64,000 bases of DNA from Patescibacteria group bacterium. GTDB lineage: Bacteria; Patescibacteriota; Patescibacteriia; 2-01-FULL-39-33. Within the stretch, counting starts at the first letter, position 1. Every line of letters begins with the position of its first letter. The stretch spans positions 509,006 through 573,005 of the forward strand of contig JBAZKF010000001.1 in NCBI GenBank assembly GCA_041650895.1, in the 5' to 3' direction. The notes beneath the pieces were generated by a model. That model searched no databases. It saw only the letters and a program-made list of their open reading frames with translations, and had not been told where the DNA came from. Position numbers and translations under genes: made by a program. This document shows, one piece after another, positions 1 to 64,000 of this stretch.

Positions 1-16
1 GTGCAATTTATCAAAA

Positions 17-775
17 TTATTTTTTAATCGCTTGCCAATTAAATTCAAAAACCTGCTTTTGCATTTGATAGATTGACTCATTCTCCACTACCACGCCAAG
101 GGAATTGCCAGAATCATCCAAACCGATATGAGCGATCTTACCGCCGTAAATCAATTCGTGCGTCATTTTCAGATTATCGCCAGCCGCGGGGATTTGCCGT
201 CTTTCATCCAACCCGAATATTCCGCCGACTTCACCCAACGAAATTACACGCACGATAACTTTCTTAGCGGTTCGTTTTTTATTGAAATCAGGCATGGCCG
301 CATAAAGATGTTTGCGGTCTTCGGCGGTGCCGGAAGAATAAACAAAATAAGTCTTATCTTCGCGGTTTCTCATAGTTTCCAACACGTCCTGCAAAATCTG
401 CTTCATACCTTGATCGCCTTCATAAAATTTAACCGCCGGCCGATTGCCGCTACGCTCAAAAATCGCTTGCAGACGAGGCAGATTTTCTTTGATGTCTTTT
501 TTAACCAAAGCCAATTTCTCTTCACGGTCCTCCAATGCGCCCAGAAGCTTTTCCGGCGGTTCCGCCACAAAAAACTGCTTAGTCTGCTTGTGGTAATAAG
601 TGACTAATCCGGCAGTAATCAAAGCTTTCAAGATATCGTAAGTTGTCCCCCGATTAATGCCGGCCTTATCAGCCACCACGCGGACGGAAGATGGCCCTAA
701 CTCAATTAAAGCGAGATAAACCGAGGTTTCTTTATCGCTCAGACCGAAATTCCTTAGTAATGTTTGTATTTCCAT
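17..775 (-). CDS. TrmB-family HTH transcriptional regulator
   Basis: 252-aa ORF. N-terminal HTH (ETSVYLALIELGPSSVRVVADKAGINRGTTYDIL) typical of TrmB-like sugar-type regulators, then a long C-terminal domain. Confidence 0.55.
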   Translation of the reverse strand: MEIQTLLRNFGLSDKETSVYLALIELGPSSVRVVADKAGINRGTTYDILKALITAGLVTYYHKQTKQFFVAEPPEKLLGALEDREEKLALVKKDIKENLPRLQAIFERSGNRPAVKFYEGDQGMKQILQDVLETMRNREDKTYFVYSSGTAEDRKHLYAAMPDFNKKRTAKKVIVRVISLGEVGGIFGLDERRQIPAAGDNLKMTHELIYGGKIAHIGLDDSGNSLGVVVENESIYQMQKQVFEFNWQAIKK

Positions 776-991
776 ATATTTATCTTAAAGTACTGTTATC
801 TTAACTCGTTGATTTTTATTTGTCAATACTTTTTCTACATTATTTATTATTTTATTATATTTTGTTTAAATTTACAATATTTTATATACTTATTTTATTA
901 ACTTTTTTTCTACATTTTTATAGTTATCCACAGGACAAAAACGTACAACGAACTGATAATAACATCAGTTAACAATGCGTAGTTAATAAAA

Positions 992-1022
992 AAACCGCCG
1001 AGGCTAAGCCGAAGCGGTTTCA
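992..1022 (-). terminator. hairpin + A/T run downstream of small Cys-rich gene
   Basis: aaccgc..gcggtt stem flanked by a poly-A run on the plus strand (a T-run on the minus strand), immediately 3' of the 1039-1242 minus-strand ORF. Confidence 0.35.
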
Positions 1023-1038
1023 TCAATGAACGTAATAA

Positions 1039-1242
1039 TCAGGGCCCCCAGCCATCGGGAACAGCTGATGGTGCTAGAGGGTCATTGGCCATTTCCTCTT
1101 GCGACTTTCTTAATTGTTCAGCGTACCCTTTGTCACTCATATATTGTTTCTGACCGCACATGCAAGGATTATAATCACAAACTCTGCAATTTGGAGTTAC
1201 AACGTCTTCTTCAGGATCATAAGGTCCGCCGCACATAGCCAT
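1039..1242 (-). CDS. small cysteine-rich hypothetical protein (67 aa)
   Basis: Strong SD (AAAAGGAG) 5 nt before the ATG and a terminator downstream. Six Cys in the first 30 aa (CGGPYD..CRVCDYNPCMCG). The overlapping plus-strand ORF has no RBS. Confidence 0.45.
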   Translation of the reverse strand: MAMCGGPYDPEEDVVTPNCRVCDYNPCMCGQKQYMSDKGYAEQLRKSQEEMANDPLAPSAVPDGWGP

Positions 1243-1455
1243 TACTCCTTTTTCTTTTTTGGTTGGTCAATATCAAAGAACATATAACACTGAACTATTT
1301 CTATCACTAATAATCAAAAAAGTCAAGGGTTGTTCTTTGGACATAAATAAGCTAAAATTATCTCGTATCAATTGCAAACCATCTGTAATGGAGTTGGCCC
1401 TGTCGGCCAAGCGGATGGGGTATTAGAGGGATTTATAATAAACTACCCGCCAACC

Positions 1456-2433
1456 ATGATATTTTTCGTTTACGGCACGGAAGCGCACTTATGCCGCCAA
1501 AAAATCTCTGAACTGCAAGCTGGTTTTATCCAAAAAAGGGATAAAAGCAGTCTTAATGTCGTCCGCTTAAAAGATGATGAACTGGACTTTGATCGCTTAT
1601 CCCAGGAAGCCCTCACTACGCCCTTTCTGGGAGAACGCAAGTTGATCATCATTGAACAACTGATAGCCGACATGTCGGCCGGCAAGAAAAAGTTGCGCGA
1701 TCAAATCTTGGATTTCCTTAAAGCCAAGGAATCGGTAATTGACAATAATCTGATGTTTGTTGATTTGTTTGAAGAAGAAAAAAAAATACCGGAGAAAGAT
1801 GCGCTCTTCAACTTCTTAGCCAAACAGAAATTCGCCTACAGGTTATTCCGTCTCAAAGACCGCGAGCTAAGCGGTTGGATCAAAAAATACTGCGAAAGCA
1901 AAAAAATAAAAATAGCTCCGGCAGCCGTCAGTGAGTTATTGCTTTTGGTCGGCAATGATCTGACCCAACTTACCAATGAACTGGACAAGCTCGGGTCGTA
2001 CAAAGCCGGAGAAATAATCGCCACTGCCGATGTTAAGCTTTTAGTCAAAGCCAAAATTGACGACGACGTTTTCGTTCTAACCGACGCGCTGGGCGACAAA
2101 AATCGCGAACGCGCTCTGGAACTCCTAAGCCGGCAGTTCCTCTCCGGTGCCGAACCGCTGGCACTGCTGGGGTCAATTAATTGGCAATTCAAACTGATTT
2201 TAAAAGCCAAAACGCTATTGGAAAATAATCCCCGCTTGACGCCGGAGGGAGCGGCCAAAGAAATCGGCGTCCACGCCTACCCCGCCCGCAAAAGCCTGGG
2301 TTTCGCCAAAAGCTTCAGCCTGAAACAGCTGATTAATATTCAGAATGATTTATTGAAACTGGAACGCCAACTCAAATCCGGCGCCAAAAACCCAGAATTG
2401 CTGTTTGACCTGTTTGTAATAAAACATTGCTAA
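1456..2433 (+). CDS. holA: DNA polymerase III delta subunit
   Basis: Delta-subunit-like layout (MIFFVYGTE...LLLVGNDLTQLTNELDKL). The ATG at 1456 is preferred over the alternative start at 1372. Confidence 0.65.
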   Translation: MIFFVYGTEAHLCRQKISELQAGFIQKRDKSSLNVVRLKDDELDFDRLSQEALTTPFLGERKLIIIEQLIADMSAGKKKLRDQILDFLKAKESVIDNNLMFVDLFEEEKKIPEKDALFNFLAKQKFAYRLFRLKDRELSGWIKKYCESKKIKIAPAAVSELLLLVGNDLTQLTNELDKLGSYKAGEIIATADVKLLVKAKIDDDVFVLTDALGDKNRERALELLSRQFLSGAEPLALLGSINWQFKLILKAKTLLENNPRLTPEGAAKEIGVHAYPARKSLGFAKSFSLKQLINIQNDLLKLERQLKSGAKNPELLFDLFVIKHC

Positions 2434-2440
2434 AAATAAA

Positions 2441-2478
2441 GACCGCTCGCAAAGTTCGCGAGCGGTCTTTATTTTTTT
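2441..2478. terminator. bidirectional rho-independent terminator (holA / rlmN convergent)
   Basis: gaccgctcgc-aaagtt-cgcgagcggtc perfect 11-bp stem flanked by A-run and T-run. Confidence 0.7.
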
Positions 2479-2486
2479 CTCTTTGA

Positions 2487-3512
2487 TTATTTTTTTCTTC
2501 CCGCCAATTGCCCGCAGGCGCCGGCAATATCGCCGCCGAGCGATTTGCGGATAGTCGTTTCAATGCCGGAACGGTTTAAAATCATCTTAAAACGCTTGAG
2601 CTGCTCCATGGGTGAAGCCTTAAATCGGCGACTAATCGCCCCGGAACGGGAAATAATCGGGTTATAGGGAATCAAGTTGACCATTACTAGTTTTTTGGGC
2701 AATTGCTCCAAAAGCCTGATCAACTCGTTTGCTTGTTCCGCATCATCATTAACGCCGTCGATCATAACGTACTCAAACATTAACTTGCGACCCCTCTCCT
2801 TCAAATAAGATTTAAGCTGTTGAAACAACTCTGACAGCTTGTAGCTGGAAGAAATCGGCATCAGTTCCCGCCGCAATTCATCGTTGGGCGCATGCAAAGA
2901 AATCGCCAAATTGATCTGTAACGGATAACGAGTAACGTTTTTGAGGCCCTCAATCAGACCGCAAGTAGAAATTGATATGGAACGAGCCGCTAAACCAAAA
3001 CCATCCTTATCGTTAATCAGGTTAATCGCCTCAGCGACATTCGGCCAATTCAAAAGCGGCTCTCCCATGCCCATAAAAACGACATTGTCTATTTTTTTAC
3101 CCTCGGTCTTGAGTTGACGGGCAAAATAAATAACCTGTTCCGCGATCTCTCCGGCTGTCAGGTTGCGTTCAAAACCGTTTTGACCGGTAGCGCAGAACAA
3201 ACAGCCCAAAGGGCAACCGACCTGGGAAGAAACGCAAACCGTATAACGGCCATCGGCATTTTCCAACAGCACCGCTTCAATTACGGCACTGTCAGCCAAT
3301 TTAATCAGTGCTTTGCGGCTTGAATCACTAGCTGTCTCTGTAGCATTAACTTCCAAAGGACAACCGGCTTTGAGTTTCCGCTTTAAATCGGCAGGCAGAG
3401 TGGTGACTTCATCCCAATCACTGATTAATTTCAAATATATCGCCTGTTTGACTTGTTTCAGACGATAAGCGGGCTGACCGGCTAATATTTTATTTAAAGC
3501 TGATAAATCCAT
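2487..3512 (-). CDS. rlmN: 23S rRNA/tRNA (adenine-C2)-methyltransferase, radical SAM
   Basis: CPLGCLFCATG radical-SAM motif and an RlmN-like N-terminus (MDLSALNKILAGQPAYRLKQV). The ATG at 3512 is preferred over the TTG at 3536. Confidence 0.85.
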   Translation of the reverse strand: MDLSALNKILAGQPAYRLKQVKQAIYLKLISDWDEVTTLPADLKRKLKAGCPLEVNATETASDSSRKALIKLADSAVIEAVLLENADGRYTVCVSSQVGCPLGCLFCATGQNGFERNLTAGEIAEQVIYFARQLKTEGKKIDNVVFMGMGEPLLNWPNVAEAINLINDKDGFGLAARSISISTCGLIEGLKNVTRYPLQINLAISLHAPNDELRRELMPISSSYKLSELFQQLKSYLKERGRKLMFEYVMIDGVNDDAEQANELIRLLEQLPKKLVMVNLIPYNPIISRSGAISRRFKASPMEQLKRFKMILNRSGIETTIRKSLGGDIAGACGQLAGRKK

Positions 3513-3549
3513 AGCGATGCAAAAAGTCCCGCGCAAGGCGGGAGCTTTT

Positions 3550-3813
3550 TTATTTCATTAAAGAATTTAACTTTTTCATCAGTCTTGATTTTTTTCGAGC
3601 GGCGGCATTTTTTGCGATAATTTTTTTGCCGGCGGCCTTGTCAATCACCTTAATGGCTGCCCTGACTTTTTCTGCGGCCTGTTTTTCTTTAGCGGCTATC
3701 ATCTTTTGCGAATCCTTAACCAAGTCCTTGATGGCATGTTTGACTTTATAATTCCTTAAGGCGCGTTTGGCACTTTGGCGCAGGGCCTTGGCGGCGCTTT
3801 TTTTATTAGGCAT
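3550..3813 (-). CDS. rpsT: 30S ribosomal protein S20
   Basis: MPNKKSAAKALRQSAKRALRN... is a classic S20 N-terminus. The ATG at 3811-3813 is preferred over the longer ORF. Confidence 0.85.
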   Translation of the reverse strand: MPNKKSAAKALRQSAKRALRNYKVKHAIKDLVKDSQKMIAAKEKQAAEKVRAAIKVIDKAAGKKIIAKNAAARKKSRLMKKLNSLMK

Positions 3814-3920
3814 AAATTTAAATTCGTAATTCCGCCAATCGGCGGATAGCTTATGATTTGTAGTTAATGTGTGAGAGCTTGTTAGAATAATAACAAATAC
3901 TTTGACCTTTGTCAATCAAA

Positions 3921-4003
3921 TGCCGAAGGGGAGACTCGAACTCCCACGGGACAAGCCCACATGCTCCTAAGGCATGCGTGTATACCAATTTCACCACTTC
4001 GGC
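3921..4003 (-). tRNA. tRNA-Leu (anticodon UAG)
   Basis: Reverse complement reads GCCGAAGTGGTGAAATTGGTA...CATGC-CTTAGGA-GCATG with a long variable arm (TGGGCTTGTCCCG) and a T-arm GGGAG-TTCGAGT-CTCCC. Type II tRNA with anticodon TAG; CCA is not encoded. Confidence 0.85.
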
Positions 4004-4234
4004 GGAAATTGATTACATTATAGCATTTAAATCAGTAAAAATCAAGTCTCCAATTGAACGACTTGACAAAAAACGCTAAAAAGGTAAAATAATAAATTAA
4101 TTTGCAGTAATCATTATTAAACTTTGGAAATAGCCGATAAAACAATCTATATAATATTGACTCAGATACTGCTTTCAGTTAAACTTCAATTATTCTTAGT
4201 TTTAGTTAAAACCTGACATAAAACACCTAAAAAT

Positions 4235-5326
4235 ATGAAAAAAATCATCCTCGCAATCATCTGTAGCGCCGGCTTACTCGCTATCTCCCAGCCAGCCCTG
4301 GCCTACACTGCCGTCGAAGGCAACCTAATTAAAACCAGCAGCAACTCGGCCGTCTATTACATTGACGGTTCAGGTTATCGGCACCTTTTTCCCAATCAAG
4401 AAGTTTTCTTCAGTTGGTATAAAGGTTCATGGAACGATCAAATCATCACTACCGTGGCTGATTATGAACTATTGCAAATTCCAACGGGAAAGAACGTTAC
4501 CGTCAAACCGGGCTACGCTTTGATTCATTTTGACAACAGTTTGAGGATGTATGCCGTTCTGCCGGGTGGCAAGCTTTGCCGCGCTCCGGCTCATTACAAT
4601 AATTACCAGTACAACCGCGCTTTGATTATCCCGGCGAGTTTTGAGAGCGACTATTACAATGATGGCGTTTGTGACATTACCGAGAATCAAAAATTGCCCG
4701 ATGGCACGCTCCTGAGATATGCCGGATCCAATGACATCTACTATATTCAAAATAGCCAAAAAAGACATATAACCGAAGCCGGATTCAATGCCAATAATTT
4801 CCGCTGGGACTCAGTAATTGAAAATATTGATTCTTCCATGTACTATCCTGACGGCGGGGATATTGTCGCCCGCGAAGACAACCTCTACAGCATCAGCTAC
4901 AGTTTTGGCAACAGTTACTACAGCGGTTATAACTACACTTGCGCTGAAAACTGGACCTGCTATTCCTGGAGCGCTTGCGCTAACGGCTCCCAATACCGCA
5001 CTTGCCGAGATAGCAATGGTTGCGGTACCTCCTACAACAAGCCAATCACCGCTCAGGCCTGTTACAGTTGCAGTGAAAGCTGGGCTTGCAGTTCTTGGTC
5101 CGCCTGCTCCTACGGCAAACAATACCGCACTTGCTGGGATAACAACAGTTGCGGCACGACTGCCAGCAAACCTATTACTTCTCAAGCGTGTTACAATTGC
5201 AATGAGAATTGGAGTTGTACTTCTTGGAGCATCTGTTCTAGTGGAGTGAAATACAGGGAATGCCTGGACACCAACCGTTGCGGCACCACTATCGGCAAAC
5301 CGGCCGGATCCCAAACCTGCAATTAA
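4235..5326 (+). CDS. secreted protein with C-terminal TSP1-like cysteine-rich tandem repeats
   Basis: Signal peptide MKKIILAIICSAGLLAISQPALA. The C-terminus has 3x ~43-aa repeats: C-x3-W-x-C-x2-WS-x-C-x2-G-x-QYRTC-x-D-x-N-x-CGT-x3-KP-x3-Q-x-C. Confidence 0.6.
   Translation: MKKIILAIICSAGLLAISQPALAYTAVEGNLIKTSSNSAVYYIDGSGYRHLFPNQEVFFSWYKGSWNDQIITTVADYELLQIPTGKNVTVKPGYALIHFDNSLRMYAVLPGGKLCRAPAHYNNYQYNRALIIPASFESDYYNDGVCDITENQKLPDGTLLRYAGSNDIYYIQNSQKRHITEAGFNANNFRWDSVIENIDSSMYYPDGGDIVAREDNLYSISYSFGNSYYSGYNYTCAENWTCYSWSACANGSQYRTCRDSNGCGTSYNKPITAQACYSCSESWACSSWSACSYGKQYRTCWDNNSCGTTASKPITSQACYNCNENWSCTSWSICSSGVKYRECLDTNRCGTTIGKPAGSQTCN
4940..5323 (+). repeat. 3 tandem ~129-bp coding repeats (6-Cys module, thrombospondin type-1-like WSxC..G.Q.R.C)
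   Basis: CAENWTCYSWSACANGSQYRTCRDSNGCGTSYNKPITAQACYS / CSESWACSSWSACSYGKQYRTCWDNNSCGTTASKPITSQACYN / CNENWSCTSWSICSSGVKYRECLDTNRCGTTIGKPAGSQTCN. Confidence 0.65.
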
Positions 5327-5372
5327 TTTAATGCTTTCAATAATCCATAAAAGACCAGACCAGAAAAGAAAA

Positions 5373-5400
5373 GCCCGGCGACCCGCCGGGACTTTTTCTT
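5373..5400 (+). terminator. rho-independent terminator
   Basis: cccggcg-acc-cgccggg stem followed by a T-run. Confidence 0.6.
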
Positions 5401-5434
5401 TTGGCGGTTTTAATGTTAAAATGAAGTCACTGAT

Positions 5435-6529
5435 ATGAAATATATATTTATTTTAGGCAATAACCCGGAACTATCAACGGCCGAAATCTCGACTGTACTG
5501 CCCCAAGCCAAAATCATCAAAAAAAGCCAGTCCTTCTTGGTAGTTGATAGCTCTGAAATCGACTGCCAACAATTAATGAAACGCCTGGGCGGAGTAATTA
5601 AAATCGGTTTAGTATTGGGTGAACGTCCGGAAGCCCAACCGATTATCGCTTCAGCCATATCCAAGAAAGACGGTCGCTTTAATTTCGGTTTGAGTTTTTA
5701 TGAACAAAAAACCAGCAACTGGGGGTTGAACATCAAAAAGCAATTAAAAGAACAAGGTATCGCTTCCCGCTTGGTAACTAGCCGCGAGTCGGCCTTGTCT
5801 TCAGTTATTATCACCAAAGAAAAATGCCAGGACTACATTATAGCTCCGGGCTTTTTTGCCCAGACCTGCGCCGTACAGGATTTTAAGGAATTTGGCAGGC
5901 GGGACTTCGGCCGACCGGCCGCCGACGCTTACTCCGGCATGTTACCGCCCAAAGCCGCCAAAATGATGATCAACTTAAGCGGCGCTAAGCTAACCGATAC
6001 CATCCTTGACCCATTCTGTGGCTCCGGCACAATCATTTCCGAAGCGCTGGCCATGGGCTACACCAATTTAATCGGCACCGATCTGTCGGCCAAAGCTGTG
6101 GCCGATAGCCAAAAAAATCTGGAATGGCTGGCGAAAGAACTATCAATTACCGATTACCGGCTGTCAATCGATCAGATTGATGTCAAGGAGTTAGCCGACA
6201 AGATTAAATCCGCTTCAATCGACGCTATTATCACCGAACCATATCTGGGTAAACCGATAAGGGGCCAGGAAAGCTCGGAACAAATTAAAAAAACTATTGC
6301 AGAATTATCGGACTTATACCTAATCGCATTCCAGCAATTCAAGAAAGTCCTGGCCAAGAACGGCCGGATTGTCATGGTTTTTCCCGAGTGGCATCTGCAT
6401 GATAAGATTTATCGCCTCAATATTAACCAACCCATCGGCCGATTAGGTTTCAAGCACCTGGACAATGGCAACCTATACTATAAGCGCGAAGACCAAAAAG
6501 TTTGGCGCAACATTACTGTCTGGCAATGA
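5435..6529 (+). CDS. putative RNA (guanine-N2) methyltransferase, UPF0020/Trm11-like
   Basis: Motif I DPFCGSGTIISEALAMG and motif IV-like ITEPYLG (a DPPY variant). The N-terminal ~150 aa looks THUMP-like. Confidence 0.5.
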   Translation: MKYIFILGNNPELSTAEISTVLPQAKIIKKSQSFLVVDSSEIDCQQLMKRLGGVIKIGLVLGERPEAQPIIASAISKKDGRFNFGLSFYEQKTSNWGLNIKKQLKEQGIASRLVTSRESALSSVIITKEKCQDYIIAPGFFAQTCAVQDFKEFGRRDFGRPAADAYSGMLPPKAAKMMINLSGAKLTDTILDPFCGSGTIISEALAMGYTNLIGTDLSAKAVADSQKNLEWLAKELSITDYRLSIDQIDVKELADKIKSASIDAIITEPYLGKPIRGQESSEQIKKTIAELSDLYLIAFQQFKKVLAKNGRIVMVFPEWHLHDKIYRLNINQPIGRLGFKHLDNGNLYYKREDQKVWRNITVWQ

Positions 6530-7005
6530 TAAAAATGTTCAACAAATTAAATTACCTGCGTAGCAACAGAATCACGCAAGTAAAACTGCCCATCTCCGCC
6601 GCGGCTCAAGAATTGTCCGCGGCGCTTTTGGTCGCCACTGATTATAGACAACGGCAAGAACTGGGCGAATCATTGTTGGATGAACTTTGCGATGGGGCCA
6701 ATATGGATATTGTACATTTAACAGTCAACGACGCCAACCAAAAGCATCGCCGACGCAACGGCCGAATTGTTATGAAACGCTACGGCTTATATAAAATCCG
6801 CGACCGCGCCATTCATATAGAAAACCGTACGGCCGCTCGGGGACAAATCATTTCTGCCAAAAGCTTTTTGGATACTTTGCTTCACGAGTGGCTGCACCAC
6901 TACGATACCCTGAAACTCAAACTTAACTCCATACATTCCAAGGGTTTCTACGACCGCTTTAATGATTTGAAAGAGAAGCTCCGCATACCGAAAAAAAACC
7001 GGTAA
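6526..7005 (+). CDS. HExxH zinc metallohydrolase-like protein (YgjP/DUF45-like)
   Basis: LLHEWLHH...HSKGFYDRF resembles the HExxH(x~10)HSxxFW signature of the DUF45/YgjP family. The ATG overlaps the upstream stop as ATGA. Confidence 0.4.
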   Translation: MIKMFNKLNYLRSNRITQVKLPISAAAQELSAALLVATDYRQRQELGESLLDELCDGANMDIVHLTVNDANQKHRRRNGRIVMKRYGLYKIRDRAIHIENRTAARGQIISAKSFLDTLLHEWLHHYDTLKLKLNSIHSKGFYDRFNDLKEKLRIPKKNR

Positions 7006-7174
7006 CGGTTATTTTTTGTTCAATCTTAATATTATACATTTATTCACATTTATTCATAATTAAACGCTTGACGAAACCATTTATATCTGCTATAATTACT
7101 TATTGATTTAAAATGGTTTTAAATCATAACGGACCTTACAAAAACATTAACACCAAAACAAGGAAGGGTAAATC

Positions 7175-8050
7175 ATGGAAAACATCAGGGTGATTTTGGG
7201 ATTTTCGGCAGGAATGCTGTTTATCATCGGACTTATTCCTTATGGCATCGCCATTATCGGCTACAACACCGTAACAAATTTCCTAACCTCAGCCAAAAAG
7301 AAAATTCAACCGTTTAAGCTATTATGGCTGATAGAACGATTTATCAATCTTCTTATTTGGATTTTAAATTTCAAAAAAAACAAGAAGCGGATTAAACCGT
7401 CAAAGGTTTCCTGGGTCATCTGGTTTTCCATCGATCTGCTGACTTTTAGCGGCATGGTAGCTGCCGGCACCCTTAACGGACAGATGACCGGGGTTATTTT
7501 CGGTGCTGGGATTATCTTACTGTTGGCCCTGATTTACGGTGAGAGTACTTGGACTAAACTGGATAAGTTGTGCCTATTGGGCGCGGCTGCGGGGCTGTCT
7601 CTATGGCTGTTATTTGACAACCCGCTTATGGCGATTATCGCCAGCGCCAGTGTTGGTTTTATCGGTTCCATCCCCACCCTCATTTCCGCCTGGCGCGATC
7701 CAGACAGAGAAGACAAATTGGCTTGGACAATCTTCTGGTTATCCTGCGCTTGCGCCGTACTGGCCATACCGCGTTTAACCGCCGCCGATGCCATTCAACC
7801 ACTTGATTTTTTCTTGATTGAGTCAATAATGATGCTTATCTTGTACTTCAACCCCACCGCTACAGGAGAATTAACTGCCATGAAATTATTCAACATCATA
7901 ACGATTCTAGCCATTGCCGTTTTAAGCAGTGCCTTATTCCTTGCTTTTGGGTTGTCATATATTCCGTCGTTGGGGATTGCTATCTTGATAATGATAGCTG
8001 GATTTGGTATGCTTCACTACCTGAACCGAAAATCTCCAAGGCGGAGATAG
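7175..8050 (+). CDS. polytopic integral membrane protein, hypothetical
   Basis: 291 aa with about 8 predicted hydrophobic helices. A good SD (AAGGAAGGG) precedes the ATG. Confidence 0.55.
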   Translation: MENIRVILGFSAGMLFIIGLIPYGIAIIGYNTVTNFLTSAKKKIQPFKLLWLIERFINLLIWILNFKKNKKRIKPSKVSWVIWFSIDLLTFSGMVAAGTLNGQMTGVIFGAGIILLLALIYGESTWTKLDKLCLLGAAAGLSLWLLFDNPLMAIIASASVGFIGSIPTLISAWRDPDREDKLAWTIFWLSCACAVLAIPRLTAADAIQPLDFFLIESIMMLILYFNPTATGELTAMKLFNIITILAIAVLSSALFLAFGLSYIPSLGIAILIMIAGFGMLHYLNRKSPRRR

Positions 8051-8222
8051 ATAAATTCAGCGGGGAAGATTTCTGGTTTAATTTATTGCGAAACGAATCA
8101 GGGAGCAATCCCCCGATTAAGCAAAACAACGATGGCACCTTCTCATTCACCCACCAATTTATTGTCGCCTGCTTTCTGGCGTCGCCGGCCGATAATCAGG
8201 TGATTTAATTAATGCACAAACA

Positions 8223-8264
8223 CGCCCCCGCGAGGTTTTTCCTTGCGGGGGCGATTTATTTTAC
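8223..8264 (+). terminator. rho-independent terminator
   Basis: cgcccccgc...gcgggggcg 9-bp GC stem followed by atttatttt. Confidence 0.55.
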
Positions 8265-8282
8265 AAAATAATAAATATAAAA

Positions 8283-8312
8283 TAAAAAAAACCGGCCTTA
8301 CGCCGGAATTTT
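8283..8312 (-). terminator. terminator for tyrS
   Basis: ccggc-cttac-gccgg hairpin flanked by A8 and T6 runs, directly after the tyrS stop. Confidence 0.45.
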
Positions 8313-9551
8313 TTATTTGCTTTTTACCCTCACAAACTGCCTTCGACCTCGCTGTAACAATAACCCGTCAATCGGTATGACTGTCTCCAACTCATGATGC
8401 GCTACTATTTGATCATCAATTTTCAACGCCTTCTCCTTAATCAGCCGTCTAGCCTCACTGGATGAAGCCACTAGTCCGGCTTGCAAGAACAAATCAGTTA
8501 CGCCGATCTTATCACTTACTGCCACTATCACTTCTGACACTTCGGTCGGCTTTTCTTTTTCTTGTACTACCCGCTTAAAGTATTCCCGCCCCTGATCGGC
8601 CGCCTGCTTACCCAAATAAATCTCTACCACATCATAGGCCAAATCCATTTTGGCATCACGGGGATTAAGCGCGCCCGACTTCAATTTATTCGCCACTTCC
8701 GTAACTAATTCCATGGGCACATCGGTTAGAATCTCCAAGGCCGGCACGATCATTTCGTCGGTCCAACTCATCACCTTGCCAAACATATCTTCAGGACTAT
8801 CGGTCAGGGCAATCATATTGCCCTCGGTCTTGCCCATCTTCTTGCCTGTCGGATCAGCCAACAGCTTTAACGTCAAAACGCATTTCTCTTTATTCTTCAT
8901 CTTTTTCATCAGCGTGCGCCCGGCCAACATATTGAACATCTGATCATTGCCGCCGATTTCCAAATCCACGTCCATAGCCACCGAATCGTACGCCTGCATC
9001 AGGGGATACATAAACTCATTCAAATACAAATCTTTGCCCTCGGCTATTCTCTTTTGGAACATGTCGCGCGCCAGCATTTGTTGAGCGGTAAAATAAGAAG
9101 TCAACTTAAGGATATGAGAGAAATTAAGCCGTGACAGCCAGGAATGATTGTTTTTAAACAAAGTTTTTCTAGCATCAATCAAGTTAACGATCTGCTTCCT
9201 CCACCCCTTCATATTGTTCCGAACCTGCGCCGCTGTCAGTGTTTTGCGCGCCTGAGCTTTATCCGTCGGATCGCCAATCATAGCCGTAAAACCGCCGAAC
9301 AAAAAAATCACTTCATGACCCAGACGCTGAAATTGCGCCAGTTTGCGAACGGTCATGCCATGACCTAAATGCAAAGAGGTGGCGGTAGGATCAAAACCGC
9401 AATACAAACGGATTTTTTTTCCGGATAAAAGCAATTTCCGCAAGGTTTCCTTATCAGGAAAAACCTGCTCTACACCACGTGTCAAAACATCATCAATTAT
9501 CTTTTTATCGGTGATGACTTTATGATTTTTAATCTTAGTTAAATGTCTCAT
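8313..9551 (-). CDS. tyrS: tyrosine--tRNA ligase
   Basis: HLGH motif (SLHLGHGM), KMGKT (KMSKS-like) motif and a C-terminal S4-like domain. Confidence 0.9.
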   Translation of the reverse strand: MRHLTKIKNHKVITDKKIIDDVLTRGVEQVFPDKETLRKLLLSGKKIRLYCGFDPTATSLHLGHGMTVRKLAQFQRLGHEVIFLFGGFTAMIGDPTDKAQARKTLTAAQVRNNMKGWRKQIVNLIDARKTLFKNNHSWLSRLNFSHILKLTSYFTAQQMLARDMFQKRIAEGKDLYLNEFMYPLMQAYDSVAMDVDLEIGGNDQMFNMLAGRTLMKKMKNKEKCVLTLKLLADPTGKKMGKTEGNMIALTDSPEDMFGKVMSWTDEMIVPALEILTDVPMELVTEVANKLKSGALNPRDAKMDLAYDVVEIYLGKQAADQGREYFKRVVQEKEKPTEVSEVIVAVSDKIGVTDLFLQAGLVASSSEARRLIKEKALKIDDQIVAHHELETVIPIDGLLLQRGRRQFVRVKSK

Positions 9552-9552
9552 A

Positions 9553-10500
9553 TTACTTTTTTTCTCCCCAATCAGGCCGAGCCGTTTGACCCTTATTAGC
9601 GGCTAAATATTTGTAAGCTGAGAGAGCGGCCTTAGCGCCTTCGCCGGCGGCAATTACTATTTGTTTGAACCCGACGTCGGTGCAATCGCCAGCGGCAAAA
9701 ATCCCCTTAACACTGGTCAACCCTGCCTTATCAGCCTGAACCTCCCCCCGCTCATTCAAATCAACCACACCCTTAAGCCAGGCGGTCTTCGGACTATAGC
9801 CGATTTCTATAAAAACACCGTCCAGTGATAACTTCTTATTTTCGTTATTCTTTAAATCCGTATATTTAATACTGGCAACTTGGCCCTCGCCCTCAATCGA
9901 AACAACCTTCAGACCGCAAGTAACGCTAATATTTTTAATTGCTTTGACCTTATCCACTAATGTGGCTTCGGCTGCAGCATCACAAGTATCAGAGAGTAAA
10001 AAAACTTGCTTAGCCAATCGAGAGAGATACTCGGCCGCTTCCGAAGCGGCATTGCCGCCGCCAACCACTGCTACGCTTTTATTCTTGAACAAGGGTCCGT
10101 CGCAAGTGGCGCAATAAGACACGCCTCGTCCGGTAAACTCCTTTTCTCCGGGCACGCCCAAATCACGCGGCGTCAAACCAAAAGCCAAGATTACCGCTTC
10201 AGTCTGATATTCTCCTTGTGTAGTTTTAACCAAAATTTTCTCACCTTCAGCAACAGCCAAAACCTCATCAGAGATAAACTCGGCACCCCACTTATCGGCC
10301 TGCGCTTTCATTTGTTGCGTTAGTTCAAAGCCACTGATAGATTCCGTACCGGGCCAATTCTGAACTTCATGCGCCAGAGCGGCTTGGCCGCCTACGGCTT
10401 TGGCGATTACTAACGTTTTGAGTTCGCGACGACGGCAATAAACAGCCGCCGTCAGACCGGCTGGGCCTCCGCCGATTATAATAACATCGTAATTAGACAT
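9553..10500 (-). CDS. trxB: thioredoxin-disulfide reductase
   Basis: GGGPAG FAD motif, redox-active CATC, and an NADPH-binding GGGNAASE motif. Confidence 0.9.
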   Translation of the reverse strand: MSNYDVIIIGGGPAGLTAAVYCRRRELKTLVIAKAVGGQAALAHEVQNWPGTESISGFELTQQMKAQADKWGAEFISDEVLAVAEGEKILVKTTQGEYQTEAVILAFGLTPRDLGVPGEKEFTGRGVSYCATCDGPLFKNKSVAVVGGGNAASEAAEYLSRLAKQVFLLSDTCDAAAEATLVDKVKAIKNISVTCGLKVVSIEGEGQVASIKYTDLKNNENKKLSLDGVFIEIGYSPKTAWLKGVVDLNERGEVQADKAGLTSVKGIFAAGDCTDVGFKQIVIAAGEGAKAALSAYKYLAANKGQTARPDWGEKK

Positions 10501-10813
10501 ATTTTTCTATTTCCGCCTTTAGTTGTTCCTTGCCCTGTAAACCCATCATGGTATTCTTCACTTCACCATTCTTAAAAACAATCAAAGTCGGTATGGACAT
10601 TACATTATATTTTCCGGCGGTCGCGGGGTTAACATCAACGTCCATAGCACCCACCTTGGCCTTATCGCCTATTTCCTTAGCTAACTCCTCAATAATCGGC
10701 CCCTGCATCTTGCATGGGCCGCACCAAGTGGCAAAAAAATCAACCAATACGACTTTATCGCTTTTCAATACCTCGGCCTCAAAGTTAGCGTCGGTAAAAA
10801 TTATTTCTGACAT
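10493..10813 (-). CDS. trxA: thioredoxin
   Basis: WCGPCK active site in a 106-aa protein. It overlaps trxB by 8 nt, consistent with an operon. Confidence 0.9.
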   Translation of the reverse strand: MSEIIFTDANFEAEVLKSDKVVLVDFFATWCGPCKMQGPIIEELAKEIGDKAKVGAMDVDVNPATAGKYNVMSIPTLIVFKNGEVKNTMMGLQGKEQLKAEIEKYV

Positions 10814-10900
10814 AAAATTATAATTAATAATAAGTAGATCCTATCAAATAACCATATTTAAGAAGCATCTAGCCCAATAGCTTTAACAGGCTGAATCTTA

Positions 10901-13900
10901 TCATTCTTCGTTTCCTAGGTCAATCTGAGGAGCGGCGGCAACCGTTACTGTTGTTGATCCATTGCCTATTTGACCCGATCCCGTAGCAGTCAATTCACCG
11001 ATCACCGACATTATCTCCGGATTAGACGGTTCTCCGGCCATGGGATTTGCTGGTTGGATTGTTCCCATACCTTTAGAACCAGCCGTTCCATTTGCTCCCA
11101 AAACGACCGGTGGACCGATAACCCCAGTAACCGACAACGGGGTAGAACTAACAAAAAACGGATCGCTACCGGAAGAGTCAGCTGTTGTTGAGGAGTTATT
11201 TTGTAAAAAAATCGGCGAACTACTGCTTAAAACAATATTCATTTCATCATTAACAACTATATCACCCAAGTCGTCGGTATTATTATCTGAAGTCTCATCA
11301 TCGCTTTTAACCGCCAGAGCATGCCAATTAAATCTCATCTCCTCTGTAAACGGCAGATCGACTGCAACAATAAAGCCGGTGGAGCTTTGCGCTTCTATCC
11401 AATAATCATGCCCGGAAACATTAAGTAAGGGGGTCAGCGTGATTATCGGATCAACATCATAGGGCTTAGCAAAATGAACAGCGGTAGAGGTTGCACCGGC
11501 AGACAACTTAACTGTGCCAGCCGCATCCTTATCCAAATAAATATGATCCTTAAACACCACCTTTGATTCAAATCCTGCTTCGCCGATAACTGTGATGGTA
11601 CCGTAAAAAGTGGCTGAAGAATTTACCGCTAATGAATCCAATACTTCTAAATCATCAAGCGGAGAGTCGTCAACAACTAAGGCCGACTCAGTGCTGGAAG
11701 CGATAATTCCGGATAATTGAGCGGACAGAACCCCAAGTTCTTGCTCCTGACGCTGAGCAACCTGCAATAAATAAAATGGCAGATGGTCGGCGCGATAGCC
11801 CTTGGTTCGGCCGTCATCAAGATATAATTCCGGCAAAGCATCTCTGATTTCTTCGGCGATCAAACCAAAGTCAGTCTGCCCGGTCTGTTTCCAGATAAAC
11901 GATTTGACTTGCAATCCCAATAAAGCGTCGATATTCAAGCTAGTATCAATGATATCATCTTTATACTCTCGAGATGACGGATTAACATTAGTCAAAGTTC
12001 CGTTATTGGAATAAACAGCGCCATTGGTATCTAAGGTGGAAATATTTACGGTTTTAGCTTCAGCATCAAAGGTAACAAAAGGCAGACCGTCATTATAATC
12101 AAGCCATTGATAACTTTTAGCGCTATCAAAAGACAATAACTCAGTTGAGGTAGTAAAATAAATATCCGCAGCCGACGAAAAATCTGAGGCAAAAAAGCTA
12201 ACATGAGCATCACGATTAGTTGAGAAAACTGCGAGATGATCTTTTATACCCACTAAATCCATATCGGATCCAAAAACAGCAGAAGTAGAAGCATGACCGG
12301 AAATCATTGGAACATCCATGAGGCCTTTATTTATATAGAACTTGAGCCCATAATTGCCATCATTTGTGAGTTGGAGCCAATCATTAGGCGATGTAACGGT
12401 TAATTTATGAGTTGGGGTAGTGGTGACAACACCAATGGTCGTAGTAGAATTTAGATTCGTCTCACCGGCAACCTTAAGCCCGCCACTGCCGATTATCACT
12501 CCGAAAAACTTGCCCAAACCGACGGTTATCAAATCCCTTAACACCTGTAAACCGCCAGACACTAACGAGCCAACCCTGGCGGTCGGCGTATCCAATCCCG
12601 GAAGCTTTATAATCACTAACCTATTGGGGCTTACAGACAATGGCAAATAAGCCCTGTTCCCGGAGACTTCCACTCCCCAAGGATTGCCCAAGGTGCTGAT
12701 TGAATCAACAAAATACGGATTATACGGGTCAGAAATGTTAATAATTTTCAAAGCTGCACCCTTATTATCAACAACATAAGCATAATCACCTTGAACCGAT
12801 AAGCCGGTAGATCCTGAAAAATCATTTATATCCTTGTAAAATTCCAACTGAGACCCTCCAACAATTACCGGATTAGTGGAAGAAGAAATGTCAATAATCC
12901 TAAATACCTCGGTAGAAGTGACCCCAATGTCTATAGGCGGTCCAAAGCAGTCATGAGTGGTATAAGCATAACTACCCTTAACAACCACATCCCGGCCTAA
13001 CGGCGGCATATCCAATAAATCACCGCCAACAACAATCGGATTAACCGGATCAGAAATATCAACGATCCTGAATACATTAGTTGAAGTAGCAACATAACTG
13101 ACGGTGTAGGCGTATTTTCCCTGAACATCAATGCCCCGAGTCTCACCGGGGAAATTAGTAACGGGATTACTGATTCTCCTTGGCTTGGAAGGATTAGACA
13201 CATTGATGATTTGCAAACCATCTTCACCGGTTAAGAGACTGGAGTAATAAGCGGTATAAAGCAAACCGTCTATGACTTTTAATTTTCTTAAAGCATAATT
13301 AGCGATATAATCTTCTCCAACCTTTTCCACTGGATTAGTCGGATCGGAAATATCCAAAATAGATAAAGTATTAGTGCTTTGATAAGAGTACTCCTCAAAT
13401 CCGATATAAGCGTATTTCCCATCAATATCAATGCATCTGGCTCCCAAACCGGCACCCGGCCTCAAAGCAAAACTATCATTTACTATAATCGGATTATCAG
13501 GATTGGAAATATCAAAAATTCTTAACTTGTTAGTAGAGGTCGGAGATTGTAATACTACATAGAGATAATCGCCATAAACCATGGAGTTAGATGCCCCGCC
13601 ATGAACTTCTGGCAAAGAAGTAGTAACATAACTTGGAGCTGAATAAAGCAAAGTGGAAGTAGCAATTTTTAGGTTAGAAAGATAAGGCGAAGAAGTCACA
13701 CCGACCAAGCCATTAGTTGCCTGTAAAACTCCGTTTAAACTGCCAATGGTAAGGTCGCCAGAAAGATAAGGCGAAGAAGTCACACCGACCAAGCCATTAG
13801 TAGCTTGCAGGATGCCGTTTAGACTGCCAACGACTAAATTAGTAGTAGTAGTGATTCCCGCTACCTGCAAATCTCCACCAAAGTAATTCTTGCCATTTGT

Positions 13901-16900
13901 AGAGTAAATGGCATAGTTATTGGTTGCTCCCATTGAATCAACGTCGTCAATTCTTAAAGCTGAGTAATCACCTGTAATTGTTCCGCCGTCATTAGTGCTG
14001 ATAATATGCACATTGTCTAATATGCCAGTGAATATTCCGTCATTCTCCAATTCAAAGTTGGCGTTATCAACATAGCCGTTAGTGGATATATTTGAATCAA
14101 CATCAAAAACAGTTCTAAATCTATTAGAATCAGCTACAAGAAACCCAGAATTATTGGCGTAAGTCGTTTCCCAGTTATTACCGTAATAAACTGAAGCATC
14201 ATTAGTTGAAGAAGAGTTAACAGTAACCGAGGAATAAATACTTCCAAGACCAAGACTTAATCCACCGCCAATATCAGCCCAATTATTTTCTTCTACTGTT
14301 CTTACAAAAGCATTTAGACCTCCAAAGATAGAAGCTAATACATTATAAAAAGGAAAGGCACTAATGACTGAACCTGCTCCGACTAACGTCTGGTCGCCTA
14401 CTAATAACTGATTGATAGTGGTAGTGGCCAGAGTGGAAGTTTCCGAAGCTCGGAAACTCTTGGCATAGATACTGGCTGAACTGCTGGCATTGCCATTAAT
14501 TGTTAAGAGAGTGGTGGAAACCGTGCCATAAACATCCAAAGCCGTTTCGGGCAATGATTTACCGATACCCACCTTGCCAGCAAAATAATTTTGAGTGTTG
14601 GAACCTCCCGACCAGATATTGTAATTAAGATTTGATGCTGAAGTGATGCCTTCGGTATAAAAACCATACGCATTCTCTGCTCCATCATTTCCAACATTCC
14701 TTATATTAATACCCTTATAATTTATAGGATGAAAATTTACATCGCTAATAATATCCAAATCAAGTCCGATGGCGTCGGTTACGGTTATTGTCGTATTTGA
14801 GGCATTAATAACATCAAAAAAGTTATTTCTGCCATGAAAGGCAGAAAATTCACTAATCGTCAAAGTCTGGCCACCGTTTGATACCCCCGCCTCTCCATAA
14901 CTGCCCCAGATTTGGTCGACAATTCCAGCTCCGTTGTCATAAACATAATTTCTACTACCAATCAGGCGATTATCGGTTGTTGTTCCGTCATTAATTACTC
15001 CAATTTCAGCTCCGTGAACTCGGTATAAATCACCGTTGAAATCACTGGGTATTCTTGTTGTCATACCCATGGTAGCGACAATTATTGAATCAGTCGGTGT
15101 ATTAAGGTAAGATTCAAATTCAATTTGATGAGAACCGTACTGGTAATAATCCTGGTTGGTAACAACTCTTAAAACCTGATTGCTCCCTTTAAGGGTAGTG
15201 GTTCCATTGACATTCAACCCCCGATCAAAGTTATAATTGGTTGCTCCGGTGATACCAAGTGCCCCAGCATTCGAATTTCCCCAGGGGTCGGTTGAAGTTT
15301 CTTGTATAGTCGCTATGTCATCTAAAATTGAAATCCTATCAGCATACAAATCAGATGTCGTAACTACCCCCACCACCCGTAAATCTCCGCCAAAATAGTT
15401 CTTGCCATTTGTAGAGTAAATGGCATAGTTATTGGTGGCACCCATTAACAGAACATCGTCAATTCTTAATGCCGAGTAATCACCTGTAATTGTTCCGCCG
15501 TCATTAGTATTAATAATATGCACATTGTCTAATCTGCCAGTGAATATTCCGTCATTCTCTAACTCAAAATTGACGTTATCAATATAACCGTTAGTAGATA
15601 TATTGGAGCCTGCATCAAAGAGTGTTTTGAATCTGTTAGAGTCGGCAACCGTAAACCCAGAATTATTGGCGTAAGTCGTTTCCCAGTTATTACCGTAATA
15701 AATTGAACTATCGTTAGTTGAAGAAGAATTGACATTGACTGAAGAGTAAACACTGCCAAGACCGATGCTAGTACCACCCCCATAATCAAGCCAGCTGCTT
15801 TCTTCTATGTTGTTTAATAAACCGGTTATACCGCCAAAAAGCGAAGAAAATAAATTATATAATGCTGAAACACTAAATGCCGAACCTGCTCCGACTAACG
15901 TCTGGTCGCCTGATAACAATCGATTGATGGTAGTAGTAGCCAGAGTAGAAGTGCCGGAAACGGATAATTCCCCGGTCAAGTCCAAACCGGCAAAAGTCGG
16001 GGTATTGGTTGTATCCAGCCATTGGTCAAAAGGGTTCTTGGCTGTAGCCACTAAATAAGAAGCGTCAAAATTGCTTTGGAACCCCGCCCACGTCGTCGTA
16101 GTGTTCCAAAAATACTGTTCGGAAGTGGTAGACCATCTAATTTGCTGAGTCTCCCAATAATCAGCAGATGTAGTGGAAAAAAAGTTGGTTATTGACTTCC
16201 AATAGTCACTGGAACTGGTAGACCAATTGCCGGCTAAAGTGGAAATATCCGACCAATCATTGATATAAACTCCATTCAAACCGGCGACGGTCCCCAAGTA
16301 AGAAGAGTTAGTGGTCGTGGCTGATCCGGTCACCGAAAGATTGCCATTAATGGTAGTAGCGGCTAATTGGGTATTGCCCAAAACACCTAGATTACCGGTA
16401 GTAGTAACGTGATTATCAAAGTAATAGCCGCCGGAGGCGTTTTCAAAAATCAATCTATCAGTGGAAGAATTCAAGTAAATATCAGAAGTAGTGACACTAT
16501 TGGCACTAAAAGTCAGTTTAGGATTCTGGGATATAGAAACATTAATTAGGTTACCACTAGCTAAAGAAATTTTTTCAAAGTCCTTGGCCGCGCCGACACT
16601 GTTATTAGAAACAAAAATCAAATGTTGAGTGGTGGTCTGGTAGCCTATTGTGGCTATACTATCATTATCATAAGAGCCAAATAATATCATGGGACTTTGA
16701 TCGGGCTGAGTATTCCAAATATAGGACGAGTCTTTAAAGCCAAAAACGTCAGTCAGAATAACGTTGGTGCCACTAGCAAAAGCCCCTGACGGGATGGTAT
16801 AACCGTAGATTTTGCCTTGAACAGTATCATTAAAAAAGGAAAAGGTGGTTGTTGCCAGGGTAGTAATACCCTGAGAAGCAAAACTTTCAGTAGAAGTTGC

Positions 16901-17806
16901 CCGAGTTGCGGTCAAATCTGTGATACTGGCAATGGTGGCGACCAAATTAGTGAATAAACCGGAGATAGCATTAAAGACGGAAGTGTAAAAATCAGTCGTG
17001 GTGGCTTGAGTTATAGAAGCGTAAGTAGAAAACAAATTAGTGGAAGTAGCATTTATCGCCAAGGTGGAGGAGGCGCTTAAATTCTTGATATTGGCAGTTG
17101 AAGTAACCGATAAATCGGTAACAGCCAAAGTACCGCCTGTCGCATCACCAAAAACCAAAGTAGAAATATTGGCTATAGTAGCCGTTAAACTACTGATAAT
17201 GGAAGATATGGCGCTAAGAGCCGCGGCGAAAAAATTAGTGCTGGTGGCATTAGTAATTGAGGCGTTGCTGGCAAAAAAATTGGTGGAAGTCAAATTAGTT
17301 ATGGTGGCGCGATCATTAGCCATGTCCGCCCTTAAAAAAGAGGTGGTAGCCAAGCCGTCAAATTCCAAGGTGTTAAGGGCGTTCGGCACAGCGCCCAGAC
17401 GTTTTCTGGGGGTAAGGGTTTCCCCGTCAACGGCTACTTCTAAATATATGTCTTGATTAAAATCCACCGAAGACAAAGAAGTAACCGACCCTAACATAAC
17501 TGAAAACAAACCATTGGCAACCGCCACTTGATCAGCGCCGGTTCGCGTTTCCGTCCAAAGCACCGAAGAACAAGATGAATCGGCACATAATCTAAACACC
17601 ATATCGTAATCACCATCAGCCACTGGACTATCGCTATGGTCAGTTAGCTTGCCTTGATAATTTATTTGCTGATTAAATGAAGCATTGGCTTGGGAGACAA
17701 CAAAAAACAGGGAAAACACAGCAAAACAAGCCATGATAACCCTAATCATCAGGTACTTAAAAGAATTTTGGTGTGTTTTTGTCACCATGCCAAAATGTTT
17801 ACGCAT
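10901..17806 (-). CDS. giant secreted/surface protein (2301 aa) with LVIVD-type beta-propeller repeats and a tail-fibre-like intramolecular chaperone (Peptidase_S74-like) motif
   Basis: N-terminal signal/TM segment (MACFAVFSLFFVVSQANA). Thr/Ser/Asn-rich beta-type sequence with internal duplications. Repeated G[KD]YAY...ID(I)SxPxNP units, and an SSREYKDDI...GLIAEEIRDALPELY motif. Confidence 0.75.
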   Translation of the reverse strand: MRKHFGMVTKTHQNSFKYLMIRVIMACFAVFSLFFVVSQANASFNQQINYQGKLTDHSDSPVADGDYDMVFRLCADSSCSSVLWTETRTGADQVAVANGLFSVMLGSVTSLSSVDFNQDIYLEVAVDGETLTPRKRLGAVPNALNTLEFDGLATTSFLRADMANDRATITNLTSTNFFASNASITNATSTNFFAAALSAISSIISSLTATIANISTLVFGDATGGTLAVTDLSVTSTANIKNLSASSTLAINATSTNLFSTYASITQATTTDFYTSVFNAISGLFTNLVATIASITDLTATRATSTESFASQGITTLATTTFSFFNDTVQGKIYGYTIPSGAFASGTNVILTDVFGFKDSSYIWNTQPDQSPMILFGSYDNDSIATIGYQTTTQHLIFVSNNSVGAAKDFEKISLASGNLINVSISQNPKLTFSANSVTTSDIYLNSSTDRLIFENASGGYYFDNHVTTTGNLGVLGNTQLAATTINGNLSVTGSATTTNSSYLGTVAGLNGVYINDWSDISTLAGNWSTSSSDYWKSITNFFSTTSADYWETQQIRWSTTSEQYFWNTTTTWAGFQSNFDASYLVATAKNPFDQWLDTTNTPTFAGLDLTGELSVSGTSTLATTTINRLLSGDQTLVGAGSAFSVSALYNLFSSLFGGITGLLNNIEESSWLDYGGGTSIGLGSVYSSVNVNSSSTNDSSIYYGNNWETTYANNSGFTVADSNRFKTLFDAGSNISTNGYIDNVNFELENDGIFTGRLDNVHIINTNDGGTITGDYSALRIDDVLLMGATNNYAIYSTNGKNYFGGDLRVVGVVTTSDLYADRISILDDIATIQETSTDPWGNSNAGALGITGATNYNFDRGLNVNGTTTLKGSNQVLRVVTNQDYYQYGSHQIEFESYLNTPTDSIIVATMGMTTRIPSDFNGDLYRVHGAEIGVINDGTTTDNRLIGSRNYVYDNGAGIVDQIWGSYGEAGVSNGGQTLTISEFSAFHGRNNFFDVINASNTTITVTDAIGLDLDIISDVNFHPINYKGINIRNVGNDGAENAYGFYTEGITSASNLNYNIWSGGSNTQNYFAGKVGIGKSLPETALDVYGTVSTTLLTINGNASSSASIYAKSFRASETSTLATTTINQLLVGDQTLVGAGSVISAFPFYNVLASIFGGLNAFVRTVEENNWADIGGGLSLGLGSIYSSVTVNSSSTNDASVYYGNNWETTYANNSGFLVADSNRFRTVFDVDSNISTNGYVDNANFELENDGIFTGILDNVHIISTNDGGTITGDYSALRIDDVDSMGATNNYAIYSTNGKNYFGGDLQVAGITTTTNLVVGSLNGILQATNGLVGVTSSPYLSGDLTIGSLNGVLQATNGLVGVTSSPYLSNLKIATSTLLYSAPSYVTTSLPEVHGGASNSMVYGDYLYVVLQSPTSTNKLRIFDISNPDNPIIVNDSFALRPGAGLGARCIDIDGKYAYIGFEEYSYQSTNTLSILDISDPTNPVEKVGEDYIANYALRKLKVIDGLLYTAYYSSLLTGEDGLQIINVSNPSKPRRISNPVTNFPGETRGIDVQGKYAYTVSYVATSTNVFRIVDISDPVNPIVVGGDLLDMPPLGRDVVVKGSYAYTTHDCFGPPIDIGVTSTEVFRIIDISSSTNPVIVGGSQLEFYKDINDFSGSTGLSVQGDYAYVVDNKGAALKIINISDPYNPYFVDSISTLGNPWGVEVSGNRAYLPLSVSPNRLVIIKLPGLDTPTARVGSLVSGGLQVLRDLITVGLGKFFGVIIGSGGLKVAGETNLNSTTTIGVVTTTPTHKLTVTSPNDWLQLTNDGNYGLKFYINKGLMDVPMISGHASTSAVFGSDMDLVGIKDHLAVFSTNRDAHVSFFASDFSSAADIYFTTSTELLSFDSAKSYQWLDYNDGLPFVTFDAEAKTVNISTLDTNGAVYSNNGTLTNVNPSSREYKDDIIDTSLNIDALLGLQVKSFIWKQTGQTDFGLIAEEIRDALPELYLDDGRTKGYRADHLPFYLLQVAQRQEQELGVLSAQLSGIIASSTESALVVDDSPLDDLEVLDSLAVNSSATFYGTITVIGEAGFESKVVFKDHIYLDKDAAGTVKLSAGATSTAVHFAKPYDVDPIITLTPLLNVSGHDYWIEAQSSTGFIVAVDLPFTEEMRFNWHALAVKSDDETSDNNTDDLGDIVVNDEMNIVLSSSSPIFLQNNSSTTADSSGSDPFFVSSTPLSVTGVIGPPVVLGANGTAGSKGMGTIQPANPMAGEPSNPEIMSVIGELTATGSGQIGNGSTTVTVAAAPQIDLGNEE
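11800..11980 (-). other. Peptidase_S74 / intramolecular chaperone auto-processing-like motif inside the giant protein
   Basis: SSREYKDDIIDT...FGLIAEEIRDALPELY matches the SD(R/K)xLKxNI ... GxIAQEV..xxPExV signature of endosialidase/tail-spike C-terminal chaperone domains. Confidence 0.5.
12560..13650 (-). repeat. LVIVD-like beta-propeller repeat region (protein level)
   Basis: At least six blades: GKYAYIG/ILDISDPTNP, GKYAYTVS/IVDISDPVNP, GSYAYTTHD/IIDISSSTNP, GDYAYVVDN/INISDPYNP, GNRAYLPL. Confidence 0.5.
13676..13838 (-). repeat. in-frame tandem duplication, 2 x ~84 bp (28 aa: IGSLNGvLQATNGLVGVTSSPYLS..)
   Basis: agaaagataaggcgaagaagtcacaccgaccaagccattagt... occurs twice back to back with a few substitutions. 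Confidence 0.7.
13861..14470 (-). repeat. intragenic ~610-bp direct repeat, copy 2
   Basis: About 85-90% nt identity to 15364-15990 by eye. Encodes TSTLATTTINQLLVGDQTLVGAGS...YAIYSTNGKNYFGGDL. Confidence 0.65.
15364..15990 (-). repeat. intragenic ~610-bp direct repeat, copy 1
   Basis: Encodes SVSGTSTLATTTINRLLSGDQTLVGAGS...YAIYSTNGKNYFGGDL. Paralogous to 13861-14470, about 0.9 kb away in the same ORF. Confidence 0.65.
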
Positions 17807-17968
17807 TAAACCTAATAGAAAAAGTAATAAAATTACTCTTACTTTTGGTAATGCCTTTATAAATTATAACACAAAACGAGTCAGAAAACGAAATTGTTAT
17901 CCACAGATTTATAAAAAAATGCTCCGTAAACTGCGGAACATCTTTTTAGTTAATATTTTAGTTGGGTT

Positions 17969-20701
17969 TTAGCCGAATAATCCTTCTTTATCTTCTGGTT
18001 CTTTTGACTGCGTCGGCTGATTATCAGCGATCGGCGGAACATTGGTAAATTGACTCTCATTAACCGGCCTTGTTTCTTCTGAGACTTCTTTAATAAGCGT
18101 ATTTTCTGAGGGCACGGCCGATTGATCGGTTTCTTGAGTCTCAACTGCTTCCATTATTTGTTCCTTTCCCTGTTTTAAACCGATATTCTGTTTAACCACG
18201 GCTTCGGCCGCGGTCTGGCCGGTTAAATCGATTATTGGGGTCTTAGCTTGGGCATAGCCGTCCTTGCTGGCAGTCAAATAATACTTATTATTTTCCGCCA
18301 AAAACCCATATTCACCGCGATTATTAGTCACATAGAACTCCAACATACGGCCGTATTCGGGAGAGAAAATCCTAATCACCGCTTTGGCCAAAGATTTCTT
18401 ATTGGTCAAGTCATAAACCCTGCCCCAACTGCGTTTTCCTTTGGGTTTATCGGCTAGACGCTTAAAAATCAAAAGTAGCGATAGATGTAAAGCTAAAATC
18501 AAAGCGGAAAAAATAGAAGGATAAATAAAAGCATAGATAAAGGCCAAAATGGGACCGATTAAACTAAGACTGGCCGCCCAATACCCCTTGCGAAACTTCG
18601 CTATAGCCTGTTTATCTGTTATCGCCAAATTCTTATCCGAATCCAACGGAATATTCGGAGCTATCGTACCCATTGAACCGGCGGGAATATTGATGGTTTC
18701 ACCAAAATACAAGTCCAGATACTGGCCATCTGACTTTTTGCCGGCTAAAATCTCCGAGGGATAAATAAAACCAGACTTTTCAACCCTAATGACGTACTGG
18801 CCTTCCGGAGCAAAGAAAATAAATCTTCCGAATTTATCAGTTACCCGAGAAGTCACTAAGCGGTCAGTCGCCTTGTTGTATAAGCGGACCAGCGCCAAAT
18901 CAACTGGTTTCTTGGTGATAGAATTGAACACTACACCCCAATCCTTACGACGTCGCCGAAACAAGAAAAGCCAAGGTTGGGTAAATAAGAATTGCAAAAT
19001 AGAGAAACTCCAAAAAGGCACAACTAAACTGACATTAATCAAGGCTAAGCCCACGGTTACCTGAGCGATTATTTTGCCCATCGGCGACTGGGCGATATCT
19101 CTGATCGGCGTTAAAAATTCCGCCATTGCCCTTAGTAAAGCGACGCCTGGCAGTTGTTCTATGATTTCTAACGGCCTAACCAAAGCGACTGACACTAACC
19201 AACCAGATACTTCCGCCAACTGAGCTCCAATGGAATCTTGCGCGGAAAATCTTAAATCATAACGGCCGGCCGGTATGGGAGAAAATTGAGCGGCATAAGT
19301 ATTACTGACGGCATCATAGGTTAAAAAATAAACATAATTATTGACGGCCGAGGATAAATCCATCTTGATCCTATCCGTACCCCCGGGAACTTTATCGGCG
19401 GCGATATAAACAGTGATCATCCCACCGTCAGCAGAAACAGTGACCGTACCATCGGCGGAAAAAACACTAATTGACTCATCTTGGCTAAAAATAAAATCGC
19501 CTAAATTGATCTGTGGCGGAATGATTGGCGGAGTCGTCGTCGGTGTGGTGGTCGGAATAATCGGCGGAGTAGTGGTCACAGTGAAGGGCACGCCATTGAT
19601 GCCGACACCACTGGAATAAAAACCAAAAGAATTAAAAGAAAAAATCGAATAGTAATATCTGGTACCGTTAACCAAGCCGGGATTAGCCAGACTGACTCGC
19701 CCGTCCGGAACTGACTCGCCCAAACCGCTGTATATGGCTATACCGGAAGTTAACGAGGGGTAACCCAAGGTAGAGCGACGGATGTACGCGCCGGTAAAAT
19801 CCGGCTCCGCTGGGTTGCGCCAAAATAAAGTCAAGATACTGTCACCCTCAACTATGCTCAAATCAGTCACATTGGATGGTGTGGTTGTCGGAGTGGTAGT
19901 AGGAGAGCTTATGGGCACACCGCTAATACTGGCGCCGGAAGCAAAATTACCGATAGAATCATAAGCAAAAGCAGTATAATAGTATCTCGTGCCATTAATC
20001 AAGCCGGTGTTTAAAAAGCTGATTTCCGGACTGACGGCCGGCTCGCCCCAGCCGTCATAAACCAATACGCCCGAAGCTAAAGCGGGATAATCAACGGTGG
20101 AACGCCTAATAGTGACGCCGGCAAAGTCAGTACTGGTGGGGTTCTGCCAGAATAGGGTTAATCGGCTATCCCCGGCTACCAAACGCAAGCCGTCAACGTT
20201 GGCAATCAAAGCCGGCGTCGAAGCGCTCTTAGTGGTAAAATCATAATCACCCGTCTGAGCCGATCCGCCGGTTGTATTCTGGCAAGCAAGATAGAAATGA
20301 TATAGGGTTGCTTGACTAAGAGAGGTTATGGATGATGAATGGGCTGTTACGGGTGATACCTCAGCGGCTTGACCAGTCAAATAATCGGTGGTGGTACCCC
20401 AATGCAACTGACAATAAGCGGAACTATTAGTCTGCCAAGTAATCGTGGCTCCGCTAATCGTAGTCGTGGCCACTCTAACATCAGAAATTACAAAACCACC
20501 GCCGCAATCAGTGCAGGGAGGCGGGCAATCACTGGGACAATTATCATTAGTTTCTCCGGTTTCGCAAACGCCGTTATTATTACAGACGGAGGCAACGACC
20601 GACACGTCAACGCTAAAACTGTCACTGGAGGTTACAGCCGAAACCGTCAGCGGTAAAAGAGCAAGAAAAAGGATAAAAGCTATTTTTTTAACCGCTGGCA
20701 T
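17969..20701 (-). CDS. large surface/membrane protein (910 aa): FN3-like domains, T/P-rich linker, TM segments interleaved with CarboxypepD_reg-like domains, acidic C-terminal tail
   Basis: Signal peptide MPAVKKIAFILFLALLPLTVSA. Three FN3-like modules (TLFW(Q/R)NP...GTRYYY). TTTPPIIPTTTPTTTPPIIPP linker. Hydrophobic helices, and KFGRFIFFAPEGQYVIRVEKSGF / NNRGEYGFL...YYLTASKDGY beta-sandwich motifs. Confidence 0.7.
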   Translation of the reverse strand: MPAVKKIAFILFLALLPLTVSAVTSSDSFSVDVSVVASVCNNNGVCETGETNDNCPSDCPPPCTDCGGGFVISDVRVATTTISGATITWQTNSSAYCQLHWGTTTDYLTGQAAEVSPVTAHSSSITSLSQATLYHFYLACQNTTGGSAQTGDYDFTTKSASTPALIANVDGLRLVAGDSRLTLFWQNPTSTDFAGVTIRRSTVDYPALASGVLVYDGWGEPAVSPEISFLNTGLINGTRYYYTAFAYDSIGNFASGASISGVPISSPTTTPTTTPSNVTDLSIVEGDSILTLFWRNPAEPDFTGAYIRRSTLGYPSLTSGIAIYSGLGESVPDGRVSLANPGLVNGTRYYYSIFSFNSFGFYSSGVGINGVPFTVTTTPPIIPTTTPTTTPPIIPPQINLGDFIFSQDESISVFSADGTVTVSADGGMITVYIAADKVPGGTDRIKMDLSSAVNNYVYFLTYDAVSNTYAAQFSPIPAGRYDLRFSAQDSIGAQLAEVSGWLVSVALVRPLEIIEQLPGVALLRAMAEFLTPIRDIAQSPMGKIIAQVTVGLALINVSLVVPFWSFSILQFLFTQPWLFLFRRRRKDWGVVFNSITKKPVDLALVRLYNKATDRLVTSRVTDKFGRFIFFAPEGQYVIRVEKSGFIYPSEILAGKKSDGQYLDLYFGETINIPAGSMGTIAPNIPLDSDKNLAITDKQAIAKFRKGYWAASLSLIGPILAFIYAFIYPSIFSALILALHLSLLLIFKRLADKPKGKRSWGRVYDLTNKKSLAKAVIRIFSPEYGRMLEFYVTNNRGEYGFLAENNKYYLTASKDGYAQAKTPIIDLTGQTAAEAVVKQNIGLKQGKEQIMEAVETQETDQSAVPSENTLIKEVSEETRPVNESQFTNVPPIADNQPTQSKEPEDKEGLFG

Positions 20702-20703
20702 AA

Positions 20704-21459
20704 TTAATTGGTATAGGCGGTAAGAGTAACAGTGGCGCTGTAACTGCCTGCCGATTGATTGACGTCAGCGCCAGCCTCGGCACGCAATTTAATGGTTGTG
20801 GCAGTACCGACAACATCAGCCGCCGCTGATTGAGCAATGGTTTTATCGCTGGTTGTCAATTCATCCCAACAGGCATTGGGATTATCCGCTACTCCGCCGA
20901 TATTGCACGTCGCTCCGTCATCCCGATAGGTGGAAGTAATATCTGATCCTTCGGGAGTAAAACCAAAACCCGAAGCGGCAGATGTTACCGACCAGGTATA
21001 ATCAGGATCAGCGCCGGCCTTAACGTAGTCAGCAAAGCTGTTTATCCCAGAAACCAAGGCGGGGGCTGACCCGGCTTTAATCTGCAAAGTATAACCAAGC
21101 GCGCCGCTGGTCCTAACCGTCGCTATAGTGGAGCCATTGGCTATACCGCCTAAAGTTGAATTAATTGAAGGCGAAAGCGAAACGCTGGAATCAGCAACAG
21201 TTAAAGCGACATAAGTTGTTTCATCCAACTGCTGGAAGCCGGCGTTAGTTTGGTAAGTGGTGCTGGTGGAAAGACCGGTACCGATTTCACCGCCGGTTTG
21301 CTCTAAATCATAAGTGGTGGAGGTACTTAATCCGCCGATAAAATTAAGAGAATCACGTTGCAACTCATAATTGGTTGACGACATAACATAAGCCCAAACC
21401 GGCGAAGCGAAAGTAATTAAAAAAACAGCGATAATTAAAAAAAATATTTTATTTTTCAT
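20704..21459 (-). CDS. secreted Thr/Ser-rich protein, possible degenerate WxL-like surface domain
   Basis: Signal peptide MKNKIFFLIIAVFLITFASPVWA. YTWSV and SATVTLTAY segments sit where WxL motifs would be. Overlaps the downstream gene by 4 nt (ATGA). Confidence 0.45.
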   Translation of the reverse strand: MKNKIFFLIIAVFLITFASPVWAYVMSSTNYELQRDSLNFIGGLSTSTTYDLEQTGGEIGTGLSTSTTYQTNAGFQQLDETTYVALTVADSSVSLSPSINSTLGGIANGSTIATVRTSGALGYTLQIKAGSAPALVSGINSFADYVKAGADPDYTWSVTSAASGFGFTPEGSDITSTYRDDGATCNIGGVADNPNACWDELTTSDKTIAQSAAADVVGTATTIKLRAEAGADVNQSAGSYSATVTLTAYTN

Positions 21460-22397
21460 ATCGTTTTACTCTTACTCCGGCGTCGTTTCAGCCAAAAGAT
21501 AGCGCTGATTACCGCAATAACCGCGACAACAATTAGAATCGTAAAAATCCAAGACGGTAAAACCCAGAAACCAGCATAACTCTCGGTATAACTCTGGCCA
21601 TAACCGGGATTCAATAATAATTTGACGCGATACCAGCCGAATTTCGGCTGAGTGAACTCTAATGTCTGCGTTCGTGTCGTTTCCGGCATGACAAAGTAAG
21701 CGGGAATCTTTATTTTCTCTTTAGTCTGTCCTAAAAAATTCAATAAGGATATTTCTCCGGAGGGGTTTAAATAAATATTTCCGGTATTCTTAAAAGAAAA
21801 ACCGACTTTAACCGGGGCGGAGCTATTAAGGTTTTTCTCTGCTTTAAGGCCGGTTAATTCTCCTGATTCCTCAACCGCACCGCTGACTCGGACAAAATAG
21901 AGCGAGGCTAAGCGCGAAACCGGCTTGACCCGTCCGGCGCTATCTTCCGAATCCGCCACAGTAGGGGCGACTACACTGATTAGGACTGCGCCATAAAGCC
22001 CGCCAGGCGGGGCATCAATAGGCACCTTCACTTCTACTGGCAGTTCCATTCGTTCGCCATGCAGCAAGGAAAAGCTCATTACCTCTGGGTGTAAAAAATC
22101 CTTTAGGGAATATTGCCCTTTCTGCGCGCCCAGGAATTCCAAATCAACACCACTTTGAGCGGTAAAATCCTCCACAGCCACAGAAAAATTCAAGGGTTGG
22201 CCAGAACGATTGATGACCGCCACTAAGGTTTTCTCGTTTTGTCCCGGGTTCAGACGTAATTCTTTTTTTCCACCTTCCAGAACAAAATCATTAAAATTTC
22301 CTACGTTGGTTAGCGGAGTGACTGTATAAGCGGTAGAGCAAAGCGGAGCCAAAACCAGCAAACAAAAAGTTGCCAGCCAAATTGTTCGTTTAGGCAT
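21456..22397 (-). CDS. cell-surface protein with C-terminal TM anchor and basic tail (CscA / DUF916-DUF3324-like)
   Basis: Signal peptide, beta-rich ectodomain, then C-terminal LPSWIFTILIVVAVIAVISAIFWLKRRRSKSKTI (a TM helix plus a cationic tail). Confidence 0.5.
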   Translation of the reverse strand: MPKRTIWLATFCLLVLAPLCSTAYTVTPLTNVGNFNDFVLEGGKKELRLNPGQNEKTLVAVINRSGQPLNFSVAVEDFTAQSGVDLEFLGAQKGQYSLKDFLHPEVMSFSLLHGERMELPVEVKVPIDAPPGGLYGAVLISVVAPTVADSEDSAGRVKPVSRLASLYFVRVSGAVEESGELTGLKAEKNLNSSAPVKVGFSFKNTGNIYLNPSGEISLLNFLGQTKEKIKIPAYFVMPETTRTQTLEFTQPKFGWYRVKLLLNPGYGQSYTESYAGFWVLPSWIFTILIVVAVIAVISAIFWLKRRRSKSKTI

Positions 22398-22452
22398 AGA
22401 TATTATTTAACTTTCAATTATATTATAACACAGAAGCCGTGAGATGAGAAAA

Positions 22453-22905
22453 TTATTCAGCTTCTTGTCGATATGCTGACCAAACCAAGAAAATCAAACC
22501 GCCGACAATAGCGCAGTCAGCTAAATTGAAAATAGAAAAATATCGCACATCGATATAATCAATCACGCGGGCGTAATACAAACGATCAAGAAAATTAGAC
22601 CAAGCGCCGACCCAAACCAAAAGCAAAGACAACAATTGCCCACTGTTTTTACGACAAAAAAGTATTAGTCCGTAATAAGACAGTGCCCCAAAAGCCAACA
22701 GATATAAAATGATTATCAGCCAATAGTTAACCGGTAAGCCGAAAGCTACGCCAGAGTTAAAGGCCAAACGTAAACTTAACCATTGGCCAAGAGGAAAAAT
22801 GACCTCGGACCAAGAGTGAATAAACAGCCATTTAAGGCCGCGATCAAATATAAAAACCGCAATCGGCGCCAAAAGGGTAATTGCGGTTTTGAGATCTTTC
22901 ATCAT
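22453..22905 (-). CDS. lspA: lipoprotein signal peptidase II
   Basis: Conserved AFNSGVAFGL and FNLADCAIVGG motifs in four TM helices. The start is trimmed to the internal Met (M16 of the longest ORF, 22903-22905) so it does not overlap the DksA-like gene. Confidence 0.8.
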   Translation of the reverse strand: MMKDLKTAITLLAPIAVFIFDRGLKWLFIHSWSEVIFPLGQWLSLRLAFNSGVAFGLPVNYWLIIILYLLAFGALSYYGLILFCRKNSGQLLSLLLVWVGAWSNFLDRLYYARVIDYIDVRYFSIFNLADCAIVGGLIFLVWSAYRQEAE

Positions 22906-22910
22906 AAATC

Positions 22911-23288
22911 TTAACTTTGGCCTTTGAGCGATTTCTTGCAGGAAACGCAAGAAGTGGATTCGGGACGGATGGCTAGACGCCCGGCCTCAATTTCTTTGCC
23001 GCAATGCTTGCACTTGCCGTAAGTGCCTTCGACAATCTTCTTTAAGGCCTTCTCTACATCATGAAGATTATCCTCCAATTCATGTTCCAATGAAAGATTA
23101 GTGGCGTAATCAGAAACCTCAGAAGCGTTATCTTCAATTGACTGGCTATTGCCATAATCAGGAAAATCAGCGTTAAAATTGACTTCATCGCCTTCAGCGC
23201 GAGTGCCAATAGCATCCAAATGCTTGATGATCTCCGCTTTTTTGGCCTCGAGTTGTAATTTGAATTGTTGCAGTTGCTGATCATTCAT
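22911..23288 (-). CDS. DksA/TraR-family C4 zinc-finger protein
   Basis: Coiled-coil N-terminus and a C-terminal CKHCGKEIEAGRLAIRPESTSCVSC (CxxC-x17-CxxC) motif. Confidence 0.7.
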   Translation of the reverse strand: MNDQQLQQFKLQLEAKKAEIIKHLDAIGTRAEGDEVNFNADFPDYGNSQSIEDNASEVSDYATNLSLEHELEDNLHDVEKALKKIVEGTYGKCKHCGKEIEAGRLAIRPESTSCVSCKKSLKGQS

Positions 23289-23344
23289 AACATTATAAAT
23301 AATACTTAAAGATAGCATAATTATATTATGCCTGGAGAATTATG

Positions 23345-24052
23345 TCAATCTTGGATTAAACGCACCAAGGCGGCAAGCGCTGCCGTTTCGGCGCGCAAAA
23401 TTCTGCGTCCCAAAGTGACAGTCAGACAGCCAGCTTCCTGAGCCAACATAATCTCTTCCGTTGACCAACCACCCTCCGGACCGACGAACAGGTTAATTTT
23501 TTCTTCCAAATGATCTTCCAAAAGACGATTTTCTTCACCCTCGTAAGCGATTAGGCGAATACCACCCTCACGACCCAATCCTTGCAGGGCCTGGCTAAAA
23601 GTCAAAGCCGGCGCCACTTCGGTTAATACGACGGCTCCGCACTGTTCCGAAGCTTCTCGTACTATTTCCCTAAAACGCTGTAATTTAGGCAGGCGCACTT
23701 CACGAACAATAGAGCGCTCGCTAATAATCGGCACGATTTTGGCTGCGCCTATTTCCGTGGCTTTCTGCAACACCCATTCAAATTTATCAGTCTTAAGTAA
23801 TGATTGGTACAATGTTATCCGCCGTTCCGGTTCGCGTAAGCCCGGTTTCTGGTCAATCAACAAAAACCTGGCCTCATTCTTGGTCAACTTAATCAACTGA
23901 CCCAGATATTCCCAGCCGGAATTATTAAACAGTAAAAACTTATCGCCTTCTTTGGCGCGCAACACATTGGCTAATTGCCTGATCAAGATTTCATTGTCGC
24001 TAATCGCGTAATTGTCGCGAAAATCTTGTAGCGGTATATAAAAACGCTGCAT
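23345..24052 (-). CDS. rsmE: 16S rRNA (uracil1498-N3)-methyltransferase
   Basis: 235 aa with an MQRFYIP N-terminus and a C-terminal SPOUT-type LGRRILRAETAALAAL motif typical of RsmE. Confidence 0.8.
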   Translation of the reverse strand: MQRFYIPLQDFRDNYAISDNEILIRQLANVLRAKEGDKFLLFNNSGWEYLGQLIKLTKNEARFLLIDQKPGLREPERRITLYQSLLKTDKFEWVLQKATEIGAAKIVPIISERSIVREVRLPKLQRFREIVREASEQCGAVVLTEVAPALTFSQALQGLGREGGIRLIAYEGEENRLLEDHLEEKINLFVGPEGGWSTEEIMLAQEAGCLTVTLGRRILRAETAALAALVRLIQD

Positions 24053-24109
24053 AGGCGAATAACAATTGAATAAAAATACTTAATTTGCTATGGTTAATTA
24101 TAGCAAAAT

Positions 24110-25339
24110 ATGACAAAATCTAAAATCCCCCAACTAATCAAACAAGAAATAGAACGCCAGAAGAACGGACTGGTAATGATTGCTTCGGAAAATTACTGCC
24201 CGCAAAACATTCTAGATGCCATGGGTACGCCCTTATCCAATAAATACGCCGAGGGCTATCCGGGCAAGCGTTATTATTCCGGAAATAAATACATTGATGG
24301 AATAGAAACAGAAACGCAAAGATTGTGTCTGAAAATATTCAATCTCAAACCGGAAAACTGGTACGCCAATGTCCAGCCTCATTCAGGATCATCAGCTAAT
24401 CTGGCATGTTATTTGGGTTTGCTTCAGCCGGGCGATAAAATCATGGCTATGGATCTCTCTGCCGGCGGGCATCTAACGCACGGCTCACCGGTCAATTTCT
24501 CCGGTCAACTGTTTAAATTCATCCATTACGGCGTAAATAAAAAAACAGAGCGATTAGATTATAACACTATCGCCGAATTGGCCAAAAAAGAACGGCCCAA
24601 AATGATTGTCTGCGGGGCCACCGCTTACCCGCGTTTAATTGATTTCAAAAAATTCCGCCGAATCGCCGATGCCTGCGGGGCGTTGCTCTTAGCTGATATC
24701 GCTCATATTGCCGGATTAATTGTCGCCGGAGAACATCCTTCACCCTTTCCTTATGCCGATATTGTCACCTCCACCACCCACAAAACTTTAGGCGGACCGC
24801 GCAGCGCCTTTATTGTTTGTCGCGCCGATTTGGCCAAGGCGATTGACAAGGCTGTCTTCCCTGGCTTGCAAGGCGGACCGCTGGAGAATATCATAGCGGC
24901 TAAAGCTCTATGCTTTGAGCGGGCGTTGTCAAAAAATTTCAGCAAGATACAAAAGCAAACCATAACTAATGCTCGGATGTTGGCAGAAACCCTAAAGGAT
25001 TCCGGCTTGCGCCTCGTTTCCGGAGGCAGTGATAACCATTTGCTTCTGGCAGATATGCGCTCGACCGGCCTGACCGGAAAAACCACTGCCGACGCCTTGG
25101 AACGCGCTGAGATTTATGCCAATGCCAATATGATTCCTTATGATCCGGCCAAACCGCTTAATCCTTCCGGTTTACGTCTGGGTACAGCCGCTCTTACGAC
25201 GCGCGGAATGAAAGAAAAGGAGATGAGGCTGATCGGACTTTGGATCGCCGAAATCATCAAACGGCCGAATGATGAAAAACTGACAGCGAGAATAAAAAAA
25301 GAAGTCCGTCAACTGACGAAAAAATTTCCGATTTATTAA
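24110..25339 (+). CDS. glyA: serine hydroxymethyltransferase
   Basis: HLTHGSPVNFSG and TTHKTLGGPR (PLP-lysine) signatures over the full 409 aa. Confidence 0.95.
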   Translation: MTKSKIPQLIKQEIERQKNGLVMIASENYCPQNILDAMGTPLSNKYAEGYPGKRYYSGNKYIDGIETETQRLCLKIFNLKPENWYANVQPHSGSSANLACYLGLLQPGDKIMAMDLSAGGHLTHGSPVNFSGQLFKFIHYGVNKKTERLDYNTIAELAKKERPKMIVCGATAYPRLIDFKKFRRIADACGALLLADIAHIAGLIVAGEHPSPFPYADIVTSTTHKTLGGPRSAFIVCRADLAKAIDKAVFPGLQGGPLENIIAAKALCFERALSKNFSKIQKQTITNARMLAETLKDSGLRLVSGGSDNHLLLADMRSTGLTGKTTADALERAEIYANANMIPYDPAKPLNPSGLRLGTAALTTRGMKEKEMRLIGLWIAEIIKRPNDEKLTARIKKEVRQLTKKFPIY

Positions 25340-25360
25340 AAAATTGTAACAAATAAAAAC

Positions 25361-25394
25361 GAGCCGTAACTCACGCGAGTTACGGCTCTTTATT
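25361..25394. terminator. bidirectional terminator (glyA / nadE convergent)
   Basis: gagccgtaactc-acgc-gagttacggctc 12-bp stem followed by tttatt. Confidence 0.7.
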
Positions 25395-25472
25395 AATGTG
25401 CTATTTTAATCTTAGGCCTCTATTCTCTTCAATCGCCGAAAAATTATCTTCCGGCGCGGCAACTATCTGTTC

Positions 25473-27563
25473 TTACGCTTTTTCTGCAGCTAACGCTTTA
25501 GCCATATCATCAAGAAATTTACGCCAGCTGCTGGGGAAAGCCATATCCGAGGGCAAACGCAAATCAGCCCGGGGACTGGCGGATAATGTTCCCACTTTGG
25601 GTCCGTTAGGACTGGCATCGCGTTTGAACTGATTTTTCAACAACTGATGTAAAAAAGTTTCCAACCACTTAAGTAAATCTTCTGGTTCATAAACACCCTT
25701 AAAAGCTTCACAAACCAACTGAAATAAACGTCTCGGCGAATTGCCGGCGCGAATAAAATGATACATATCAAAATCAAGCGCCGGATATTGACCGATTATT
25801 TCTTCCGTAATTTGAGAGATATGTATTCCATCTGACTTAACCAACTCAGCCGAGGCTTCTTTGTCTAAGATATGATAGATGATTGACGAAACTTCGGGGC
25901 CGAATAACTGCTTATCGGCAATCCATTTCAACAACTTATTAACCAAAGTTTTGGGGATGCCGCAATTGGGGTTGTACATGCTCATCTGATCACCGTTATA
26001 GGTGCAATAACCCAAAATGCTTTCCGACAAATTGCCGGTACCGATAGTAAAGCCCAAATCCATGACAGTCTGCGTTCGTTCGCGCGCCTGAGCATTCTCG
26101 CATTGCAGACAATTCCAGCAGGGCTCATGGCCAATAGCGCGCAAATGAGCGGTAACTTGTTCTTCAATCCCGACTTCCTTAAAGGTCGCGCCTAAGGCGT
26201 TAATCAAGTCAACGGCATCCTGGTAGGTTCCAGTAGGTCCGAAGGTCGTCCCTGGTCCAGGCATGGTTACGGCTGTGATTTTTTTCATATCCCAACCGCC
26301 GTAACGGCAAGCCAAAGCCAAATTAAGAAAAGCTAAGGTTGAATCGCGACCGCCGGAAATGGCAATCGCCGCCTTAAGCTTCTCCGGGTCAGGGAAGACT
26401 CGCCGCAACCGCTCAAACAAACCGATTGACGCGATTATGAGAATGCGTTCGCAACGTTTATCCAGAGTATCGGGATCACCGGGCACAAACGGATAGGAAT
26501 CGATTTTCCTCAGCCAATTCTTATCACCGCAAATACTCAATAAATCAATGGGCACCGTCCGCGCCTTATGCTTCCAACCCCTTAGCGTATTAGAATTACT
26601 CTTATTGCGCAAACGCTCGTTATTTAAACGATGAATATCCACATCTGCTACCAATAATTCAGCTTCTTCTGCCTTATATTGTCCGCCAAACAGCGGATTG
26701 CTGTTGCCGGAATTAAACGGTTGGCGTTCCGCCAGAATACTGCCGTTCTCGGCAATCAGGCAGTGCCCGCCAAAAACCGTTTCAGCGGTGGACTCGCCTT
26801 GGCCGGCCGAGCAATAAATATAAGCGCAGACCGAATTGCCGGAAATCGCCTTAGCCAAAATATCACACCGATAATCCTCCTTGCCCACCAATTCATTAGA
26901 GGCCGACAAATTAAAAATAATATTAGCTCCGTTATCGGCATGAAACAGCGAGGGTCGCAAATTAGCCCAGCTATCCTCACAAATTTCCCCGGCTAACACG
27001 CCCAAACAACCCCCCCCGGACGTAAGCAAAGGAAAAATCAAATCGTTGCCTATAGGCACAAGGGCAGTTTTATCACCCCAAGCTGTAGGCATGGAGATTT
27101 CCGTGTCATCACCCAACAAGGAAGCTGAATTAAACCAACGATTTTCGTAAAATTCACCGTAATTCGGTAAGAACGTTTTGGCAATCACCCCTATAACTCG
27201 CCCATAATGGCAAACCGCCGCCACATTAAACAGCTTATCTTGAAAATACACAGGCAAACCGATAAGACTGATCAAATTAAATTCGGATGTTGCTGTCAGA
27301 TAAATCTGTAATGCCTTCAGGGCATCGCTAAGCAGTCCGGCATTAAGGAAACCGTCACCCAAAGAATATCCTGTCAAATTCAATTCCGGAAAACACAGCA
27401 CATCAACGTGTCGCGCGATCGCCTGATGAGCGTAAGAAACGGCGATTTGGGAATTCTTTATCGCATCGCCGATAAACACCCTGGGTACAGCCGTAGCGAC
27501 GCGCAAAAACCCCATTTGCCGATGATCCAATTTCAAACTAAGAGGCAAGTTTCTTACTGGCAT
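25473..27563 (-). CDS. nadE: glutamine-dependent NAD+ synthetase (CN-hydrolase + synthetase domains)
   Basis: N-terminal nitrilase-like domain (CFPELNLTGY, catalytic C in EICED) and a C-terminal SGGRDS P-loop. The 696 aa length matches the long NadE type. Confidence 0.9.
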   Translation of the reverse strand: MPVRNLPLSLKLDHRQMGFLRVATAVPRVFIGDAIKNSQIAVSYAHQAIARHVDVLCFPELNLTGYSLGDGFLNAGLLSDALKALQIYLTATSEFNLISLIGLPVYFQDKLFNVAAVCHYGRVIGVIAKTFLPNYGEFYENRWFNSASLLGDDTEISMPTAWGDKTALVPIGNDLIFPLLTSGGGCLGVLAGEICEDSWANLRPSLFHADNGANIIFNLSASNELVGKEDYRCDILAKAISGNSVCAYIYCSAGQGESTAETVFGGHCLIAENGSILAERQPFNSGNSNPLFGGQYKAEEAELLVADVDIHRLNNERLRNKSNSNTLRGWKHKARTVPIDLLSICGDKNWLRKIDSYPFVPGDPDTLDKRCERILIIASIGLFERLRRVFPDPEKLKAAIAISGGRDSTLAFLNLALACRYGGWDMKKITAVTMPGPGTTFGPTGTYQDAVDLINALGATFKEVGIEEQVTAHLRAIGHEPCWNCLQCENAQARERTQTVMDLGFTIGTGNLSESILGYCTYNGDQMSMYNPNCGIPKTLVNKLLKWIADKQLFGPEVSSIIYHILDKEASAELVKSDGIHISQITEEIIGQYPALDFDMYHFIRAGNSPRRLFQLVCEAFKGVYEPEDLLKWLETFLHQLLKNQFKRDASPNGPKVGTLSASPRADLRLPSDMAFPSSWRKFLDDMAKALAAEKA

Positions 27564-27582
27564 TCTTTTATTCTCCTTCCAC

Positions 27583-28515
27583 TCAAAATTCTTCTTTCAA
27601 GATTATTTCTACTATCGGATTGCATAACGATTTGATAAAAACGAAATCCGACCCGATCAGCAGTTTAATGGCCGCGGGACAGGAGTCTGTGGTGTAAAGA
27701 CGGTTAATCAATCCTTGTTCGTGAGCTTCAACCAGCCTGCTAACGGCTTGGGCATTAACAGCGGCGTGAGGCACGACCAGATTGATCGTTGCCGCTCCCT
27801 GGGATTCCAAAATCTTGGCACATTCAATCAAAGTGCCTCCAGTCCGAGTCAAATCATCAACAATCAATATATTCCGCCCTTGCACTTCGCCCTCTTTTAT
27901 GGTGACGATGCGCTTATCGTCTTGCCTAATCTTCTGGCAAGTGATTTGCCGAAAATTACCCAATGTCTTGCCGAAACGCTTTTGCGCCCCCTCGTCGGGA
28001 AATGCCACTGACCAATCATAAAAGTTTTTTGATAGATAGGGAATGGCTGATTGCAAGAAAATCAAAACATTATCGGAAAAATAAAATTCCTCGCGCAAAT
28101 CATGAATGTCAAAAATAAAAATCCGGGGTGTTCCGGCATTGCCCGGTATAGCGTCAAACATTCGAGCCAAACTCTTGGCCGTAACAATGTCGCCGGGGCT
28201 CATTTTCCGTTCCATGGTGCCGGTGGGGTAAAAAGGTAAAACCACGTTGAGTGACCTGGCGCCATAGCGCGGCAAAGCCCATAAAACGGAAAACTGGCGG
28301 AAAATTTCCAGCGGATTTTCCAAGGAAGCAAAAAACCAAACGTGTTTGTTTTTCACCGCTTCAGCGTCTATGGACGTATCGGGGAAACCATCGGGAAACT
28401 CACCCCACCTGATGGGAGAATACCCAACCGGATAATGCTCAAGGGCTTTTGCTACAGCACAAGCGAACCCTTCCATGATCGGACAACTCAAAATAACAAT
28501 ATTTTTAGTAGGCAT
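27583..28515 (-). CDS. prs: ribose-phosphate pyrophosphokinase (PRPP synthetase)
   Basis: NILIVDDLTRTGGTL PRPP-binding motif and an FSVLWALPRYGARSLNVVLPFYP N-domain. Confidence 0.7.
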   Translation of the reverse strand: MPTKNIVILSCPIMEGFACAVAKALEHYPVGYSPIRWGEFPDGFPDTSIDAEAVKNKHVWFFASLENPLEIFRQFSVLWALPRYGARSLNVVLPFYPTGTMERKMSPGDIVTAKSLARMFDAIPGNAGTPRIFIFDIHDLREEFYFSDNVLIFLQSAIPYLSKNFYDWSVAFPDEGAQKRFGKTLGNFRQITCQKIRQDDKRIVTIKEGEVQGRNILIVDDLTRTGGTLIECAKILESQGAATINLVVPHAAVNAQAVSRLVEAHEQGLINRLYTTDSCPAAIKLLIGSDFVFIKSLCNPIVEIILKEEF

Positions 28516-28680
28516 GGTTTCTATTCCTTTCTGGTTGCGTTGTTACTGCTCACATTAAGTTGTAATGTTCTCAGACTTTCTAAGAACAATCAATTTTTAA
28601 TTGCTCTAGTGAAAGGCAGAGGCGAAGCAAATCGCCTCTGCGTAAAATTAACTCAATCTAACTAATAGCGCCTATTGCCT

Positions 28681-29463
28681 TTAGAATAAAACCTCGGGGA
28701 AAATGGTATCGTCGTCTTCTGGCAGATAATACAAATTCGAACAAGCGCTGGATCGTCCTGCAACTAACTCCGCGCCCTTGATCTGATTTTCCTCTGGCAC
28801 ATACACTTGCGGGCGAATCAGCCAAATCGGCTTATGTTTGGCAAAAAAATTATTATAAAGCACCCGGCAACCGCGCAACTCATTACCCGCCCTTTTTCGC
28901 AAATGATACCAATACTGAAAAGCTTTGGTCTGCCAAATATGCAACGGCACCTGGCATTCGCCGCCAGTTCTTAAAGCGCCTCGGCCCAACATGCCCAAAG
29001 CCAACTCAATGGTCTTTTTCAAAGTATTCGCCGTAGGAATTTTATATTTTACCGCTTTCTCTAACAAATACTTCATGCGGGCGGCATTTTCAGGCGCGCC
29101 CAAAACAACTTTGCCCGATTTCATCCACTCGCCAAATTCCACGTTGGTGGTCAAGGCCGGCATATGTTTAAGCTCTCGCGGTATCCAGAACAGGATTACA
29201 TCGGCGCGATTGAGCCCCTCGTCTTCCCAATCGATTTGAGCCTGACGATTGACGTCTTTGCGGAAACCGCCGCCTTTCTTTTCCGGATCGTAAACCGTGC
29301 CGGAAAAACCTAATGACTCCAGAATGGCGAAAGCGCCGAATTTCCAAGACAACCCCTTCTCGTCTCGCGGGATTGGTCCGGCCAAAAACACCGACTTAAT
29401 CACCTGCTCAGGAAACGATTCTTGGCCGTGCACGATAGTAAAACCGTATTTTTCAGACATCAA
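28681..29463 (-). CDS. nucleoside 2-deoxyribosyltransferase-like (N-glycosidase fold) protein with extra C-terminal domain
   Basis: SVFLAGPI..., DWEDEGLNRADVILFWI and TTNVEFGEWM resemble the NDT/Rcl signatures (FLAGP...D..ADxVVA...GTAFExG). About 110 further residues are of unknown fold. Confidence 0.45.
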   Translation of the reverse strand: MMSEKYGFTIVHGQESFPEQVIKSVFLAGPIPRDEKGLSWKFGAFAILESLGFSGTVYDPEKKGGGFRKDVNRQAQIDWEDEGLNRADVILFWIPRELKHMPALTTNVEFGEWMKSGKVVLGAPENAARMKYLLEKAVKYKIPTANTLKKTIELALGMLGRGALRTGGECQVPLHIWQTKAFQYWYHLRKRAGNELRGCRVLYNNFFAKHKPIWLIRPQVYVPEENQIKGAELVAGRSSACSNLYYLPEDDDTIFPEVLF

Positions 29464-30024
29464 TTATTTCTCCTCTTCGGTCGATGGCGAAAACTGCTGA
29501 TACTGATTAGCCAGAGCCAGCAAATCACTGTCGGAATAGATTGTTCTAATGATTTTCTCCCACTCATTACGCGATTTGGGCAGACACCAAGGGCAGACAG
29601 AACGCCGCCAAACATAATAAGGAGTAATCTGCCCCGTAAACGGATCTTGGCGCGTGTAATGAATAACCTGGCAATTATGGATACGATCAAGCGGATCTCT
29701 GGAACCGTCCAATTCAACATATTGAAAAGGAGTAAGCCGTTCTAGACGAACTATAAAACACCACATCACTTCACCATGATTAACCACGACTACGTTACTC
29801 TCCGAACATTCGCGATGGAACGTCCCCAAAACCCGATCAGCTCGCATACAGGCATTAGCCATGGATTCTCCGCCAAGAGGCGACCAATAAAAACCATTGC
29901 CATTGCGATTAAGTAGAATCGGACCATACTTCTCACGCCGTTCATCATCAGGCAAAACACTTAATTCTCCCCATTCACGCTCGCGCAGATTATAGTCTAT
30001 TTTCCAATGGCCGTTTAAACCCAA
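29464..30024 (-). pseudogene. histidine-phosphatase (PGAM) family-like ORF lacking the N-terminal RHG region; possible remnant or non-ATG start
   Basis: SPLGGESMANACMRADRV and VVVVNHGEVMWCF match PGAM-family middle and C-terminal motifs. The ORF starts at TTG, and the in-frame upstream 150 nt has no ATG and no RHG motif. Confidence 0.3.
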
Positions 30025-30299
30025 TAAAGCAGCGGACTCGCCGGCGCCAAACTGGGAGCAGTCGGAGCCGAATACCTTAGCGGGAAAAAAGGTTGGGGAG
30101 AAAAAATTAACACTGAAAAATATATTATTGATCAGGAGGCAGAGGCTAATGATATTTTTGAAAGATTCAAAGAGTTAGAATCAGAAAAAACAAATTCATC
30201 GGCATAGGCATGATCTATTCCTCCTTATTGTTAGATTGATTTTAAAGTGCTGCTTCCTTCAAACCAAGACGCCTACTAAGTAAGCGGCTCAGGCAAAGG

Positions 30300-30332
30300 G
30301 CGGAACTGTCAAAATTTTTGACAGTTCCGCCG
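30300..30332. terminator. perfect 16-bp-stem palindrome 3' of pncB (no U-tract)
   Basis: ggcggaactgtcaaaa-t-ttttgacagttccgcc. Confidence 0.4.
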
Positions 30333-30362
30333 GTTAAAATTAAAAAGTGCTTTTACGACGAC

Positions 30363-31994
30363 CTACGACAATACCGGGATTGGCGCTTCCGAAGCCATCA
30401 GTAAGTGCATCTGCTGATAAACCCTTTCAGTCACCGCCACCTTGAAAGGCGTTGGATTTTCCGGCCGCAGATGGTCTTCGCGCATTTCCATTTCAAACTG
30501 CTGCCTGATATACGCTTGAACGGCCAAAACGCCTGGGGCAAGAGAATCAAAACGTCGGCCATTAAAAAACACGAGCTGATGCAATTCCTTACAAGTGGCC
30601 GGCTTAACTTTGCAACGAACCGTCTCATTGATCGGATCGCGGCAAAGAATCTCATTAGACGCGCGGATCGACTGGAGCACTTCATCATATTCTTCATCAG
30701 CCACCAAAAGATCTAAAATGGCTTTCCCGTCCGCGCCATACAAACGAATCGCTCGTTTGGCGCCGGGAATCGTCATCTTGTCGATATTCATTGACAGTTT
30801 AATGACCGGGCGATTGCCGATCTGCACCAGCTTATACACGCCGCCCAGAGCAGGACAATTTGCCAAGCGGGTACCGATGCCAAAATGGGTGATGTGATGC
30901 TTCTGTCTGCGAAAACTCCATAAAATGGCTTCGTCAATATCATTAGACACTACAATCGCCTGTTTGGTGAAGTCACAATGTGCGGCTGGCCGATATTTCT
31001 TAATAAGCTCATAACCGCCGTAAACAATATTGGACAGATATGCCAAGTCGCCGGAATCCAGACGAACACCCAACGGGGTGTAACCGCATTCAGCCAAAGC
31101 CAGGGCGACCGCCAGATAATTGGGCAAACCCGAAGTCTCCACGTTATACGTGTCAATTAAAGCCAAAAACCTATCGGGATTAGCCCAGGCGTAATCAATG
31201 AATGCCGCCAATTCTCCCTGATTGGTTTCGCTGGGAAAATAACCCTTTAAGCAATCCTGGCGATCTAGGGCAAGGACGGTAAAGTTATAAGTACGCTTTC
31301 CGTCCTTAGTGGTTAATATTCTTTGGCATTTCAAGTCTTCCGCTGAATAGCTGGTAACAAAGGAATGAGCGTGCGTTCCGCCGACCGGCAAATGATGAAG
31401 CAAACCAGCCAAAACATTGGAGGTGGAATCAAATCCGCCCATCACCGCATAATGCGAAGCGGAAATGGCGCCGTCCGGACCGGGGGCCCGGCGCAGAGCG
31501 AATTCCATCAATGTCGCCTCCCAACCGGCCGCATAACGCATGCGCGCCGCGTTCGTAATAATTTGTGTCGGATAATTCGTCGAGTTCAGAAGGGTCGTTT
31601 CAATCAATTGAGCCACGCAGACCGGTCCCGCCACACTCACTAACGGCTCTCGTGGAAACACCAAAGTCCCTTCTTCCGGCGCCCACACTTTGATTTTCAT
31701 CTTCAATGAATTGAACCAGTCAAAAAATTCCGGTTCATAGTGACTGCAAACGGGCAAACTCTTCAGATAACTGATTTCTTCCGGCGTCAAATAAAACTCG
31801 GACAAATAATCAAGAATGCGGCCCAAACCGGCAAATACGGCGTATTGGCCGCCAAATGGAGCGGTGCGGTAAAACAGATCAAACACCGCATACCGTTCTT
31901 CCCGGCTGGTTTTCCAATACGTGTAGAGCATGGAAATCTGATAAAAATCGGTCAAAAGCGGGGAAATTCTTAATGGCGATCCTTGTTCATTCAT
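30363..31994 (-). CDS. pncB: nicotinate phosphoribosyltransferase, long (eukaryote-like) form
   Basis: N-terminal LLTDFYQISM (the PncB TDxYQxTM motif), 543 aa. Confidence 0.75.
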   Translation of the reverse strand: MNEQGSPLRISPLLTDFYQISMLYTYWKTSREERYAVFDLFYRTAPFGGQYAVFAGLGRILDYLSEFYLTPEEISYLKSLPVCSHYEPEFFDWFNSLKMKIKVWAPEEGTLVFPREPLVSVAGPVCVAQLIETTLLNSTNYPTQIITNAARMRYAAGWEATLMEFALRRAPGPDGAISASHYAVMGGFDSTSNVLAGLLHHLPVGGTHAHSFVTSYSAEDLKCQRILTTKDGKRTYNFTVLALDRQDCLKGYFPSETNQGELAAFIDYAWANPDRFLALIDTYNVETSGLPNYLAVALALAECGYTPLGVRLDSGDLAYLSNIVYGGYELIKKYRPAAHCDFTKQAIVVSNDIDEAILWSFRRQKHHITHFGIGTRLANCPALGGVYKLVQIGNRPVIKLSMNIDKMTIPGAKRAIRLYGADGKAILDLLVADEEYDEVLQSIRASNEILCRDPINETVRCKVKPATCKELHQLVFFNGRRFDSLAPGVLAVQAYIRQQFEMEMREDHLRPENPTPFKVAVTERVYQQMHLLMASEAPIPVLS

Positions 31995-32665
31995 TACTCA
32001 TTCTCCTTTTCTGCTGTTAATTGCGGATAGATTTTCAGCATAAACCATTGCACCAAAGTAAAAGTTTTCAAGTCGGGATAAGGCATACAACTCAATTCCT
32101 TAATGGAGATCCAACGAACTTCCGTACTTTCCCCTTCCGCGTCTAAACCAAAACTCGTCCGGCTGTGATCAAATTCATCATCATTGAACTTACCATAACC
32201 CAAATGAAGGCGCTCGGTAATAATTCCCGGCGAGGTGAAAAGAGGAGTGCCGAAATTAATCAACTCAAAACGCCCGGCGACTGTCTCCAAGTCAACCAAT
32301 AAGCCCAACTCTTCCCGAGCTTCACGAGCCATTGCCCAGACCACCGTTTCGCCTTGATCAATGTGGCCGGCTGGAACCTCCAGTATGGGCGCAATATGAT
32401 TCGTGGCAAATATTGTTGCCGGACGATCTTGCATAACCATAGCTACGGCGCGCCGATCGCGATTGTAAACCAGAAACGCCACGGCGTCTTTCTTTTCCAC
32501 AACCTCCTGCTTTCTCCCGGTACCACGCCAGACCCTGATCCAACCATTATAAACCAAATCATAGGCCTCACTCAAAACGCTCTTCACTCCGCTTTGATCG
32601 CTGTTGCCATTGTCCATAATTTGTTCTCCTTCTTTTGTTCGGTTAATGTTTCTATTGCTAATCAA
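31994..32665 (-). CDS. NUDIX hydrolase
   Basis: Nudix box GHIDQGETVVWAMAREAREELGL (Gx5Ex7REUxEExGU). Overlaps nadD and pncB at their start and stop codons. Confidence 0.75.
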   Translation of the reverse strand: MISNRNINRTKEGEQIMDNGNSDQSGVKSVLSEAYDLVYNGWIRVWRGTGRKQEVVEKKDAVAFLVYNRDRRAVAMVMQDRPATIFATNHIAPILEVPAGHIDQGETVVWAMAREAREELGLLVDLETVAGRFELINFGTPLFTSPGIITERLHLGYGKFNDDEFDHSRTSFGLDAEGESTEVRWISIKELSCMPYPDLKTFTLVQWFMLKIYPQLTAEKENE

Positions 32666-33360
32666 ATTTGATAACCGTAAAGTCCGTTAATCTTGATATA
32701 CTTGGCGATGTTGGGAGGAACTGACTTCTCCCAATCACAACAATTCCCGGCAATTGAAGCGCGAATTTGCGACGAAGAAATATCTATTCCCGTATTCAAT
32801 GAAGCTATTTTAAATTGCCAAGGCAGTGGCAAGTCGCCTAATTCATAACCGGGCCGGGGATAAACCAGCCAATGCCATCTCTGGCAGGCAAACAGCCATT
32901 CGCCTCGCTTCCAACGCGCTTGAATCTCATTCAAACCGCCGAACTCCGGACGCGGTATTACCGAGTCTGAGCCGGTCAGCCAAGTCAGCTTAGCTTGCGG
33001 ATATTTTCTTACCAAAAGTTCCAGCCAATCTATAGTCGCCGTATTACGGCCGAAGATATCATCATACCAGACTTGAAAATTAATCGGACTGCTTGACATT
33101 TGACGAAAATCATTAACCATCATCTCGGTCATGGCAATCCTGTGATTAATACAATCGGAACAGAACCCTGCCGAGCTGTCGGCGCACTTTGTGCAAACCG
33201 CCAAATGCTTATCCGGCCGTTCACCGCAAGGAATCCAAATCATCAAGTCATAATCAGCTTTTCTTTCACCTCGCAAGACATCAGCCAAAATAGCCTGATG
33301 CCCGTAGTGGGGCGGATTAGCAGAACTGCCACCGATAATTATGCTTTTGGGATTTAGCAT
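32662..33360 (-). CDS. nadD: nicotinate/nicotinamide mononucleotide adenylyltransferase with Cys4 insertion
   Basis: GGSSANPPHYGHQ matches the (H/T)xGH cytidylyltransferase motif of NadD/NadM. Insert: CGERPDKHLAVCTKCADSSAGFCSDC. Confidence 0.75.
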   Translation of the reverse strand: MLNPKSIIIGGSSANPPHYGHQAILADVLRGERKADYDLMIWIPCGERPDKHLAVCTKCADSSAGFCSDCINHRIAMTEMMVNDFRQMSSSPINFQVWYDDIFGRNTATIDWLELLVRKYPQAKLTWLTGSDSVIPRPEFGGLNEIQARWKRGEWLFACQRWHWLVYPRPGYELGDLPLPWQFKIASLNTGIDISSSQIRASIAGNCCDWEKSVPPNIAKYIKINGLYGYQI

Positions 33361-33619
33361 CGCTATCTCCTTCTTTAGCCCGTCAAGACCTTACGTAGAC
33401 GGGTTGTTTCTAAGATTTAAAGTGCCAGTCTCCGACTATTACGAGTCAGAAACGAAAAACAGCGTTCATCTTAATCATCTTAATCAACGCTAATTTTCAA
33501 ATTTATCTAATTTTAGACAAAAAACTAATCATAAAGGCAATCACGAACATTACGGTTAATATCATCAATAGATAACTGCCTAATTTATCACAAATTAAGC
33601 CAAAAGTCAAGTTTTAAGC

Positions 33620-33650
33620 AAAAACTAAAAAGGCCCAAAATTGGGGCCTC
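33620..33650 (-). terminator. terminator for DHH-like gene
   Basis: aggccc-caaaatt-gggcct hairpin. On the minus strand it is followed by ttttagttttt. Confidence 0.45.
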
Positions 33651-33705
33651 AATGAGTCTGAAAAACTACGATATTTACTAGCCGGACTACCTCCCGCATC
33701 AATGA

Positions 33706-34845
33706 CTAAACCAGCTGTTTTTTAACTTCCTCTATTACACTTCTTTCCGCTTCGGCCAGGGTTGTGCCGGTTAAAACGAACTTAGCCACATCCTTATTGC
33801 CGGACGGGTTGAATTTACGCGCCAGAAAGATCGCATCATGATTTTTGATCGCATACACCAACGCTTGCACCACCGGGACTTCACCTCGCTTATCCTCATA
33901 CATCAACACTACGGCCTCGGTACGCGGCATAGAAACAATTAATTCGTCAATCACGTCAGACAACTCTTCGGGATTAGTGGCGGTCTCCAAAAAATCCTGC
34001 GTAGACAAAACCGACCAAACAATCCGATCATCCAAATCATTATTCAATCGCGACAAGACGCGCCCCCACAACTTTAAAGTGGACAAAAATCTGCTTTGAT
34101 ATAAATTCTGCACAATCTGATCGCGACGCGCGCCCTTGGCAATAAGCTCACCGGCCAAAGTCAAGGTCTTAGGCGTTACCTCCGCCGTCTTAAAATTCTT
34201 AGTCGCCATAATAATGCCGGAAAGAATGTAAGTCGCCAAATTATCATCAATCAGCGTCGCATCATAACCATTAACCAAATCATAAATTATTTCTGAGCTG
34301 GAAGCGGCGGCAATATTGACTAAATTAATGTTGCCGTAATATTCATTGCTGGTGGCATGATCAATATTGATCTTGGGCACGGAATAAAAAAAATCGGTAT
34401 TCTTCAAGTACAACTCACCCAGCGACTCCAAATCCGGCGTATTAATCAAAAAAATCAAGTCATATTTATAACCGGAAACCGAAGAAGCGATGTTTTCCGG
34501 AGTCAGTTGGCCTTCCTGCGGCGTAATATAAAAATTCAACCGGCCTTCTTTATGATCGTACTGAAACTCCGCCAGACCGGTAGAAGTCAAGTCCACTGAG
34601 ACGATAAACTTTTGCAGATTACTCAAACTCTTCTTGACCTCGCCGGCCGGCAAGTGCGCCAAGTTAGCCGATTGCTTGAAATCATGGCAGACAATATCCG
34701 CTTTCTGACCCAGCTTGCGTAAAAAATCAGCCAAAGCCAAAGCGCCGGACAAAGCGTCTCCGGTCCAATCCTTCCTGAATACGATTAGTGTCTGCCGAGA
34801 CTTTTTGACAAGCTCAAAAACCTGCTGTTGTTCATTTAGGGCCAT
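33706..34845 (-). CDS. DHH/DHHA1-family phosphoesterase-like protein (NrnA-like, degenerate DHH)
   Basis: N-terminal DWTGDALSGALALADFL resembles the NrnA HxxPDGDAxGS motif. A NIDHATSN segment sits where the DHH motif would be. Confidence 0.4.
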   Translation of the reverse strand: MALNEQQQVFELVKKSRQTLIVFRKDWTGDALSGALALADFLRKLGQKADIVCHDFKQSANLAHLPAGEVKKSLSNLQKFIVSVDLTSTGLAEFQYDHKEGRLNFYITPQEGQLTPENIASSVSGYKYDLIFLINTPDLESLGELYLKNTDFFYSVPKINIDHATSNEYYGNINLVNIAAASSSEIIYDLVNGYDATLIDDNLATYILSGIIMATKNFKTAEVTPKTLTLAGELIAKGARRDQIVQNLYQSRFLSTLKLWGRVLSRLNNDLDDRIVWSVLSTQDFLETATNPEELSDVIDELIVSMPRTEAVVLMYEDKRGEVPVVQALVYAIKNHDAIFLARKFNPSGNKDVAKFVLTGTTLAEAERSVIEEVKKQLV

Positions 34846-34992
34846 TTTCTGCTGTCTAACGTTTAAGTCGCATTAATCTCGTGTCAATTGCACAATACTT
34901 CATTGTAGACAAATTACCGGCCATTGTCAATAGACGCATATTAAAAAATAAAACCCTTGATTCGGTCAAGGGTGGTTATTTTTAGTTATCGC

Positions 34993-36033
34993 TTATTCAA
35001 TCATCATCCCGTCGCCGAAAGAAAAAAATTTATACTTCTTTCTAATCGCTTCATGATAGGCGGACAGAATCTTCTCTCGGCCGGCAAAGGCGGAAACTAA
35101 AACCAATAAGGTTGATTTGGGCAAATGAAAATTGGTAATCATGGCGTCTGTAAACTTGAACTTGTAACCGGGATAAATAAAAATATCAGTTAGGCGGTTG
35201 CCGGCACGCAACTGGCCGGAGGAATTAACCGAGGATTCCAGAGTCCTAACCGCGGTCGTACCTACGGCAATGATTCTGCGACCATCGGCCTTAGCCCGAT
35301 TTAATCGTTTGGCCGTAATGGCGTCAATCTCCGCCCACTCCGTATGCATTTTATGTTCCAATAGATTATCAACCTTGACTGGTGCAAAAGTCCCAAGCCC
35401 CACGTGCAAAGTCACATACTCGATTCCCACGCCGCGCTTTTTCAATTGCCCTAGAAGCTTTTTAGTAAAATGCAGACCGGCGGTCGGCGCAGCCACCGAC
35501 CCCGCTTCTTTAGCATAGACCGTCTGATAATCCTCTAACTTAGCAACTGTCTTGATATAAGGTGGCAAGGGCGTTTCACCCAAAGCGAACAGTTGCTGGT
35601 CATTGGCATTGAATTCCATCAGCCAAGTCTGATCGCTATCCTTCTTTGTTGCCAAAGCTGAAATATCTTCAGTCAGGACAATTTTCTGCCCCGGTTTAAC
35701 TTTACCTCCCACCAAACACTGCCAAATATTTTTTTGTTTGTTAACTCCTCTTATTCTTTTCAATAAGAATATCTCCACCCGACCACCCGTATCTTTTGTA
35801 CCACGCAGACGCGCCGGAATAACCTTGGAATCATTAAAAACCAAAACATCATCGGGCCGAAGCAAACTGGGCAAATCAAAAAAGTGCCGATGCTTGATCT
35901 GGCCCGTGATTTTATCCAAAATCAAAAGCCGCGCGGCATCACGCGGTTTTATGGGTTTCTGGCCGATTAATTGCCGAGGTAAACGGAAATCAAATTTATT
36001 CAGTGGTATTGTGGCTGTTTTTGGCGGTTTCAT
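34993..36033 (-). CDS. queA: S-adenosylmethionine:tRNA ribosyltransferase-isomerase
   Basis: Full-length QueA-like sequence (LPRQLIGQKPIKPRDAARLLIL..., VFNDSKVIPARL, GTTAVRTLES). Confidence 0.9.
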   Translation of the reverse strand: MKPPKTATIPLNKFDFRLPRQLIGQKPIKPRDAARLLILDKITGQIKHRHFFDLPSLLRPDDVLVFNDSKVIPARLRGTKDTGGRVEIFLLKRIRGVNKQKNIWQCLVGGKVKPGQKIVLTEDISALATKKDSDQTWLMEFNANDQQLFALGETPLPPYIKTVAKLEDYQTVYAKEAGSVAAPTAGLHFTKKLLGQLKKRGVGIEYVTLHVGLGTFAPVKVDNLLEHKMHTEWAEIDAITAKRLNRAKADGRRIIAVGTTAVRTLESSVNSSGQLRAGNRLTDIFIYPGYKFKFTDAMITNFHLPKSTLLVLVSAFAGREKILSAYHEAIRKKYKFFSFGDGMMIE

Positions 36034-36541
36034 CTAAACGTTGAATTAAACGGGAAATTTTGATCGGGTTGTTAATGCTCACCAAAACAAAACCGGGATC
36101 CTCGCCGGCCGTTTCCACTTTAACATCGCCGTAATTAAAGATGGTCTTAAGCAACCCTTTTTGATTAACGGAAACGTTCTGGATGCGGTAAAGCTCAATG
36201 TCCGAAACAGTGCGATTAAACAAACCTTTTTGCGTCCGCAAAATCAACCGTTCGTTAGTCAGGGTATCCACGTCCAAATAGTTATCCATCCACACTGTCA
36301 GCATGAATACCATGATTAAAAGGTAATAAGCGAACATTAAAGCCAAAAGCACAGGCATGATTACCAAGTTATCAAAAACTCCTGGAGTAACAAAATTAAT
36401 GAAAGCATAAATTACCGGCGGGATGACGAACAGTATTAAATAGGACAAAAGTATACCGATAAAAACAATCGGATGTGGCCAGAGATGAGCCAACACCAAT
36501 TCATTTTGACGTTTATTGGGAACAGCGTTTAAATTTATCAT
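35996..36541 (-). CDS. membrane protein with bacterial PH (YdbS/YdbT-like) domain
   Basis: Two TM helices followed by ERLILRTQKGLFNRTVSDIELYRIQNVSVNQKGLLKTIFNYGDVKVETAG. Overlaps the queA start. Confidence 0.6.
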   Translation of the reverse strand: MINLNAVPNKRQNELVLAHLWPHPIVFIGILLSYLILFVIPPVIYAFINFVTPGVFDNLVIMPVLLALMFAYYLLIMVFMLTVWMDNYLDVDTLTNERLILRTQKGLFNRTVSDIELYRIQNVSVNQKGLLKTIFNYGDVKVETAGEDPGFVLVSINNPIKISRLIQRLDETAKNSHNTTE

Positions 36542-36625
36542 ACTTTCTTTATTGTAGTTTTATTGTGATGTTCCAAGCGATCCGTCGCTTTTGATTAATA
36601 AGCGACCAAAACAGCAGGGAGTCAG

Positions 36626-36916
36626 TTATTTGACTTTAATGGAGCCGAAAATATCAGTCAGGCCGGCAAGCCAACTGGCATCAAACAGGGAACGGCTCCA
36701 ATCCAGAGTGGCTAAAGTGGTCAACGAGAACCAAACCAGCCAAACAGCAACCACGGCATAAACAACCATAACAACGATGTTAAGGGAAGAAAAAAATCCG
36801 AATCTGATCAAGTGGTAATAGTTAATCAGGGTGTATAAGATAAAAATCGCCACTACGATCAAGTAGAGCCAATAAAAAACTCCGATGGTTAAAGAAAAAT
36901 CTAATTGTGAAAACAT
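36626..36916 (-). CDS. small membrane protein, hypothetical
   Basis: 96 aa with three hydrophobic helices, starting 17 nt after the ruvB stop. Confidence 0.4.
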   Translation of the reverse strand: MFSQLDFSLTIGVFYWLYLIVVAIFILYTLINYYHLIRFGFFSSLNIVVMVVYAVVAVWLVWFSLTTLATLDWSRSLFDASWLAGLTDIFGSIKVK

Positions 36917-36933
36917 AAAATCTTTATTTCTTT

Positions 36934-37965
36934 TTATATAAATTTCTCCTGAAGATTAACCGGCGGGGTAGCGCCCAAATGCCGATAAGCCTCTTCAGCT
37001 AAAACACGTCCGCGGGAAGTGCGGTTAATGAACCCCAATTGCAACAAAAACGGTTCAATCACATCTTCAATCGTATCCATATCCTCGGACAAGGCCGCGG
37101 AAATAGTGTTCAAACCGACCGGACCGCCATTAAACTTTTCTAATAACAATTTCAAATACAAATGATCGACATGATCCAATCCTAATTCATCAACCTCTAA
37201 AAGCTTCAAGGCCTCATTGGCCGTCTCTTCATTAATTTTACCATCTTTCTTGACTTGGGCAAAATCACGAACGCGCTTGAGCAACCGATTGGCGATACGC
37301 GGAGTCTGACGAGCGCGGCCGGCAATAATCCCTCTGGCTGTTTCATCCATTTCAATTGACAATATCTTGGCGGCCCGGGAAATGATTTCGCCGATTTCTT
37401 GTTTGTTATAAAAATTCAAACGGAAAACATTACCGAAGCGATCGCGCAAAGGCGAAGACAGACCACTGATCTTGGTGGTTGCTCCGACCAAAGTGAATTT
37501 AGGCAGATTAAGCCGCAAAGTCCGAGCCGACGGTCCTTTGCCGATGACAATATCCAAGGCGTAATCCTCCATAGCCGGATACAACACTTCTTCAATGGAC
37601 TTGTTTAGACGATGAATTTCATCCACAAACAGAATATCACCTTCATTAAGATTGGTCAGAATCGCCGCCAAATCACCGGTACGCTCAATCGCCGGACCGG
37701 AAGTTATTTTGATGTTGGCGTCCATCTCATTGGCGATAATATGCGCCAAAGTCGTCTTGCCCAACCCCGGAGGACCAAAAATCAAAACATGCTCCAGGGG
37801 TTCCTCCCTGGTTTTGGCCGCCTCCATAAAAATCTGTAAATTATCTTTGACCGCCTGCTGGCCGACATATTCGCCCAACGATTTAGGGCGCAAAGTCAAG
37901 TCCAAAACAGTGTCATTGCCGTCGTCTTGAGCGGCAATTACGCGGTCCTCCGCTATTTCTGCCAT
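36934..37965 (-). CDS. ruvB: Holliday junction branch migration ATPase
   Basis: Walker [19 protein letters not shown], Walker [11 protein letters not shown], and a RuvB C-terminal winged helix. Confidence 0.95.
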
Positions 37966-38137
37966 ATGGCATTATCTTAACACAAATAACCTAAAAGCCA
38001 AAACTTCATATTAGTCTCTTGACAGAAGAATTAAAGTATGATAAGATGATGAATCATCAATTATGATGAGTCGCACATTGATTTATCGGCAGTTGGCCAA
38101 AACCAAAACCGCCCCAAGGGGCAAGAAAGGAAAAACG

Positions 38138-38704
38138 ATGACCATTAAAGACCTGAAGAATAAAGCTCTACTGCAAGAACTACTGAACAATCCGGAGCTT
38201 TTGGATAATTTAATAACCGATTTGTCACGGTTAATCAGACGCGAGATCTTGAACCTGACCCCGATAATGGAAAAAGTTGGTTCTTTGGTTGGAGAAGCAT
38301 CTGATGATATTGTTCCGCCTATTACGGACATACTGAATGAACTATTGCCAGCAATTTGCGGTATCGGTGGCACAGCCATAGTAAAAATGAATCCCAGCAT
38401 CATCGCCTTGATTGAGTTCTTCCTGAACGAAATGGTTGATGTCAGCGAGGGCATTGAAGAAGCGCAAGGACGACTCTTCAATGCGCGGGCGCGCCTGAGG
38501 AAAGCACAACTTTACGCATACCTGCATACCGGCGACTTCAATCGTTCCGAAGCTATGGCGCTGGTTCTGGCGGATATGGGCTCAGGCAGTATCATGCCTT
38601 CCGCCAACGAATTCATGCAGGGAGCCAAACAGGGAGCCGAAGCGATCAAAGGCATAGGCGGCAAGGTTAGAGCCGCACACCGTGGCCTATCCCAAAAAGA
38701 GTAA
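38138..38704 (+). CDS. hypothetical protein
   Basis: SD AAAGGAAAAACG precedes the ATG at 38138. 188 aa with no recognisable motif. Confidence 0.45.
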   Translation: MTIKDLKNKALLQELLNNPELLDNLITDLSRLIRREILNLTPIMEKVGSLVGEASDDIVPPITDILNELLPAICGIGGTAIVKMNPSIIALIEFFLNEMVDVSEGIEEAQGRLFNARARLRKAQLYAYLHTGDFNRSEAMALVLADMGSGSIMPSANEFMQGAKQGAEAIKGIGGKVRAAHRGLSQKE

Positions 38705-38728
38705 AAAAGTAACTATAAATCAAACGCA

Positions 38729-38910
38729 CCATACGGAAGCCGCTGGCTTCCGTTTTTATTTTTCAAGCTTTTTACTCCAAATTGCACCAAGTACTTGACA
38801 AAAAGTCAAAAATAACATACCATACGGAAGCCGCTGGCTTCCGTTTTTATTTTTCAAGCTTTTTACTCCAAATTGCACCAAGTACTTGACAAAAAGTCAA
38901 AAATAACATA
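38729..38910 (+). repeat. perfect tandem duplication, 2 x 91 bp, each = terminator hairpin + promoter-like module
   Basis: CCATACGGAAGCCGCTGGCTTCCGTTTTTATTTTTCAAGC...TTGACAAAAAGTCAAAAATAACATA is repeated exactly (38729-38819 and 38820-38910). Confidence 0.85.
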
Positions 38911-38914
38911 TGAT
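38886..38914 (+). promoter_or_regulatory. sigma70-type promoter (TTGACA-17-TATGAT), created at the junction of the second repeat copy
   Basis: ttgaca aaaagtcaaaaataaca tatgat. The first copy has TACCAT instead of a -10 box. Confidence 0.5.
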
Positions 38915-39136
38915 TAACTGATTTAGAACTTTAAAAATTTAAAGGAAACTAAAGGAACACAAAAATCCAAAAGGTAAGGAGCGCGGAATAATGGATAAAA
39001 AGGGAAGAAAAGGAGAAGGAAGAAAGAGAGAATGGATTTCGGCTAAACGGAAAAATAAAAGACCCAAACCAAAGCACCCGGCGGCGGCCATGAAAAAAGC
39101 CAAACGCTACCAACCAAGATAGGGAGAATAACAACT

Positions 39137-39376
39137 ATGCCGAAAGACCAGTCGCCCCAAGAGACCGACCCGATCAGGCAGATCATGGCCGATATGAATA
39201 AAGAAAGATGCCCGGCTTGCGGTGGCACCGGCAGAAAACGCAACTTGGAAGACCCTTATAACCGCAATCAGGCCGACAGCGTATGCCCGACCTGCGGCGG
39301 TAGTGGCAGTAAAGCCACAATCAAAGCCAAACTGGTCAGACCGGTGGCGACGAGACCCCACAAAACACCGGGCTGA
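39137..39376 (+). CDS. small zinc-ribbon protein with two DnaJ-type CxxCxGxG motifs
   Basis: CPACGGTGRK and CPTCGGSGSK motifs. SD AGGGAG upstream. 79 aa. Confidence 0.5.
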   Translation: MPKDQSPQETDPIRQIMADMNKERCPACGGTGRKRNLEDPYNRNQADSVCPTCGGSGSKATIKAKLVRPVATRPHKTPG

Positions 39377-39400
39377 AATCCGGCCGAATAGTACTTTATA

Positions 39401-39430
39401 CCCCAACCGACGAGTTGGGGTTTTATTTTT
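39401..39430 (+). terminator. rho-independent terminator
   Basis: ccccaac-cgacga-gttgggg stem followed by ttttattttt. Confidence 0.65.
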
Positions 39431-39448
39431 GTTACAAAAAAAACAGCC

Positions 39449-39477
39449 TTGACAGCTTTTTATCATTACGCTATATT
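39449..39477 (+). promoter_or_regulatory. sigma70-type promoter of the hrcA operon (TTGACA-17-TATATT)
   Basis: ttgaca gctttttatcattacgc tatatt, immediately 5' of the CIRCE element. Confidence 0.6.
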
Positions 39478-39481
39478 TAAA

Positions 39482-39508
39482 TTAGCACTCTCGCTATTAG
39501 AGTGCTAA
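39482..39508 (+). promoter_or_regulatory. CIRCE operator (HrcA binding site)
   Basis: TTAGCACTC-tcgctatta-GAGTGCTAA is a perfect match to the CIRCE consensus TTAGCACTC-N9-GAGTGCTAA. Confidence 0.9.
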
Positions 39509-39536
39509 TAGCGAAAATACCTAATTTTAGCCACTT

Positions 39537-40229
39537 ATGGAGGCCAGACAGGAACAATTACTCAAAGCCATAGTTGATGAATACGTCAAAACCGCCCAGC
39601 CGGTCGGCTCTTCTCATTTGGTAGAAAAATATTTCCCTGATTTAAGCCCGGCCACCATTCGCAATGAATTGGCAGAACTGGAGAGCCAGGGCCTGATTTA
39701 TCAGCCCCACACCTCCGCCGGCCGAATCCCCACTATTCTGGGTTACCAGTACTATATCAATTATTTCGTCATTGACAGCCATATTTCCGCCAAGGACCGG
39801 CAAGAGTTAAGCGGCCTTAATCTAACCAAAAACCATGAAAGCATCAAAACCTTGGCTAAACAGCTTGCAGGCTTATCCGAACAGACTATTATAATCGCCT
39901 TCTCAGCTAATGATCTGTACTACACCGGCTTATCGCACTTGTTCCGTCAGCCGGAGTTCACCAACCTGTCCCTGGTTTGCACTATGTCCGACATTATTGA
40001 TAACCTGGATCGGGTGATCAATTGGTACTTTCCGCAGGCCGACGAAATGCCGCAAATATTAATCGGCGATACCTGTCCTTTCGGCCGCGACGCTTCAGCT
40101 ATTATCGCTTTGGCCGAATTATCAGGACAACCCTTAGTCATCAGTGTTCTAGGGCCCCTGCGCATGGATTATAAAAGAAACCTGGGACTGATAAAACACG
40201 CGCAAGAATTAATCAATAAAATTAATTAG
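39537..40229 (+). CDS. hrcA: heat-inducible transcription repressor HrcA (short form, 230 aa)
   Basis: N-terminal wHTH (RQEQLLKAIVDEYVKTAQPVGSSHL...ATIRNELAELE..G). It lies downstream of CIRCE and is followed by grpE. Confidence 0.85.
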   Translation: MEARQEQLLKAIVDEYVKTAQPVGSSHLVEKYFPDLSPATIRNELAELESQGLIYQPHTSAGRIPTILGYQYYINYFVIDSHISAKDRQELSGLNLTKNHESIKTLAKQLAGLSEQTIIIAFSANDLYYTGLSHLFRQPEFTNLSLVCTMSDIIDNLDRVINWYFPQADEMPQILIGDTCPFGRDASAIIALAELSGQPLVISVLGPLRMDYKRNLGLIKHAQELINKIN

Positions 40230-40239
40230 CACCTAACCT

Positions 40240-40719
40240 ATGTCCGAAGAACAATCCATTGAGCAGTTGCAAGAAGAACTGCTGAAAGAAAAGGAAAAAA
40301 ACGGCGAACTCCTGGCTGGCTGGCAAAGAGCCAAAGCCGATTACTTGAATCTGAAAAAAGATGAAGAAAAAAAGGCCAAAGAAACTTACGAGTGGGCCAA
40401 CGCCGCGTTTATGTCCGAGGTTCTGCCTGTTTATTCCCATTTCAAGCTGGCCTTGCAACATATTCCTGAAGATCAGAAAAAGGTACCTTGGGTGGAAGGC
40501 GTGATTTTTATCCAAAAAACTTTCCAGGATTTTTTTAAAAAATATCAAATAGAAGAAATCAAAACTAACGGCGAAAAATTCGATCCGAATCTGCATGAAG
40601 CCCTGACGCATGAAAAAAAAGACGGCTATGAACCGGATATGATTTTTGAGGAAGTGGCGCCGGGCTATCTCTTAGACGGCAAAGTGCTTCTGCCGGCCAA
40701 AGTTAAAGTAGCCAAATAA
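40240..40719 (+). CDS. grpE: nucleotide exchange factor GrpE
   Basis: Coiled-coil N-terminus with RAKADYLNLKK and a C-terminal beta-domain (LLDGKVLLPAKVKV). Confidence 0.9.
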   Translation: MSEEQSIEQLQEELLKEKEKNGELLAGWQRAKADYLNLKKDEEKKAKETYEWANAAFMSEVLPVYSHFKLALQHIPEDQKKVPWVEGVIFIQKTFQDFFKKYQIEEIKTNGEKFDPNLHEALTHEKKDGYEPDMIFEEVAPGYLLDGKVLLPAKVKVAK

Positions 40720-40747
40720 AATTATCAATAAATTAACCATTAAACAT

Positions 40748-41170
40748 ATGTCAATCATCAAATGGACACCTTTTCCCTTCGTCGATTCCTTTGACGAAGC
40801 GGAAAAACTAATGGGCGATTGGCCCATCACGGCCGGCTCTTTTACCCCGGCCATAGACGTTTACGAAGACAAAGACAACGTCGTAGTGGAAGCGCCACTG
40901 GCCGGCATTGACCCGGACAAAGTGGAAATCGCCATTGAAAACAACATCTTAACCATTAAAGGAGAAAACGAAAAGAAAACCGAAGTGGAAGACAAGAATT
41001 ACTACCGCAAAGAAGTGCGTACCGGATCTTTCTACCGTTCGGTGGCTCTGCCCTCCAAAGTGGAAAGCGATAAAGCCGAAGCCTCTTATGACAAGGGTAT
41101 CTTAAAAATCACTTTGCCCAAATTACCGGAAGCCAAACCCAAAACCATTAAGGTAAATATCGCCAAATAA
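40748..41170 (+). CDS. Hsp20/alpha-crystallin family small heat-shock protein
   Basis: ACD signature FTPAIDVYEDKDNVVVEAPLAGIDPDKVEIAIENNILTIKGE...FYRSVALP. Confidence 0.9.
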   Translation: MSIIKWTPFPFVDSFDEAEKLMGDWPITAGSFTPAIDVYEDKDNVVVEAPLAGIDPDKVEIAIENNILTIKGENEKKTEVEDKNYYRKEVRTGSFYRSVALPSKVESDKAEASYDKGILKITLPKLPEAKPKTIKVNIAK

Positions 41171-41283
41171 TTTTTTCTGCTTGAGGCGGGAAATTGTTCC
41201 CGCTTCGCTGGAGGAAAAATTAAAAATAAAAAAAGCCGGAACCAAGGTTCCGGCAATAAAGAGCTTCAAGAGCAATAACCCGA

Positions 41284-41640
41284 TCAGGAAAAGCTGGCGA
41301 GCAATATGAGCAATAATCGGCCGAGCAACAAGCCGATTAAAAGCGGCGGCAGAATGTAAAGACATTTCCGAGTCAGTATTTCTTTCGGATACTCAAATCC
41401 GGTAAGACCCGAGAATATTCCTTCTGCAAAAAACCAGCCGAAGGCGATGATTATTACAGCCAGCAGACCATTAAAGAACATACAGAGAAATCCCGCGATC
41501 ATCGCAGGAATGCCGTACAAGCTTTGCCAGGTCCCAAATTTAGGTTGTTGGAACCCGATGTTCTCTAATAAGAAATACTTCCCGAAAACATAAACGATGG
41601 CTATCGTAACGACGATTTGCAATATCTGCAAGATCTGCAT
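41284..41640 (-). CDS. small membrane protein, hypothetical
   Basis: 118 aa with 3-4 TM helices. Confidence 0.4.
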   Translation of the reverse strand: MQILQILQIVVTIAIVYVFGKYFLLENIGFQQPKFGTWQSLYGIPAMIAGFLCMFFNGLLAVIIIAFGWFFAEGIFSGLTGFEYPKEILTRKCLYILPPLLIGLLLGRLLLILLASFS

Positions 41641-41652
41641 AAAACAGTCCTC

Positions 41653-41859
41653 CTAAAAGATCTTCTTGTAAGACTCATCGCCAATATCAAAGATGAATGA
41701 AAAGCCGATTGCAAAGATGAAGAAAATAATCGTAAAAAATCCATTAAAACAGGTCATGTTCGTCGTTACCACCGCCAGCAGTATCGTTCCGACGGTGCGA
41801 GGGAAAAAGGACCCAATAAACATTACTGCCAAAACTCCCATAAACGTAAACAGCGGCAT
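41653..41859 (-). CDS. small membrane protein, hypothetical
   Basis: 68 aa with 2 TM helices. SD AAGGAG 7 nt before the ATG. Confidence 0.4.
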   Translation of the reverse strand: MPLFTFMGVLAVMFIGSFFPRTVGTILLAVVTTNMTCFNGFFTIIFFIFAIGFSFIFDIGDESYKKIF

Positions 41860-42010
41860 AATTTTCTCCTTCTTGCGGGTTTAACCCTTTTAGAAAATCG
41901 TTTTAAGGAACACTTGATAATTCTCGGCCACATAACCGATATGCCATTATAGCAAAAATAATTGAAAAAGTCAAGAATAAATAAAAAAATAAGTAAAATT
42001 AAGCAAAAAT

Positions 42011-43927
42011 ATGTCAAAAATCCTAGGAATTGATTTGGGCACGACCAACTCGTGCATGGCTGTAATCGAAGGGGGACAGCCGAAAGTATTAGAAAACAAA
42101 GAGGGCGCGCGCACTACGCCATCCATTATCGCGCAAACTAAAGCCGGCGAACGCCTGGTAGGCATCGCCGCCAAGCGCCAAGCAGTTACCAACCCAACCA
42201 GCACTCTTTTCTCCATTAAGCGCTTGATTGGACGAGCTTTCACCGACAGCGAGGTGCAACGCGATATCACCCTGATGCCTTTTAAGATCGTTAAAGCCGG
42301 CAACGGCGTCAAGATTGAAATGGGCGATAAGGAATACAGCCCGCAAGAAATCTCGGCTATGACTTTAACCAAACTCAAAGAAGACGCTGAAGCCAAACTG
42401 GGAGAAAAAATCACCGAAGCGGTCATTACCGTACCGGCTTATTTTGACGACGCCCAGCGCCAAGCCACCAAGGACGCCGGTGAAATCGCGGGCTTAAAAG
42501 TCTTGCGCATCATCAATGAACCGACCGCGGCGGCTTTGGCTTACGGTTTTGAAAAGAAAAAGGGCCAGCAGATCGCCGTTTACGATTTGGGCGGCGGCAC
42601 TTTTGATATTTCCATCCTTGATGTCTCCGCCGACACCGTAGAAGTCAAATCCACTAACGGCGACACTCATTTAGGCGGTGATGATTTTGATTTGAAAATC
42701 ATGAATTGGATTATTGATGAATTCAAAAAACAAGAAGGCATTGATTTATCCAAGGATGTTACGGCTTTGCAACGCGTCAAGGAAGCGGCCGAAAAAGCCA
42801 AGATTGAACTTTCCACGCAAATGGAAACGGAAATCAATCAGCCCTTCATCACTATGGGCGCTGACAGCTCTCCCAAACACTTGAACATCCGCGTCAGCCG
42901 TTCCCAATTGGAATCCCTGGTCGGCGGTTTAGTTGAACAGACCTTTGAACCGGTCAAAAAAGCTTTAGCCGACGCCAATATGTCCGCTAAGGATATAGAA
43001 GAAATCGTCATGGTCGGCGGCATGACCCGCATGCCCTTAGTTCAGAAAAAGGTTGAGGAATTCTTCGGCAAAAAACCCAATATCTCCGTCAATCCTGATG
43101 AGGTTGTGGCCTTGGGCGCGGCCGTACAAGCCGGCGTATTGCAAGGTGATGTCAAAGACGTCTTACTGCTTGATGTTACTCCTTTGACTCTGGGACTGGA
43201 AACTTTAGGCGGCGTTATGACGCCGTTAATTGATAGAAATACTACCATCCCGACTTCCAAAAGCCAGATATTCTCCACTGCGGCCGATAATCAGCCGGGC
43301 GTGGAAATCCATGTCTTGCAAGGCGAGCGCCCTATGGCTACTGATAACAAGACTTTGGGCAGATTCATGTTGGATGGTATTCCGCCGGCGCCTCGCGGCG
43401 TGCCACAGATTGAAGTAACTTTTGATATTGACGCCAATGGTATCTTGAATGTCAAAGCGCAGGACAAGGCCACCAGCCGCGAACAAAAGATCACCATTAC
43501 CGCCTCTTCCGCCCTATCTAAAGAGGATATTGAGAAGATGAAAAAAGATGCGGAACTCAACGCTGAAGCTGATAAACAGAAACGCGAATTGATTGATTTG
43601 AAAAACCAAGCCGAATCCTTGGTCTTCACCTGCGAAAAAACCCTGAGAGACGCGGGTGATAAAGTATCGGCCGATGACAGGAAGAATGTAATGGATAAAG
43701 TTGAAGACTTAAAGAAGGCCAAAGACGGAACAGATAAGGATTTGATCAAAAAAAACTATGACGCCTTATCCGAGACTATCCAAAAAATCGGCGCGGCCAT
43801 GTACCAGCAACAAGCCGGGCCGTCCAACGGTACCAGAGCCACCGAGGCAGAATCGCCCCAAGGCGCTGCCGAAGCCGGAACTGCGGGTGAACCGGTAGAA
43901 GCGCAATATGAGGAAGTCAAGAAATAA
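42011..43927 (+). CDS. dnaK: molecular chaperone DnaK (Hsp70)
   Basis: [16 protein letters not shown] and a full Hsp70 NBD and SBD with EEVKK-type C-terminus. Confidence 0.97.
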
Positions 43928-43947
43928 CAGATAGTTTTATAACGTTA

Positions 43948-43971
43948 AGCTGTCGAAAATTTTCGACAGCT
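43948..43971 (+). terminator. hairpin after dnaK
   Basis: agctgtcgaaaa-ttttcgacagct perfect palindrome. Confidence 0.5.
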
Positions 43972-44027
43972 TTCGTGATGAAAGTATTAAAAAACCCCGA
44001 ACGAGTCGGGGGTACGAGTAATTTTAT

Positions 44028-44255
44028 TTAGCCGGTATCATTACTTTTCTTCTGCTGATTGATCTGACTGAAAAACTGTCCGACGGCGTTTTCGCTATAA
44101 TCAAGAGCGAAAGCGGGAATCAGCAGAATAATGAACAACGCCGGCAACCATCCTGGGGTGATGAAAGCCAGGCAAAGGCAAGCAATTGTCCGAGGCAACA
44201 GCGCCCCCAAGCCAAGCAACAGCAACAACCCTAAGACTTGCAGTAAGTACAACAT
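44028..44255 (-). CDS. small membrane protein, hypothetical
   Basis: SD GGAAAGGAGGGAG precedes the ATG. 75 aa with two TM helices. Confidence 0.4.
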   Translation of the reverse strand: MLYLLQVLGLLLLLGLGALLPRTIACLCLAFITPGWLPALFIILLIPAFALDYSENAVGQFFSQINQQKKSNDTG

Positions 44256-44283
44256 AACTCCCTCCTTTCCTGAGTCAGCCGTT

Positions 44284-44586
44284 TTAATTCTTCACTGCCG
44301 ACAAACTCTGCTTGTGATCCCTGGAGCCATTTTTATAACCCAACAGAAACTGAGGATTCCTCAGCTTTACTCTTAGGTAAAATCTGTCTATTCCCTTATA
44401 GCCGAATACCCAACCTTGACTGTAATCATCTATTTTCTTTCCTCTGTCTTTCGCCCAAAATAGGGTCTTGCCTCCTCCATCTGGATCAATATACTCGGGA
44501 CAATCCTGGTGGTGTCCATTTTTATCCGCTGTACCGCAAAAATAACACTTAACAACAGCCCCTGCTTCGACATTCTGTTCCGGCAT
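44284..44586 (-). CDS. hypothetical protein with CxxC...HHxxC motif
   Basis: Strong SD AAAAAGGAGGAAAACG before the ATG. 100 aa, no family recognised. Confidence 0.5.
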   Translation of the reverse strand: MPEQNVEAGAVVKCYFCGTADKNGHHQDCPEYIDPDGGGKTLFWAKDRGKKIDDYSQGWVFGYKGIDRFYLRVKLRNPQFLLGYKNGSRDHKQSLSAVKN

Positions 44587-44686
44587 CGTTTTCCTCCTTT
44601 TTATTATTGCCTATGGTAATCTTTAATGTGCTTGGTATAATACCAAACATTATACTAAAAAAATAAAAAAGTCAAAATAATAATCT

Positions 44687-45997
44687 ATGGGTCATATTAC
44701 CGCCAAAGAATATCTGGATTTGCAAAAACGCCTGGATGAAAGCGTGCAAGGCGCACCGCCGTCAGATGCCTTGTATCGCATTTTAGAATTGATTTTTACC
44801 AAACAGGAAGCCGAGCTGGCTTCAGTTTTGCCATTACAGCTGTTCACTTCAAAAGAAGCGGCCAAGCGTTGGCAGATGACTGCCGAAGAAGCCGAGAAAA
44901 TCCTCGGGCAACTGGCGGAAAAGGGCGTGATTTTTGATTCTCAAAAAGGCGATAAAACCCTTTACTGCCTAGCGCCGACCATGGCTGGCTTTTTTGAATT
45001 CTCCCTTATGCGCAATGACGGTAAATTCGATCGCGAAGCGCTCTCCAAAGCTTTCTATGAATACATTAATGTCAAAGACGATTTCGTCAAGCAGGTTTTG
45101 GGCATTAGCCCGGCCATCGCCCGGGTCTTTGTCCATGAAACAGCCCTGCCTCCGGAGAGTCACAAAGAAATTTTGGATTATGAGCGGGCCTCGGCTGTCA
45201 TTAAAACCGCCAGCTGTATCACTGTCGGCACCTGCTATTGCCGGCATAAAATGGAACACGTCGGCAAGGCCTGTGATATGCCTCAGGACGTCTGCCTGAC
45301 TTTTAATTCTTGCGCGGAGAATTTGTCCAAACGCGGCATCGCCAAAAAAATCTCTACCGAGGAAGGTTTAGCCATATTGGATAAATGTATTGGCTTGGGC
45401 TTAGTGCAAATAGGCGATAACATCCAGGCCGGAGTCAGTTTTATTTGCAATTGTTGCGGCTGTTGCTGTGAGGCCATTCTGGCCGCCAAACGCTTGGGCA
45501 ATTATGACGACTTCAGAAGCAACTACTTGGCCGTTAATGAACATGAAAACTGCAACGGTTGCGGTGTTTGCGTCAAGCACTGCCCCTTTGAAGCGATAAC
45601 ACTGGTAGAGAAAAACGGCAAAAAAGTGGCTGAAGTTGATCCGACCAAATGCGTCGGTTGCGGCGTTTGCACCAGATTTTGCGGTAAGAAAAGCTTATCG
45701 CTCAAACGACGTGAAGATTTGAAGTATGTGCCGTTTAATACCGTGGAACGGGTAGTGGTAGCGGCTATAGAGGAGGGCAAACTGCAAAACTATATTTTTG
45801 ACAACGCCACTCTTTGGACTCATCGCTCCTTAAGAAAATTCCTCGGCATAATCTTTGCCTTGCCACCGGCCAAGCGCGCCTTGGCCAACCGCCAATTGCA
45901 ATCAAAATTCTTCAGAGCGATCAACAAAAAAGCAATGAGAGAGAGCTACAAAAAACTATACCGAGAAGGCGAGCAATCCGCCGCTTCAAAAAAATAA
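44687..45997 (+). CDS. iron-sulfur protein: Cys-cluster regions (CxCCGCCC) + 2x[4Fe-4S] ferredoxin motifs, function unknown
   Basis: CNGCGVCVKHCP and CVGCGVCTRFCG ferredoxin motifs, plus TVGTCYCRHK..C and CNCCGCCCE clusters. 436 aa. Confidence 0.6.
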   Translation: MGHITAKEYLDLQKRLDESVQGAPPSDALYRILELIFTKQEAELASVLPLQLFTSKEAAKRWQMTAEEAEKILGQLAEKGVIFDSQKGDKTLYCLAPTMAGFFEFSLMRNDGKFDREALSKAFYEYINVKDDFVKQVLGISPAIARVFVHETALPPESHKEILDYERASAVIKTASCITVGTCYCRHKMEHVGKACDMPQDVCLTFNSCAENLSKRGIAKKISTEEGLAILDKCIGLGLVQIGDNIQAGVSFICNCCGCCCEAILAAKRLGNYDDFRSNYLAVNEHENCNGCGVCVKHCPFEAITLVEKNGKKVAEVDPTKCVGCGVCTRFCGKKSLSLKRREDLKYVPFNTVERVVVAAIEEGKLQNYIFDNATLWTHRSLRKFLGIIFALPPAKRALANRQLQSKFFRAINKKAMRESYKKLYREGEQSAASKK

Positions 45998-46073
45998 TTG
46001 ACATAACTGTTATTCTCGGCTTAATTAAGAATTCAAAACACAATTATTTTCATGATTAATTTAACCAACCAAT

Positions 46074-46358
46074 ATGTCCGAACAAAACCAGCCATTAGAA
46101 ATCAAAATAGCTGACAACTCAGCCGGCGGAGAATATGCTAACGCCATGCAAGTGGTGCATAGCAAAGACGAATTCATCCTGACTTTCTTAAACATCGTCC
46201 CGCCCAGCGGCCGCGTCTGCGCCAAAATCATCTCCAGTCCCGGCCATTGCAAACGCATGATCGCCGCCTTGAATGACAACCTAAAAAAGTACGAGGAAAA
46301 ATTCGGTGCCATCACTGAAGCGGAAAGTCCCAAAGAAGAAATCGGCTTTAAGGCTTAA
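46074..46358 (+). CDS. DUF3467-like small protein
   Basis: LEIKIADNSAGGEYANAMQVVHSKDEFILTFLNIVPP...KIISSPGHCKRMIAALNDNLKKYEEKFG matches my memory of the DUF3467 pattern. Confidence 0.5.
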   Translation: MSEQNQPLEIKIADNSAGGEYANAMQVVHSKDEFILTFLNIVPPSGRVCAKIISSPGHCKRMIAALNDNLKKYEEKFGAITEAESPKEEIGFKA

Positions 46359-46383
46359 GTTCTAAATAGATAATTCTAAAAAC

Positions 46384-47478
46384 ATGGCTCAAGACTATTA
46401 TAAAACTCTCGGCATAGACAAATCCGCCTCGGCGGATGAGATTAAGCGCGCCTTCCGCAAGCTGGCTCATGAGTATCATCCCGATAAAAAAACCGGCAAC
46501 GCAGAAAAGTTTAAAGAGATCAATGAAGCCTACCAGACGCTTAGCAATGAAGGCAAACGCCGGCAATACGATCAATTCGGCCAAGCCTTCACCGGCGCCG
46601 GCCCCCGGCCTGGTAGCGGGCATTATGGCGGTAATCCTTTCGGCCAGGGTTTTAACGGCTTCAATCAAGGCAATGTCAATTTTGATTTCGGCGATGTCGG
46701 CGATTTAGGCGACATCTTTGGCAGTTTTTTCGGTGGCGCGACTGGCGGTCGCCAAACTCCCCGACGCGGCGCCGATTTGCAAACTGAACTGATCATTGAT
46801 TTCAAAGAAGCCGTTTTCGGCGCAGAAAAAACCATTGAACTCAATAAACAAGTTGTCTGCGATACTTGCAACGGCACCGGCGCTGAACCGGACAGCAAAG
46901 TCAATGCTTGTAAAACCTGTAACGGCCACGGCCGCGTCATCCGGGCGCAACAGACTTTCCTGGGAACAATCCAAACAGAAGCGACTTGTCCTGATTGCCA
47001 AGGTGCCGGCCAAGTGCCGGAAAAAAAATGCCATAAATGCCATGGCAACGGGCATATTAGGGGCAATGAAAAAATAAAAATAACTATTCCGGCAGGCATT
47101 GATGATGGCCAATCCTTACGCCTCTCGGGCCAAGGCGAGGCCGGAGAAAAAGGCCAGTCCGGCGACTTGCTGGTTCGCATTCGCGTCCGGCCTCATCCTA
47201 AATTCCACCGCGACGGCTTTAATATTTATTCCTCCCATCACCTCTCAATCAAGCAAGCTGTTTTGGGCGATAAAGTAGAGATAGAAACCATTGACGGCTT
47301 AATCAATTTAAGAATACCCGAGGGAACCCAAGGTCAAACCAAATTCAAACTGCCGGGCAAAGGCGTGACACATCTCAATTCCCGCGGACGCGGCGATCAG
47401 ATAGTTGAAGTCATAGTGGACATCCCCAAAAACCTCGGACGTCAGCAGAAAAAAATACTAGAACAATTAGACATATAA
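46384..47478 (+). CDS. dnaJ: chaperone DnaJ
   Basis: J-domain with HPD (YHPDKK), G/F region, and four CxxCxGxG zinc-finger repeats. Confidence 0.95.
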   Translation: MAQDYYKTLGIDKSASADEIKRAFRKLAHEYHPDKKTGNAEKFKEINEAYQTLSNEGKRRQYDQFGQAFTGAGPRPGSGHYGGNPFGQGFNGFNQGNVNFDFGDVGDLGDIFGSFFGGATGGRQTPRRGADLQTELIIDFKEAVFGAEKTIELNKQVVCDTCNGTGAEPDSKVNACKTCNGHGRVIRAQQTFLGTIQTEATCPDCQGAGQVPEKKCHKCHGNGHIRGNEKIKITIPAGIDDGQSLRLSGQGEAGEKGQSGDLLVRIRVRPHPKFHRDGFNIYSSHHLSIKQAVLGDKVEIETIDGLINLRIPEGTQGQTKFKLPGKGVTHLNSRGRGDQIVEVIVDIPKNLGRQQKKILEQLDI

Positions 47479-47480
47479 TT

Positions 47481-48050
47481 ATGCTTATCTATTTACTACT
47501 TTTCGTTTACCTTATTTTTCTCGCGGCTTGCGCCGTTTTCGGTATCTCCATCCTGATCGGCCTAGTTATGACCAAGGGCGTGCCATTTGTTTCCACTCCA
47601 TGCTACGACCTAGAAAAAATCTGCGAGGTCGCAGAGCTTAAGCCGGGAGAAAAGATTTTTGACTTGGGTTGTGGCAAAGCCAACCTGTTGACGATCGCCG
47701 CCAAAAAATTCGGCGCCCAAGGCACGGGTTACGAATTATCGCTCTGGCCTTACTTTTGGGGTTGGTGGCGCATCAAGATTATCCGCGCCGATGTCACTTT
47801 AAAGATGCAAGATTTTCTCAAAGCCGACTTATCCCAAGCCGATGTAATCTTCTGCTATCTCTTCCCTGAAGTGATGGACAAATTGGAAGAAAAATTCAAA
47901 ACCGGATTAAAACCGGGAGCACGCGTCGTCTCCTACACCTTCAAACTGCCCAATATCCAACCGGCTAAAACGGTTATGGGGCAAGAAAGAAATAATTGGT
48001 TTGATCGTCATTTGAGAACCAGCGGAAAAATTTATCTTTATCAATTTTAA
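47481..48050 (+). CDS. membrane-anchored class I SAM-dependent methyltransferase-like protein
   Basis: N-terminal TM helix, then FDLGCGKANLL (motif I) and DVIFCYLFP (motif II-like). Confidence 0.5.
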   Translation: MLIYLLLFVYLIFLAACAVFGISILIGLVMTKGVPFVSTPCYDLEKICEVAELKPGEKIFDLGCGKANLLTIAAKKFGAQGTGYELSLWPYFWGWWRIKIIRADVTLKMQDFLKADLSQADVIFCYLFPEVMDKLEEKFKTGLKPGARVVSYTFKLPNIQPAKTVMGQERNNWFDRHLRTSGKIYLYQF

Positions 48051-48143
48051 TCCAGAAAATGTAAGCGATTAAAAAACTAATTAATGATTGACAAAAGGCA
48101 AAATATTTATTAAACTGATTTAACTTAAATTAAATTAAAACAC

Positions 48144-49436
48144 ATGATAGTCAACATCGCTAAACAGCCGAAATCACAAGTAGAAATCTCCGTTGAACTG
48201 ACACCGGCGGAACTTTTGCCATACCTGAAAAAAGCGGCGGAAAAAATCTCTGCAGACAAGCCAGTTGAAGGCTTCCGCCCCGGTAAAGCCCCCTACGAAG
48301 TCATTATCAAAAAGTATGGCGAGATGGCCGTCCTGTCTGAAGCTGTTGACGATATAATCTCCAAAACCTATTATCAGGCGATTAAAGACAACAATCTGAC
48401 AACTATCGGCCAACCTCAAATTGATTTGGAAAAAATGGCGCCGGAAAATCCTTTCAGTTATAAAGCTACGGTAGCGATCCTGCCGCAAGTGAAAATCGGC
48501 GACCTGACAAAAATCAAACTAAAAAAAGAACCGATCGTTATCACCGATGAACAGGTGCAAAAAATCATTGAAGAAATCCGCAAAATGCGCGGGCAAGAAG
48601 AAAAAACCGCTAAAGTGGCCGAGAAGGGCGATTTGGTAAAACTTGATTTTGATGTTTTCCGCGACGGCGTACCCATTAACCAGGGGAGCGCCAAAAATTA
48701 CCCGCTGACATTAGGTGAGGATAAATTCATTCCCGGCTTTGAAGCTAACGTCATCGGTCTGAAGGCCGGCGAGAAGAAAGAATTCACTCTAAATTTTCCG
48801 GAAAAGTATTTTGAAAAGTCCTTAGCCGGAAAACCGGCGGAATTTAAAATTAAAATCAACGAGGTGGCAAAAATTATCCTGCCCGAAGCCAATGACGAAC
48901 TGGCCAAAATGGTCTCCGGCGGAAAATTCGGCACTTTGGAAGAATTGAAAAAAAATATCAAAGAGAATCTACAACTGGAAGAACAAGCCAAGCAGGATCG
49001 CCGATTGGAGATCGAACTGTTGGAAGAAGCGGTCAAGTTGAGTGAGTTTGATGAACTGCCGGAAATCCTGGTTCACGAAGAAATCCATCGGATGTTGCAT
49101 GAGTTGGAAGATAGCCTGAGTCGCCAAGGCTTGGATCTTAACAATTACTTGCAGTCCCTGAAAAAAACCGAGGAAGAAATGGAAAGAGAAATGGAACCGC
49201 AGGCAGTCATTAGAGTCAAGACGGCCGTCTTATCCCGCGAAATTTACCAACAACATAAATTTGAGGTTACGCCCGATGAAGTGGACAAGGAAATTGAAGA
49301 ACTGCTTAAGAATTACCCGCCCAATCCCGACGTAAAAAAGCAATTGACAAGCGAGACCTACCGCGATTATCTCAAGAATTCCTTAGGCAACCGCAAAGTG
49401 ATGGAATACTTAAAAAAAATAGTTATTAAAGATTAA
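48144..49436 (+). CDS. tig: trigger factor
   Basis: N-terminal ribosome-binding domain with GFRPGKAP signature, then PPIase-like and C-terminal arm domains. 430 aa. Confidence 0.9.
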   Translation: MIVNIAKQPKSQVEISVELTPAELLPYLKKAAEKISADKPVEGFRPGKAPYEVIIKKYGEMAVLSEAVDDIISKTYYQAIKDNNLTTIGQPQIDLEKMAPENPFSYKATVAILPQVKIGDLTKIKLKKEPIVITDEQVQKIIEEIRKMRGQEEKTAKVAEKGDLVKLDFDVFRDGVPINQGSAKNYPLTLGEDKFIPGFEANVIGLKAGEKKEFTLNFPEKYFEKSLAGKPAEFKIKINEVAKIILPEANDELAKMVSGGKFGTLEELKKNIKENLQLEEQAKQDRRLEIELLEEAVKLSEFDELPEILVHEEIHRMLHELEDSLSRQGLDLNNYLQSLKKTEEEMEREMEPQAVIRVKTAVLSREIYQQHKFEVTPDEVDKEIEELLKNYPPNPDVKKQLTSETYRDYLKNSLGNRKVMEYLKKIVIKD

Positions 49437-49451
49437 ATTCACCCCGTTAAA

Positions 49452-49479
49452 TAATCATAAATTTTAAAATTTATGATTA
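49452..49479. other. 28-bp perfect A/T-only palindrome 3' of tig
   Basis: taatcataaatttt|aaaatttatgatta. Confidence 0.5.
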
Positions 49480-49577
49480 AGATTTGATCTCGATTGAATC
49501 TTCAGGGGCAAACGATGAAATAAATAATATAATAAGATTAGTGATTAACCATTCAAATCTTATTTAACAGGGTAAAT

Positions 49578-50081
49578 ATGATCAATGCCATCAAAAAACG
49601 CCGGGCCGTCCGCGACTATCTTAATAAATCAGTCGGCGACGACAAGATTCAGGAGTTATTGAACGCCGCCGCTTGCGCGCCCTCGGCCAACGCCCTCTAC
49701 CCCTGGGAACTGGTTATTGTTGAGGATCACGCCGTTAAGGAAATGTTATCCAAAACCACGCCCTGGGCTACTTTTGCCAAAGAGGCGGCGGTGATTATTG
49801 CGGTTGTCGGGCACAAAAACGAAAGCCCGGAATGGATTGAGGATTGTTCTATTGTCGCCGAACACTTATGGCTGGAAGCGACGGAGCAGGGTCTGGGCGC
49901 CTGTTGGATCCAAATCCGCAATCAAGGCAAGGCTGATGATAACGTCAAATCAATCCTAAATATTCCCGGCCAACATAGCGTCTTATGCTTAATGGCTATC
50001 GGCGTGCCGGCCAAGACTTTAACCGCTCACGACACATCAGCCGTGGACAAAGACAAATTTAAATTTGAAAAATATAAATGA
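49578..50081 (+). CDS. nitroreductase-family protein
   Basis: RRAVRDY...APSANALYPWELVIV and a C-terminal GLGACWI motif. Confidence 0.8.
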   Translation: MINAIKKRRAVRDYLNKSVGDDKIQELLNAAACAPSANALYPWELVIVEDHAVKEMLSKTTPWATFAKEAAVIIAVVGHKNESPEWIEDCSIVAEHLWLEATEQGLGACWIQIRNQGKADDNVKSILNIPGQHSVLCLMAIGVPAKTLTAHDTSAVDKDKFKFEKYK

Positions 50082-50090
50082 AAATAAAAA

Positions 50091-50122
50091 TACTCCCGAT
50101 TAACAAGTTGGGAGTATTTTTA
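50091..50122 (+). terminator. rho-independent terminator
   Basis: tactccc-gattaacaagtt-gggagta stem followed by a T5 run. Confidence 0.65.
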
Positions 50123-50181
50123 TGTAAAATTAAATAAAAAAATTTTGGTATAATAAAGCAGTTATCCTGTGGACAAAGGTA

Positions 50182-50210
50182 TTGACAAAATATTAATCAT
50201 GTGCTATAAT
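50182..50210 (+). promoter_or_regulatory. consensus sigma70 promoter TTGACA-17-TATAAT
   Basis: ttgaca aaatattaatcatgtgc tataat, about 60 nt upstream of the 50275 start. Confidence 0.6.
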
Positions 50211-50274
50211 GACATATTGGATTAGAAATGTCTCTAAACCATAAAAGCACTTAACATAAACGGAGGATAGAGAA

Positions 50275-50838
50275 ATGGCTTATTTTCTACTGCTATTGCT
50301 CGTACTGTTGATGGCGTTTGCAATGGTTATGGTATTATTGGGAGTAATTTGCGGCGTCGCCTTGTTTTTAACAGGAGTAACAATATTATTCACTTGCGGA
50401 AAAAGTTACATAGGCAGTTTCTTATGGTACACGAAAAATTCAGCGATATCATTGGCTATTGCCTTAGCGGGATTAATGATAATTCAGACGAGCGGCTGGA
50501 TAATAAATAAACATCAAGAACGCCTACAAAGAACGCCGGAATACCAAGCGGCGGTAAAAAGCAACGCAGAAGCATTAGATCGTTTTCTTTCCTGCGAACC
50601 AATGAAAAAGGAGGAAATGTGGTGGGTTGAGCAATACAACACCTACCCTAACCGTGACTCGACTATGGCTTGCCTTAGGACATACCGGGAAACGCTTGAG
50701 AAGCACTTCGGCCCCTGCCCTGATACCAACCAGGATTGGGAAAAATATTTTGACGAGAGGGTGTGGCCGGTGTTGTACAATGACGTCAAAATGGTGTATT
50801 GTCCGCAATCGCCTCCGGTCGCCGAAGCAGTCCCGTAA
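50275..50838 (+). CDS. membrane protein, hypothetical
   Basis: SD ACGGAGG precedes the ATG. Three N-terminal TM helices, then a soluble domain with several Trp/Cys. Confidence 0.5.
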   Translation: MAYFLLLLLVLLMAFAMVMVLLGVICGVALFLTGVTILFTCGKSYIGSFLWYTKNSAISLAIALAGLMIIQTSGWIINKHQERLQRTPEYQAAVKSNAEALDRFLSCEPMKKEEMWWVEQYNTYPNRDSTMACLRTYRETLEKHFGPCPDTNQDWEKYFDERVWPVLYNDVKMVYCPQSPPVAEAVP

Positions 50839-50860
50839 TCCCGTTTACTTCGTACAAAAA

Positions 50861-50900
50861 CGCCCCGCCAGGATCATCCTCGCGGGGCGCATTATTTTCT
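50861..50900. terminator. bidirectional terminator
   Basis: cgccccgc-caggatcatcct-gcggggcg stem with a flanking T-run. Confidence 0.6.
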
Positions 50901-53286
50901 ATGTTTTTTTCCGTCTTTTTTTCTTTTTCTCCTCCTTCAATATTGCCATGGTGGTCTTCACTACCGTATCGGGGTTTAAGGAAATACTGTCAATACCCAA
51001 CCCGACCAAAAATCTGGCAAAATCCGGATAATCTGATGGCGCTTGGCCACAGATACCGATTTTCCGTCCCGAGGCCTTGGCTACTTTGATTACAATAGCT
51101 AATAATCGTTTGACTGCTTCATTATTCTCATCATAAACATCAGCCACTAATTGTGAATCGCGATCCACGCCCAAAGTCAACTGAGTCAGATCATTGGAAC
51201 CGATGGAAAAGCCATCAAAAATCTCAGCGAACTCCTCAGCCAGAATCACGTTAGAAGGAATTTCACACATCACATAAATTTCCAATCCGTTATGGCCTTG
51301 CTTAAGGCCGTTTTTTTCCATTATTTTAATCACCTTTTTCCCTTCTTCCACGGTACGACAGAAAGGCACCATTATCTTAATGTTTTTCAACCCGAACTCT
51401 TCGCGCGCTTTCTTAAATGCCAGACACTCCAACACAAAGGCCTTCTCATACTGCGGAGCATAATACCGGGAAGCTCCGCGCCAGCCGATCATCGGGTTGC
51501 TTTCTTCTGGCTCAAATTGCTTGCCGCCGATCAGGGTGGCATATTCGTTTGATTTAAAATCAGACAAGCGGATAATCACATCTTTAGGATAAAAAGCGGC
51601 GGCGATCATACCGATACCTTCGGCCAGCTTGTCAACAAAAAATTGCGGCTTCTTCGGATAATTGACGGTTATTTCGGCGATCTCGGCTTTGGCCTTCTGG
51701 TCTTTGATTTTGGAATAATTTAGAAGTGCCAAAGGATGGACCTTGATGTAATTGGCGATGATAAATTCTTCGCGCGCCAGGCCTACGCCGTCATTGGGTA
51801 AGAAAGAAAATGACAAAGCGGCGTAAGGATTGCCGACATTCATCATGATTTTCGTCTTGGGGCGAGACAAGTGTTTCAAATTGGTGCGCCTAACCTTAAA
51901 CGGCACCAAACCGGCATACACTTTGCCGATTTCTCCCTCGGCGCAAGACACGGTTACGGCTTGGCCGGTTTTTATTTTCTTGGTCGCTACGCTGGCGCCC
52001 ACTACGCACGGCACGCCCAGTTCCCGCGAAACAATCGCGGCATGGCAAGTCCTACCGCCTTCGTTAGTAACAATAGCGGCGGCGCTTTTCATAAATGGTT
52101 CCCAATCCGGATCGGTCATATCGGCCACCAACACCTCACCGGCCTTAAAATCATTCAACTCCGACACCTTTTTGATTACGCGCGCCTGGCCACTGCCGAT
52201 CTTCACCCCGACGCTGGAACCGGTAAATAATAACTTGCCATTGCCGGCCATTACATATTCTTCCAATAAATTCGGATTCTTATTGCTGGCAATAGTCTCG
52301 GGCCGAGCCTGAACGATATATAATTTGCCGGTACGTCCGTCTAAAGCCCATTCAATGTCCATGGGTCGCTTGTAATGCTTTTCTATTACCACTGCCCATT
52401 TAGCCAATTGCAGGATTTCCTCATCTGTCAAAACGTATTTCTCCTGTTGAAGCAAAGGCACAGCCACCGAGCGTGTCGGCCGGATGGGATTATCGGAATA
52501 AACCAATTTTTTGTTCTTATCGCCGACCTGCTTGGAAACAATCGGCTTGAAACCCTGAGCCAAAGTATTCTTGAATATATAGTATTCGTCCGGATTGACT
52601 GTTCCCTTAACTACAAATTCACCTAAACCATAGGCGGCATTGATCAAAATAACATTAGGATTGCCGCTTTCCGTATCAATGGTAAACATTACGCCGGCGG
52701 AGCCCAAATCGGAACGCACCATCTTCTGCACTCCGACTGAAAGCAAAACCGCCTCGTGTTTGAATTTATAGTCAAGACGATAAGAAATGGCGCGTTCAGA
52801 AAACAGCGAAGCGAAACAGCGTTTGATCGCCAAATATAATTCTTGCTCACCCCTGATATTCAAATATGATTCTTGTTGGCCGGCAAAAGAAGCATTGGGC
52901 ATATCCTCGGCTGTGGCCGAAGAACGCACTGCTACGTCAGTATTGGCAACACCATACTGCTTGGATAATTTTTTGTATGCTTGAGAAATTTCCGTTTTTA
53001 ATTCTTGAGGCAAATCAGCAGTCAAAATCATTTTCTTGACTGTAGCTGATTTCTTGGCCAAATTCCTATCAGTCGCCCCCTTAAGCTCGGCATAAATCGC
53101 CCGCTTGATTTTGGCGCCGGCTAAAAACTTATTATAAGCCTGGGCCGTAACGGCAAAACCATTCGGTATGGTAACACCACGGCCAGACAAATTACGATAC
53201 ATTTCGCCTAAGCTGGCGTTCTTACCACCGACTTTGCCGACGTCTTTCATCGTCAGCTCCTTAAACCAAAGGATGTTTTTTTGCAT
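50899..53286 (-). CDS. ppsA: phosphoenolpyruvate synthase (pyruvate, water dikinase)
   Basis: N-terminal VGGKNASLGEM and the mobile phospho-His domain GGRTCHAAIVSRELGVPCVVG, plus a C-terminal PEP-utilising TIM barrel. Start taken at the ATG at 53286 (MQKNILWF), 9 nt after an AGGAGG SD; the longer ORF looks like an artefact. Confidence 0.85.
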   Translation of the reverse strand: MQKNILWFKELTMKDVGKVGGKNASLGEMYRNLSGRGVTIPNGFAVTAQAYNKFLAGAKIKRAIYAELKGATDRNLAKKSATVKKMILTADLPQELKTEISQAYKKLSKQYGVANTDVAVRSSATAEDMPNASFAGQQESYLNIRGEQELYLAIKRCFASLFSERAISYRLDYKFKHEAVLLSVGVQKMVRSDLGSAGVMFTIDTESGNPNVILINAAYGLGEFVVKGTVNPDEYYIFKNTLAQGFKPIVSKQVGDKNKKLVYSDNPIRPTRSVAVPLLQQEKYVLTDEEILQLAKWAVVIEKHYKRPMDIEWALDGRTGKLYIVQARPETIASNKNPNLLEEYVMAGNGKLLFTGSSVGVKIGSGQARVIKKVSELNDFKAGEVLVADMTDPDWEPFMKSAAAIVTNEGGRTCHAAIVSRELGVPCVVGASVATKKIKTGQAVTVSCAEGEIGKVYAGLVPFKVRRTNLKHLSRPKTKIMMNVGNPYAALSFSFLPNDGVGLAREEFIIANYIKVHPLALLNYSKIKDQKAKAEIAEITVNYPKKPQFFVDKLAEGIGMIAAAFYPKDVIIRLSDFKSNEYATLIGGKQFEPEESNPMIGWRGASRYYAPQYEKAFVLECLAFKKAREEFGLKNIKIMVPFCRTVEEGKKVIKIMEKNGLKQGHNGLEIYVMCEIPSNVILAEEFAEIFDGFSIGSNDLTQLTLGVDRDSQLVADVYDENNEAVKRLLAIVIKVAKASGRKIGICGQAPSDYPDFARFLVGLGIDSISLNPDTVVKTTMAILKEEKKKKRRKKT

Positions 53287-53379
53287 TTTCATACCTCCTA
53301 ATTTTTGATTTGATACTTTAATTATACTCCCAAAAAAATAATTACGCATTATCTCTGGCAATATTCTAATCTTAACGTC

Positions 53380-53408
53380 TTGACTACTACGATTTTTTAT
53401 GATATGAT
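53380..53408 (+). promoter_or_regulatory. sigma70-like promoter TTGACT-17-TATGAT
   Basis: ttgact actacgattttttatga tatgat, about 80 nt upstream of the 53490 start. Confidence 0.45.
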
Positions 53409-53489
53409 CAATTATCAAAGTTCTTTGACAAAAGATAATATGCAGAATCATACGCATCGCCGAATAATCGGCAAAAGGAGAAAAATGCC

Positions 53490-54443
53490 ATGTTTATTGA
53501 GTACTGCTTGGCTTATCTGGTCCCATTAATCGCCCTATCCAGCTATCTGCTTATCGGTTGTGCCAGCCACTTCAGCGTCTTCATGCCGGCGGGAACGGCG
53601 CTTAATGATAACTATCATTCATTGACGCGTTGGGAAAGGATTATTTACACTCTGGCTTGGCCAGTCTATTTTTCCATCGACCGTGTCGGCCAAAGATTAT
53701 CATTTATGGCTCGAGCCGTCTCCTGCATCATTATTATGGTAATTATCCTTGATCTGACTCAGTGGAAGATAGCGTCCTTGGATCCAAGCCAAATCGAGCA
53801 GACTTCCTTAGCAACCGATCCGCAATTGAATGAAGTGCAAAAAATCATTAACGACCTGTCAATCATTTATACTGATTGGGATAAAATTGCCATGGCTTCC
53901 TTAGGAAAAAATCAGGAGGCCTCCGTGATCATGCCGGAACACATACTGGCTCCATCGGCCGAACAGATCGCCGCCACTGTCCATCATCCTCTGCAAGCGC
54001 GTACTATTGTTTTCTGCTACCAACTGCAAAACGGCTTGATAGCCGACAATTCACCGCCCAGTTTCAGCCAAATTCATTATTCCCGACGGCCGTTAGATGA
54101 TTACGGTGCCGCAGTTGTTGCCGCTTATGTTCTAAAACACTGCGGTTATGAACCGTATATCCTATGCCTTAAAACCTCTTGGAAAACTTTCTTATTCCGA
54201 CCGCTGAAAAGCTCCATCACTAAAGTCTACCTATACAAACAAGATGGAAAGTTCGGCTACATCTCCTTGCTGGGCATCAGCGAACCGAAGTTCTCCACCA
54301 TTAAAGAACTGGCTCGCGAGTTGTCAAAAAAAATGCAGGTGAACTACACTCAATACTTTTTGTTTGATCTTAATGTCGCTTGTCCGGGATGGGAAAGACA
54401 TAATCCGGGCATCCGAGGCTGTGAAATTTGGCGAAATTTGTAA
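53490..54443 (+). CDS. hypothetical membrane-associated protein
   Basis: 317 aa with N-terminal hydrophobic segments (possible lipobox LIGC). No family recognised. Confidence 0.45.
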   Translation: MFIEYCLAYLVPLIALSSYLLIGCASHFSVFMPAGTALNDNYHSLTRWERIIYTLAWPVYFSIDRVGQRLSFMARAVSCIIIMVIILDLTQWKIASLDPSQIEQTSLATDPQLNEVQKIINDLSIIYTDWDKIAMASLGKNQEASVIMPEHILAPSAEQIAATVHHPLQARTIVFCYQLQNGLIADNSPPSFSQIHYSRRPLDDYGAAVVAAYVLKHCGYEPYILCLKTSWKTFLFRPLKSSITKVYLYKQDGKFGYISLLGISEPKFSTIKELARELSKKMQVNYTQYFLFDLNVACPGWERHNPGIRGCEIWRNL

Positions 54444-54467
54444 ACCTTAACCAAAAGGAGAAAAACT

Positions 54468-54860
54468 ATGTCGGAAGATGCGCATCCAACCCCTGATCTG
54501 ACCCCTTATGAACCGTTACCGGAACCACTAAAAAAAGCCGAGGAAGAGGAAAAAGAAATAATAGTGGTATTTGAATATACTGAAAAAGTTTCTCCCGCCG
54601 CTTATTGCGGGACGCGTTTTATGAGAAGTTTTAGCTCAGAAGGGCAATTGAAAGAATTTGAACGGACCATGGAGGCCGATGGTAATTCGCAAGAAAAAAT
54701 CTACAAGGCGGGCGTGACGCAGCAAGAAGGCGAACGTTTGTGCGACGAGGCGTTAACGGACGATAAAATAATAGAGATTGCGTTAGCAAACTCTAATGGA
54801 AATCGGTTTATTTATGAAATGGAAGTGCAGAAAATGCTACTTGCGAAGACATTTCTTTAA
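54468..54860 (+). CDS. hypothetical acidic protein
   Basis: SD AAAAGGAG precedes the ATG. 130 aa. Confidence 0.45.
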   Translation: MSEDAHPTPDLTPYEPLPEPLKKAEEEEKEIIVVFEYTEKVSPAAYCGTRFMRSFSSEGQLKEFERTMEADGNSQEKIYKAGVTQQEGERLCDEALTDDKIIEIALANSNGNRFIYEMEVQKMLLAKTFL

Positions 54861-54876
54861 TAAATAACAGCACACA

Positions 54877-54910
54877 AAAGCCGCGAGCACTTGTTCGCGG
54901 CTTTTAAAAT
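54877..54910 (+). terminator. rho-independent terminator
   Basis: aagccgcgagcac-ttgt-tcgcggctt stem followed by ttaaaattgttatttttt. Confidence 0.65.
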
Positions 54911-54949
54911 TGTTATTTTTTTATTCTAATTTGTTTTTGTATTTTGAAT

Positions 54950-55140
54950 CAAAAAATGCGAGCATAACAAAATCTTGTGCGACTTTATGCGAGAACGACC
55001 AGAAAAGTTTTGCAAGCGGAGCGTCAGAAACTTTTCGGGAGCCTGCCTGCCGGCAGGCAGGTGGAGCATAAAGTTTAGCCATGATTTATGCTTCGCTCGC
55101 GACTCTTTGGTGATACTTTTCTCTAGAGAAAAGTATCGTG
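54950..55140. ncRNA. candidate structured non-coding RNA or MITE-like element (four consecutive strong hairpins)
   Basis: Hairpins at 55002-55036 (gaaaagttt..aaacttttc), 55042-55061 (cctgcctgccggcaggcagg), 55066-55091 (gcataaa..tttatgc) and 55112-55137 (a 26-bp perfect palindrome), plus long-range complementarity between 54957-54966 and 55087-55100. It sits in a convergent intergenic region with no ORF. Confidence 0.3.
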
Positions 55141-55207
55141 AAAATTGATTTGAATTTAATTCAGGGTTTCCGGATAATTTGCTTGCAGATTTTCAGAATG
55201 ACAAAAA

Positions 55208-56710
55208 CTATATCACCTCCACCTTAATTAAATTGCTCTGCCCCTTGTAACCGAAAGGATGGCCAGCCACCACTACTACTGTATCTCCGCGTTTAGCCAA
55301 ACGTTTAGTGAGCAGCAACCTTTTAATATCGGCCAAGAGCTTATTAAAAGAATCAGTAAAGTGCGCTATCTGCGCATCTACGCCCCAACTCAGGGCTAAT
55401 TGCCGTTGCGTCAATGCCGACGGCGTAACCGCTATAATCTGCACAGCCGGCCGAAAACGGCAGATATTACGCGCCGTAAAGCCGGAAGTAGTGGCGCAAA
55501 CAATCAACCTGGCTGATGCGCTGTCCTCAGCCAAATCCTGAGCCATAAAAGAAATCACCTGGGTGATGGATTGATTATTCTTAAAATTGTTCTCCCGCGC
55601 TTCTTCGCGGACAATCTCTTCCTGCTCCATGTGATTGGCGATGCGCGTCATGTATTGCACAGCCTTAAGCGGATATTTGCCGGTAGCGCTTTCGCCTGAA
55701 AGCATGATGGCGTCGGTACCATCCAAAACGGCATTAGCTACATCGGACACTTCTGCGCGAGTGGGAATGGGATTCTTAATCATTGACTCCAACATTTGAG
55801 TGGCCACAATCACCGGCTTGCCGGCTTGCCGGCATTTTTCAATCATGGATTTTTGCAACATGGGCAAATCTTCGATCGGCGTTTCAATACCCAAATCGCC
55901 ACGCGCCACCATAATACCATCAGCCGCTTCCAAAATCCGATCAAAGTTGTTAATAGCTTCGCGCCGTTCAATCTTGGCGATAATCCTGATATGCTCACCG
56001 GAAATCTTACCCCTCATTTCCGGTTTGTCCATTCTCTTGGCGTTGCCGATGTTCAACTTCAAATATTTATTCTCCAGAGCAAAAACCTTCTTACGTAGGT
56101 TAAAAATATCTTTCTCATCCTTAACGAAAGACAAAGCGATCCAATCCACCCCGCTTTTGACACCAAACTCCACATCAGCCACGTCCTTTTTGGTTACAGC
56201 CGGACAATTAATGGATGATTTGGGAAAATTCATGCCCTTATGCGTCTTGATAATGCCATTATTTAGAGCCAGACAGCGAATGGCTCGCTGATCAACTTCC
56301 TTAACCCTCAATTCAATCGTCGCATCATCAATCAAGACCGAATCGCCCTTTTTTAAGTCGCGATATAATCCAGGATATTGTATGGGAATAAGCAAATGAG
56401 CGGTTTTTTTGTCAATTGAGGAATATCTCTCCGGCACCAGATACAATTCCTGCCCCGCTTTTATTTCCACGCCACCGCCCACTTCGCCGATTCTGATGCG
56501 CGGTCCTTGCAAATCCTGCAAGATGGCAATATTAGTATTGATTGCTTTGGCCGCGGAACGCAAATTACGAATCAATTTGGCATGATGGCTATGAGTATTA
56601 TGGGAAAAATTAAGCCGGGCCACATTCAGGCCGGACTTAATCATTTTTTTCATCATTATTTTGGTTTCCGAAGCTGGTCCGATAGTCGCAACAATCTTGG
56701 TTCGTTTCAT
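55208..56710 (-). CDS. pyk: pyruvate kinase
   Basis: MKRTKIVATIGPAS N-terminus with the full PK barrel and C-terminal domain. The ATG at 56708-56710 is preferred over the longer ORF. Confidence 0.9.
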   Translation of the reverse strand: MKRTKIVATIGPASETKIMMKKMIKSGLNVARLNFSHNTHSHHAKLIRNLRSAAKAINTNIAILQDLQGPRIRIGEVGGGVEIKAGQELYLVPERYSSIDKKTAHLLIPIQYPGLYRDLKKGDSVLIDDATIELRVKEVDQRAIRCLALNNGIIKTHKGMNFPKSSINCPAVTKKDVADVEFGVKSGVDWIALSFVKDEKDIFNLRKKVFALENKYLKLNIGNAKRMDKPEMRGKISGEHIRIIAKIERREAINNFDRILEAADGIMVARGDLGIETPIEDLPMLQKSMIEKCRQAGKPVIVATQMLESMIKNPIPTRAEVSDVANAVLDGTDAIMLSGESATGKYPLKAVQYMTRIANHMEQEEIVREEARENNFKNNQSITQVISFMAQDLAEDSASARLIVCATTSGFTARNICRFRPAVQIIAVTPSALTQRQLALSWGVDAQIAHFTDSFNKLLADIKRLLLTKRLAKRGDTVVVVAGHPFGYKGQSNLIKVEVI

Positions 56711-57024
56711 AAGTTTAATGTTTTCTCCAGCCAAGCACCAAACTGTTTGGCCGGTCCGGCTAATAACGGCAATTGCCATTTCTCACCTTCGTAAGCTTTG
56801 ATTATGGCAATAATCGCCACAATAGCAATGATTAAATTAATCAGCCAGCCCAAAACAGGAATAAAACCGACAAAAGAAATTACAAACAACAACACGCCCT
56901 GATTGGCATGGAAACGCACATAACTGTCGTTTTTTTTGACGGCTAAGGCCACCAAACTCAAAACCCAAAGGTAAGAAATAGCTCCCCAAATTTTTTGATC
57001 TGATGTTAATGTTTTATCCGACAT
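56707..57024 (-). CDS. DUF4870-like small membrane protein
   Basis: YLWVLSLVALAVKKNDSYVRFHANQG (an FHANQ motif) with 3 TM helices. Its stop overlaps the pyk start as ATGA. Confidence 0.5.
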   Translation of the reverse strand: MSDKTLTSDQKIWGAISYLWVLSLVALAVKKNDSYVRFHANQGVLLFVISFVGFIPVLGWLINLIIAIVAIIAIIKAYEGEKWQLPLLAGPAKQFGAWLEKTLNL

Positions 57025-57053
57025 AGATTTATTTTTAAATTAATAATTTATTT

Positions 57054-57485
57054 TTAAATTTTTAATCTTTTTGGTAAATTGTCCCATAATAATACCATCA
57101 GATAAACCAGCAAGCAACCGGCCAAAGCGGTCAAAACGCTTTCTGTCGCCAAATTAAAAACCTTCCAAATTCTAAAGCCGCCCGAAAAACGGGAAACAGC
57201 AATAATTAGCCCAATCACTAATCCGGCAATCGCTCCGGAAAGAGCGCCGATAGCGTTAATCTGGCCATAAGATTTGACTACTTGCCGACCGATCCAAATA
57301 AAAGCCGCTAAACGCACCAACCACATCAATAAATCAATCATACCGACAGACAGGTCCGGCCAAAGCCAAATCAATAACCAGCGCAAAAAAATTTCCGCCG
57401 CTCCGGCGATGATTACCGGGATCAATACGAACTGGAAATAAAAGACAAAATTAATCGACTCCCATTCTTTCTTTGCTTTGTTCAT
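57054..57485 (-). CDS. membrane protein, hypothetical
   Basis: 143 aa with 4 TM helices. Confidence 0.45.
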   Translation of the reverse strand: MNKAKKEWESINFVFYFQFVLIPVIIAGAAEIFLRWLLIWLWPDLSVGMIDLLMWLVRLAAFIWIGRQVVKSYGQINAIGALSGAIAGLVIGLIIAVSRFSGGFRIWKVFNLATESVLTALAGCLLVYLMVLLWDNLPKRLKI

Positions 57486-57578
57486 ACAGGATTAATTATA
57501 ACAAAATTTACCCAAAAGAAAAAATTATCCTGAATTTCTAAAAATTTGAATAAATAACAATAACAGCCAAAGAGGCGA

Positions 57579-57607
57579 TTGACACAGACATCTGTATGTG
57601 CTATATT
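57579..57607 (+). promoter_or_regulatory. sigma70 promoter TTGACA-17-TATATT
   Basis: ttgaca cagacatctgtatgtgc tatatt, upstream of the 57693 start. Confidence 0.5.
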
Positions 57608-57692
57608 AATACGATAGCTAAAAACTACCGGGAAAAGGCTATTTGAACATTCCAAACAAACTGGCAAAATCAACCGTCAAAGGAGGAATTAG

Positions 57693-58439
57693 ATGAAGTT
57701 AGCGCCCTGGCATTTGGATAGCCTGATTGAGCTTCTGCAAGGATTGAACCATAGTATGCAATATTTCCTGTTCTCTTACTTCTTTACTATGACCGGGGCG
57801 GCTCTGGTCGCTATATTGATTTGCCTGGGCGTCTGGCAGATGTATAAACATCAAAAGCGCTGGCGTCGGGGTTTGGGTTTGGCTGTAATCTTCGTGGGAT
57901 TGGGCATTGCTGCTTCCAGCTATGTTGCTGCTAAAAACATCACCCAAGAACGACTCCGAGCGCTTGATTCGGCTAATTACGAAGTCAAAAAAACAGCGGT
58001 TAAAATGTTTATTATTGACAGATTGCCCTTGCCGATAGATCAGGCCTGGTGGTTATTCCATAATGCAGAATTTGAATTCGCTCTGCAATGCAAACAAACC
58101 TCCAAATCATTATGGGTGGCGGGCGATGACATCTTCAATATTCTGATTCGGGAGCGACTGGAAGAATTATGTTCCCGCATCGCTAAAGACCTAAAAGTTG
58201 ACCCTGAATGGTTGATTGATCAACTGACTGACACCAAACACCAAGTGCTTCTGCCATCTGGCAGTCAGATCAGAATAATTGAAGTTAAATACGTCAATCA
58301 AGATGATGAGATATTCCCGCTAGAGCATCACTTACCAGAGCACTACCCGCCATTGGTCAATTTTGATACCCCCAAGTTGCTAACCCCCGACCCGGCAGTA
58401 CAAAGCATTATCCCGTTTTCGATGATTGCGCCCGAATAA
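57693..58439 (+). CDS. hypothetical protein with N-terminal TM helix
   Basis: SD AAAGGAGG precedes the ATG. 248 aa. Confidence 0.5.
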   Translation: MKLAPWHLDSLIELLQGLNHSMQYFLFSYFFTMTGAALVAILICLGVWQMYKHQKRWRRGLGLAVIFVGLGIAASSYVAAKNITQERLRALDSANYEVKKTAVKMFIIDRLPLPIDQAWWLFHNAEFEFALQCKQTSKSLWVAGDDIFNILIRERLEELCSRIAKDLKVDPEWLIDQLTDTKHQVLLPSGSQIRIIEVKYVNQDDEIFPLEHHLPEHYPPLVNFDTPKLLTPDPAVQSIIPFSMIAPE

Positions 58440-58527
58440 CCGAACCTTAATCCGCTTGAAACACTCAAGTGGATTTTATTTTTAGATTATGGCGAGGCGC
58501 CTCGGGAAATGGCTTTAACAATATTTT

Positions 58528-58557
58528 TTGTCAATAATTAGAAAAATATTGTATAAT
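58528..58557 (+). promoter_or_regulatory. sigma70 promoter with extended -10 (TTGTCA-18-TGTATAAT)
   Basis: ttgtca ataattagaaaaatatt g tataat. Confidence 0.45.
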
Positions 58558-58628
58558 ACTAGTATAGTGATTACCGGGTTATTGCGATTTTTAATTATAA
58601 AACCGGTAATTTGTAATCTTTTACACGT

Positions 58629-59177
58629 ATGGCTAACCTACAAAACGGCAATGAACTAATAAAAGTCGACGTCTTTAAGAAAATCGGCATAGAAGAGAAT
58701 ATGCATATCGGCGATTTAGGTTGCGGCAATCTGGCCTTTTATGCTTTAAGTTCAGCTAAGTTGGTAGGTAAAAACGGCCAAGTTTATGCGGTTGATATCC
58801 TCAAGTCCGCCTTAAACGCCGTGGACACCAGAATTAAACAAGAAGGATTAAAAAACATTAAAACCGTTTGGTCTAATCTGGAGCTGATCGGGGCAACCAA
58901 TATTCCAACAGGCAGTCTAGATATCGCCTTCATCCATAATGTTTTATTCCAGGCTGGTAAACATGACAGTTTTCTCAAAGAAACCGCCCGCCTACTCAAA
59001 GCGGGAGGCAAACTGATGGTTATTGACTGGAAAAAAATCGCCTCGCCCTTCGGCCCGCCGGTCAAGGATCGCCCCGAACCGGAATTAATCAAGAATATGG
59101 CCGCCAAAGCGGGTTTAAAACTGCTTGAAGAATTTGAAGCCGGCCCCTACCATTTCGGACTGATCTTCACCCGCTAA
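58629..59177 (+). CDS. class I SAM-dependent methyltransferase
   Basis: Motif I IGDLGCGNLAF, a post-I acidic residue (YAVDI), and motif II KAGGKLMVIDW. Confidence 0.7.
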   Translation: MANLQNGNELIKVDVFKKIGIEENMHIGDLGCGNLAFYALSSAKLVGKNGQVYAVDILKSALNAVDTRIKQEGLKNIKTVWSNLELIGATNIPTGSLDIAFIHNVLFQAGKHDSFLKETARLLKAGGKLMVIDWKKIASPFGPPVKDRPEPELIKNMAAKAGLKLLEEFEAGPYHFGLIFTR

Positions 59178-59322
59178 TCGACCTTTACATTTTTTTCGAT
59201 TATCGCTAAGATACTACCAAACTATTAATAAATCCCTCTCTGCTGGCTGGCAAATCACCCTACTGACCAGTCTATCCAAAAACTAAGTCAAAGCGAAGAA
59301 GGAAGATTGAATTCAAACTATT

Positions 59323-59733
59323 ATGTTTAACATCATTAAATTTTTCACCCCCAGCTATTTTTTAGAATTGCGCCCCTACACTTACCCCTCAACTATCAAA
59401 ATCATGATCGTTATTGGTGTAATTCTACTTATTGTCGCTGTGGTATTTAAGGTTTATGCTATCAAAAAAAAGATGCCAGGCTACCAACTCAGACTGTTTA
59501 ATCAGATCGCCGTTTGGTTTGCCACTTTCGGCGGTTTGGAGTTATTCTGGACTTGGTTGAAATACGAACGGGTATCTTACCTCTCTGCTCGCTTCTGGAG
59601 TGTTATCTTGCTTTTTATAGCTCTCTGGTGGGCTTACCGGATTTTCCTCTACTGGCAAAAGGTTGTACCGCAAGCGCAAAAGCAAGCTCAAACACATCAG
59701 CAATATTTGAAATATTTGCCCAAGAAAAAATAA
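59323..59733 (+). CDS. membrane protein, hypothetical
   Basis: 136 aa with 3-4 TM helices. Confidence 0.45.
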   Translation: MFNIIKFFTPSYFLELRPYTYPSTIKIMIVIGVILLIVAVVFKVYAIKKKMPGYQLRLFNQIAVWFATFGGLELFWTWLKYERVSYLSARFWSVILLFIALWWAYRIFLYWQKVVPQAQKQAQTHQQYLKYLPKKK

Positions 59734-59788
59734 TCCTATTAAACCTGATCCGGCCAAATCAAATTAATGAATTTTAACGGGATAAACT

Positions 59789-60154
59789 ATGTCTGATTAC
59801 CGAGTGCGTCTGGGCAAATACGGCGAGAACCTGGCGGCGCAATTTCTAATCCAGCGCGGTTACCAAGTAATTGAAAAAAATTATTATACCCAATTTGGAG
59901 AAATAGATCTCATCGTCCAGCTCGACGATGAGATTTTATTTGTGGAGGTAAAAACCCGTACAACCGACAGAACCGGCTGGCCCGAAACAGCGGTTGATTA
60001 CCATAAATTACGCCATCTGCAAAAAGCCGCCAGAATATTTCTTAATAACCGTAACTGGAACTGCTTTTGGCATCTAGACATAATCAGCGTGGAACTCAAC
60101 CGAAGCGCCGGCATAGCCAAAATAAAATGGTTCAATAATATTTCTCTCTCTTGA
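59789..60154 (+). CDS. yraN: YraN-family (UPF0102) endonuclease-like protein
   Basis: GENLAAQFLIQRGYQVIEKNYYTQFGEIDLIV...LFVEVKTR is the characteristic UPF0102/PD-(D/E)xK-like motif. Confidence 0.8.
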   Translation: MSDYRVRLGKYGENLAAQFLIQRGYQVIEKNYYTQFGEIDLIVQLDDEILFVEVKTRTTDRTGWPETAVDYHKLRHLQKAARIFLNNRNWNCFWHLDIISVELNRSAGIAKIKWFNNISLS

Positions 60155-60253
60155 CAATTATCTATATTTGCTTTATAATAACCAAAAATACAGCACTTTA
60201 AATTAAGGCAAAATCACCGTGCTAAAAGCGCAATAAAAAAGGAGGGTAAAATA

Positions 60254-61000
60254 ATGTTGTGGTGGAAAAAAGATGGTGATAAAAAAAAGGATATCAAAGC
60301 TAACCCCAGCACATCAATCCATCCGGCTGACCGGCAAAGAAATCGTCCGCCAAAACCAATTGAAGCAGAAAAAGAAAAAAAACCACCTAAACCAGCCAAA
60401 CCAGCAGTCGAGCCAGTCAAGTCAAAAACAATAGAAGAAATAGTCAAGGAAAAACTGACGGCTAAGGATTTGGAAAAATTCTCTCAACTGGGTGTACCCT
60501 TCTTTGAACTTGTACTCTTTTACAGAACGATGAATCAGGTGCCAAAACCGGAAAATCTGGAAACCGACGCTAGGGTACTGACTGAATCCTGCCACGATCA
60601 GGGCTATGAATTTGAAGATATCACGCCACGAGAGCTCCTGGGAATATTTGTAGACTGGTTTAGACATAATCGAACTCAAGCGCAAATCGGTAAGCCGTTA
60701 GCTTCATTGCCCTTTATCGTAGCTATGCGCCATGCTGACAGAGCCGTGAGGCGAGAATTGGGCCTACCGCCTGATATCTTCCCTAAAAATCAACCGGATT
60801 TCGGTCGTCGTTTGCAGGAAAAGCTGAATATCATAGAAGTAATGGCTAAATACAACAAAGCCAAAGAACTGGGACTAACCTTGGAACAATTACTGACTCG
60901 AGAAGCCGCACGGCCGGATGCTGACAAGGATGGTTTGAAAAAAATCTACGCTTTAGCCCAAGAACTGGCTAAGACGGGATTGCTAAAATCCGATAAGTAA
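60254..61000 (+). CDS. hypothetical protein with basic/Pro-rich N-terminal region
   Basis: Strong SD AAAAAAGGAGGG. KKPPKPAKPAVEP low-complexity region followed by a globular domain. Confidence 0.5.
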   Translation: MLWWKKDGDKKKDIKANPSTSIHPADRQRNRPPKPIEAEKEKKPPKPAKPAVEPVKSKTIEEIVKEKLTAKDLEKFSQLGVPFFELVLFYRTMNQVPKPENLETDARVLTESCHDQGYEFEDITPRELLGIFVDWFRHNRTQAQIGKPLASLPFIVAMRHADRAVRRELGLPPDIFPKNQPDFGRRLQEKLNIIEVMAKYNKAKELGLTLEQLLTREAARPDADKDGLKKIYALAQELAKTGLLKSDK

Positions 61001-61024
61001 CAGTAAAATGTCAGAACATTTAAT

Positions 61025-61058
61025 CGCCGCAGAAATACTACTGCGGCGTTTTATTTTA
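61025..61058 (+). terminator. rho-independent terminator
   Basis: cgccgcag-aaatacta-ctgcggcg stem followed by ttttatttta. Confidence 0.65.
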
Positions 61059-61066
61059 TCCGGCTC

Positions 61067-61095
61067 TTGACAAATAAAACCGGCCATGCTATACT
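61067..61095 (+). promoter_or_regulatory. sigma70 promoter TTGACA-17-TATACT (nusA)
   Basis: ttgaca aataaaaccggccatgc tatact. Confidence 0.55.
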
Positions 61096-61111
61096 ACTTA
61101 CAGATGATTGA

Positions 61112-61140
61112 TGACAGCCCTAGCCGGCTGTCATTTTTTA
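61112..61140 (+). promoter_or_regulatory. leader terminator-like hairpin in nusA 5'UTR (possible attenuator)
   Basis: tgacagcc-ctagcc-ggctgtca stem followed by a T7 run, 15-20 nt after the predicted TSS and ~60 nt before the nusA ATG. Confidence 0.4.
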
Positions 61141-61197
61141 CAAGCTGAGCAGTTTAGTTTCATAACCTGCCGGCTACTATAGCTAATAAAATAACTT

Positions 61198-62811
61198 ATG
61201 TCACAATCACCAATTCAGGCAGCCATACAACAAATCTGCCAAGAAAAAAACTTGGACGAAGCGGTCGTGCTTCGCGCCATTGAAGCGGCTCTTGCCGCCG
61301 CCTATCGTAAGGATTTCGGCAACAAATTGCAGAATATTATCACCGAATTCGATCCCAAAACGGGCGAAGTCAAGGCTTTTGACGTTAAAACCGTAGTAGA
61401 AGACGAACCGGAAGAAGGTGCGGAAGGAGAGATAACTGAAACAGAAGATACAGATACTAAAGAAGCTAAAGCGGAGAAAAAGAAAAAAACCAAAGAAGAA
61501 GCCGGAGCGTCGTTTGCCGCCGCTTTTGCCGCCGCCTTAAAAGAAAAACAAGAACGCGAAGAACAAGAAACCGCTATTCCAGAGAAAGAGCAAAAAGAAA
61601 AAGCGGTGATGAAATCATTTTTGGCTGAAGAAGTGGAGTTAACCGATGAAGAAAAGGAAAAAAAGTTCAACCCCAAAACAGAAATTCAACTTAAAGATGC
61701 CTTACTAGAAAAACCTGACGCCAAACTCGGCGAAGAAATTGTCACGCCCCTGGAAGTACCCGGGGAATTCGGCCGTATGGCTGCCCAGACAGCTAAGCAG
61801 GTCATTATCCAAAAATTACGCGAGGAAGAACGCCTAAAAGTCTTTGAAGAGTTTAAGAACTTGGAACATACTATTATTACCGGCACCATTCAGCGCCGCG
61901 AAGGCCAGAATGTTTTTGTGGATTTAGGTCATACTGCCGCCATTATGCCGCCGGAAGAACAGGTTGAACGCGAACGCTATAATATCGGCAATCGCCTGAA
62001 ATTTTATTTAAAGACAGTTGACCAAGGATTAAGAGGATCAATGATGATTGTCTCCCGCGCCGACGTGGCTGTAGTCAAAGGAATTTTTGAAGAGGAAATA
62101 CCGGAAATCGCTACCGGCGCAGTAGAAATAAAATCCCTAGCCCGCGAAGCCGGCAGTCGCACTAAGGTGGCTATTGCTTCCACTGAAGAGAATATTGACC
62201 CGATTGGCGCTTGCGTCGGACAACGCGGATCCAGAATTCAGACGATTATTAGCGAACTGTCCGGTGAGAAAGTTGATATTATCCTGTACGACGCTGATCC
62301 GGCTAAATTTATCACCAACTCCTTATCACCGGCTAAAGTCAATGATGTTACCGTAGATGAAGCCAGTCGCGTAGCCAAAGTCAAAGTCAGAGAAGACCAA
62401 TTATCTCTGGCCATAGGCCGTGGCGGCCAGAACGTCCGCTTAGCTTCAAAATTAACCGGCTGGAAGATAGATATCATCTCTGACGGCGGAGAAAAATATG
62501 ACCCGGAAAAAGCAGTTGAAACAGTTGATGGCGTAGCAACCAATGAGGCAACAGTAGAAACTCCGAAAGAAGAGACTGTTGCTGTGACAGAAGAAAAAAC
62601 TGCAAAAGAAGAAGCTCCGACTGAAAAGAAAAAGAAAACCAGAAAAAAGAAAGATACTGAAGACGATAAAAGAGAAGATACGGCGGAGATAAAACCGGAG
62701 GAGACGCCGTTATTAGAGGAAGCGCCTGTAACTGAGGAACTGACTGAAGTCCAACCAAATGAAGAAATTAGCGAAGAAGCAAGCACGACTGAAGAAAATA
62801 CAGCAGAATAA
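61198..62811 (+). CDS. nusA: transcription termination/antitermination factor NusA with E/K-rich insertion and C-terminal acidic extension
   Basis: N-terminal domain, S1 (IITGTIQRREGQNVFVDLG), KH1 and KH2 (GACVGQRGSRIQ, AIGRGGQNVRLASKLTGWKIDI). A ~130-aa low-complexity insert lies after the N-terminal domain. Confidence 0.85.
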   Translation: MSQSPIQAAIQQICQEKNLDEAVVLRAIEAALAAAYRKDFGNKLQNIITEFDPKTGEVKAFDVKTVVEDEPEEGAEGEITETEDTDTKEAKAEKKKKTKEEAGASFAAAFAAALKEKQEREEQETAIPEKEQKEKAVMKSFLAEEVELTDEEKEKKFNPKTEIQLKDALLEKPDAKLGEEIVTPLEVPGEFGRMAAQTAKQVIIQKLREEERLKVFEEFKNLEHTIITGTIQRREGQNVFVDLGHTAAIMPPEEQVERERYNIGNRLKFYLKTVDQGLRGSMMIVSRADVAVVKGIFEEEIPEIATGAVEIKSLAREAGSRTKVAIASTEENIDPIGACVGQRGSRIQTIISELSGEKVDIILYDADPAKFITNSLSPAKVNDVTVDEASRVAKVKVREDQLSLAIGRGGQNVRLASKLTGWKIDIISDGGEKYDPEKAVETVDGVATNEATVETPKEETVAVTEEKTAKEEAPTEKKKKTRKKKDTEDDKREDTAEIKPEETPLLEEAPVTEELTEVQPNEEISEEASTTEENTAE

Positions 62812-62946
62812 ATATAAAACCGACCCAGATATACAACTTGGTCGGTTTTATATTTAATGGCTTATTGACAAAACTAATTACTTTTGTTAGACTTAATTAT
62901 TCAGTTGATTACGATAGAACCTTAACAAACTAGGAGGGGAAATAAA

Positions 62947-63747
62947 ATGCCAGTCCCTTATATTAGCATTACCGATTTTACCGACTGTCGGCAAACCAAG
63001 GCCATGCTAACAGCAATGAGTCAGGTTTACGCAGAAAAACCACTGTCGCATCGCTTGGGCATAGGGGTTATGATGAGTCATAAAACCCTACGCGATCTGC
63101 CGACTCGCTATGGCAAAGTCTTTCCGACCAAGGATAAGATTACCGACATTTTTATGTCTCATCCCTTAGCTCTCAACACCTTGCACTTCGCCGATTACGA
63201 ATCTCACTCTTGGCATAAGACAGCCATGGATTTTGAGGAAACCGTATTTTGGGGCGAACCGCATATGCAAGCTTTGCAACTTGACATGATTTGGCCTGAC
63301 CATGAAGTGGTTAGAGATTTTAAAAGAATTTATCCTCACATAAGCGTTATCTTGCAAATTAACACCCGCGCTTTTGAGGAAGTAGAGGAACAGCCCGAAA
63401 AATTACTGAAAAAATTAAAATTATACGGCTCAGCTCTTGACTACGTCTTATTAGACAAAAGTATGGGCCAAGGAAAACCGCTCTCTCTACCATTCCTGCA
63501 ACCATTTTTAGATAAGTTATCCGAGCAACGCCCGGATCTGGGGTTAGTGGTGGCCGGCGGTTTGGGACCGGAAACAATAGAGACAATCATCCCCTTGATA
63601 AAAAAATATCCTCAATTAAGCATTGACGCTCAGGGACGATTACGCCCCTCTGGCAGTATAATGGACCCGATTGATTGGCAAATGGCCCAAAAATATCTGG
63701 AAAGAGCCATACGTCTATTTCAACTGTTTCAACTAACAAGCACTTAA
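62947..63747 (+). CDS. TIM-barrel protein, phosphoribosylanthranilate isomerase (TrpF)-like
   Basis: C-terminal VVAGGLGPETIETI...SIDAQGRLRP resembles the TrpF LAGGLNPENV...GVDVSSGVE pattern. 266 aa. Confidence 0.35.
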   Translation: MPVPYISITDFTDCRQTKAMLTAMSQVYAEKPLSHRLGIGVMMSHKTLRDLPTRYGKVFPTKDKITDIFMSHPLALNTLHFADYESHSWHKTAMDFEETVFWGEPHMQALQLDMIWPDHEVVRDFKRIYPHISVILQINTRAFEEVEEQPEKLLKKLKLYGSALDYVLLDKSMGQGKPLSLPFLQPFLDKLSEQRPDLGLVVAGGLGPETIETIIPLIKKYPQLSIDAQGRLRPSGSIMDPIDWQMAQKYLERAIRLFQLFQLTST

Positions 63748-63753
63748 GCAACC

Positions 63754-63790
63754 AGGCCTGTCGAAAAACTTCGACAGGCCTTTAAAATTT
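63754..63790. terminator. bidirectional terminator
   Basis: aggcctgtcgaa-aaac-ttcgacaggcct 12-bp stem followed by ttaaaattt. Confidence 0.65.
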
Positions 63791-63791
63791 A

Positions 63792-64000
63792 TTATTTATA
63801 TTTCAATTTATACCCCAGCCAACCGATTACAGTCGCTAAAAAAACTATCGCGGCAATAGCATAACTCAAAGGTGAACCGACAAACGACGACTGACCTCCG
63901 ACTTCATAAGCGCTCTCAACTTGGCCACTAACCACGGTAATGTCTTTAACGGTGCGTGGCAATAGTCGAACGCCGGAAGCCGTCAAAGAGGCAATGCCGA
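63792..64000 (-). CDS. 3' end of a CDS continuing beyond the window (C-terminal TM segment)
   Basis: The minus-strand ORF stays open to the window edge. The C-terminus has a hydrophobic helix IAAIVFLATVIGWLGY. Confidence 0.3.
   Translation of the reverse strand, partial: GIASLTASGVRLLPRTVKDITVVSGQVESAYEVGGQSSFVGSPLSYAIAAIVFLATVIGWLGYKLKYK

Follow-up and report, generated by a model that had tools for sequence, protein, structure and literature searches.

Between the DNA repair gene ruvB and the heat-shock genes of a Patescibacteria group bacterium lie two very small open reading frames, the first encoding a lysine- and arginine-rich peptide of 43 amino acids and the second a protein of 79 amino acids that carries two cysteine motifs of the DnaJ type. 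The question raised by this locus is whether these mini-ORFs are genuine genes and, if they are, whether their products belong with the heat-shock machinery encoded next to them or act elsewhere. An earlier note on this DNA took the former path, suggesting an uncharacterized mini-chaperone or a holdase accessory to the HrcA regulon. The locus was analysed within a window of 64,000 nucleotides (64 kb), the whole stretch of DNA under study; all positions below refer to this window, and the features are on the forward strand unless stated otherwise.

The most upstream gene in the order considered here, a 213-aa ORF with no assigned function (38063-38704), is followed by a tandem duplication of 91 nt (38723-38813 and 38814-38904). 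Each copy consists of a terminator hairpin (38733-38753 and 38824-38844, respectively) with the T-run that follows it, a TTGACA -35 element and a spacer. A good -10 element, TATGAT, follows the second copy only, completing the main promoter of the mini-operon (TTGACA-17-TATGAT, 38886-38914), whereas the first copy gets TACCAT from the duplication junction and, by sequence match, forms a weaker upstream twin (38795-38823). The -35 element, spacer and -10 element of the main promoter are conserved in three of the related sequences described below (L001, L005 and L016). The ‘duplicated promoter' of the earlier note thus corresponds to a real tandem duplication, but the duplicated unit is a terminator with a -35 element and a spacer, and the good -10 occurs once. 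The two copies are identical except at the junction, so that the duplication is either very recent or an assembly artefact; it is absent from all relatives, which possess a single copy. RNA made from the proximal promoter would be expected to have its 5' end in the second hairpin, within the left arm, in which case it might escape that terminator, and both copies could contribute.

Downstream of the main promoter, an A-rich 5' leader (38921-38990) contains the Shine-Dalgarno (SD) sequence AAGGAG (38976-38981), separated by a 9-nt spacer from the ATG of the peptide gene (38991-39122). The leader, conserved like the promoter, folds no more stably than shuffled sequences (z = -0.89), and the 5' region scores well short of every Rfam threshold; an RNA thermometer or a riboswitch was rejected on these grounds. 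The stop codon of the peptide gene (TAG, 39120-39122) directly abuts the SD sequence GGAG (39123-39126) of the 79-aa ORF (39137-39376), and the latter is followed by an intrinsic terminator (39400-39431) comprising a hairpin (39400-39421) and a T-run. This hairpin is retained in five lineages, with two compensatory pairs. As had been noticed previously, the mini-operon ends just 5' of the hrcA promoter (TTGACA-17-TATATT, 39449-39477), a separate element that, like the perfect CIRCE operator TTAGCACTC-N9-GAGTGCTAA (39482-39508), lies outside the mini-operon; hrcA (230 aa), grpE, hsp20 and dnaK follow the operator in this order. Judging from these signals, the two mini-ORFs share one predicted promoter and one predicted terminator. 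A 119-aa ORF on the opposite strand (39107-39466, minus strand) is not kept in the relatives and was judged to be spurious.

Orthologues of both mini-ORFs are found in Candidatus Buchananbacteria WCT16 (L001, L002, L003, L006 and L015) and in Patescibacteria WC668 (L004, L005 and L014). The gene order in these two lineages is ruvB (on the opposite strand), a gene of 178-186 codons, the peptide (40 aa), the zinc finger (80 aa), hrcA, grpE, hsp20 and dnaK; in L001, a 177-aa ORF with a duplicated target is inserted between the peptide gene and the zinc-finger gene. Both ORFs of the window are already annotated by NCBI as hypothetical proteins, and the product of the second one is identical to ‘MAG: hypothetical protein WC473_02675 [Patescibacteria group bacterium]', encoded on a contig of 957,791 bp. 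The families are extremely small: a search of 5.8 billion proteins retrieves three proteins with the 79-aa query and three with the peptide. When 1.84 billion cluster representatives were searched exhaustively with a profile HMM, a single cluster was obtained at E < 1e-10, the remainder being motif-level matches to repetitive CxxCxGxG proteins, with the exception of one distant homologue, P0011 (see below). Scans of genomes, metagenomes and viral contigs add no lineage to the same three and otherwise recover generic zinc fingers, such as the N-terminus of primase, and multi-repeat proteins. The conservation beside hrcA in related genomes to which the earlier note had looked is, accordingly, seen in three lineages, but these form a very narrow and fully syntenic clade; because the entire neighbourhood is syntenic in this clade, the proximity of hrcA says little about function.

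The 79-aa protein evolves as a functional protein would. Its orthologues are 68–70% identical to it, and the pairwise dN/dS values of 0.13-0.22 (at dS of ~0.8-1.3) indicate that the gene is under purifying selection. All cysteines and glycines of the two motifs are invariant in the three orthologues, as are an N-terminal helix (DPxRxIMADxNKE) and a C-terminal tail (SKATxxAKL...PHK); in an eight-sequence alignment that includes P0011, the four cysteines and three glycines (G30, G55 and G57) are invariant. The protein, with a pI of 9.5, is basic like the peptide and consists of the helix, two knuckles of the form CxxCGGxG and the basic tail. Both motifs are perfect and are located where they had been described, CPACGGTG at 39209-39232 (C25-G32) and CPTCGGSG at 39284-39307 (C50-G57). 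Six-frame translation of the 64-kb window contains six CxxCxGxG motifs, four in DnaJ and two in this ORF, compared with a mean of 0.38 in shuffled sequences.

The description of the protein as half of a DnaJ cysteine-rich domain is apt, given that it aligns to positions 14-54 of the 65 in PF00684 (DnaJ_CXXCXGXG) and to motifs 2-3, i.e. zinc centre II, of the DnaJ encoded in the same window. By analogy with what is established for the cysteine-rich domain of DnaJ and for Anti-TRAP (PMC2896485), the four invariant cysteines in the two knuckles would form a single Zn(Cys)4 centre. Structure prediction with AlphaFold2 gave a mean pLDDT of 50.1 with a three-sequence alignment and 52.9 with a six-sequence alignment, values that lend no support to any fold, and a sequence search of the PDB returned only spurious matches to C2H2 zinc fingers.

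The case for the peptide has to be made on different grounds. The ORF starts at ATG 38991 behind AAGGAG, as reported before, and its product (pI 11.7) contains 19 lysines and arginines among its 43 residues. The pure purine tract within the gene, previously given as 38 nt, measures 36 nt (38997-39032) and is the longest purine run in the 64-kb window; it includes a lineage-specific, in-frame expansion of 15 nt of the slippage type. This expansion, the low complexity and fast evolution of the N-terminal half, the scarcity of T in the region (8-12%), due to which open frames arise easily, and the contact between the peptide stop codon and the SD sequence of the zinc-finger gene are all compatible with the possibility that this segment is a purine-rich leader, translated or not, which only tunes the expression of the zinc-finger gene and yields no functional peptide. 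Under this interpretation, however, there would be little reason for the substitutions in the C-terminal 20 codons to fall mostly in third positions (2/1/8 and 2/5/10), for the ATG, the SD sequence, the spacing and the frame to be kept in all lineages, or for the ORF to stay intact in L001, where the 177-aa gene parts it from the zinc finger. Furthermore, the indels in the gene (15 nt and 3 nt) are in frame, no other frame stays open in every lineage, the 40-aa homologues share the C-terminal motif PKxPxxxMKKAxRY, and the peptide is possibly related to the tail of a protein encoded elsewhere (see below). The overall dN/dS of 0.27-0.81 is noisy over ~40 codons. The 43-aa ORF is, then, likely to be coding, and a leader with no functional peptide seems unlikely.

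Taken together, these observations support the view that both mini-ORFs are genuine conserved genes, and we consider their reality and their operon architecture to be highly probable.

What the genes are for is best approached from the position that they occupy. The mini-ORFs are seen beside hrcA only at HrcA identities to the window of 87% or more; L016-L027, with HrcA identities of 50–77%, lack the pair in front of hrcA. At 76–77% HrcA identity, the homologous slot contains an RNA ligase gene and other small ORFs. L016 has, in this order, a gene homologous to the 213-aa gene (37% identity), the same promoter and leader start (TTGACA...TATAAT, GATTTxGAACTTTAAAA) and a gene for a T4 Rnl1-like RNA ligase (PF09511, 47 bits), the stop codon of which shares an ATGA with the start codon of a 67-aa zinc-finger ORF that is not annotated (CPKCQGRCW...CDRCQGTGRVYIR); a terminator and CIRCE-hrcA lie downstream. 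This zinc finger is only ~27% identical to the 79-aa protein and may not be orthologous to it. In L017 and L018, the ligase gene is accompanied by an unrelated 108-aa ORF, and where HrcA identity falls to ~50%, hrcA is preceded by unrelated genes (gyrB, MacB and others). On this comparison, the position upstream of hrcA is a cargo slot whose content varies between a promoter and a terminator that are conserved, as opposed to a conserved functional linkage.

RNA ligase turns up again next to the one credible distant homologue of the 79-aa protein, P0011, a 64-aa protein detected with E = 1.7e-4 against the whole 1.84-billion library (40% identity in the alignment, 33% by tblastn). P0011 has the layout helix, CPxCxGxGK, spacer, CPKCGGSGTKATIKVELIK, and has a tail in common with the 79-aa protein, CGGSGxKATIKxxLI. 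Its gene is located on a 1.6-kb contig (L013), 3' of a fragment, the 3' end, of an Rnl1-like ligase gene that is 64% identical to the L016 ligase, and of a gene for a 109-aa cysteine-containing protein. It is followed by a gene for a 92-aa basic protein, whose stop codon overlaps the ATG (again as ATGA) of a second small zinc finger. The genes of this contig are small and tightly packed. The C-terminal tail of the 92-aa protein, VSAKNNRKKPAPAMPRPKKRRS, resembles the peptide: among 300 composition-preserving shuffles in each case, the score was reached by none for the L005 peptide, by 1 for that of L001 and by 17 for that of the window, which makes the resemblance of the window peptide a weak one. 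A module in which a basic peptide is followed by a coupled CxxCxGxG protein thus appears to recur, twice with an RNA ligase, the ligase association being that of two short contigs from outgroups only. The 64-kb window contains no RNA ligase gene. The idea that the peptide itself is a decayed 3' remnant of an RNA ligase gene was dropped because the alignment scores are at the level of shuffles.

The explanation that fits these observations best, and that we advance tentatively as falling somewhat short of probable, is an autonomous operon for a polybasic peptide and a zinc knuckle, sitting in a cargo slot and associated with nucleic acids more than with proteostasis. The slot would extend from the conserved 213-aa gene to the hrcA promoter, and the operon within it would comprise a sigma-70-type promoter, the A-rich leader, the peptide gene, the translationally coupled gene for the 79-aa protein and the intrinsic terminator, with expression that would be constitutive and independent of HrcA. 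The 79-aa protein most likely binds one Zn(II) via its four invariant cysteines, forming a single knuckle similar to zinc centre II of DnaJ and to Anti-TRAP, flanked by the N-terminal helix and the basic tail, whereas the 43-aa peptide would be a disordered polycation. The two basic products may work together, their target being either a nucleic acid (probably RNA) or a partner that handles RNA; they probably do not serve as a holdase or an HrcA accessory. The RNA side is preferred because the outgroup unit encodes an Rnl1-like ligase together with a CxxCxGxx protein and because P0011 adjoins a ligase gene and a pair of basic and zinc-finger proteins; resting as it does on association, a function connected with nucleic acids or RNA is conceivable and less firmly held than the overall scheme. 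A counterpoint comes from characterized stand-alone proteins with the same motif, Anti-TRAP (PMC2896485) and ZnJ2/BSD2 (PMC5818400), which act on proteins, not on nucleic acids.

A variable slot could also harbour genes with no role in the host. In this case, the zinc-ribbon protein would be ‘moron' cargo derived from a phage or another mobile element, for example, a restriction-alleviation or antiterminator-like protein, that landed in a recombination-prone site. The slot content does differ among close relatives, a duplication (91 nt) and an insertion (177 aa, with its target duplicated) have left scars, the small genes of L013 are tightly packed, and there are weak matches to phage families, namely phrog_6060 (‘Q-like', 3.8e-5), a Lar-like family (0.025) and NCBIfam ECs_2282 (3.2e-4). 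All these matches, however, are driven by the Cys/Gly motif, as are the other weak hits from NCBIfam, PHROG and PADLOC, which include DnaJ_bact and PDC-M01B; with regard to membership in a defence system, PADLOC yields only such motif-driven matches. The flanks are free of phage genes, integrase and transposase included, the viral-contig scan gave generic zinc-finger matches only, and purifying selection on the zinc finger extends across three lineages, all of which makes an origin as phage cargo without a host role doubtful. A precursor of a ribosomally synthesized and modified peptide, along the lines of the Zn-tetracysteine cysimiditides (bioRxiv 10.1101/2024.10.02.616296), was considered as well and rejected, there being no modifying enzyme nearby.

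The link to the heat-shock genes fares worse. A scan of the 64 kb for CIRCE, allowing up to three mismatches, finds one match, the operator of hrcA itself, which is downstream of the mini-operon terminator; there is none at the mini-operon promoter. Co-transcription with hrcA is not indicated either, given the terminator and the separate hrcA promoter that intervene in the sequence. The mini-operon is, therefore, probably not part of the HrcA regulon. The 79-aa protein might still be a mini-chaperone or holdase, or an accessory of DnaK or HrcA, that is, a free half of the DnaJ cysteine-rich domain encoded beside the heat-shock genes. In favour of such a role one can cite the DnaJ-type motifs, with DnaJ_CXXCXGXG as the best Pfam match (28.5 bits, E 1.9e-6), the alignment to zinc centre II of the DnaJ of the same genome, the position directly 5' of hrcA-grpE-hsp20, which the zinc-finger gene takes in each of its three lineages, and the existence in plastids of CxxCxGxG holdases that lack a J domain (PMC5818400). 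The Pfam score, however, is below the gathering threshold of 32.7, with only two of the four motifs present, and the score against TIGR02349 (DnaJ_bact) is 23.6, compared with a cut-off of 377. Moreover, the window already encodes a complete type-I DnaJ (46384-47478), with the J domain, the cysteine-rich domain (profile positions 1-65 of 65 matched, 65 bits) and the C-terminal domain all present, so that the 79-aa protein does not replace a missing domain. Nor is it a recent duplicate of the cysteine-rich region of this DnaJ, to which it is only 32% identical over 34 aa. The 230-aa form of HrcA, together with grpE and dnaK, is widespread across Patescibacteria (2023 matches), whereas the 79-aa protein does not extend beyond a single tiny clade, and the nearest outgroup fills the slot with an RNA ligase. 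With its own promoter and a conserved terminator, no CIRCE, a full DnaJ nearby and a slot whose content varies in the relatives, the mini-operon offers little room for the mini-chaperone or HrcA-accessory role envisaged in the earlier note, and we regard such a role as distinctly unlikely.

Equally poor are the prospects of an antagonist similar to Anti-TRAP or HagF, a zinc-oligomerizing knuckle protein that would inactivate a regulator, possibly HrcA, with the peptide as a co-factor or leader: the architecture of a small stand-alone protein with exactly two CXXCXGXG motifs (PMC2896485), a weak Pfam match to Anti-TRAP, the adjoining hrcA gene and the precedent of the lineage-specific small HrcA antagonist HagF in Chlamydia (PMC12154930) speak for it, but the profile scores are below the cut-offs (20.9 bits against 32 for Anti-TRAP, PF15777, and 13.8 against 65 for RtpA, NF058604), the motif spacing differs, a basic tail takes the place where a trimerization helix is expected, HagF is itself HrcA-repressed whereas the mini-operon lacks CIRCE, and there is no evidence of a partner. 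The more specific version of this idea, in which the peptide and the knuckle would be a lineage-specific, constitutive, post-translational modulator of these ultra-small bacteria that acts by binding to the minimal 230-aa HrcA or to DnaK, is the least probable of all.

The reading that we prefer, an autonomous operon in a cargo slot with an RNA-side role, would, if true, bring two partners together in a new pairing, a polycationic micro-protein and a DnaJ-type knuckle with one zinc, and would connect this pairing with the Rnl1-type RNA ligases of Candidate Phyla Radiation bacteria. To our knowledge, RNA repair and small proteins are essentially unexplored in these bacteria. For now, what is well supported is an orphan operon of two genes, present in three groundwater MAGs that are close relatives. 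The locus also cautions against reading a shared regulon into a position beside hrcA when the genomes compared are fully syntenic, and it draws attention to small CxxCxGxG ORFs beside RNA ligase genes that annotation misses, such as the 67-aa ORF of L016.

How, then, does the 79-aa protein compare with the known proteins that carry this motif? With the DnaJ cysteine-rich domain it shares the motif in two perfect copies and the limited identity to the DnaJ of the window given above, but it represents half of that domain, with one predicted zinc centre and two motifs against two centres and four motifs, and it is a stand-alone ORF, without the J domain, the G/F region and the C-terminal substrate domains. 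A relationship to the Hsp70 escort protein Hep1/Zim17 (zf-DNL) is not apparent, this family being missing from the best 25 of the 34 that Pfam gave with an E value of 1 or below. The phage zinc-ribbons (phrog_6060, Lar-like and ECs_2282) are similar in size and in the CxxC...CxxC layout, and the clusters of L013 resemble phage early regions; nevertheless, all the matches are below the curated cut-offs and the window lacks a phage context.

The plastid proteins BSD2 and ZnJ2 are J-less, stand-alone CXXCXGXG proteins for which zinc binding and holdase activity have been shown (PMC5818400); they differ from the 79-aa protein in having four motifs and two zinc centres and in being eukaryotic and plastid-targeted, and no sequence relationship to them was found beyond the motif. 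HagF of Chlamydia, a small and lineage-restricted antagonist of HrcA that is repressed by HrcA itself (PMC12154930), has no sequence relationship to the 79-aa protein, and the mini-operon has no CIRCE through which it could be controlled in the same manner.

Anti-TRAP binds TRAP as a zinc-dependent trimer or dodecamer. Its inter-motif spacer is ~14 residues, compared with 25 residues in the 79-aa protein, which, in addition, possesses a helix at its N-terminus and, at its C-terminus, a basic tail where Anti-TRAP has a trimerization helix. The genomic setting is different as well: the mini-operon lacks the T-box and the at-operon context, and its knuckle protein is paired with a polybasic peptide. 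All the same, Anti-TRAP (AT, RtpA) of Bacillus, a 53-aa protein with two CXXCXGXG motifs, one zinc and similarity to the DnaJ cysteine-rich domain, which forms zinc-dependent oligomers and antagonizes a regulator but is no chaperone (PMC2896485), is, by sequence, the closest architectural analogue of the 79-aa protein, even though membership in its family fails on the profile thresholds. Placed among these proteins, the locus reads as an orphan, lineage-restricted two-gene operon that encodes a variant of the small stand-alone CxxCxGxG zinc-knuckle proteins.

The variable slot, the region upstream of hrcA that differs in content among relatives, has a stable left edge. This edge is the gene for a 213-aa protein (window 38063-38704; counterpart at 379-1122 in L016, the nearest-outgroup locus), which retains its position in every lineage, even where identity falls to 37%, and is fast-evolving, with a dN/dS of about 0.45. 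The protein shares a conserved core, LLPAIxGIGGTAI...NPSIIALIEF, and has no match among the families of Pfam, NCBIfam, PHROGs and PADLOC. Its first 25 codons (38063-38137; MMSRTLIYRQLAKTKTAPRGKKGK) correspond in L005, the Patescibacteria WC668 locus, to a separate 31-aa ORF (3027-3122), with the main gene starting later. In the window, the real start may be the ATG at 38138, preceded by a conserved mini-ORF or a structured leader with a GC hairpin at 38109-38124.

Immediately downstream lies a 91-nt tandem duplication (38723-38904), with a unit consisting of a terminator, a promoter -35 element and a spacer, which is confined to the genome of the window as compared with the relatives and yields two serial terminators 3' of the 213-aa gene along with an extra, weaker promoter. 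Apart from the junction, where one reads AACGCA and the other AACATA, the two copies are identical, pointing to a recent event mediated by microhomology or else to an assembly artefact.

In the Buchananbacteria loci (L001, L002, L003, L006 and L015), the peptide and zinc-finger genes of the mini-operon are separated by a 177-aa Cys-rich ORF (5465-5998 in L001), without a match in Pfam, NCBIfam or PHROG. The 12 C-terminal residues of this ORF, KKIKRRQPKRGE, resemble the C-terminus of the L005 peptide, KKAKRYQPTQGE, so that the insertion duplicated approximately 30 nt of its target, including the SD/stop GGAGAATAA.

In L016, an unannotated 67-aa ORF (2518-2721; CPKCQGRC...CDRCQGTG) overlaps by ATGA the stop of the T4 Rnl1-like RNA ligase gene (1286-2521), and its predicted promoter and leader are homologous to those of the window mini-operon. 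Gene callers may systematically omit small zinc-finger ORFs next to RNA ligases. The short L013 contig (1-1567) encompasses an RNA ligase 3' end followed by genes for a 109-aa Cys protein, P0011 (the 64-aa distant homologue of the 79-aa zinc-finger protein), a 92-aa basic protein and, joined to the latter by another ATGA overlap, a second zinc finger (1279-1437); no CIRCE was found at its 3' end.

The window contains a single CIRCE (39482-39508). Neither dnaK (42011-43927), separated from hrcA-grpE-hsp20 by a minus-strand 118-aa ORF (41284-41640), nor dnaJ (46384-47478) has one at up to three mismatches, and the HrcA regulon may accordingly be confined to hrcA-grpE-hsp20, plus anything outside the window. 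The hrcA gene itself (39537-40229) encodes a protein of just 230 aa that aligns with no more than the C-terminal portion of the HrcA domain in Pfam, with an additional weak winged helix match. Such a short HrcA is the usual form in Patescibacteria, where homologues of 225-235 aa number about 2000.

Follow-up and report, generated by a model that had tools for sequence, protein, structure and literature searches.

The sequence at positions 54938-55154 of the window (the whole stretch of 64,000 nucleotides that was analysed) is one old copy of an interspersed, modular, hairpin-forming intergenic repeat family with a length of about 170-220 bp. Its members occur among Candidatus Buchananbacteria-like Patescibacteria, and the family seems not to have been described before. 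The genomes of CPR/Patescibacteria have about 1 Mb and are highly streamlined, and to our knowledge almost nothing is known about their non-coding elements. The element is of a known kind, an interspersed intergenic repeat, in a phylum where none is described in the literature searched; nothing relevant to such a repeat or RNA in Patescibacteria/CPR was found there, and Rfam 15 holds no model for it.

The element is placed between the 3' ends of two genes, as had been predicted from the sequence of the window alone: an ORF of 130 aa on the plus strand (ending at 54860) and the gene encoding pyruvate kinase, pyk, on the minus strand (ending at 55208). The family covariance model R1 matched this copy with 123.7 bits (E = 9e-20, model positions 1-202, cmsearch of the 64-kb window) and the nhmmer family profile matched it at 54944-55143 (E = 6.7e-43). 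The orientation used for the family corresponds to the minus strand of the window. P0, P1, AAATCATGGC, P2 and GCACAAKATTT were all located in the window copy, in the order and with the spacing of the family. The features of the locus are the following:

54938-55154, minus strand: whole element (leader, P0, core hairpin and start of the tail), from cmsearch with the family covariance model R1.
55138-55150, minus strand: T-rich leader AATCAATTTTCAC, immediately 5' of P0; positions -9 to -1 are T-rich in 70 distinct copies.
55112-55137, no strand: P0, a 26-bp perfect palindrome GATACTTTTCTCTAGAGAAAAGTATC, 100% complementary.
55101-55111, minus strand: A-rich linker ACCAAAGAGTC from P0 to P1; the AARAGTCGCG context is conserved in the family alignment.
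55095-55100, minus strand: P1 5' arm GCGAGC, pairing with 54958-54963.
55078-55087, minus strand: invariant block A AAATCATGGC, invariant in 74/74 aligned copies.
55066-55074, minus strand: P2 5' arm ACTTTATGC, 9-bp pairing with 54982-54990; P2 columns are rich in double changes.
55042-55061, no strand: 20-bp GC palindrome CCTGCCTGCCGGCAGGCAGG, a variable apical module, found directly as a palindrome.
54999-55039, minus strand: P3 hairpin, with arms at 55028-55039 and 54999-55010; 12-bp stem with one mismatch, 92% complementary.
54982-54990, minus strand: P2 3' arm GCATAAAGT, from pairing and covariation.
54970-54980, minus strand: invariant block B GCACAAGATTT, facing block A; pairs 128-137 / 297-307 never vary.
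54958-54963, minus strand: P1 3' arm GCTCGC, from pairing and covariation.
54906-54957, minus strand: tail, a T6 run and then an A-rich part with an AAATAC motif (ATTTTTTGATTCAAAATACAAAAAC...), from the AAT[AG]C enrichment across copies.
54876-54905, no strand: GC-rich bidirectional intrinsic terminator, a hairpin separate from the repeat and conserved beside the element in L001 and L005, the loci of the two closest relatives.

Several parts of this anatomy had been anticipated in the original prediction, namely the 26-bp and the 20-bp GC-rich palindromes, the terminal complementarity (GCGAGC at 54958-54963 with GCTCGC at 55095-55100) and the separate terminator of the upstream gene, and all of them hold. 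The four consecutive stem-loops that it proposed are replaced by a nested fold in which P1 encloses P2 and P2 encloses the GC hairpin and P3, with only the 26-bp palindrome (P0) standing apart. This P0 joins a pyrimidine arm (5') to a purine arm (3') through a CTAG centre, and the P3 loop bears the family motif CTGACG...CTTGC. Palindromes like the 26-bp and 20-bp ones did not appear in any of 100 shuffles and neither of the two recurs in the 64-kb window when up to three mismatches are allowed. It had also been said that the region contains no ORF. Mechanical ORFs of 47-57 aa do cross it, but the region is non-coding since the reading frame is not kept across the family. A small protein was considered, as an ORF of 53 aa starts in the window copy at the ATG of block A, and was rejected: the frame is not conserved across copies and the distance from this ATG to GCACAA, modulo 3, is distributed 23/22/29, without 3-periodicity.

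The stretch of 211 nt that was folded has a predicted energy of -74.9 kcal/mol on the plus strand (z = -4.6) and of -75.4 kcal/mol on the minus strand (z = -7.2), and on neither strand did any of 200 shuffles fold as well. RNAalifold applied to the family alignment gave 36 pairs, 26 of which changed on both sides. Paired cells made up 93.2% compared to 78.2% in column shuffles, double-change cells numbered 428 compared to 140, and none of the 500 shuffles matched the observed pairing, double-change count or covariation score. Sliding the 3' partner by 1-3 columns as a control left 36-43% paired, against 93% in the true register. In helix 1 all six pairs changed on both sides, with P1 covariants such as GCGAGC/GCTCGC, GCGACC/GGTCGC and GCGCC/GGCGC, and P3 (helix 6) likewise presented double changes in 6/6 pairs. 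These compensatory changes, which exceed what relatedness gives, point strongly to a structured family. The explanation that the palindromes are a fortuitous cluster is rejected, since other copies were found and the covariation is strong.

The same alignment gives no signal for which strand, if either, is the functional RNA, as pairing is held equally on both. P2 pairs comprised 830 Watson-Crick, 9 G.U and 11 A.C, and the tally for the whole structure was about 64 G.U and 56 A.C, that is, no strand-specific excess of G.U over A.C was present in the stems. The plus-strand orientation folded about 7 kcal/mol better in 68 of 74 copies. This was rejected as a strand call: shuffled controls differ by a similar amount, and the difference is therefore one of base composition.

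The size of the family was assessed in a metagenome collection with the pattern AAATCATGGC N{80,110} GCACAAKATTT, which joins the two most conserved blocks. At least 119 stretches matched, about 25 of those listed being chance matches in coding sequence. An iterated nhmmer profile then gave 97 copies in the 0.94 Mb of loci collected, 20 of them cut at the ends of the loci, mostly contig ends. There are up to three copies per 13-14 kb, one 13-kb contig carries a copy at each end, and about one further copy is found per 50 kb when the copy that brought each locus in is not counted. The search for other copies that had been suggested for the element was therefore productive: at least about 95 further copies exist outside the window, in related genomes and metagenomes, and several contigs are multi-copy. 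The window itself contains exactly one, with neither the nhmmer profile nor R1 finding another in its 64 kb. Non-CPR bacteria and the more distant Patescibacteria had no copy in the pyk loci searched. Carriage of the family by phages was also considered and rejected, as the viral contigs yielded no true copies, only five short-gap matches which are phage coding sequences.

All copies follow the same order of T-rich leader (about 9 nt), P0, A-rich linker, P1, block A/B helix, P2, apical part and A-rich tail. P0, defined as the longest perfect-complement hairpin upstream of the core, has 10-16 bp in 63/74 copies, is usually placed 20-22 nt before block A and occurs in 53 distinct sequences around a constant CTTYTYTAGARAAG-like centre. 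Block A is intact also in copies found by nhmmer and missed by the search pattern. It pairs with block B (GCACAAKATTT) in a helix where an A.A mismatch and a bulged A are fixed. P1 and the two blocks together make an imperfect inverted repeat of about 24 bp, with P0 and the leader outside one side of it and the tail outside the other. In the tail AAT[AG]C is enriched about 7-fold in the 60 nt after P1, and a weak A-rich conservation reaches about +30.

The apical part is composed of interchangeable modules, which include P3 with CTGACG...TTGCG, assorted GC hairpins and, frequently, a small hairpin with a GATTAC loop. Variants without the whole apical part persist and solo 3' fragments are also found. 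The commonest P3 apical module is GGATTACCTCCTT, present in 11 of 74 copies (for example those of L118, L056 and L037) and absent from the window copy. It coincides in 12 of 13 bases with the anti-Shine-Dalgarno region, the canonical 3' end of 16S rRNA in bacteria (GGAUCACCUCCUU), and its opposite strand reads AAGGAGGT, a strong Shine-Dalgarno sequence. This likeness may be accidental, or it may reflect capture or functional mimicry.

The GC palindrome CCTGCCTGCCGGCAGGCAGG recurs as a unit of its own, also outside the element family. Its sites are 55042-55061 in the window, 1316-1331 and 1459-1478 in L001, 9423-9440 in L004 and the upstream flank of the L116 element. In L084 (about 895-918) it is placed inside the P3 loop of an element copy (781-1013), that is, in a different position. 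It is often nested in GTCATTCCCGCG...CGCGGGAATGAC-type palindromes and looks like a second, smaller palindromic repeat able to land inside the larger one.

The copies are always intergenic and occur in both orientations, 46 of 70 on the same strand as the upstream gene and 24 antisense to it. Their neighbours include the housekeeping genes fusA (EF-G), a murD-like Mur ligase, map, adk, pheS, tyrS, valS, clpP, lgt and pyk, and adk is bracketed by copies in two different genomes. The distance from the upstream stop codon to P0 is 3-12 nt (mode 8-9) in 24 of 45 cases, and convergent genes tend to have their stop codons about 22 nt after P1. This spacing on both sides indicates functional borders at the leader and at the tail. 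Many copies are only 0-10 nt away from the flanking genes.

Eight clusters of copies with at least 95% identity have unrelated flanks, and where near-identical copies differ in their flanks, their borders show no direct repeat that could be a target-site duplication. Neighbouring genes encode no transposase or integrase. A tblastn search of about 1 Mb of loci for RAYT and the Y1 transposase TnpA of IS608 was also negative. In L106 (5208-5407) and L134 (3971-4170) the left flank of the element is common and the right flanks differ, which suggests that the copies have recombined, or else that the assembly was joined at the repeat.

The host is a Candidatus Buchananbacteria-like bacterium. The pyruvate kinase of the window is 89-92% identical to proteins of Candidatus Buchananbacteria and Patescibacteria genomes assembled from groundwater. 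In L001 and L005 the element is at the same site after pyk, and in a third relative (L002) a copy in the same orientation is placed upstream of pyk, at a contig end. The three-way alignment of the window with L001 and L005 presented changes on both arms of P0, P1 and P2. The palindrome CCTGCCTGCCGGCAGGCAGG is absent from the elements of these two relatives, which have a GTCCGTCTGCGACGGAC hairpin at another position. Between the window and L005/L001 the fourfold-degenerate sites of pyk are 61-62% identical, compared to 83-86% for the basal part of the element (P0 to the P2 5' arm), 81.5% for the 3' basal part, about 76% for the tail and 53-55%, with large indels, for the apical part. Judged from these identities, the base of the element may be under purifying selection or else held near the family consensus by conversion. 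In all the orthologous comparisons available (flank identity of 71-100%) the copy is kept at its site, sometimes with another set of apical modules. Moreover, three copies on contig Ga0172379_10001081, and thus of one genome, are 15-25% diverged with the pairing kept.

The original prediction had recognised no tmRNA, RNase P or SRP RNA signature in the element, and the Rfam search agrees with this. At the gathering threshold Rfam 15 found in the whole window only a tRNA at 3921-4003, at E <= 10 the hits in the region 54800-55300 stayed below threshold at noise level, the best reaching 23.6 bits where the gathering score is 50, and at E <= 0.1 no match fell on the element in ten other copy-bearing loci. 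One locus, L038, contains a class A RNase P RNA (8-386, 151.8 bits) about 570 nt from an element copy, and the family is distinct from this RNA. Hammerhead and hairpin-ribozyme cores, compared by eye, do not fit CTGACG and GATTAC and were rejected. A role of P1 and its T-run as operon-end terminator was rejected as well, the T-run being present in a minority of copies and having no association with convergent context (Fisher p = 0.76). Promoter-like sites occur at the element at chance level only, and no conserved promoter was seen.

The element had been put forward as a candidate ncRNA or MITE. It is indeed a dispersed structured repeat, in the spirit of a MITE, with multiple non-coding copies below about 500 bp; it is not a textbook MITE, and nothing points to an independent transcript. 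Target-site duplications are missing, and the inverted-repeat arms seem to be internal and not truly terminal. An inverted-arm hairpin is present, as in REPINs, with arms that begin GTCGCG/AGTCGCG and without the GTAG or CGTC tag. For these reasons the family is not a member of any named one.

The reading that we favour, with about even confidence, is that the window holds an old, fixed copy of a REPIN/BOX/ERIC-like interspersed repeat which is transcribed passively with pyk. The family is placed with REPIN, BOX, ERIC and Correia elements because it has many copies, which lie in two orientations and break assemblies, because truncated derivatives exist and near-identical copies are found at unrelated sites, and because its base is conserved while the apex is free and its stems are Watson-Crick on both strands. 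The element would then be a non-autonomous DNA repeat, with copies that would be duplicated or homogenised between intergenic sites without target-site duplication. Its basal part (P0, P1 and the asymmetric internal loop) may be recognised, in a folded single strand or cruciform, by a putative trans-acting protein. There is no terminator between the pyk stop codon and the element, which is therefore probably transcribed passively as 3' untranslated region, where folding at about -75 kcal/mol could shield the 3' end or direct its processing. Mobility of the family is inferred; searches with the flanks of every copy returned filled orthologous sites only, all loci having been chosen for holding a copy. 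This result counts against the favoured reading, as do the negative search for a transposase, RAYT or other partner in about 1 Mb of sequence, the kept pairing of the diverged copies within one genome and the single copy in the 64-kb window.

A possible but more doubtful explanation is that the element is a host-selected cis-acting RNA module which punctuates transcription units, its spread being secondary, and in which the long P1/P2 duplex, interrupted by the fixed internal loop, would be processed (e.g. by RNase III) or protect the 3' end of the upstream mRNA. It is a serious rival because internal nucleotides are invariant, because copies are long retained in essential operons and because the base is conserved in excess. 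Conservation is highest in the internal loop and not at the termini, which is more typical of functional RNAs than of MITEs, and the retention of orthologous copies across 15-29% flank divergence in essential operons of streamlined genomes points to host-level selection. The tight placement of copies against genes within such operons, the repeated occurrence on both sides of adk, the basal conservation above neutral sites, the strong compensatory changes and the co-orientation of most copies with the upstream gene are also consistent with it, and stems that are Watson-Crick on both strands would give the same fold whichever strand is transcribed. However, about a third of the copies (the 24 of 70 mentioned above) are antisense to the upstream gene, and G.U, which is usually tolerated in RNA stems, is no commoner than A.C. 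In addition, generic duplex processing does not need an invariant sequence of 10-11 nt, the T-run after P1 does not track end-of-operon contexts, and near-identical copies at unrelated loci together with the assembly breaks indicate duplication dynamics.

It is unlikely that the family is not selfish but a new, CPR-specific class of functional structured nucleic acid, be it an RNA module or a mobilisation substrate. In the former case the invariant asymmetric internal loop would be the catalytic or protein-docking core of a self-cleaving or processing element punctuating operons where regulators are few. In the latter the folded strand would be the substrate of an undescribed hairpin-recognising mobilisation system, to which the lack of target duplication, P0 and the repeat-like tail might correspond.

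Independently expressed structured RNAs, or a new class of self-cleaving ribozyme with the invariant internal loop as active or binding core, are improbable and less likely than a cis-acting RNA role. The covarying helices do frame invariant unpaired or irregular nucleotides, the apical loop motifs are conserved (GATTAC in 24/74 copies, CTGACG in 31/74), the covariance model gives the forward strand 124-133 bits and the reverse strand only 23-27, and no Rfam family matches. Nevertheless no conserved promoter is seen, and many copies are so close to the flanking genes (0-10 nt) that none would fit; copies occur in both orientations inside operons, the stems have no G.U strand asymmetry, and the apical half is dispensable, as deleted variants persist. 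Least probable of all is a double-stranded DNA protein-binding site without any role for folding, with P0 as operator or the element as a BIME-like site for nucleoid protein or gyrase: the perfect palindrome with its conserved CTTYTYTAGARAAG centre, the imperfect inverted repeat of blocks A and B and stems that are Watson-Crick on both strands would suit it, but the arm length and outer sequence of P0 vary freely (53 versions), P2 and P3 change completely in sequence while keeping a complementarity that a duplex site does not require, and the mismatch and bulge of the invariant helix are themselves conserved.

As an interspersed repeat the element can be compared with the REPIN/REP sequences and their RAYT in Pseudomonas and E. 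coli, which are also dispersed intergenic hairpins of inverted arms without target-site duplication, with tens of copies per genome, long vertical persistence and a recognition motif near the hairpin base. However, REPINs have about 70-110 nt, are unbranched and carry a GTAG or CGTC tag, whereas the present element is multibranched and about 200 nt long, with an additional perfect palindrome upstream and a repeat-like tail, lacks GTAG and is not accompanied by a RAYT in the approximately 1 Mb searched. The BOX elements of Streptococcus pneumoniae share with it conserved end modules, variable internal modules, a length of 100-250 nt and an intergenic location; they are co-transcribed with their neighbours, have very stable predicted RNA structures and no known transposase. 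They are unrelated in sequence, belong to another phylum and have neither a separate perfect palindrome nor an invariant internal-loop helix.

ERIC/IRU and Correia (NEMIS) elements of Proteobacteria are imperfect palindromes of 100-160 bp, present in both orientations in transcribed intergenic regions and with size variants generated by internal insertion or deletion, and the transcripts of Correia elements are RNase III substrates. No sequence similarity with the present family exists. Correia elements moreover have 26-bp terminal inverted repeats and a TA duplication, whereas here the arms are internal and no duplication is seen. The IS200/IS605-derived PATEs also lack target-site duplication, are recognised as folded single-strand hairpins and have a modest orientation bias to genes, but their subterminal hairpins are similar at both ends, unlike P0 and the core stems, and no TnpA or TnpB was found near copies of our element. 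Integron attC sites are alike in folded-strand recognition, in a stem base with fixed unpaired bases, in a variable terminal structure and in their location just after gene ends. They differ in that the element has no RYYYAAC/GTTRRRY boxes, integrase or cassette array, occurs in both orientations and is flanked by core housekeeping genes.

The family is kept inside ribosomal-protein and tRNA-synthetase operons despite the streamlining of these genomes. It would thus be either a long-lived genomic parasite in genomes thought to be short of room for one, or a module taken over for regulation or processing by organisms that have very few regulators. In practical terms such repeats break CPR genome assemblies, and they offer a convenient lineage marker.

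Some minor observations concern the rest of the window. The next-best match of R1 is at 8204-8292 on the minus strand (19 bits, E = 0.19), in the gap beside a tyrS-like gene. Element copies are found beside the same gene in L105 and L032. The match probably consists of terminator hairpins only; it is not credible as a copy and, less probably, is a decayed remnant. Directly upstream of the element, the ORFs at 53490-54443 (plus strand, 317 aa) and 54468-54860 (plus strand, 130 aa) have no Pfam match, and their position is conserved in L001 and L005. When the pyruvate kinase ORF is started at its first ATG, 73 nt of it (56707-56779) are shared with the upstream DUF4870-like ORF, and the alignments with the pyruvate kinases of the relatives begin only at residue 18-23. 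The true start of pyk is probably a later codon.
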